Below are positions 1 to 32,116 of a stretch of 32,116 nucleotides of DNA, piece by piece. A program made the position numbers and the translations under genes. A model generated the notes under the pieces. That model searched no databases. It saw only the letters and a list, made by a program, of their open reading frames with translations, and had not been told where the DNA came from. The DNA is from a candidate division WOR-3 bacterium. Lineage in GTDB: Bacteria > Hydrothermota > Tepidihabitantia > Tepidihabitantales > Tepidihabitantaceae. The stretch lies in contig CBFGKH010000013.1 of the NCBI GenBank assembly GCA_965649295.1, positions 1 through 32,116 on the forward strand, read 5' to 3'. Each line of letters begins with the position of its first letter. Within the stretch, counting starts at the first letter, position 1.

Positions 1-2
1 TC

Positions 3-371
3 CTACCGCCAATCAAGGCGGACGCAGTCAAGCTCGAACACGTCTTTATCAACCTACTCGACAATGCCGTCAAGTACACGGAGAGCGGCACGGTGACGGT
101 AGGCGTGAAGCTCGTGGCGTCGGCGACAGATAGTGGCCGGGCCTCGCTGGCAATCACAGTCAAGGATACTGGTCTGGGCATCGGTCCCGAGCATCTGCCG
201 CGCATCTTCGAGCGTTTCTACGTGGTCGATAAATCGCGGTCGCGACGGGTGGGCGGGACCGGACTCGGACTGGCAATCGCCAAGCACATCGTCCAGCTCC
301 ACGGTGGCGAGGTTGGTGTGCAGTCGGTGCCGGGCGTAGGCACAACCTTTACTGTCTATCTGCCGGTCTAG
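3..371 (+). CDS. Sensor histidine kinase, C-terminal HATPase_c domain (PhoR/WalK-like), truncated by the window start
   Basis: Open frame from base 3: N box (VFINLLDNAVKYT), G1 (VKDTGLGI), F box (IFERFYVVDKSRSR), G2 (GGTGLGLAIAKHIV), ending GTTFTVYLP. Confidence 0.93.
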   Translation, partial: LPPIKADAVKLEHVFINLLDNAVKYTESGTVTVGVKLVASATDSGRASLAITVKDTGLGIGPEHLPRIFERFYVVDKSRSRRVGGTGLGLAIAKHIVQLHGGEVGVQSVPGVGTTFTVYLPV

Positions 372-478
372 GCAAGCGGCCACTTTGGCAGGCTTGTGCT
401 GAGCTGATTCTCCGTTTATACAGCCCAAATCTAGCTGGTGATAATGGACTTGGTTGGGAAGGGATGTCCCGCGTTGCC

Positions 479-511
479 ATCGGGCGGGGGTGCGAACCCC
501 CGCCCGATTTT
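479..511 (+). terminator. Strong GC-rich hairpin with GNRA loop, probable intrinsic terminator or attenuator
   Basis: ATCGGGCGGGGGT-GCGA-ACCCCCGCCCGAT (13-bp stem) followed by a short T run. Confidence 0.6.
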
Positions 512-542
512 CCGAACCAAGGCGAACCAAACGGAGCGTGGT

Positions 543-1358
543 ATGAAGATTGTTCATCTGTCTGATTTGCATGTAGCCGGCGGGTATTTTGTGCCAGATT
601 GGGCCGACCATGTGGTTGAGGCGAGTGAGAGTATCCGGCCGGACCTAACCATCATTACCGGCGACCTGACGACCGAGGGCCATATCGATGAGTATGAAAG
701 GGCACTGCGTCTCATTAGGCAGTTGCGGACCGGTGCACTAGTGGTTGTGCCCGGCAATCACGACGCTCGTAATGAAGGCTACATGTTGTTCGAGGAGCTG
801 TTTCGCACCCGCTATCCTTCCTATGAGGACGAGGCAGTAGTCGTGCTTGGCATTGATTCAAGCCAACCGGATATTGATGATGGTCACGTTGGCCGATCTA
901 ACTATCCGTTGATTGCTGAGCGGCTGCGACCGTCACCGCGGTTACGCGTGCTGGCGATGCACCACCATCTGATTCCGATACCGGGCACCGGTCGCGAACG
1001 ACACATTCCTTCCGATTCCGGTGACGTTCTGCGGCTGTGCGTTGAGCAGGGAATTGATCTGATTCTCTCTGGGCACAAGCATCTGCCTTGGGTTTGGCGT
1101 CTGGAGAACACCTATCTTGTCACCGGTGGCACCGCGACGTCGCGTCGGCTCAAGGGACGGTCGTATCCTTCGTTCAATGTTGTCACTCTGGCCAACGGCA
1201 TATTGGTTGTCGAGGAGCATAATGTTGCGACCGGCGCAGTCCGAAATGTGCTTTCGTTGCGCAGACCAGCTCAGTCCGAGCGGCCTGATATGCTCGGCGC
1301 TTGGGCCAGACCAGATATGGCTGTGACCGGCCGACTGTTGCAGCCAACCGGTGCCTAG
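543..1358 (+). CDS. Calcineurin-like metallophosphoesterase (CpdA/Icc-like)
   Basis: Motifs HLSDLH, TGDLT, PGNHD, MHHH, SGHKH; start moved to ATG 543 (MKIVHLSD) with GGAG upstream. Confidence 0.9.
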   Translation: MKIVHLSDLHVAGGYFVPDWADHVVEASESIRPDLTIITGDLTTEGHIDEYERALRLIRQLRTGALVVVPGNHDARNEGYMLFEELFRTRYPSYEDEAVVVLGIDSSQPDIDDGHVGRSNYPLIAERLRPSPRLRVLAMHHHLIPIPGTGRERHIPSDSGDVLRLCVEQGIDLILSGHKHLPWVWRLENTYLVTGGTATSRRLKGRSYPSFNVVTLANGILVVEEHNVATGAVRNVLSLRRPAQSERPDMLGAWARPDMAVTGRLLQPTGA

Positions 1359-4300
1359 TTAGGGTCGGCGCAGCAGGACGAGTTTGCGGATTTCGTTATT
1401 GATTCTGATAAAGTAGATGCCGGGCTGAGTCAAGTTAGCTGTCACCTTGCGACCGGTGATGTCGTAGGCCGGTTCTGCAAGTGGTCCGAGCGGTCGGTTT
1501 GTTTCCGAGCGCCGGACAGCAGAGACGGCTGAGAGTAGTGGCGACGGCGGACAGTCACCGACGGTTGGGTCAAACATCCAGAACTCGGTTGCGCCGCCGC
1601 CCTTGAAGGCGTAACATCGGCCCAGGTAGTAAGCCAGCGCGCCGCCTTCCCGGATGCGGTAACGGTGACGGGATTCAGGTAGGTCGGCAAGCTGTTGCCA
1701 TTGGTCTGCCTGTCGATCGTAGCGCCAGAACTCGTTCGAGCCACCACCCTTGAAAGCATAGCAGTAGCGATTGCCGTCGCTGGTCAGGGCCGCACCCTTT
1801 CGGGCTTTGCGGTGATGGCCAGATGCACTGGTCAGGGGCAGGTTCGCACGTTGCCGCCACGAGTCACCGATCGGGAAGTATTCGTAGAACTCATTGGTGC
1901 CGCCTTTCAGGCAGAAGATTCGCCCGGCCAGGCTAGTGAGGGCGGTGCCATTGCGAGCTGGCAGCGAATCAGGTCCGGGCGGCAGCGGCCGGCGGCTGTG
2001 CCACTGGTTCTGTCTAAGCCAATAAACGAGAAACTCGCGCGTGCCGCTGCCCTTGATTGCGAAGAGTCTGTTCGTGTCACCAGCCAGATAGACTAGGTCA
2101 GACCCAAACCGAAACTCACGGGTAAAAGTTGGGATCGGAACGAGGCTCGACCACGAGTCGGCAACGGCGTCGTATTGCCAGAGCTCACGGGTTCGATTCC
2201 CCTTGATCAGAAAGACGCAGTTGCTGCCGTCTGAACATAGGGCAGCGCCATGGCGGGGATTCCGATTGGACTGACCAGGCGGCACGTCGGCGCAGCGATG
2301 CCAGGAGTCGGTAGTGGCAAAGTAGCGAAAGCAGCGGGGCCGATTCCCAGCGGTGATTGCGAACAGCCCAGCGCTGAATGGACAGAGACTACCGCCAGCG
2401 CGGACACCGCGCTGGTCGGGCACGGGTTGCAGTCCAAACCAGTGGCGATTGAGCAATGATTCGACTAGGACAGTTGTCTGCAAGGTGTCGTTGGTTCCGT
2501 TCTCGTCGCCAGCCAGTCGGACCCAGGCATGCAGCCGGAACCAGCCGGGTTGGGCGGTCCATGGACTTAGCGTCAGTGTTCTGCTCTGACCGGGAGCGAC
2601 GGCGACTGTGGCTGAGTCAGCATATACTGGTTGACCAGTGTCGGCCACAATGCCCAGTAGCACATTCGGTTCGGCGGTTTCATCGCCTAGGTTGGCGATG
2701 CGCAATACGGGTACGGTTGAACCGGTTGGGATCGTGTCGGCAGGATGTTCAATTGCCGTTAGTGCGGCATCAATTGTCGCCACCCGGAAGTCGGCGCTTG
2801 TCGTATCATTGGCTGGTTGACGGTCGTTCGCGAGTTCTGTCCAGCAGACAGCGGTGTAGTTGCCGCTGTGCGTGATTTCCCAGGGAGCGAACTCGACGGT
2901 GCGACTCTCACTTGGTTCAAGCCAGACGACGAGCGACTCCTGATAGGCCGTGTCGGGAGAATTGAGAATCGTGAAACGAACCGGTACGGCTGCTGCGTCG
3001 TTACCTCGATTTGCCACGCTGGCTGCAGGCACGACCTGGCCGCGGCTAATGACCTCAAGCGGCCGCAGAATCGCAAGCGCAGCTGCGTCAACATTGCGTA
3101 CCACGCAGAACCGACGATGGATAGTGTCGTTGCCGGGATGAAGGTCGCGGTCGCAGCGTAGCGAGCAGTGGAGCACGAACTCACCAGGCTCAACTCGCCA
3201 CGAAGCCAGCATGACTAGGCGAGCGGTGCCGGCAGGCAGGACAACGCTCGTTGACTCAGCGTAGCCAGAGGGCTCAATCCACGCTAGTACCGATACGGTG
3301 GCACTGGCGTTGCCGCGGTTGGTTAACCAGACACCTGGCCGAAGGGTGTCGGTGAGAATTGTGTCAGCCAGGCCGACAAGGCTGTCGGCAGCAGCATCGA
3401 GTACCCGCACAAAGAGCGACTCCTGCATGGCGTTGTTACTGCGGTTCCATTCATCACTGATACCGGTTGAGCAAGCGATGGTCACGAGACCACGGTAATG
3501 CAGGAGGCATGAATCCCATGTAACACGCACCGATTCACGAGCAGCGACTGTCGGCACAATGCGTACCACGGTTGTGTCCGGAGTCGTGAACCAGATTGGG
3601 ACATCGGATTCGGTGCTGTCACCATTGTTTTGTAGCCAGACAATCAGGCTACATTGCAGACCTGAATCAACAGGCATAGATGCCGACAGTCTGGCTACGC
3701 CGACATCGCGCAGACGACGATAGAATCGTCGGCAATAGATGTCAGGGCTGACCGAGCTGTTGCGCCGGTCATACCAGACAACCTGAATCGAACCATCAGG
3801 CCCGCAACTGACCGAGGGATTGTAGCGGTCGGACTGCGCTGCAGTCAGCGTGTCAATGGGCGACCAGTTCTGGCCCAAGCTGTCGCCGCAGCTATGGTGA
3901 ACTTGTCTATAGTTCCCGAGTAGGGCGCACCAAGTGACGTGCGGTCGGTTGAACTCATCAACAGCAATCGATCCTGGGTCTTGGACTGTTACTGGCCGCG
4001 GTAGGAGAACGCTGTCGTGCCAGACGCCATTGCGGCACTGCCGATAGACGAGTCTGGTATCGGAGCTCGCCAATTCTGCCCAGCAGATGGTGTGAATCGT
4101 GCCGTTCGGTTCGGCAGCGACTGATGGTGCACTGTTTCTGACGTAGTCGCCAAGGAGCGTGAACGTGCTTCCCCAGCCTGAGTGCGGAGCCCAAGTTCGG
4201 GCAAATGCTTTCCCACCTGCCGCGGTTGTAATCCAGCAGACCGTCGCGCAGCTGTCATCAGCTAGCCCGGTTGCTGGCCAAATGTGATTCCCCTCGCTTG

Positions 4301-4871
4301 CGGTTGGACTGATCAGTTCAGGGGTGCTCCAGCCGTTGCCCGCCCTTCGACTGAAGTAGCAACCCCAATAGCTACTGGTCCGAATTGCACACCAGGCAGT
4401 GACAACGAAGCCTGGCTGACGGACAGCAATGCTGGGGCAGGCGGCGTTGGTTCGTGTCGCAACGGTTTCGACAGCAGCCCATTGTCTGTTCGACTCAAAC
4501 CAACAACGGTAGTAGATTGTCGAGTCGGCCTGCCAGACGACGTGGACGTTGCCCGAATCGTCAACTGCCAGTGCCGGTCTGCGAGCGCTACTGCCAATGG
4601 GTGAGATGGTGACCACTGTGTCCCAGAGGCCGAGCCGGGCATCCCAGCGTCGGTAGCGGATAGAGTAACTGGCTCCGGTGCGGCTGTACCAGACCACACT
4701 GATGTTACCCTGTCGGTCGCAGCCGATACACTTAGCATTCACCGGTGAGGTGGAGTCAGCCACACCGGCCGAATCTGATAGCCTTTCTTCGGGCAGCCAA
4801 CTGCCACTGGCAACCGAAAGGATAGCGAGAAGCAGGGCTGCAGCAGAGGCTGGTTTGGCGATTATTTTCAC
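1359..4871 (-). CDS. Large secreted protein: N-terminal beta-propeller-like repeats, about 4 CARDB/Ig-like repeats, Kelch-like propeller, T9SS-type C-terminal sorting-like tail
   Basis: Signal peptide after GTG 4871 (KIIAKPASAAALLLAILSVASG); P-s-i-a-v-d..vhvvW repeats; CARDB-like N.G...D..p.NDT repeats; Kelch-like KGG..EFW.YD...D.W..L repeats; C-terminus YDITGRKV..PGIYFIR..RKLVLLR. Confidence 0.85.
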   Translation of the reverse strand: MKIIAKPASAAALLLAILSVASGSWLPEERLSDSAGVADSTSPVNAKCIGCDRQGNISVVWYSRTGASYSIRYRRWDARLGLWDTVVTISPIGSSARRPALAVDDSGNVHVVWQADSTIYYRCWFESNRQWAAVETVATRTNAACPSIAVRQPGFVVTAWCAIRTSSYWGCYFSRRAGNGWSTPELISPTASEGNHIWPATGLADDSCATVCWITTAAGGKAFARTWAPHSGWGSTFTLLGDYVRNSAPSVAAEPNGTIHTICWAELASSDTRLVYRQCRNGVWHDSVLLPRPVTVQDPGSIAVDEFNRPHVTWCALLGNYRQVHHSCGDSLGQNWSPIDTLTAAQSDRYNPSVSCGPDGSIQVVWYDRRNSSVSPDIYCRRFYRRLRDVGVARLSASMPVDSGLQCSLIVWLQNNGDSTESDVPIWFTTPDTTVVRIVPTVAARESVRVTWDSCLLHYRGLVTIACSTGISDEWNRSNNAMQESLFVRVLDAAADSLVGLADTILTDTLRPGVWLTNRGNASATVSVLAWIEPSGYAESTSVVLPAGTARLVMLASWRVEPGEFVLHCSLRCDRDLHPGNDTIHRRFCVVRNVDAAALAILRPLEVISRGQVVPAASVANRGNDAAAVPVRFTILNSPDTAYQESLVVWLEPSESRTVEFAPWEITHSGNYTAVCWTELANDRQPANDTTSADFRVATIDAALTAIEHPADTIPTGSTVPVLRIANLGDETAEPNVLLGIVADTGQPVYADSATVAVAPGQSRTLTLSPWTAQPGWFRLHAWVRLAGDENGTNDTLQTTVLVESLLNRHWFGLQPVPDQRGVRAGGSLCPFSAGLFAITAGNRPRCFRYFATTDSWHRCADVPPGQSNRNPRHGAALCSDGSNCVFLIKGNRTRELWQYDAVADSWSSLVPIPTFTREFRFGSDLVYLAGDTNRLFAIKGSGTREFLVYWLRQNQWHSRRPLPPGPDSLPARNGTALTSLAGRIFCLKGGTNEFYEYFPIGDSWRQRANLPLTSASGHHRKARKGAALTSDGNRYCYAFKGGGSNEFWRYDRQADQWQQLADLPESRHRYRIREGGALAYYLGRCYAFKGGGATEFWMFDPTVGDCPPSPLLSAVSAVRRSETNRPLGPLAEPAYDITGRKVTANLTQPGIYFIRINNEIRKLVLLRRP

Positions 4872-4891
4872 GCGAAGTGCTACTTGCCACA

Positions 4892-4919
4892 AATCTAGAG
4901 ACCGCAACCCAACTGTCAA
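4892..4919 (-). promoter_or_regulatory. sigma70-type promoter for the large secreted protein
   Basis: TTGACA (4919-4914), 16 bp, TAGATT (4897-4892), about 20 nt above GTG 4871. Confidence 0.6.
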
Positions 4920-5170
4920 CGGCGTTAGAAGCGTCTTGGATACCGTCGATCCGCAACGGAGTTTCAGGTTGTGGTAATTCTTGTGCAGAATGCATCACGG
5001 GGGCGTCTCGCAAGTTTCGCAATGGAGACTGCGGTTTGCCCCGTAGATTACTGTTATTGGCGCCTGAATGACACAGTCTACCGGGTTACTTTGCGGGAGC
5101 GCCGGTGGACGTGATGGTTGATTGGGGTCTAGAGCGTGCGGCTGATTCTAAGCCTGGCCGTCGGTCAGCC

Positions 5171-5198
5171 TTGACTATTGGCCGGGTTTGTCTATGCT
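5171..5198 (+). promoter_or_regulatory. sigma70-type promoter of the rpsR operon
   Basis: TTGACT (5171-5176), 16 bp, TATGCT (5193-5198). Confidence 0.6.
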
Positions 5199-5210
5199 TG
5201 GCTGCGAATT

Positions 5211-5438
5211 ATGATGAGACGCAAAGGACCGAACCGCCGGCGGAAGTCGTGTTACTTCTGCGATAAGCGCGTGAGCGAGGTTGACTACCGTGACCCGCAT
5301 CTGCGCGACTTTCTTTCCGAGAAGGGTAAGATTGTTTCGAGCAAGGTTTCCGGTGTCTGTGCTAGACATCAGCGCCGACTGGCGCGGGCCATCAAGACGG
5401 CACGGACAATGGCCTTGTTGCCTTACAATCCGATCTGA
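5211..5438 (+). CDS. rpsR: 30S ribosomal protein S18 (zinc-binding C+ form)
   Basis: RRKSCYFC..VDYRD..L..FLSEKGKI...SGVCARHQRRLARAIKTAR..ALLPY; start ATG 5211 or 5214. Confidence 0.96.
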   Translation: MMRRKGPNRRRKSCYFCDKRVSEVDYRDPHLRDFLSEKGKIVSSKVSGVCARHQRRLARAIKTARTMALLPYNPI

Positions 5439-5878
5439 TGAAGGTTATTCTACTGGCGGATGTTGACCGGGTCGGTGCACGCGGTACGGTCGTGAACGTC
5501 AAAGACGGCTATTTCCGCAACTATCTTCTTCCGCGTAAGCTGGCAATCGCAGCAACACCATCGCAGTTGCGGCAGCTCGACCGGATCAAGGAGCAGATTG
5601 AATCGCGCGAGGCCAAGATCACCAAGAAGCTGGCCGATGCAGCGAGTCGCCTGGGCCTAGTGACAATCAAGACAGCCCTGAAGATGGGACCAGAGGGTGC
5701 GTTTGGCGCGGTCACCCATGCCGACATCGCTGAACTACTGGCCAAAGAAGGTCACCCGGTTGACAAGCACGCCATTGTTCTGGACGAGCCAATCAAGGCA
5801 CCGGGCGTGTACGACATCGGCATCAAGCTTGGCCATCAGGTAACTGCAACCGTCAAGCTCTGGGTCGCCGAGGGCTGA
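5438..5878 (+). CDS. rplI: 50S ribosomal protein L9
   Basis: MKVILLADV..VG..G.VVNVKDGYFRNYLLP; C-terminal FGAVT..DIA..L and PIKAPG.Y; TGATG coupling to rpsR. Confidence 0.97.
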   Translation: MKVILLADVDRVGARGTVVNVKDGYFRNYLLPRKLAIAATPSQLRQLDRIKEQIESREAKITKKLADAASRLGLVTIKTALKMGPEGAFGAVTHADIAELLAKEGHPVDKHAIVLDEPIKAPGVYDIGIKLGHQVTATVKLWVAEG

Positions 5879-5903
5879 CAATGGGCGCGCCACGCGCCAG
5901 CCG

Positions 5904-6392
5904 ATGATTGAGGTCCGCGTCGTCGGCATTCTGCTCGACAGCACGAGTAATTCGCCGGTTGTGCTCCTGCGTGAGCTAGACAACGATCGGGTCTTACCGA
6001 TTGTCATCGGCCCCTTGGAGGCAGCCGCGATTGACTACGCCCTGAACGGTGTTGTCGCACCGCGGCCGCTGACCTTAGATTTGATGCGCCGGCTGGTAGA
6101 GGGAATGGCAGGCAGAGTCTCGCGGGTGGTCATAACCCGGATTGAGAATGATACCTTCTTTGCCGATGTTGTCATTGAGACGGCTGAGCGCGTGGTCGCA
6201 ATTGATGCTCGGCCGTCTGACTCAATTGGGCTGGCTCTGCGTTGTGGGGTTCCGGTTTTTGTCGCTGAGGAGGTAATGGAGCAGGCTGGACAGTGGATTA
6301 CAGCGGCCGATGAGGAGCGGCTGCGGGAGTTGCGCGAGCGCGCTCGCAACCTGAAGCCGGAAGAGTTCGGTGACTACCGGATGCAGCAGTGA
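5904..6392 (+). CDS. Bifunctional nuclease family protein (DUF151/BFN)
   Basis: PVVLLRE..RVLPIVIG..EA.AI...RPLTLDL, IDARPSDSIGLALR. Confidence 0.92.
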   Translation: MIEVRVVGILLDSTSNSPVVLLRELDNDRVLPIVIGPLEAAAIDYALNGVVAPRPLTLDLMRRLVEGMAGRVSRVVITRIENDTFFADVVIETAERVVAIDARPSDSIGLALRCGVPVFVAEEVMEQAGQWITAADEERLRELRERARNLKPEEFGDYRMQQ

Positions 6393-6399
6393 GCGAAGA

Positions 6400-7602
6400 G
6401 TGGCGGCAGTGACGATTGCTGACTTCAAGCGCGGAATTGATCGCCTCGAAACCGAGGCCGAGCTGGTAGCGAAGCTCGAGCAATCGCGAAGAACAGGCCG
6501 GCCGTTGCGGGTGAAGCTGGGCATTGATGCTTCGGGTCCGGATATTCATCTTGGTTTCGCGGTGCCGTTGCGCAAGCTGCGTCAGTTTCAGGATGCCGGT
6601 CACACCGCTGTGCTGATTATCGGCGACTTCACCGGTAGCATCGGCGACCCGACCGGCCGGTCCAAGACCCGGCCCCAGCTCACTGACGAGCAGATTAGGG
6701 CAAATATGGAGCGGTATCGGGAACAGGTATTCAAGATTCTTGATCCGGCGCGTTGTGAGTTCCGCTACAACTCAGAGTGGTCGAATTCGTTGGGAGGCGC
6801 CGACGTTATCAAGTTGGCCTCAAAATACACGGTTGCCCGGTTGATTGAGCGCGATGACTTCAAGAAGCGGCTCGAGGCCGGGGTACCGATCCATGTCCAT
6901 GAGTTGCTCTATCCGTTGTTTCAGGGGTACGACTCGGTGGCGGTACGTTCCGATATCGAGCTCGGCGGCGCGGACCAGTATTGGAATCTGCTCGTTGGCC
7001 GGGAGTTGCAGCGCGAGTTCGGCCAGGAACCGCAGGTGGTGATGACGATGCCGTTGTTGGTAGGGTTGGATGGTGTACAGAAGATGTCGAAGTCATACGG
7101 CAACTATGTTGGTATCACCGAATCGCCGCACGAGATGTTCGGTAAGTTGATGTCAATCCCGGATAGTCTGATAATCAACTACTACACGCTTTGCACCGAC
7201 CGTAGCGAGACAGAAATCAGAGCAATCGAGCAACGCTTGGCAGCCGGTGAGAACCCACGCAATGTTAAGGCAGAACTCGCCCGCGAGATTATCACTATGT
7301 ATCACTCAGCCGCAGCCGCGGCCATGGCCGCGGCCGAGTTTGACCGAGTATTTCGCGAGCGACAGGCGCCAACCGAGATACCGGAGTGGAGCGTGCCGAA
7401 GGCGGGGCAGAACATTGTCGAGCTGCTGGTGGGCACGGGTCTTCTCCCCTCAAAGAGTGAGGCCCGACGCAAGCTGGCCGAGGGAGCAGTAGAGCTGGGT
7501 GATGAGCGGATTACCGATCCGGCAACGGTCGTCCGAGTGCAAGAGCCGGTCGTGCTGCGAGCGGGGAAGCGCCGTTTCCTGCGACTGGTTCCTGGTCGTT
7601 GA
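6400..7602 (+). CDS. tyrS: Tyrosine--tRNA ligase
   Basis: KLGIDASGPDIHLG (HIGH-like), IGDPTGRSKTRP, YPLFQGYDS, ELGGADQ, KMSKS, C-terminal S4 domain; start GTG 6400 or 6409. Confidence 0.97.
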   Translation: MAAVTIADFKRGIDRLETEAELVAKLEQSRRTGRPLRVKLGIDASGPDIHLGFAVPLRKLRQFQDAGHTAVLIIGDFTGSIGDPTGRSKTRPQLTDEQIRANMERYREQVFKILDPARCEFRYNSEWSNSLGGADVIKLASKYTVARLIERDDFKKRLEAGVPIHVHELLYPLFQGYDSVAVRSDIELGGADQYWNLLVGRELQREFGQEPQVVMTMPLLVGLDGVQKMSKSYGNYVGITESPHEMFGKLMSIPDSLIINYYTLCTDRSETEIRAIEQRLAAGENPRNVKAELAREIITMYHSAAAAAMAAAEFDRVFRERQAPTEIPEWSVPKAGQNIVELLVGTGLLPSKSEARRKLAEGAVELGDERITDPATVVRVQEPVVLRAGKRRFLRLVPGR

Positions 7603-7658
7603 CCGGCACAGTGATACGGGTAGCGCTAGTACTACAACTGAATTGAAAGGAGTGAGCA

Positions 7659-7967
7659 ATGGCTGATGAAAGACAGCAACCGGCCGGACCACCGGTGCAG
7701 ATTGAGATTGGCGAGAAGGAGTCGGAGGGTGTCTATTCGAACTTCGTTTTGATTGCCCACTCGCCTTCGGAGTTCATTATTGACTTTGCCAGGATCTTGC
7801 CCGGCCTACCTAAAGCCAAGGTATTCGCGCGCATCGTTATGACACCGCAGCATGCGCAACTGCTGCATAACGCGCTGGCCGACAATATCAAGAAATACGA
7901 AGACCGGTTTGGGAAGATCAAGCTCCACGGCAAAGAAGAAGACATGGCCCGCAGCATGGGCTTCTAG
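7659..7967 (+). CDS. DUF3467 family protein
   Basis: EGVYSNFVLIAHSPSEFIIDF..ARIVMTPQHA..L..AL.DNI.KYE..FG.I; SD AAAGGAG. Confidence 0.88.
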   Translation: MADERQQPAGPPVQIEIGEKESEGVYSNFVLIAHSPSEFIIDFARILPGLPKAKVFARIVMTPQHAQLLHNALADNIKKYEDRFGKIKLHGKEEDMARSMGF

Positions 7968-7983
7968 TCCCGCTGTTCCGGAT

Positions 7984-9177
7984 CTGGTCAACGAGTCTGA
8001 GCTGCAGGAGTTACTGAGGCAGCTGGGCCGTATCGGCCAGACACTGGGCACGCGGACGTTTCTTGTTGGTGGACCAGTACGGGACATGCTGCTTGGCAGA
8101 CCGAGTCCGGACATTGATGTTGCGGTTGAGTCGCAGCCGGCCGAGTTCGGCAAGGCCCTGGCCAGTGAGCTTGGCGGGCACTTTGTGTTTCATAAGCGGT
8201 TTCTGACCGGCACTGTCCGGCTCGCCTGCCGCCATATTGATATCAGCCAGACGCGAACTGAAACCTATCCGCGGCCGGCAGTGCTGCCTGTCGTAAGGCC
8301 TGCTTCGATTGAAGAGGACCTGCGTCGGCGCGATTTCACCATTAATGCAATCGCTTTTGAGTTGACACCAGAGTCGTTCGGTCGGTTGATTGACCCGCAG
8401 CAGGGTCAGGCCGACATCAGTCGGCGACAGGTTCGGGTGCTGCACGACCGTAGTTTTATTGATGACCCGACACGGATTTTCCGTGCCATCCGTTTTGCAG
8501 TCCGGCTCAACTTTGCCATTGAGCTGAAGACTCTAGAACTGCTGCGGCAGTCGGTGAAGGCTGGCTATCCAGGCCGACTTACCCCAGAGCGTATCCTCTA
8601 CGAATTGCGTTTAGTCTGCGCCGAGCCGCTGGTGTTACCGATGTTCGAGGCAATCATCCACGAGCATGTACTCGAATCGGCTATGAACTGGCAGCGACCG
8701 CGCGGTTTCTTGCTTGAGCTACAGAAGCTCGTTCGCAACGGGGTCAAGCCGAATTCGCTATTTCTTTGGTTGCTAGGGACGCTGCCCGTGAATGAACGAT
8801 TCCCAATTACTAAGGAGGAACGCGAGGCAGCGGCAGCCATGCGCTACCGGCGGCAGGTCACCCGTCAGTTGAGTAGGGTCTGCCGAGCGAGTGCGGTCTA
8901 TCGGTTATTGCGACCGCTGCCTGAGGCGACGGTGCACATTCTTGGCGCGCTTGCCGGTGGTCGGGCGCGAGAGCACATCGCCAACTACCTTGGCCGCTAC
9001 AAAGATACGAAGCCGTTTGTCACTGGTGCTGACCTGCGGGCACTAGGACTCAGGCCCGGGCCCGCGTACCAACGACTACTGAACCGTTTGCTTTATGCCC
9101 GGCTCGACGGTACAATCCGCACGATGGCGGACGAGTTGGCTTGGTTGCGTCGGGTAGCGCGGATTGGGACACGCTAA
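7984..9177 (+). CDS. tRNA nucleotidyltransferase (class II CCA/A-adding or polyA polymerase family); start uncertain
   Basis: FLVGGPVRD.LLG....DIDVAV, EEDLRRRDFTINA, LHDRSFIDDPTRIFRAIRF, G.DL..LG..PGP; no ATG/GTG/TTG between 7909 and the first motif, so CTG 7984 is tentative. Confidence 0.88.
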   Translation: MVNESELQELLRQLGRIGQTLGTRTFLVGGPVRDMLLGRPSPDIDVAVESQPAEFGKALASELGGHFVFHKRFLTGTVRLACRHIDISQTRTETYPRPAVLPVVRPASIEEDLRRRDFTINAIAFELTPESFGRLIDPQQGQADISRRQVRVLHDRSFIDDPTRIFRAIRFAVRLNFAIELKTLELLRQSVKAGYPGRLTPERILYELRLVCAEPLVLPMFEAIIHEHVLESAMNWQRPRGFLLELQKLVRNGVKPNSLFLWLLGTLPVNERFPITKEEREAAAAMRYRRQVTRQLSRVCRASAVYRLLRPLPEATVHILGALAGGRAREHIANYLGRYKDTKPFVTGADLRALGLRPGPAYQRLLNRLLYARLDGTIRTMADELAWLRRVARIGTR

Positions 9178-9806
9178 TGATGACTAGTCTGGCAAGTGTT
9201 TTTCTTGCGGCTCCAGCAATTCTATTTGGGCTGACAATCCACGAGTTTGCTCATGGCTATGTCGCCTGGCGATTGGGTGATGCCACGGCAAGGGTAATGG
9301 GCCGGCTGACACTCAATCCATTGAAGCATCTTGACCCGATCGGCACAATCGCACTGTTTCTCTTTCGGTTCGGCTGGGCTCGGCCAGTGCCGATCAATCC
9401 AGCAAACTTTCGGCATCCGACCAGAGATATGGCAGTTGCCTCGCTGGCCGGGCCACTAGCGAACTTCCTGACGGCCGTAGTTGCCGGTACAATGCTGAGG
9501 CTCTTGAGTCTGCTCGGAATCGGTGGATTTCTGTGGACCGTCACGAACTACTTTGTCTTGTTCAATCTGATCCTCTGTTTCTTTAATTTGATACCGATAC
9601 CGCCGCTGGATGGTTCACGGCTTGTCTATCATCTCTTGCCGCGTGAATTGGCTGAACGTTATGCCGCGCTCGAGCACTACGGATTCGTGATTCTTATTGG
9701 CGTGATTCTCGTTGGCCAACTGACCGGTATTTCGCTCTTCGGGCTCTACATGACGCCGTTGCTGCGGATGTTCGGTGTTGTGCTAACCGGCCGACCGCTG
9801 GCCTAG
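9177..9806 (+). CDS. Site-2 protease, peptidase M50 family
   Basis: HEFAH zinc motif, GRLTLNPLKHLDP, AGPLAN, FNLIPIPPLDG. Confidence 0.94.
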   Translation: MMTSLASVFLAAPAILFGLTIHEFAHGYVAWRLGDATARVMGRLTLNPLKHLDPIGTIALFLFRFGWARPVPINPANFRHPTRDMAVASLAGPLANFLTAVVAGTMLRLLSLLGIGGFLWTVTNYFVLFNLILCFFNLIPIPPLDGSRLVYHLLPRELAERYAALEHYGFVILIGVILVGQLTGISLFGLYMTPLLRMFGVVLTGRPLA

Positions 9807-9807
9807 C

Positions 9808-12429
9808 ATGGCGGCCAAGTCGAAGTCAGCAGCGACGAATTCAGGCGGCGCTAGACTTGCTTTTGGCATTGCGGTCGCCGTGCTTGTGCTGTTTGCGACA
9901 GCGAGTCTCGTCTGCCACTACTTCATCAACCGGCCACCAAGCACGAATTACTGCGGGCCGTTAGGTTGGTGGCTGGCACGGGGGCTTGATTTCTTGCTGG
10001 GTAAGTCGAGTCTCGGACTACCGTTTGTTATTGTACTGGCAGCAGTGCTCTGGTTTGGGTCGGCCAAGAACTGGCGGCGGTTGGTTGCCTTGCTGGTCGG
10101 AGCAGCTGCTCTGTTCTTAGGGCTGGCGCTAGTTTCCTATCAGCTGCCGGTCCTGTTTAGCTGGCGCCTCGTTGGGAAGGCCGGAGAGCTGCTGGGTTAT
10201 CTCTTTTCCTGGCTTAGCGGATACGGAGCGTATTGTGGGCCAGTATTGCTGATGATCTGGGCTCGCAACATCTGGTCGGCCCGACCAGTTCGTCCGGACA
10301 TTCTGCAATCGGTGTTCATCGCATTGATGGCAGGTTTCTTTTCCACGGCGTTGGCCTATTTTGTGCCAAGTCGGTATGTTCTGCTGGCACCCGCTGCCCG
10401 ACCACTGCCGTTGGGCGGCATCATCGGGCTTCGAGTCAGGGCTGGCCTAGAGGCGTTGCTTGGTCCGGTTGGAACATTGATTGCGCTGGTTGGTCTTTTT
10501 CTTATCACGTTGGCGCTTTTCGCCAAGCTACGAGTGCCGGAGGTGGCATGGTTGCGACTAGGCTGGCTGGAACTAGTTCACTTCTTCCAACCTCGTTCCA
10601 AGGTTCGGAAGGCGGAAACAACGACTGCTGATGGCAGTACATCGGAGTCACCTCTAGCTAGACCGAAACCTCCGGCTGTGGAGCCAATAGAGGTATCGGA
10701 ACGATCCGAGCCGAAGGACGCAACTACTGCACCAGGATCAGCACGAGCACGAAAAACTTTCCCTAATCCGACCAAATTCAACCTAAGCGAGTTTCAGACA
10801 CGGTTTCTTGACTGTCTTGACCAGCCGACAGAGCAGGACAAGGTTAGCAAGGATCGGCGCGAATCAGAGCAGGAAGCTGTGGTTCTTCTTGACAAGCTGC
10901 GACAGTTTGGCATTGACGGTCGCATTGCTGATATCCTGTCCGGCCCGATGATTACCCGTTTCGAACTCGAGCCGGCGCCAGGCGTCAAGATTCAGAGCAT
11001 TGCTAGCCGTCAAGATGACATATCGCTGGCGCTAGCCGCTGAGCGAATTCGCATTCTCGCGCCGATACCGGGCAAGAATGCTGTTGGGATTGAGGTGCCA
11101 AACAAGAACCGACGGACGGTCTATCTTCGTGAAGTGCTGACAAGTCAAGCGTTCCGAGAGGAGCGTTCGCCCCTTGGATTTGCGCTGGGCACGACCATCA
11201 CCGGTGAACCGGCCTGCGCTGATTTGCGAGTGATGCCCCATGTTCTGATTGCTGGTACCACTGGTTCGGGCAAGTCGGTCTGTATCAACTCGATAATTGC
11301 ATCAATTATTTATCGTTCGTCGCCGGCCGAAGTGCGATTTCTGACGATTGACCCGAAGCAGCTCGAACTGCCGGTTTACAACCCAATACCACATCTACTC
11401 AATCCGACAACCATCGATCCAACCAGGGCGGTGAATGAGCTTAACCGTATCGTGGCGATAATGGAAACTCGCTACGGTGAGTTTGCCAATCTGGGAGTGC
11501 GTGATATTGTCGGTTACAACCAGCGGGCGATGGCCGAGGGGTTCGTCCCCAAGCCCTACATCATCGTCATAATTGATGAGCTTGCTGACCTGATGCTGCG
11601 TGCTCCCAATGAGATTGAGGAGCGCATCACCCGACTGGCGCAGATGTCGCGAGCGGTTGGCATTCACTTGATTCTGGCGACCCAGCGGCCGTCGGTTGAT
11701 GTCATCACTGGGCTAATCAAAGCCAATTTTCCGTGTCGGATTGCCTTCCAAGTCGCGTCCAAAACGGACTCGCGGACGATTCTCGACATGAACGGTGCTG
11801 AGTCCTTGCTGGGACGTGGCGACATGCTCTTCCTGCCGCCGGGCAAAGGTGAGCCAGCGCGACTGCACGGTTGCTTCGTTTCCGATCGTGCTGCCAAGCG
11901 AATTGTTGACCTCTGGGCTGAGACGCATCTGGCAGCGATGCTCGCCGGTTTGGTTGAGGACCCAGTCGGCCGGGCGCGACAGATTGTCGAGCGGGAAGTT
12001 GTTGATGTCTTCTACGATCGTGAGAAGTCCGGAATCAAGGCCAAGCAGGAGAATCTCCGTTCAATCTTGCCTGACGATGTAGTTGACACACTGATGGCGC
12101 GCAAATACTATGAGACACTGCCCGAGGAAAGTCCTGAGACTCTGGCTGAGCGCAGCCGGGCCCAGGCGGACGAAGGCCGCGAGCTGGATGAGAAGTTCGT
12201 CGAGGCGGCCCAGATTGTTGTCCGCCACCGAGAGGCATCGGTTTCAATGCTTCAGCGCCGGCTGGACATCGGCTGGGCACGAGCCGGCCGCATAATCGAC
12301 CAACTCGAACAGTATGGGATTGTCGGGCCCTATGTGGGCTCGAAGTCACGTAAAGTGCTGGTCGAGAACGAGGCAAGCCTGGCTCAGTTGCTCTCTAAGG
12401 CAGGACGCTCGGGAGTGAAAGAACAATAA
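9808..12429 (+). CDS. ftsK: DNA translocase FtsK/SpoIIIE
   Basis: Multi-TM N-terminus, Walker A GTTGSGKS, IDPKQLEL, IIDELADL, LATQRPS, GAESLLGRGDML, gamma domain ASVSMLQRRLDIGWARAGRIIDQLE. Confidence 0.97.
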   Translation: MAAKSKSAATNSGGARLAFGIAVAVLVLFATASLVCHYFINRPPSTNYCGPLGWWLARGLDFLLGKSSLGLPFVIVLAAVLWFGSAKNWRRLVALLVGAAALFLGLALVSYQLPVLFSWRLVGKAGELLGYLFSWLSGYGAYCGPVLLMIWARNIWSARPVRPDILQSVFIALMAGFFSTALAYFVPSRYVLLAPAARPLPLGGIIGLRVRAGLEALLGPVGTLIALVGLFLITLALFAKLRVPEVAWLRLGWLELVHFFQPRSKVRKAETTTADGSTSESPLARPKPPAVEPIEVSERSEPKDATTAPGSARARKTFPNPTKFNLSEFQTRFLDCLDQPTEQDKVSKDRRESEQEAVVLLDKLRQFGIDGRIADILSGPMITRFELEPAPGVKIQSIASRQDDISLALAAERIRILAPIPGKNAVGIEVPNKNRRTVYLREVLTSQAFREERSPLGFALGTTITGEPACADLRVMPHVLIAGTTGSGKSVCINSIIASIIYRSSPAEVRFLTIDPKQLELPVYNPIPHLLNPTTIDPTRAVNELNRIVAIMETRYGEFANLGVRDIVGYNQRAMAEGFVPKPYIIVIIDELADLMLRAPNEIEERITRLAQMSRAVGIHLILATQRPSVDVITGLIKANFPCRIAFQVASKTDSRTILDMNGAESLLGRGDMLFLPPGKGEPARLHGCFVSDRAAKRIVDLWAETHLAAMLAGLVEDPVGRARQIVEREVVDVFYDREKSGIKAKQENLRSILPDDVVDTLMARKYYETLPEESPETLAERSRAQADEGRELDEKFVEAAQIVVRHREASVSMLQRRLDIGWARAGRIIDQLEQYGIVGPYVGSKSRKVLVENEASLAQLLSKAGRSGVKEQ

Positions 12430-12436
12430 GGCAAAG

Positions 12437-13099
12437 ATGATTGACCGCAAGACCGTTGGGCGCTGGGTGCAGGAGATTACCCGACAGATACCGGCTCACA
12501 ATAACGACGAGCTACGCCGTTTCATCGAGGTCAAACCCGAGGGTAAGATCGTCTTGCCTAAACCCGAGCTCTGGGTTGACGACCACTGGTTCTCGATTCG
12601 CCGTTATCACGATGCAGTTACCGGTGAGGATATCCTTGAGGTCTATGTTGGCAATCGGGCAAATGGCGAAGAGTACATGGGCTACGACCGAATTGATCCA
12701 AGGTGGCACGACGCCGAAGGCCGCGACATGAAGCGTTGGGAACTGACACGAGCGTACATGCGGCCGAGATTCCGGGGGCGGAACTACTCGCTGTTCATGG
12801 TCGAGCTCGTGATCGCGTTGGCTCGTAAGAACAAGGCCTACTCAGTGGTTGCCTACCCACGCCACGTGGCGATGCTGGTTACACTGCTTAACTACGGGTT
12901 CAAGACCATGGAAGGGAATTATGACAGCACGCTGCACCGGATTCTTAGGCAGGGAAAGCTTTGGTACGGGCACAACACTGCCCAGCGGCAGTTGTACTAC
13001 GCTCAGGAGTTCCGGCCTTTCATTCAAGACGGCAGCTTTATTATGGAGCTGCGCGTGCGGAAGGTCGGGCTTTGGGACTACCTGATGGAAAAGGTCTAG
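12437..13099 (+). CDS. Hypothetical protein with GNAT-like acetyltransferase motifs
   Basis: LTRAYMRPRFRGRNYS (acetyl-CoA motif A-like) and ...LLNYGF (motif B-like); 7 bp after ftsK. Confidence 0.6.
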   Translation: MIDRKTVGRWVQEITRQIPAHNNDELRRFIEVKPEGKIVLPKPELWVDDHWFSIRRYHDAVTGEDILEVYVGNRANGEEYMGYDRIDPRWHDAEGRDMKRWELTRAYMRPRFRGRNYSLFMVELVIALARKNKAYSVVAYPRHVAMLVTLLNYGFKTMEGNYDSTLHRILRQGKLWYGHNTAQRQLYYAQEFRPFIQDGSFIMELRVRKVGLWDYLMEKV

Positions 13100-14107
13100 T
13101 CAGTTCAGCTCGATTCGTCTCAGTCGAGCAGCACCGACAATGCCAGCATCGTTGCCGAGCTCGGCGAAGCAAATATCAAGCCGTCGGCCGGGAAAGTTCG
13201 GAATGTAGGCGAAAACCGTTCGTTTCAAACCTCGCAATAGCGGGCTGCCAATCCGAGAAACACCGCCACCGACGACAATTTTTTCTGGATCAACAATCTG
13301 GACTGCGTTGGCTAGGCCGACTCCTAAGTGGAACGCCAGTTCGTCAACCAGTTCCACCGCCAACTTGTCGCCACGGCGAGCAGCCATGCCGATTTCACGA
13401 GTAGTGATGCGCGAATAGTCGCCACTTGCCAGTTCGAGGATTAGGCTCGGCCCATCGGCAGGCCGGACGCCAAACAGGCTAGTCTGGTTTCTATGCACTG
13501 TCAGCTTTTTTTGCTGAACACGGATACGTTTTCGTGCGCGGTCCACAAGGTAGGCAGCCCCAACATATCGCTCGACGCAGCCGCGGCTCCCGCAGCGGCA
13601 GGGTGGGCCGCCAGTAGCAATGCTGGTATGGCCCACTTCGCCGGCAGCGTGATTGGCACCAAGTAACAGTTTGCCGCCGGTAATGATGCCGCCACCAAGC
13701 CCAGTTCCGAGGGTAACACAGAGAAGGTCTTGACAACCGCGACCAGCACCGTGTAGCCATTCACCAACTGCCATCGCGTTGACGTCGTTGGCAACGAAAA
13801 TTGGGACACGGAGGAGCTTAGTGAGTAATTCCTTGATTGGGGTGCCATTCCAGCCGGGCAGATTGGGGGGTACACGGACAATACCGTTGGTATGGTCAAC
13901 AAGGCCAGCGATGCCGACGCCGACTGAGGCTATCCGCTTGCCTGACCGTAACTCGCTGACCGCGGCCGCGATACGCTCCAGTGTCGGTATTGGGCCGGAG
14001 TTGGCCTTGGTAGGTAACGATCTACGTGCTAGTACTCGCCCTTCGCGGTCAACCAGACCGAGCTTGATATTGGTTCCGCCAATGTCAATGCCGACGTCGA
14101 TGGTCAT
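13100..14107 (-). CDS. ROK family sugar kinase (glucokinase-like)
   Basis: GIDIGGT, NDVNAMAVGE, TLGTGLGGG, GEVGH, CRCGSRGCVE zinc motif, VVGGGV, LGNDAGIVGAA; no N-terminal HTH. Confidence 0.93.
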   Translation of the reverse strand: MTIDVGIDIGGTNIKLGLVDREGRVLARRSLPTKANSGPIPTLERIAAAVSELRSGKRIASVGVGIAGLVDHTNGIVRVPPNLPGWNGTPIKELLTKLLRVPIFVANDVNAMAVGEWLHGAGRGCQDLLCVTLGTGLGGGIITGGKLLLGANHAAGEVGHTSIATGGPPCRCGSRGCVERYVGAAYLVDRARKRIRVQQKKLTVHRNQTSLFGVRPADGPSLILELASGDYSRITTREIGMAARRGDKLAVELVDELAFHLGVGLANAVQIVDPEKIVVGGGVSRIGSPLLRGLKRTVFAYIPNFPGRRLDICFAELGNDAGIVGAARLRRIELN

Positions 14108-15321
14108 GTTGGTGAGCGAGTTCCCGAAGGGGTGTTCGGCCGAGTTTGTTTTTGAAAGAGGACACGCAGGGCCCGTTCATAGGCCTGGCTCATCTTAACC
14201 CCGCGTCGGCTCATTACCTGCCGAGCATTCTCGATTGCTACCGCGATCGGCCAGCGGGCCTTGGTTCCCCAAGCGAACGCCGGAATCTCTTTCGGAGACA
14301 GACCAGACTCAAACCAGTTGGCGAATGTGCCGACTCGTGTGCCGGTATTGAGTAATGTGCCAATGGCAGTCTTGGCGTGGTCACCGATGAAACAGCCGAC
14401 TTTGAGCAGACCTGAGTCAATAGGCTTGCCGTCAAAGAAGACCGACACTGGCTGGTATGAATTCTTCAGGTCAGAATTGGTCGTGAGGGCGCCGAGGTTT
14501 ACCCACTCGCCGACGAAGCTGTGACCGATGAATCCGCTGTGGTGTTTGTTTGAGTATCCCTGGAACACGCTTGACTCGACCTCGCCACCAATCCTGCATT
14601 GGGGGCCAAAGCTACAGCCAGGACGTACCTGCGCTCCATCAATAACCGTGCCTGGGCCAATATAACATGGTCCTTCAACAAAGCTGCCCGGCCGGATAAC
14701 AGCCAGACGATCGACAAATACCGGACCGGTTGCAGTCGAGATTACTGCCCCGGGCCAGAGTTCTGCCGTTTCGGCCAGGTGGAGCTTGCTTCTTGGTCCG
14801 ACTAAGGTTACACCTTTCGGCAGTCGTCGGGTGCTGGTAGCTGCTTTCTGGTTCTGGTTTCCTAGTTCGCGGCGAAGCTCGGCTGCGTTCCGTTCAATGA
14901 TGTCCCACGGCCACTGCATCAATCGTGCCCGGACTTGTTCTTCGGGCAATTCAGCTCGGAGAACCGCGTTTCTGGCCAACTGTTTCGCGTGCTCGGCGCC
15001 GATTCGGAATCCTACTACGTAATCATCGCAGAGTAGTACTGCATTGCGACCGTAGGGGGAGATCGGTTCGTCGAGGATTGCCCGCGCAGACAGCCAGAGT
15101 CGGCAGTTGGTGACCGGTTTGTTCACATAACAGTCAGGGTGGTTTTCGGCAGCAATTTCGGCCAGTTCATCACGCAGCCATAGGTTGAACTCTGTGGTTG
15201 GGTAGAAGCGGCGTAGCTTCTCGAGCAGAGTCAACCTTCCGCAGAGTATGTCGCATGTCGGTCTCAGGTCACACAGCGGCGATAGCCGAGCAACTTCGTC
15301 GTCCTCGTAGATGCAGATCAC
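14104..15321 (-). CDS. GlmU-related putative sugar nucleotidyltransferase/acetyltransferase with left-handed beta-helix
   Basis: N-terminal L.PL...RP..DI.CG..TL.EK; hexapeptide repeats; GGEVESSVFQGYSNKHHSGFIGHS.VGEWVNLGA.TTNSDLKN. Confidence 0.88.
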   Translation of the reverse strand: MICIYEDDEVARLSPLCDLRPTCDILCGRLTLLEKLRRFYPTTEFNLWLRDELAEIAAENHPDCYVNKPVTNCRLWLSARAILDEPISPYGRNAVLLCDDYVVGFRIGAEHAKQLARNAVLRAELPEEQVRARLMQWPWDIIERNAAELRRELGNQNQKAATSTRRLPKGVTLVGPRSKLHLAETAELWPGAVISTATGPVFVDRLAVIRPGSFVEGPCYIGPGTVIDGAQVRPGCSFGPQCRIGGEVESSVFQGYSNKHHSGFIGHSFVGEWVNLGALTTNSDLKNSYQPVSVFFDGKPIDSGLLKVGCFIGDHAKTAIGTLLNTGTRVGTFANWFESGLSPKEIPAFAWGTKARWPIAVAIENARQVMSRRGVKMSQAYERALRVLFQKQTRPNTPSGTRSPT

Positions 15322-15327
15322 AGGCCT

Positions 15328-15355
15328 AGAATAAAAAGCGGCAGGCAGCTGTCAA
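15328..15355 (-). promoter_or_regulatory. sigma70 promoter embedded in the terminator, for the GlmU-like/ROK operon
   Basis: TTGACA (15355-15350), 16 bp, TATTCT (15333-15328); predicted +1 near 15321, the GTG start. Confidence 0.65.
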
Positions 15356-15368
15356 GCTGCCTGCCGCC
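15333..15368 (-). terminator. Intrinsic terminator downstream of the orphan ORF
   Basis: Minus strand GCGGCAGGCAGCT-TGAC-AGCTGCCTGCCGC then TTTTTATT. Confidence 0.8.
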
Positions 15369-15395
15369 TTCTCCGCGCTGCTGCCTTGGTCTCCT

Positions 15396-16040
15396 TTAGT
15401 CGGGCGGGTTGGGCCGCACGCGCGGGTCAATCTTAGCGGTCACGGTGACAGCGCAGAGGTCTTGCATGGCTGGGTCACACTGTTGAATGGCGAGGCGACG
15501 TGGCAGTGTCATCTCGCCATAGCGATAACGCAACTGGGCAACGACACGTTCTTCGGCCGAGGCAGCACGGGCGCCAGGCCAGACTGCAGCCTCAAGCACG
15601 GCGCGGGCGACATCCTCGTCACTTGTCACCGAGTGGATTTCGGCGCGGAAATACTCTTCCCAAGCAGATCTTAGTTCGTCATTGTCAGGAGCCTGGTGGG
15701 TGCTTTCGCGGTCGAAAGCGTAGCGATACCAAGACGCTACCTTTCGATAGACGCGAGGTAGGTAGGGTAGGTCAGGCGTCAACATGTCGGCGAGGCGCTC
15801 CACCAGTTCGGTTTCGACACCGAGGGTATCGCAGGCCGCGACATACCGTCGTTTGGTTGTATCGAAGAGTTCGTGGATTAGCAATGGGTAGCTATCACGC
15901 TGAATCTCTTTTAGCGATCGATTGGCATCACCGAAGAAGGCCGGTATCCAGAAAGGTATGACCTCAGACCATTCGACACCGGTCGAGATTGTCAGACCGA
16001 TAGGTTCGGACAGTATTTCTTGCATCTCCTGCCTCAGCAC
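15396..16040 (-). CDS. Hypothetical protein (orphan, probably alpha-helical)
   Basis: 214-aa ORF with protein-like composition, bracketed by its own consensus promoter and terminator. Confidence 0.7.
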   Translation of the reverse strand: MLRQEMQEILSEPIGLTISTGVEWSEVIPFWIPAFFGDANRSLKEIQRDSYPLLIHELFDTTKRRYVAACDTLGVETELVERLADMLTPDLPYLPRVYRKVASWYRYAFDRESTHQAPDNDELRSAWEEYFRAEIHSVTSDEDVARAVLEAAVWPGARAASAEERVVAQLRYRYGEMTLPRRLAIQQCDPAMQDLCAVTVTAKIDPRVRPNPPD

Positions 16041-16063
16041 AGTTTGATCGTAGCCTCGTAGAA

Positions 16064-16092
16064 ATTATAGGACTGTACTTCGTACTTGTCAA
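16064..16092 (-). promoter_or_regulatory. Perfect consensus sigma70 promoter
   Basis: TTGACA (16092-16087), 17 bp, TATAAT (16069-16064). Confidence 0.85.
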
Positions 16093-16138
16093 GCGCGCAA
16101 AGTTGCTGTTCTAGGATCAAGCTGTTTCTGGTAAGAGC

Positions 16139-16170
16139 GAAGCCGGCTCTCGCTAAGGAGAGCCGGCTTC
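16139..16170 (-). terminator. Hairpin after the lipoprotein gene, probable terminator
   Basis: GAAGCCGGCTCTC-gctaag-GAGAGCCGGCTTC 13-bp perfect stem, 14 nt after the stop; weak U tract. Confidence 0.65.
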
Positions 16171-16184
16171 AGACTAGATGTATG

Positions 16185-18020
16185 CTATTTGCCGGTGTTA
16201 TAGACGTTTTTCATCCACTTGGGCCAGGCTGCACTCGCATCAAGGAGTTTGTCGGGATAGCCCTTCACGCAGTAGGTTGCCTGTTCACCAAGGACGATGA
16301 TGTTGCCGCGACCAGTGATCGTTGGTGAGGGTGTGATATCGGCGTCGGACAGCCGGCGAGCGCGTGGTGCTGAGCTGGGCAGAACCGCGGCGCAGTCACA
16401 CGTCCACTCGACGACACCGTTGTCCTGGCGGATGCAGTGGAGCTTATCGTCGTCGGTCTGTACATAGAGCAGTCCGCCAGTCACGATGATCGGCGCAGTT
16501 GATATTGCGTCGGTGAGAGTCCTCCGCCAGACAAGTGAACCGGATGTTGTCAGTGCGTAGAGTGTACCGATGTCAGTGCCAATAAATAGATACTGACCCA
16601 GTACAGGTCGCAAGCCGATACCGTCAAGAGTGTAGCTCCAGTTTACCGTCGGCGGATTCGTTGTGGGGTTGATGGAGTAAATCCGACGGGCATCGTTAGC
16701 GCAATAGATTGTACCGTCGTTGCCGAGTATCGGGCCATAGACCTCGCGAGCGCCAGGGAACTGGAGACGCCAGATGACCGTGTTGACGAGGTCATTCATC
16801 TTGTAGAGGTAGCCGGAGTCGGTACCAAAATAGACGTTACCGGCATTGTCCACAATCGGCGCATCGACGACCGAGGAGCCTAGATAGTATGGACCGCCAG
16901 CGACGACCGGTGCTTCATTGTCACCGCGATCAAGGAAGTAGTAGATGGCACCGGTACTTTCTTCCCGGCCAACGTAGATTTTGTTGCCGGATATGCAGGC
17001 GGGCCCGAATTCGTCGTAGGTGAGACTGTTGACTCCGCTGTCTGGCCAGTTCCACTTCCGGCTTGGGCCAGCACCTCTCAAGAAGTACAGTTCTCCTTCA
17101 TCAGAGCCAATGATGATATGTCCGTAGGATTCGAGATAGGCAGCATGGCCCGAGAACCAGGATTCTTCGGTTGAAACATATTTTGTCTGGACTCGACCAG
17201 CGCGGTCAGCAAACCGTCGGCTATTGACCTTGAGAGTGTAGAAGTAGAAATCGTCCTCGCAACTGGCGCCGACAACTGTGTCGGTTCCATTAAAGTAGAG
17301 GACTGGCGTTGTAACTAATGGCCAACCGTCGGCGTTCCACCAGTACCAGATAACACCGCCGGCTTCGCCGATACGTACGCTTACTGACTCAGGGTTCGAA
17401 ACCGCACCTTTCTTGTCCTTGGCATAGACTTTGATCCAGACTGTGCCAGTGTCTGTATAAGCGTAGGCAAGGCTGTCGGTGCTAGGGCTGGGTAGCCAGG
17501 TAGCTGAGCTGTCAGTCTTGTTTGACTTCCATTGGACGTAGATGCGCAGACTATCACCATTGGGGTCACGCGCCCAAGCCCGGACTGGCAGTTCCGCTTC
17601 CTTTGATGTGTAGCGCGATTCAACAGTCCAGATTGACTCAATTATTGGCGCGTCATTCTGAATCACGACGACTGACTTCGCTTCTGACCAGTCTGAAGCC
17701 TTGGCTGTGTTCTTGGCCAGCAGTGCCATTGCCTTAATCTGATACGTGCCTGCGACATTCCAGACGTGTCTGCCGCCGTACTGTGTGCCGCTTTCAACTG
17801 CGCCACTGGTGTCAATCTTGCCATCGCCCCAGTCGAAGACATATTGAATCTCACCGTTGGCAGTGGCTACGGTCGTATAAGTGGTATTTACTCCTGTCCA
17901 CGTTGTGTCTGGACCGGTTGGTTTTGCTGGGACTGTTGGCGGCTTGTCGCAACCGACCACGACCAGCAGTGTAAATGCTATGGCTATTGCTACCAATGCT
18001 GCGGTCTTGTTTTGGTTCAT
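16185..18020 (-). CDS. Lipoprotein with PKD/Ig-like domains and a PQQ-like (BamB-like) beta-propeller
   Basis: Lipobox LVVVG-C; YVFDWGDG..H.W..AGTY.IK (PKD); repeated P..D..G.VYFGT.SG.LY.....G...W blades; terminal WPKW..N..NTG; SD AGGAGG. Confidence 0.85.
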   Translation of the reverse strand: MNQNKTAALVAIAIAFTLLVVVGCDKPPTVPAKPTGPDTTWTGVNTTYTTVATANGEIQYVFDWGDGKIDTSGAVESGTQYGGRHVWNVAGTYQIKAMALLAKNTAKASDWSEAKSVVVIQNDAPIIESIWTVESRYTSKEAELPVRAWARDPNGDSLRIYVQWKSNKTDSSATWLPSPSTDSLAYAYTDTGTVWIKVYAKDKKGAVSNPESVSVRIGEAGGVIWYWWNADGWPLVTTPVLYFNGTDTVVGASCEDDFYFYTLKVNSRRFADRAGRVQTKYVSTEESWFSGHAAYLESYGHIIIGSDEGELYFLRGAGPSRKWNWPDSGVNSLTYDEFGPACISGNKIYVGREESTGAIYYFLDRGDNEAPVVAGGPYYLGSSVVDAPIVDNAGNVYFGTDSGYLYKMNDLVNTVIWRLQFPGAREVYGPILGNDGTIYCANDARRIYSINPTTNPPTVNWSYTLDGIGLRPVLGQYLFIGTDIGTLYALTTSGSLVWRRTLTDAISTAPIIVTGGLLYVQTDDDKLHCIRQDNGVVEWTCDCAAVLPSSAPRARRLSDADITPSPTITGRGNIIVLGEQATYCVKGYPDKLLDASAAWPKWMKNVYNTGK

Positions 18021-18041
18021 TAATGGCCTCCTGAAGGTCTG

Positions 18042-19073
18042 CTACTTGGTCACAACCGGGCCGTGAAAAGTACCTACTTCGGGCAGGCGGCAGGTGCCAC
18101 CGCGGCCGTCCTCGAAGTAGAAATAGTAGTCGTGCATTGAGCCGTACGGTAACCTAGTGCGATAGCTGTACTGGGCAAGACCGTTACGGCCGCTCCGCCG
18201 CGACATCTTGTGGGGAACGCCATCAATGTAGATGAGCGCGACAGCGGCGGGGTCGCCGTCAGCATCGCGGTAGTCAACGCGATAGCTGAAAGTCGATTTC
18301 GGCGAGCCAATTGTTGGGTCCTGGTTCGGGTCGAGCAGGACAGGTGGTTGGTTGGGCTGGCCATTCACCATTGGACCACGCAGAAAGCCTTTGGCCGGTA
18401 AGGTAACGCAGTCACCCTCACCGTCGTGGGCAACGAAATAGTAGGCGTGTGGTCCCGGCTCCAGCGTGGTCTGATAGAGATAAGTGCCGTTATTGGCCGT
18501 GCCCTTGTGCAGTTTCATCTGGTAGGGCACGCCATCGATGACCACTCGTACTGCCTGAGGTGGCTTGTCGTCATCCCGGTCGTGGTACTTCACTGTATAG
18601 GTGAAGATACTCTTGTCCGAGCCCTGTTCAAAGAAGACGCCGCCGTCAGTCAATACGGGTTGGCGATTGAGTGGCTGACGCGTACCAACAAATGGCCCGG
18701 CGATTGCTCCGTAACGAGGATAGCGTTCGCTGCCACCACGACCGTCTTCGGCATAGAAGTAGTAGTTGTGTTCGCCGGGCGGAAGAGTGAGTCGGGCGCG
18801 ATAGGTTCCTCGCGCAGCCTTGCCGCCGACGAGACGCATGGGGTAGGGTTGTCCGTTGATATAGACTTCGACCTTGGCCGGGACATCGCCGTCGGCGTCT
18901 TCATACTGGACCGTCGCCACATAGACGGTTTTGGTCGTACCGTTCATGGGCGTTATTGCCGGTTTGCACAGGCATGGATTGTTGTTTTCTGGACCGGCAA
19001 GCAGGGGTGCTGCCAGTAGTAGTGTTGCTAGAACAGCCGAGGCTGCCGCGAAAGCAGAATGCTTTGTGGGCAT
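18042..19073 (-). CDS. Secreted protein of three tandem ~105-aa Ig/cadherin-like repeats
   Basis: Signal peptide; 3x Y.D.DGD.P....V.IDG.P..M.......G.Y.....L..G.H.YYF...DG.G....P..G...GP.V; SD AGGAGGA. Confidence 0.85.
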   Translation of the reverse strand: MPTKHSAFAAASAVLATLLLAAPLLAGPENNNPCLCKPAITPMNGTTKTVYVATVQYEDADGDVPAKVEVYINGQPYPMRLVGGKAARGTYRARLTLPPGEHNYYFYAEDGRGGSERYPRYGAIAGPFVGTRQPLNRQPVLTDGGVFFEQGSDKSIFTYTVKYHDRDDDKPPQAVRVVIDGVPYQMKLHKGTANNGTYLYQTTLEPGPHAYYFVAHDGEGDCVTLPAKGFLRGPMVNGQPNQPPVLLDPNQDPTIGSPKSTFSYRVDYRDADGDPAAVALIYIDGVPHKMSRRSGRNGLAQYSYRTRLPYGSMHDYYFYFEDGRGGTCRLPEVGTFHGPVVTK

Positions 19074-19099
19074 TCTTCCTCCTTTGTCATCGCTCCGCC

Positions 19100-19128
19100 A
19101 TTATAGGTTTGTGCTGAGAAAGTGTCAA
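19100..19128 (-). promoter_or_regulatory. Perfect consensus sigma70 promoter of the repeat-protein/lipoprotein pair
   Basis: TTGACA (19128-19123), 17 bp, TATAAT (19105-19100). Confidence 0.85.
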
Positions 19129-19135
19129 GGTGAGT

Positions 19136-19248
19136 TGTCCGGGACTGGGGTTGATAAGTGTAGCTGACACCAAGAGTTTTGGACACCGATTGGCGCCGGT
19201 CGCTGCCGGCGCGGGTATATCCCGCTGGTCAGTGCAATACCCGGACAC
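19136..19248 (-). ncRNA. Candidate structured non-coding RNA or cis-regulatory leader, family unknown
   Basis: Terminal stem UGUCCGGG/CCCGGACA, inner CUGAC/GUCAG, hairpins GCGGG-AUAUA-CCCGC and GCCGG-CAGCGA-CCGGC; starts at the predicted +1 of a separate promoter. Confidence 0.5.
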
Positions 19249-19254
19249 TACAAC

Positions 19255-19282
19255 ATCTTAGCGTATCATGTCTGTCTGTCAA
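19255..19282 (-). promoter_or_regulatory. sigma70 promoter for the candidate ncRNA
   Basis: TTGACA (19282-19277), 16 bp, TAAGAT (19260-19255). Confidence 0.65.
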
Positions 19283-19390
19283 TCGCCGCGGACGCATCCA
19301 CCCACTGAGAGACTGGTTTCTAGTTCGGTAAGTAACAGACAGGTAGCAGGTCATCGGGGCTGACGCGACAACGAATGAGGTGACGGGAGG

Positions 19391-19418
19391 TTGACTTCCG
19401 GCCAGCTTCGGGTATTGT
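19391..19418 (+). promoter_or_regulatory. sigma70 promoter of rpsO-pnp
   Basis: TTGACT (19391-19396), 16 bp, TATTGT (19413-19418); SD GGAGG at 19438. Confidence 0.6.
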
Positions 19419-19452
19419 AGGTCGCAAATAATAATACGGAGGAAACACTGTC

Positions 19453-19722
19453 ATGCCACTGACAAAAGAGCAGAAGGGCCGATTGATTGAGGCTTATCGG
19501 TTGCACGGGTCAGATACCGGTTCGCCCGAGGTCCAGATTGCAATTCTCTCTGAGCGTATTGGGATGCTGACCGAGCATCTGAAAACGCACAAGAAGGATA
19601 AGCACTCGCGCCGCGGTTTGATAAAGCTCGTAAACGAACGGCGTCGCCATCTCGACTATCTGATTAAACACCACAAAGACCGCTACGAGAAAATCGTCAG
19701 CAGTCTCGGGCTGCGGGGCTAA
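19453..19722 (+). CDS. rpsO: 30S ribosomal protein S15
   Basis: [33 protein letters not shown]. Confidence 0.98.
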
Positions 19723-19723
19723 C

Positions 19724-21970
19724 GTGCACCGCGTCGAGCAAGTAGTGTGCGGCCGCACACTTTCCTTGGAGGTTGGTCGTGTGGCCAAACAAGCAGATGG
19801 CGGAGTGCTGGCTCGGTACGGCGATACGGTAATTCTGGCAAGTGCTTGCTATAGGAAAGAGTTGCCGACTGCGTATCAGGATTTTTTCCCGCTGACGGTT
19901 GATTACCGTGAGTTGGCCTACGCTGCCGGCAAGATACCAGGTGGTTTCTTCAAGCGTGAGGGGAAGCCGCGGGACAAGGAGACGCTTACCTGTCGGTTGA
20001 TTGATCGGCCGATTCGACCGCTATTCCCGCCGAACTTTCGCAACGAAACGCAGATTGTCGGTTTCCTCCTTTCGACCGATATGGAGAATGAGGGCGATTT
20101 TCTGGCACTAGTCGCCGCTTCCGCTGCTTTGCATGTCTCGGATATTCCCTTCCTGGGACCGATCGGTGCCTGCCGGGTGGGCAAGTTCGGCGACGAGTTT
20201 GTACTCAATCCGGCGATGAACCGTGAGGCCGAGGCCGACATGTGGATGATTTACGTCGGCGTTGGCGAGCAGGTGATGACGATTGCCGGCCAAGCTCGGG
20301 ATGCTTCGCCGGAGGATATCGACCGGGGCTGGGAGCTTGCTCTGCCGGTAATCAAGCAGACTATCGCTTTGCAGGAGGAGCTGCGGAGTCTGGCGGGTAA
20401 GCCGAAGCTAGTGATGGACAAGCCATTGGTGCCGCCAGAGCTGGCGGCGGATGTCAAGCGACTTGCGGCTGACAGGGTGAAGGCGGCGAATGACATTCAG
20501 GACAAACAAGCACGGGGAAAGGCCCGAACCGAACTCGCGAACGCTGTCATTGCCGAGCTGGCCGAGAAGTACCCGGACATGGACAAGGCAATCCGTGAGG
20601 TTCTTGATGAGATGACAGGTGCCGACATGCGACAACGGGTGCTTGGCAGTGGGGTACGACTCGATGGTCGCAAGGAGGACGAGGTGCGGCCAATTGAGTG
20701 CGCGGTTGGCGTGCTGCCCAGGACCCATGGCTCGGCGCTTTTCACTCGCGGCCAGACCCAGTCGCTGGCAGCAACAACTCTCGGCACCAAGCAGGATGAG
20801 CAGGTGATTGATGATGTGGAGCTGGAGATGGAGGAGAAGAAGTCGTTCATGCTCCACTACAATTTCCCACCGTTTTCGGTCGGGGAGGTGAAGTTCCTGC
20901 GTGGTCCGGGTCGGCGCGACATCGGTCACGGCGATCTGGCCGAGCGGGCCCTGGCAGCGGTTATGCCCCGCGAGGAGGAGTTTCCTTACACGGTGCGGGT
21001 GGTGTCGGATATTCTTGAGTCCAACGGGAGTTCCTCAATGGCCTCGGTCTGCGCTGGCTCTTTGTCGTTGATGGATGCCGGCGTACCGATTCGGGCAGCG
21101 GTTGCGGGAATGGCGATGGGACTCATTACCGACGGCGACCCGACCGTTTCCCTGGGAACAAGTCTCAGTCAAGGCGCCCAATACCGGATTGTGACCGACA
21201 TCATCGGTGACGAAGACCACTATGGCTATATGGACTTCAAGGTGGCGGGAACACGGCGGGGAATCACTGCCATCCAGCTCGACCTGAAGCTGCCGGGTGT
21301 TCCGTATACCGTGTTGGCTGAGGCGTTGCGGCGGGCAACAGTCGCTCGGCTGCATGTCTTGGACATAATGGACAGGACTCTTGATAAGCCGCGGCCGGAC
21401 ATCTCGCGGTACGCACCGCGAATCGTCTCGATTGTAATTGATAAGGAGAAGATCGGAACGGTCATCGGGCCCGGCGGCAAGATGATTCGGAAGATTACGG
21501 AGGAGACTGGCGCCAAGATTGACATCGAAGACGATGGTACGGTAACGATTGCCGCGACCAACCCAGATGCCCTTACTGCCGCCCGCGAGTGGATCGAGTC
21601 GCTCGTGGCTGAGGTTGAGGTCGGCAAGCTCTACTACGGGATGGTAACCCGGTTGATGAACTTCGGTGCGTTTGTCGAGATTCTGCCTGGCAAAGAAGGG
21701 TTGATTCACATCTCGCAGCTTGGCCCGGAGCGCTACAACCGGGTTGAGGATGCGGTGAAGGTTGGCGACAAGGTCTGGGTCAAGGTCGTCGAGATTGACG
21801 AGCTCGGAAGAGTCAATCTCTCACGCCGCAAGGCGATGGAGGAACGAGGCGAGATCCCGCCTTCTGATGATTCTGGCCGGGCCGACCGACCACCCCGGCG
21901 GAGCGGTCCGCCCCGTGGCGGCCGGGAGCGCGACCGGGACCGGCGGGACCGACGCGGACAACGCCGGTAG
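19724..21970 (+). CDS. pnp: Polyribonucleotide nucleotidyltransferase (PNPase)
   Basis: FFPLTVDYRE, GKIPGGFFKREG, RLIDRPIRPLF, HGSALFTRGQTQ, ESNGSSSMAS, MDFKVAGT, KH (IGPGGKMI) and S1 domains. Confidence 0.98.
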   Translation: MHRVEQVVCGRTLSLEVGRVAKQADGGVLARYGDTVILASACYRKELPTAYQDFFPLTVDYRELAYAAGKIPGGFFKREGKPRDKETLTCRLIDRPIRPLFPPNFRNETQIVGFLLSTDMENEGDFLALVAASAALHVSDIPFLGPIGACRVGKFGDEFVLNPAMNREAEADMWMIYVGVGEQVMTIAGQARDASPEDIDRGWELALPVIKQTIALQEELRSLAGKPKLVMDKPLVPPELAADVKRLAADRVKAANDIQDKQARGKARTELANAVIAELAEKYPDMDKAIREVLDEMTGADMRQRVLGSGVRLDGRKEDEVRPIECAVGVLPRTHGSALFTRGQTQSLAATTLGTKQDEQVIDDVELEMEEKKSFMLHYNFPPFSVGEVKFLRGPGRRDIGHGDLAERALAAVMPREEEFPYTVRVVSDILESNGSSSMASVCAGSLSLMDAGVPIRAAVAGMAMGLITDGDPTVSLGTSLSQGAQYRIVTDIIGDEDHYGYMDFKVAGTRRGITAIQLDLKLPGVPYTVLAEALRRATVARLHVLDIMDRTLDKPRPDISRYAPRIVSIVIDKEKIGTVIGPGGKMIRKITEETGAKIDIEDDGTVTIAATNPDALTAAREWIESLVAEVEVGKLYYGMVTRLMNFGAFVEILPGKEGLIHISQLGPERYNRVEDAVKVGDKVWVKVVEIDELGRVNLSRRKAMEERGEIPPSDDSGRADRPPRRSGPPRGGRERDRDRRDRRGQRR

Positions 21971-22004
21971 GACCGGCAGACGAAGCCAGCGGTTAGAAGC
22001 TAAC

Positions 22005-23282
22005 GTGCAGCAGGCTGCCGGACCAGAAGTAACGACTCTCCCCGGCGGCCTGGTTGTTGTTACTGAAAAGTTGCCGTATGTGCGTTCAGTCGCACTCGGA
22101 ATCTCGTTTCGGGTTGGTGGTCGCGACGACCCGGCCGACAAAGTCGGGCTGGCACACATGGTTGAACACATGGTGTTCAAGGGTACGCCGGACAAAGACG
22201 CGGTGGCGATAAACATTGCCGCTGAGAGTTTGGGTGCTGAGCTCAATGCCTTCACTGACAAGGAGGGCACCTGTTTTTGGAGCCGGGCGGCTGGTGACCA
22301 GGCAGGGCCGGTTACTGAGCTGCTCTGTGAAATTGTGTCCGGTCCGGCATTTGCCGCTACTGAGCTGGAGAAAGAGAAGCTGGTTGTCGCCGAGGAGATA
22401 AGGACGGCGGCCGAGGACCCAGATTCGACTGCGGCCAGTTTGCTCTTTGAGGCGGTCTATGGCAGCCATCCGATGGGCTGGCCGATTGCCGGGACACTTG
22501 AGAGTGTGGCGAGGATAACCAGTCAGTCAATCAGCGACCACTACCACCGTTACTACGGCCCGGCGCACGGGGTGGCGGTTGCGGTCGGTGATGTCAGTCA
22601 TCAGGCAATGGTTGACCGGTTTGCGCCACTGCTTGCCGAGCACAACGAATGCGTTCCCGTGGTACGCAACGCACCAACACCGGCTCAAGCCGGTCTGCGT
22701 CTTGAGACGCGACGGGAACTTAGTCAGAGCTATGTCTGTCTGGCAAAGCCAGCATTCGCCTATGCTGATTCCCGACGCTACGCCCTGTTTGTGTTGAATA
22801 CGGCCTTGGGTGGCGGGGTCTCGTCCCGGTTGTTTCAGCGCTTGCGTGAGCGTGAGGCATTAGTATATTCGATTTCAAGTTTCACCGAGCTCTACGTGGA
22901 TTCTGGACTGCTCGGTATCTACTTTGTGACCGACAGTCGCAAACTGGGCCGCTGCCTTGATGTCATTCGTGATGAGTTGCGGCGGCTGCGTGAGCATGGG
23001 CTCGCCATCGAGGAGTTCGAGCGGGCCCGCAACATGACCCGAAGTTCGGTGCTCCTAGCACTGGAAAGCCCGACCAGCCGGATGTTGCGGCTGGCTCGTA
23101 CTTACCAGCTACTCGGCGAGGTCACGCCAGTGGATGCGACGATTGCCGGTCTTGATAGGACAACGCCAGCTGATGTTGACCGGTTGATTAGCGAGCTGCT
23201 GAGTGATGAGTTCAGGCTGGCCGGCGCGGTTAGCCCGATGAGCGAAGCTGAGTTCGCGCAGCAGCTAACTGCCAACAGCTAG
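22005..23282 (+). CDS. M16 family (pitrilysin/MPP-like) zinc peptidase
   Basis: GLAHMVEHMVFKGT (HxxEH), LNAFTDKE, LGGGVSSRLFQRLRE; start GTG 22005 avoids overlap with pnp. Confidence 0.93.
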   Translation: MQQAAGPEVTTLPGGLVVVTEKLPYVRSVALGISFRVGGRDDPADKVGLAHMVEHMVFKGTPDKDAVAINIAAESLGAELNAFTDKEGTCFWSRAAGDQAGPVTELLCEIVSGPAFAATELEKEKLVVAEEIRTAAEDPDSTAASLLFEAVYGSHPMGWPIAGTLESVARITSQSISDHYHRYYGPAHGVAVAVGDVSHQAMVDRFAPLLAEHNECVPVVRNAPTPAQAGLRLETRRELSQSYVCLAKPAFAYADSRRYALFVLNTALGGGVSSRLFQRLREREALVYSISSFTELYVDSGLLGIYFVTDSRKLGRCLDVIRDELRRLREHGLAIEEFERARNMTRSSVLLALESPTSRMLRLARTYQLLGEVTPVDATIAGLDRTTPADVDRLISELLSDEFRLAGAVSPMSEAEFAQQLTANS

Positions 23283-23326
23283 CAGCGCTGACCGGAAGGC
23301 TGATAGCTGAGTAAGGAGTCGAAGCA

Positions 23327-24529
23327 ATGCGTCAGATTACTCTCTCTCGACGCGCGGTCGAAGCACCGGCGTCGCCAATCCGCCGACTGGTGCCGCTTGC
23401 CGACCAAGCCCGGGCGCGCGGAGTCAAGGTCTATCATCTAAACATCGGTCAGCCTGATATTGAGACGCCGGCAGAGATGATGGCTGGCTACCGCAATGTC
23501 AACATCAAGGTGCTCTCCTATGGTCCGTCGCAGGGGCTGCCTGAGTATATTGGTGCGCTGGTAGGGTACTATCGTCGGGTGGGTATCAATGTCGAGACCA
23601 AAGATGTGATTATTACAACCGGTGGGTCGGAGGCAATATCCTTCGCCTTTGATGCCATCGCTGACGCCGGCGATGAGATTATCGTTCCGGAGCCGTTCTA
23701 TACCAATTACGCAGGATTTGCCGCCACGGCCAGCGTGCGGCTGGTGCCGGTCACCTGCCGGGCCGAGGATGGTTTTGCTCTCCCGCCGCGTTCGGTATTT
23801 GAGGCGGTTATCACCGAGCGAACGCGGGGTATCATTTACTCCAATCCGGGTAATCCAACCGGCGTGGTGTACACCCGGGCTGAACTGGAGATGCTCGGGG
23901 ACATCTGTCGGGAGCACGGCCTCTTCTTGATTGGTGACGAGGCCTACCGTGAGTTCATCTACGATGACACCGAACATACGAGCGTCCTCAACATTCCGGG
24001 CATTGAGGACCGGGCAATCCTGGTGGATAGCGTTTCGAAGCGATACAGCGCTTGCGGGGCCCGGATCGGTTGTGTGATTAGTCGCAACCACGAGCTGATG
24101 GCAGCGATGCTGCGGTTTGGGCAGGCCCGGCTCTGTCCGCCAACGATTGACCAGCTTGCGGCTGCGGCTGCGCTGCGGGTTCCGGAAAGTTACTATCAGG
24201 AGCTCAGACGTGAGTATCAGTGCCGGCGGGACGTTGTCTGCGCGGCGCTGGCCAGGCTGCCGGGCGTGATCTGTCAGAAGCCACGGGGTGCGTTCTATGT
24301 GATGGCCAAACTGCCGATTGATGATGCTGAGCGGTTTGCCAGTTTCTTGCTCAACGATTTCAGCCTTGACCGCGAGACGGTGATGGTGGCGCCGGCTGAT
24401 GGCTTCTATGCGACGCCGGGGAAGGGTAAGGACGAGGTTCGTATCGCCTACGTTCTTAACTGCGCCGACCTCGAACGGGCGATGACCATTCTCGGCGCCG
24501 GGCTAGCGGCTTACCCGCGACGAAAGTAG
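23327..24529 (+). CDS. PLP-dependent aminotransferase class I/II (aspartate aminotransferase-like)
   Basis: LNIGQPD, TTGGSEA, SNPGNPTG, DEAYREF, DSVSKRYSACGARIG; SD AAGGAG. Confidence 0.94.
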   Translation: MRQITLSRRAVEAPASPIRRLVPLADQARARGVKVYHLNIGQPDIETPAEMMAGYRNVNIKVLSYGPSQGLPEYIGALVGYYRRVGINVETKDVIITTGGSEAISFAFDAIADAGDEIIVPEPFYTNYAGFAATASVRLVPVTCRAEDGFALPPRSVFEAVITERTRGIIYSNPGNPTGVVYTRAELEMLGDICREHGLFLIGDEAYREFIYDDTEHTSVLNIPGIEDRAILVDSVSKRYSACGARIGCVISRNHELMAAMLRFGQARLCPPTIDQLAAAAALRVPESYYQELRREYQCRRDVVCAALARLPGVICQKPRGAFYVMAKLPIDDAERFASFLLNDFSLDRETVMVAPADGFYATPGKGKDEVRIAYVLNCADLERAMTILGAGLAAYPRRK

Positions 24530-24531
24530 TG

Positions 24532-25713
24532 ATGGGGCGACCGCTGCGCATCTGCATGGTCTCGGACAACTACTATCCATACATCGGCGGAGTGGCTGAG
24601 CATGTCCATCATCTCTCGGTGGAGCTACGGCGGCGGGGGCACGAAGTAAACATTCTTACTTCCAATTTCGACAGTCGCACTATCGGTTGTCTTGAGACAG
24701 CACCAGAAGAGCAGTACATCAAGCGCATCGGTCAGGGCATCACCATTCAGTCGAACAAGTCTTTCACCCGCATTCCTATTGCGTGGCGGCCGCTGGCCCA
24801 GGTGCGGCGCTATTTTCGCGAGCGGAAGTTTGATATCATCCACACGCACGGCTCACTGGCGCCGACGTTCGTGATTACTGCCATCAATGCCTCGCGTTCA
24901 ATCAATGTTTGCACATTTCATGCCGGCCACGATGCGAGTCTTGGTTACGCCTTGTTTGGTTCGCTGTTGAAACCTTATTTCCGGGCGCTGCACGGGCTGA
25001 TTGCTGTTTCGGAGACAGCCAAGAGTTCGATTGCGAGGTACTTCCCTGGCGATTATCGGATTATCCCCAACGGCATTGATATTGACTTCTTCAGCCCGGA
25101 TGCCGAACCGATGCCTGAACTGAACGATGGCCGACCGAGAATACTCTTCATGGGTCGGTTCGAGCCGCGTAAAGGGCTTAAGTACCTGCTGATGGCAATG
25201 CCGGAGATTGTCCGGGCGGTGCCGGATGTTGAGTTGGTCGTACTGGGTACGGGATTTCTGGGCTACTCCTACAAGTCATACCTTGACAAAGAGGTCCAGG
25301 AACACGTGCGCTGGGTTGGGCTCGTGCCAAGCGAACAGCGACCGCGCTATCTGGCAAGCTGTGATGTTTTCTGCTCACCGGCGACCGGTAACGAGAGTTT
25401 TGGTATCGTCTTGCTGGAGGCGATGGCGACTAAGACGCCAGTTGTGGCGTCGGACATTCCGGGCTACCGCTCGGTAATGACTGAGAACGAACAGGGATTG
25501 TTTGTGCCGCCTTGTGATTCCTCCGCCCTGGCCAAGGCTGTCATCCGGCTGCTCAAGGACCCGGAACTGCTGCGCCGGTTAGGCGAGGGCGGCCGCAAGC
25601 GGGCAGCCGAGTTCGCCTGGCCACGGATTGCCGAGCGGGTGGAGAAGGTCTATTACGAGTTGCTCGAACGCTATCCCTGTCCCCGTTACGGCCGCCAGCC
25701 GGTCTTGGGTTGA
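24532..25713 (+). CDS. GT4 glycosyltransferase, PimA-like
   Basis: YYPYIGGVAEHV, IAVS, IIPNGID, LFMGRFEPRKG, ESFGIVLLEAMA..PVVASDIPGY. Confidence 0.9.
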   Translation: MGRPLRICMVSDNYYPYIGGVAEHVHHLSVELRRRGHEVNILTSNFDSRTIGCLETAPEEQYIKRIGQGITIQSNKSFTRIPIAWRPLAQVRRYFRERKFDIIHTHGSLAPTFVITAINASRSINVCTFHAGHDASLGYALFGSLLKPYFRALHGLIAVSETAKSSIARYFPGDYRIIPNGIDIDFFSPDAEPMPELNDGRPRILFMGRFEPRKGLKYLLMAMPEIVRAVPDVELVVLGTGFLGYSYKSYLDKEVQEHVRWVGLVPSEQRPRYLASCDVFCSPATGNESFGIVLLEAMATKTPVVASDIPGYRSVMTENEQGLFVPPCDSSALAKAVIRLLKDPELLRRLGEGGRKRAAEFAWPRIAERVEKVYYELLERYPCPRYGRQPVLG

Positions 25714-27131
25714 TGGTCGAACCTAGTCCAGGGGCCCAACCGGCGCCCGGCGAGGAAATCGCCGCGCCGGAACTGGCCCAGGACACCCCCGAGACCGAGA
25801 TTGCTCATCTGAATAAGAGTCAGTTTCTGCCAGTGCTGCGCAATCCTGAGTTTTCGTTGTTTTCGTTCTCGCAGGCGGTGTCGCTCTTTGGTGACAAGCT
25901 CGACTACATGGCACTGCTGGCGATGATTGCCTACTTTGCCAACGAGTATGGCTGGAACTCATCGAAAGCGATGTCGTTTCTTTCGGTCGTCATTGCGTTG
26001 CCGACAATCATCTTCGGGCCGCTGGCCGGTATCCTCGTTGACCGCTGGGACCGGCGCAAGGTGATGGTTGTTTGCGACTCGCTGCGAGCGCTGTTGGTCT
26101 TTGCGATTCCGGCGGTGGCGCTGGCAACTGCTCAACTGCCACTGGTCTATGTGCTGGCGTTCGCCGTGTTTCTGTGCGGGCTTTTCTTTCAGACCGCGCG
26201 GCTAGCAATTATTCCCAATCTTGTCGGTTCGGACCGGCTCTTGGGGGCGAACTCGTTGCTAAATCTCACCGGTCGGGTGGCCACGTTTGCCGGGGTGCTG
26301 CTCGGAGGGTTGATTGTTGACTGGTCGTTCTGGCCGCGAATCGGTGTTAGGCCGGCCTGGACTGCTGGTTTCTACATTGATGCCATCACTTATCTCGTAT
26401 CGGTGGTAGCGCTAGTCGTCATCTTCAGTCGGTTGCGACAACGCTGGCACCAGAGCGGTCAGCAGGGCAGGCGACCGGCTGACGCCAGACTGTTCCTTGA
26501 CCAGCAGGCCAGGATGATTCACGAAGTGCGCGAGGCCTGGGGGCTGGTGCGGCGCGAACCGGTCGTGCTCTTTGTCTATGCGGCAATCATGGTGATGGTC
26601 ATACTGGGGGCGGCGGTCTTTGTGCTCTATGTGCCGCTGGTTCAGGGAGCGGGGGTAGCCGGCACTGCCGGGCTCGGCCTGGGTACGCGCGGGGTTGGCT
26701 TCATTGGGGCAATCGGTTCGGTCGGACTGGTGCTTTCGGCGATGGGGTATGGCATTATCGGACATCGTACAAACAAGCCGCTCGTGATGATTGGCTGTTT
26801 TGCTGTGCTGGGACTGGTTGCAATCAGCATGGCGTTGCTCCGGTCGTTTGTCCTGATGGCGCCGTTGGCGTTCTTGGCCGGACTGGCGCTGTCGCCAATC
26901 TATATCGGTATGGATACCTTGCTGCACGAGGCGGTGCCAGAAGCAGTGCGGGGCCGAATCTTCTCGGTGCGCGAGTGGCTGTTGCATCTCACGTTTGCCC
27001 TGGCCGCGCTGATTGTTGGCCAACTGACCAGTGTTCTGTCGAATCGACCGCTTCTGGCCGGAGTCGGCGTGTTCGTGCTGGTGGCAAGTGGTGCTGGGTT
27101 ACTACTCACCCGTCGCCGCGGATTGGTTTAG
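25713..27131 (+). CDS. MFS transporter (12 TM, MefA/EntS/LplT-like)
   Basis: Motif A GILVDRWDRRKVMVVCD, SQAVSLFGD, VP..VRGRIFS; coupled to the GT4 stop by TGATG. Confidence 0.9.
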   Translation: MVEPSPGAQPAPGEEIAAPELAQDTPETEIAHLNKSQFLPVLRNPEFSLFSFSQAVSLFGDKLDYMALLAMIAYFANEYGWNSSKAMSFLSVVIALPTIIFGPLAGILVDRWDRRKVMVVCDSLRALLVFAIPAVALATAQLPLVYVLAFAVFLCGLFFQTARLAIIPNLVGSDRLLGANSLLNLTGRVATFAGVLLGGLIVDWSFWPRIGVRPAWTAGFYIDAITYLVSVVALVVIFSRLRQRWHQSGQQGRRPADARLFLDQQARMIHEVREAWGLVRREPVVLFVYAAIMVMVILGAAVFVLYVPLVQGAGVAGTAGLGLGTRGVGFIGAIGSVGLVLSAMGYGIIGHRTNKPLVMIGCFAVLGLVAISMALLRSFVLMAPLAFLAGLALSPIYIGMDTLLHEAVPEAVRGRIFSVREWLLHLTFALAALIVGQLTSVLSNRPLLAGVGVFVLVASGAGLLLTRRRGLV

Positions 27132-27182
27132 AAGATGACGGCTGTTTGCGAGCGGTCAATGATTCGCTTCTGGGAGGATTGA

Positions 27183-28283
27183 GTGGTTGATATTCGAATA
27201 ACGAGAATGGCAATGACTATTGCTCGGTATAGCCTAGCGCTGCAACCGGGCGAGCAGGTGCTGGTTCTTGCGACTGTACCGGCAATGCCGCTGGTGCGCG
27301 AGTTTTTCCGGGTAGCTCTTGAGGCCGGAGCGCTGCCGGTCGTGCGGACAATGCATCCCGAACTGGAGGAGCTACTCTACCGTTATGGCACGGATGAACA
27401 AGTGCGGTTTGTGCCGGCTGCTGAGCGGCTCGACATCGAGACCTGTCAGGCACGGCTGGCAATCCGCGGTGAGGATAATCTCGCCACCCTCGCGGGAATC
27501 GCACCAGCGCGGCTGGCAATCGGCCGCCAGGCCCGTAAGCCGCTGCTCGATATCTTTATGGAGCGAAAAGGCCGGGGCGAGCTGAAGACCTGCCTGACCC
27601 AGTATCCGACTAATGCCAGTGCGCAGCAGGCAGGAATGTCGCTTGCGGACTACGCAGACTTTGTCTTTGCCGCCTGTTTCTGCGACCGACCGGACCCGAT
27701 TCAGGCCTGGCAGCAGCTTTCCCGAGAACAGCAACGCTACGTTGAGCTACTTGCTGGCGTGCGAAATATCCGCATCGAAGGGCCGGGTACCGACCTTTCA
27801 CTTTCAGTGGCGGGCCGGAGATGGATCAATTCGGACGGCCGGGCAAACTTTCCGTCCGGCGAGGTCTTTACCGGTCCGATTGAAGATTCGGCGGACGGCC
27901 GGATAACTTTCGACGTGCCGACGCTTTTCAGCGGTCAACTCGTCGAGGGGATTGAGCTTGAGTTCCGAGCCGGCCGGGTAGTTGCCGCTCGGGCAAATCG
28001 TGGCGAGGCGATGCTCAGCAGTGCTCTTGACACCGATGAGCGAAGCCGTTACCTGGGTGAGTTTGCCTTTGGGCTGAACTACGCTATCCGGCGGCCGACC
28101 GGCAACATTCTCTTTGACGAGAAGATTGGCGGAACCATCCATCTTGCCATTGGTGCTGGCTATCCTGAGACTGGCAGCACCAACCGCTCGGGCATCCATT
28201 GGGATATGATCAAGGACATGAAGCAGGGTCGGGTCGTAGCTGACGGCAAGGTGGTGTACGAGAACGGAAGGTTCAAGGAATGA
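27183..28283 (+). CDS. Aminopeptidase, M29 family (AmpT/PepS-like), paralog 1
   Basis: NFPSGEVFTGP, LGEFAFG.N, NILFDEKIGGTIHLAIG..YP, SGIHWDMI. Confidence 0.94.
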   Translation: MVDIRITRMAMTIARYSLALQPGEQVLVLATVPAMPLVREFFRVALEAGALPVVRTMHPELEELLYRYGTDEQVRFVPAAERLDIETCQARLAIRGEDNLATLAGIAPARLAIGRQARKPLLDIFMERKGRGELKTCLTQYPTNASAQQAGMSLADYADFVFAACFCDRPDPIQAWQQLSREQQRYVELLAGVRNIRIEGPGTDLSLSVAGRRWINSDGRANFPSGEVFTGPIEDSADGRITFDVPTLFSGQLVEGIELEFRAGRVVAARANRGEAMLSSALDTDERSRYLGEFAFGLNYAIRRPTGNILFDEKIGGTIHLAIGAGYPETGSTNRSGIHWDMIKDMKQGRVVADGKVVYENGRFKE

Positions 28284-28370
28284 AATCTCAATACTTCAGT
28301 CTTAGTAGCCCGGCTGGTGCTAGCCGGCACCAGCGGCTGGGCAACCGGACACTAACAACGGAGGTGAATT

Positions 28371-29474
28371 ATGGTTGATGCAAGAGTCGAGAAGCTGGCA
28401 AAGGTGCTGGTGAACTACAGTCTGGCTGTCAAACCCAAGCAGTGGGTAAGGATTGACGGGTCAGCTCAGGCTGCGCCGCTAATCACGGCTGCTTATGTCG
28501 AGGTGTTGAAGGCCGGGGCATATCCGATGCCGCGTGTTTCCCTGCCGGGGCTGTCTTTTCTGGGAATGAAGTATGCGAATGAGGATCAACTCCGGTTTGT
28601 GCCGCCGACCCAGAAGCTTGAGACTGAGCGGCTTGATGCCAGCCTTTCAATTTGGGGCGGCACCAATACTAAGGAGATGACCAATGTTGACCCGAAGAAA
28701 ATGGCAATCGCGCGAGCTGCGAGCCGGCCGATATTCAACCGGTTCTTGAAGCGGATTGGTGATGGCAGCCTGCGTTGGTGCGGAACGCAGTTTCCGACCG
28801 AGGCTTCAGCCCAGGATGCCGAGATGTCGCTCTTTGAGTATCAGGATTTTGTCTATGGTGCGGGGATGCTGGACAAGAAGGACCCAGTGGCGGAATGGCA
28901 GCGGGTCTCGGCGCGGCAGGCGAAGATGGTAGAGTTCCTTGGCCGGCTGCGAACAATCCGAATTGTGGGGCCAGATACCGACCTGACGTTCAATGTTGCT
29001 GGTCGAAAGTGGATAAACTGCGATGGTCATGAGAACTTCCCGGACGGCGAGGGTTTCACTGGCCCGGTCGAGAGCTCAGCCGAAGGGCACATCCGCTATA
29101 CATTCCCGGCCGTTTATGGCGGCAAGGAGGTGCAGAACGTCCGGCTTTGGTTCAAGCAGGGTCGGGTTGTCGAGGCAAAGGCCGACAAGGGCGAGGATTA
29201 CCTGAGTTCGGTGTTAGAGACTGACACAGGTGCGCGTTATGTTGGCGAGCTGGCCTTTGGCACCAACTACGCAATCACCCGTTTCACCAAGAACACCCTC
29301 TTCGACGAGAAGATTGGCGGTACGATGCACATTGCACTTGGTGCTTCGCTGCCCGAGTCTGGCGGTAGGAACAAGTCGGCGGTCCATTGGGATATGGTTT
29401 GCGATACGCGCAACGGCTTCACTGTCTATGGTGACGGCCGGCCAATAATGAAGGACGGCAAGTGGCTTGGGTAG
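28371..29474 (+). CDS. Aminopeptidase, M29 family, paralog 2
   Basis: NFPDGEGFTGP, VGELAFGTN, TLFDEKIGGTMHIALG, SAVHWDMV; SD GGAGGTG. Confidence 0.94.
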   Translation: MVDARVEKLAKVLVNYSLAVKPKQWVRIDGSAQAAPLITAAYVEVLKAGAYPMPRVSLPGLSFLGMKYANEDQLRFVPPTQKLETERLDASLSIWGGTNTKEMTNVDPKKMAIARAASRPIFNRFLKRIGDGSLRWCGTQFPTEASAQDAEMSLFEYQDFVYGAGMLDKKDPVAEWQRVSARQAKMVEFLGRLRTIRIVGPDTDLTFNVAGRKWINCDGHENFPDGEGFTGPVESSAEGHIRYTFPAVYGGKEVQNVRLWFKQGRVVEAKADKGEDYLSSVLETDTGARYVGELAFGTNYAITRFTKNTLFDEKIGGTMHIALGASLPESGGRNKSAVHWDMVCDTRNGFTVYGDGRPIMKDGKWLG

Positions 29475-30020
29475 GTCGGCCTGAGCGAGACAAGGAGTCT
29501 TACTGGTCGTTGCCGGCGGGAGCGTAGAGTTTACCAGGAACTTTCTTTCATCGTTCGCAGTCGGCACGCAGTCCGAAATAGCAAGGGAATGACCTAAGCT
29601 GGGTCAGTCCATGACTCCGTCAAGATGGTTCTCTCCGGCATTGGGAGAGGCCGGCTACCAAGCTCGGTCAGCGGCAGAAGACAAGGGGCTTTGCCTGGGA
29701 CTGATTGAGGCTTCTTCTGGGGCAGGTGGCAAGGCTCGTGGCGAGAGCGGTGCGCAAGCCCAAGCCCCAACGGCAAGTGAGGTTTGTCGGTAGAGGGCTT
29801 TGGCAGCGTGATACCGAAGACATCGGGAAGGAGCTTGGGGAACCACTCCCGGGACGGTAGAGGGGAGGTCAACGCGACTGATGTTATCCAGCTGATGAAT
29901 CGTGAGTTAGGGCACTGCATCGCTGGCACGGGCCGCCGTTAGTCTGCTTGGGGGAATCAGCGGGGTGCAAGCGGCGATTTGCTGACGACTGGTGCCCACT
30001 TTTCGCCTGTAAGATTCCGC

Positions 30021-30048
30021 TTGACAGAGGCGAAACCTGCGTCACAAT
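30021..30048 (+). promoter_or_regulatory. sigma70 promoter of the SWIB-like gene
   Basis: TTGACA (30021-30026), 16 bp, CACAAT (30043-30048). Confidence 0.55.
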
Positions 30049-30135
30049 AGAGGCAGCGGCGAGGCGTTCTCGCCTCAGTCGTGAGAGGTCGATGGTTTAG
30101 CAGCAATTGCCCAAGCGGGCAGAAAGGACGTGTCA

Positions 30136-30417
30136 ATGCCAAGAGGTGCTGCTCTGATGAAACGGACCGTCAAGCTGACGCCGGAGATGATGCCGGTCTT
30201 TGGGCCGGGCAAGGTCATCAAGGTCAGCGATCTGAATAAGAAGTTGTGGGCCTATATCAAGAAGCACAAGTTGATGACCGGCGAGGGCCCGCTGATGAAG
30301 CGCACGGTCACCGTCACCGAGCACATGAAGCCGGTGTTTGGACCGAAGAAGAGTGTCAAGATCGGTGAGATGATGAAGCTGCTCTGGGCTTATATCAAGA
30401 AGAACAAGCTGTTCTAA
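30136..30417 (+). CDS. Small basic SWIB/MDM2-domain protein with internal duplication
   Basis: LMK..VKLTPEM..VFG......KKLWAYIKKHKL pattern typical of SWIB, present twice; SD AAAGGA 7 nt above the ATG. Confidence 0.8.
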   Translation: MPRGAALMKRTVKLTPEMMPVFGPGKVIKVSDLNKKLWAYIKKHKLMTGEGPLMKRTVTVTEHMKPVFGPKKSVKIGEMMKLLWAYIKKNKLF

Positions 30418-30432
30418 CCCAGGGGTATTGAT

Positions 30433-30466
30433 AGGCCGGCCGGTGTTCCCCGGCCGGCTTGCGTTT
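30433..30466 (+). terminator. Probable terminator of the SWIB-like gene
   Basis: AGGCCGGCCGG-tgttcc-CCGGCCGGCTT then GCGTTT. Confidence 0.65.
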
Positions 30467-30683
30467 GTGGGCAGTACGGGCATAAGTTCCGTTCTTGGGA
30501 GTGCTTGCTACGCTAAGTCGGTATCTTGGTACTACAACCGAAGTGGAGATTGACCCCTTGGCTGACATAGTAATCAGTTCTGTGACACCCTCGGCCAGCG
30601 ATGGGAAGTTGTCGGTAGCAACGGCTGCTGTAACTGATTACTTGGCAAGCTGTTAGCAATTTGGACGGTGGGCAAAGAAAAGC

Positions 30684-30745
30684 TTGCGTCGGTCGGTTTT
30701 ATTGCTATGATTCCTGCTTGACTTTGCTCGAGGGTTGATTACCAT
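30684..30745 (+). promoter_or_regulatory. Tandem promoters for the 23S rRNA gene
   Basis: TTGCGT-16-TATGAT with extended TG (30684-30711) and TTGACT-16-TACCAT (30718-30745). Confidence 0.6.
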
Positions 30746-30778
30746 ACAACCGTAGGCAATCGTCAGTTTGACATTTGT

Positions 30779-30790
30779 TGCTCTTTGACA
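30779..30790 (+). promoter_or_regulatory. rrn boxA antitermination element
   Basis: TGCTCTTTGACA, one mismatch to the consensus TGCTCTTTAACA, about 30 nt above the 23S. Confidence 0.8.
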
Positions 30791-30818
30791 ATTTGGAGAA
30801 GAGGCAGGCTGATATTCA

Positions 30819-32116
<1,298 letters not shown>

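Follow-up and report, generated by a model that had tools for sequence, protein, structure and literature searches.

A structured leader upstream of an Ig-repeat gene in a candidate division WOR-3 bacterium, best read as carrying a leaderless, translationally coupled upstream ORF

Introduction

Leaderless small ORFs that are translationally coupled to the following gene have been described in mycobacteria. They start with RTG at +1 of the transcript and end in an RTGA overlap, and their linkage and initiation are conserved while their peptides are not, as reported in PMC4633059. In the polycysteine leaderless attenuators, for example Ms5788A, a GUG-initiated small ORF lies in a strongly folded leader that controls the next gene (bioRxiv 10.1101/834739). 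Translational coupling can proceed by unfolding of the RNA or by re-initiation (PMC12548453), and a parallel joining riboswitch, uORF and Rho appears in PMC12810186. Leaderless initiation is limited by the accessibility of the start, and a buried GUG should initiate poorly (PMC8459731). Our literature search, with most subscription journals outside its range, found no report on WOR-3 that deals with leaderless translation or with motifs of non-coding RNA.

The window analysed here, a stretch of 32,116 nt, is contig C13 of the 2.28-Mb genome (G000; 100% complete by markers) of a WOR-3 bacterium. A 380-bp gap separates rpsO-pnp (plus strand, from 19453) from a 343-aa gene (minus strand, start at 19073), whose protein has its nearest Atlas cluster mostly in candidate division WOR-3. 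A sequence-only reading had proposed in this gap a novel structured RNA of about 113 nt, either stand-alone and 6S-like or a riboswitch-like leader on an alternative transcript. We lean towards a different account, in which the fold would be the 5' leader of an mRNA from the upstream promoter P1, with a leaderless uORF coupled to the 343-aa gene, and in which the job of the uORF would be to deliver ribosomes and not to make a peptide.

Results

Both minus-strand promoters that had been picked out by eye are present. The upstream one, P1 (TTGACA-16-TAAGAT), occupies 19282-19255 and has a predicted +1 at 19248 (or 19249), derived from promoter spacing; the inner one, P2 (TTGACA-17-TATAAT, 19128-19100), is the usual promoter of the main gene across the order. 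Five promoter-like sites fall within 18000-20500, compared with 1.1 ± 1.0 in shuffles, and near-consensus sigma70 promoters are abundant throughout the genome, mostly with 16-nt spacers (362 of 563 sites). An inverted repeat of 10 bp with one mismatch (19342-19333 / 19281-19272) overlaps the -35 of P1 with its second arm. The rpsO promoter (19391-19452, plus strand) gives a leader of only about 28 nt, which has no Rfam match and is presumably too short for S15 autoregulatory structures.

The main gene (18042..19073, minus strand) is found in 43 of 44 family genomes and in 56 of 251 phylum genomes, almost all of one order. A PQQ-type beta-propeller gene (16185..18020, minus strand) is likely co-transcribed with it, and the 13-bp hairpin directly after this second gene (16170-16139, minus strand, no U-tract) is a probable terminator or processing stem. 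Further along, a hairpin followed by a T-run (15364-15339, minus strand) overlaps the -35 of the promoter for a 405-aa nucleotidyltransferase-like gene, and two tandem M29 metallopeptidase genes lie at 27183-29474 (plus strand).

Upstream regions were read in 40 of the 43 family genomes with the gene, three having no upstream DNA and one more being too short. Of 14 metagenome loci, 13 were read, and three of these proved too short. A P1-type promoter (TTGACA, 16 nt, then TAAGAT, TAACAT or TATCAT) precedes the main gene in 16 of these 40 genomes; with a second copy in genome G045 and the metagenome locus L110, this gives 18 P1 loci in six lineages. It should be mentioned that the search pattern was composed after inspection of the loci, the start codon discussed below forming no part of it, and that L093, a 17-spacer site within an upstream ORF, was excluded. 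The P1 loci are kin, 11 of the 18 coming from one genus, and the effective sample is about 3-6, not 18. Among the 19 loci read in other families, one of them too short, the tandem P1/P2 layout is absent. A protein tree of 38 rows moderately supports genus g9 as the neighbour of this genome (88/86), and the other P1 lineages are scattered in it. Logan assemblies contain two near-identical proteins, a lead to genomes of the same genus. G045 holds two diverged gene copies (L080, L107), each with a full P1 leader, reflecting a paralogue or bin contamination (5%). At L076, L111 and L123, which have no P1, long leaders of ~80-140 nt lie downstream of P2.

The distance from +1 to the P2 position varies from 40 to 148 nt among the P1 loci. 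At all three g10-type loci P2 has decayed and the main gene is intact, so the P1 transcript probably reads through to it. The claim that the downstream genes are independent of the P1 transcript therefore fails in genus g10.

The RNA from 19248 to 19136 is predicted to fold at -43.2 kcal/mol (z -2.77), and none of 200 shuffles does equally well. The terminal helix drawn in the sequence-only reading (19247-19240 with 19143-19136) is recovered with a pair probability of ~1.0, the outermost pair having 0.62, and four extra pairs (19238-19235 with 19147-19144, p 0.84-0.9) complete a 5'-closing helix spanning 19136..19247 on the minus strand. Through these added pairs the asymmetric bubble, which is indeed present, is smaller than drawn, with 2 nt opposite 16 nt. 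The two adjacent GC-rich hairpins (19195..19225, minus strand) also reappear, at 19225-19211 and 19210-19195 (p 0.83-0.93). The proposed CUGAC/GUCAG helix is predicted with a p of only ~0.49, and its CCAG/UUGG extension is missing from the MFE structure. As had been stated, the minus strand has no U-tract terminator.

By itself the z-score is unexceptional, because 4 of 60 leaderless-gene 5' ends in the same genome have z <= -2.7. The burial of the first 10 nt is rare: equal pairing is found in 3 of 122 leaderless genes, and equal long-range pairing in 2 of 122. The closing helix buries the GUG at the predicted 5' end and can form only once ~110 nt have been transcribed, the 5' end being predicted to stay partly open until about nt 110-120.

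Genus g9 has 11 copies of the leader with 72% identity and no indels. Their consensus fold has a z of -2.4 against column shuffles, with the sense strand better, and a structure-conservation index (SCI) of 0.52. A structure consisting of the closing helix over GUG and internal hairpins has 91.7% of its cells paired, versus 36-51% when it is slid along the alignment, in a register selected after seeing the data; an earlier register, with two helices offset, was no better than shuffles. The equivalent closing helix is 96% paired in g9. Seven of 34 g9 pairs are altered on both sides, and covariation exceeds that of shuffles by a modest margin (four measures give 14-43 of 500, and one gives 245 of 500). 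A closing helix is also predicted in L110, L065 and L071, with one compensatory and two wobble changes, by eye, between this genome and L110, and 5'-end burial recurs across several lineages. On these models RNA structure is likely present in the g9 leaders and in the leader studied here. The fold could instead have arisen by chance, from the GC-rich DNA that lies between the two promoters: the control 5' ends include some as good, the opposite strand is more stable (-51.9) and the g9 SCI is only 0.52. We give this reading very little credence, in view of the pairing that is lost when the g9 structure is slid, the sense-strand consensus and the recurrent burial of the 5' end.

The Rfam check assigned no family to the element. 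Within the window Rfam finds only 23S rRNA, apart from a chance SECIS_3 match (15.7 bits, cut-off 63), and 12 related loci gave one chance miRNA match and no relevant one. 6S RNA, SRP, RNase P, tmRNA and tRNA-Sec are encoded elsewhere in the genome. 6S RNA binds the sigma70 holoenzyme and templates pRNA. The element resembles it in its paired ends and internal loop but measures 113 nt, not ~180 nt, and is branched with a one-sided 2x16 loop, whereas 6S is a long rod of ~160-190 nt with a central two-sided bubble; the region has no match to 6S (RF00013) at E<=10, and the genuine copy is on contig C1 (50.9 bits). YrlA and other bacterial Y RNAs share with the element paired ends, stacked hairpins and a nearby pnp, which here merely follows rpsO. 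No Ro60 (TROVE) gene was found (0 matches in the 100%-complete genome), and the tRNA-like module of YrlA has no Rfam or ARAGORN match here, the hairpin loops lacking a D-loop and the consensus T-loop motif. An attC site was rejected because the ends do not fit the attC motif, and a repeat or MITE because the element is single-copy.

A DNA search of 61 genomes yielded no close sequence match, only matches of 15-36 nt, and searches of 44 and 40 family genomes with models derived from the element gave no significant copy other than next to the downstream gene. The single-sequence model R1 gave two matches at E 0.13-0.14 in 44 genomes, and the g9 model R2 finds g9 only and misses the copy in this genome. 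Leader similarity across genera is weak: most of 17 pairs compared are not significant, and the best one, G000-L110, has a local z of 4.5. Together with the blindness of the g9 model to this copy, this indicates that homology across genera is positional and architectural. The proposed collection of rpsO-upstream regions covered 15 of 30 loci (minus-strand loci were skipped and one was too short), and by eye the 14 other plus-strand regions showed no such element; a link to rpsO was rejected.

With the canonical 6S elsewhere and no copy away from the downstream gene, the proposal of a stand-alone or 6S-like RNA is not borne out. A discrete small RNA of ~113 nt that acts in trans, either stand-alone or terminated by Rho and 3'-trimmed to the closing helix, would draw on the element's own promoter, its closed ends and z-score, and the length and several helices kept within g9. 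Rho is present in the genome and a C-rich stretch (26 C, 12 G) follows the element; the strong hairpin at the operon end likewise has no U-tract, so the missing U-tract at the element proves little. We nevertheless hold such an RNA to be rather unlikely, as the element is found only upstream of the same gene, varies several-fold in length between loci that are barely alignable between genera, and in g10 must be read through if the intact main gene is to be expressed after loss of P2.

The predicted +1 coincides with a GTG, at offset 6 from the P1 -10, which opens a 53-codon frame closed by a TGA at 19089-19087 (uORF, 19248-19087, minus strand; peptide P0001). This uORF traverses the fold and P2 and ends in an ATGA overlap (19090-19087) 13 nt before the main gene. 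Start codons of ORFs of at least 100 codons peak 5-9 nt after -10 boxes genome-wide, and of 579 promoter-like sites, 121 are followed at offset 5-7 by the start of a long ORF, a strong signature of leaderless initiation in the host. Among 190 exact TTGACA promoters, 16 have a GTG at offset 6, ten of them heading long ORFs, and each of the other offsets has 0-6. The 405-aa gene at 15321 in the window has the same leaderless GTG layout, and apparent leaderless genes are also seen in the relatives L011, L021, L025 and L155.

An ATG or GTG stands at offset 5-7 of P1 at all 18 loci and in all six lineages, with +1 predicted from spacing; the P2 promoters of this gene have one in 3 of 36 cases, and the remaining promoter-like sites in 32 of 362. 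These 32 other G000 sites have short leaderless ORFs, a few of which end within 4 nt of a downstream start, and their share is not above background. In g9 the uORF frame contains no stop-bearing position over 59 codons in 11 copies, and each of the five alternative frames has 4-9; when the consensus is kept constant, 0 stops compare with 4.55 expected (P=0.005), the other frames being unremarkable. Frames this long have a chance of 11-24% per lineage, and of 13% in this genome alone. Where the uORF stop lies upstream of the main gene it is ATGA at 15 of 16 loci and TTGA at one, and ATGA occurs near the SD at 15 of 17 loci with P1 but at only 4 of 28 that lack it, in a pattern count that misses L086 and a few other loci. 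Counted against the uORF reading, stop-like triplets are common in the A-rich stretch ahead of the SD. At 14 of the 18 loci the chain of start and overlap leads into the main ORF in frame; at three, including this genome, it passes over the main start, and at one it falls 20 nt short. The frame restarted at ATGA differs from that of the main gene in this genome and in G049; here it opens a 20-codon ORF (19028..19090, minus strand) that runs over the SD, the main start codon and the start hairpin.

The uORF peptide seems barely constrained, if at all, with a pN/pS of 0.82 and no bias by codon position. Four uORF peptides, P0001 included, have no Pfam match, and the three searched exactly in the protein collection, P0001 among them, are absent from it. 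A conserved functional peptide was rejected on these grounds. Across the P1 loci the frame and its linkage are conserved and the peptide is not. The promoters, the frame with its conservation, the ATGA overlap and the predicted folds can all be read directly from the genomes compared, and they suggest that the element is probably translated and not non-coding.

The leader might alternatively sense a ligand or an amino acid, as a riboswitch or a Cys-sensing leader peptide. Of the riboswitch-like leader proposed earlier, the leader part stands, whereas ligand binding does not, no core being common across genera; no known Rfam aptamer occurs in the window or the 12 related loci. A Cys codon at uORF position 5-7 in five of six lineages, noticed post hoc, the invariance of the 5' nucleotides within g9, and an alternative 5' hairpin that competes with the closing helix are compatible with attenuation. 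We consider it quite improbable nonetheless: the Cys codons number just one or two, L069, L107 and L071 have none at that position, the downstream gene is outside sulfur metabolism, and no pairing between leader and SD is predicted. A polycysteine attenuator in the strict sense needs at least two consecutive Cys codons and a cysteine-related target, and was rejected, since the two Cys of P0001 are separate and the target is an Ig-repeat gene; a consecutive Cys pair occurs only in L065 and L110.

The main protein is modelled with an N-terminal signal-like helix and three Ig-like beta-sandwich repeats (pLDDT 82.6; a single-sequence model is poor, at 42.5), and this model has fold matches to tandem Ig domains. 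It probably resides at the cell surface. The leader could alternatively be an untranslated, 5'-closed structure whose only role is to make the P1 mRNA more stable, in the service of an abundant surface protein, with the GTG and the frame incidental. This possibility, framed by analogy with S-layer mRNAs, agrees with the unusually buried 5' end, with the closing helix kept in g9 and predicted in three other loci, and with a gene encoding a secreted Ig-repeat protein, and stabilisation is compatible with the uORF reading as a second role. As the sole explanation it is unlikely, as it leaves unexplained the start codons at +1, the avoidance of stops and the ATGA overlaps; moreover, the short leaders L086 and L087 have no closing helix and still retain the start codon.

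The Shine-Dalgarno (SD) of the main gene (19083-19078) and its AUG are predicted to be buried in both P1 and P2 transcripts by a hairpin at 19082-19050 (SD and hairpin together 19050..19083, minus strand). The stability of this fold is matched by 11 of 237 SD-led starts and its pairing by 20 of 237. In 39 family sequences the register of the start-codon hairpin is 85.9% paired, a value reached by 1 of 500 shuffles; the register was drawn by hand, and RNAalifold yielded no consensus pairs for the start hairpin. Family-wide, the pairing of SD and AUG equals that of controls, with a mean unpaired value of 0.47 in both. Loci that lack P1 have the hairpin too and must open it in another way, and this counts against the uORF reading. 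It is noted that the SD and first 11 codons (19083-19030, minus strand, and orthologues) show unusual nucleotide conservation across the family, codon choice included, and could be a putative protein- or RNA-binding site. In genera without P1 (L092, L115, L124-L131, L133) the short P2 leader carries the motif GCTGC, which could pair with a GCAGC in codons 9-11 and so may lengthen the start hairpin.

Discussion

The uORF reading that we favour can be laid out as a sequence of steps, in which we infer the +1, translation, coupling, gating and the role of Rho. P1 would start the RNA at the G of GUG, and a ribosome would load on the open 5' end before the closing strand (~nt 102-113) is made. It would then translate across the leader and the P2 region, covering the RNA against Rho, and stop at the AUGA at the foot of the main-start hairpin, where it may open the hairpin or re-initiate. 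If loading is slow, the closing helix would form, bury the GUG, block further loading and probably shield the 5' end. P2 would yield a short-leader mRNA that lacks the uORF route. The expectation that a buried GUG initiates poorly (PMC8459731) weighs against the uORF reading.

In a more elaborate and unlikely version, the 3' strand of the RNA would act as a kinetic lock on the leaderless start: an early ribosome would lead to a translated, coupled mRNA, and otherwise Rho would release a stable RNA of 113-145 nt, possibly acting in trans. If such a switch existed, P1 output would report leaderless-initiation capacity.

The analysis recasts a candidate small RNA as a testable cis-element. It also points, from sequence alone, to widespread leaderless translation in an uncultured WOR-3 bacterium. 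The 18 natural variants, in which ribosome passage would be kept while leader length, fold and peptide vary, bear on the question of uORFs that exist only for ribosome delivery. In scans of leaderless-rich genomes, a promoter followed by a fold that begins with RTG should be checked for a uORF.

S-layer mRNAs have stabilising 5' leaders, with tandem promoters, a 5'-closed leader and a surface protein as product. The WOR-3 locus is like them in all these features and differs in its leaderless uORF, a feature that is not known from S-layer mRNA leaders. The coupling described in PMC12548453 is similar in that an upstream stop lies near a hairpin-hidden start with a -4 NTGA overlap; here, however, the upstream partner is a dispensable uORF on one of two transcripts. 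Compared with Ms5788A, as described in bioRxiv 10.1101/834739, the leader has no polycysteine run and no SD pairing, and the target lies outside cysteine metabolism.

The mycobacterial small ORFs, as PMC4633059 describes them, share with this locus an RTG at the predicted +1, a short ORF before a conserved gene and an RTGA overlap, here ATGA, which is in frame with the main ORF in most relatives and not in this genome. In contrast to them, the uORF belongs to another phylum (WOR-3) and runs through a second promoter, a long-range helix buries its GUG, and the restart at the overlap lies ahead of a start that has its own SD and, here, another frame. New in this locus are the helix that buries the start and the overlap of the uORF with a second promoter. 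On the best reading, the element works like a coupled leaderless uORF, a class membership predicted from its sequence.
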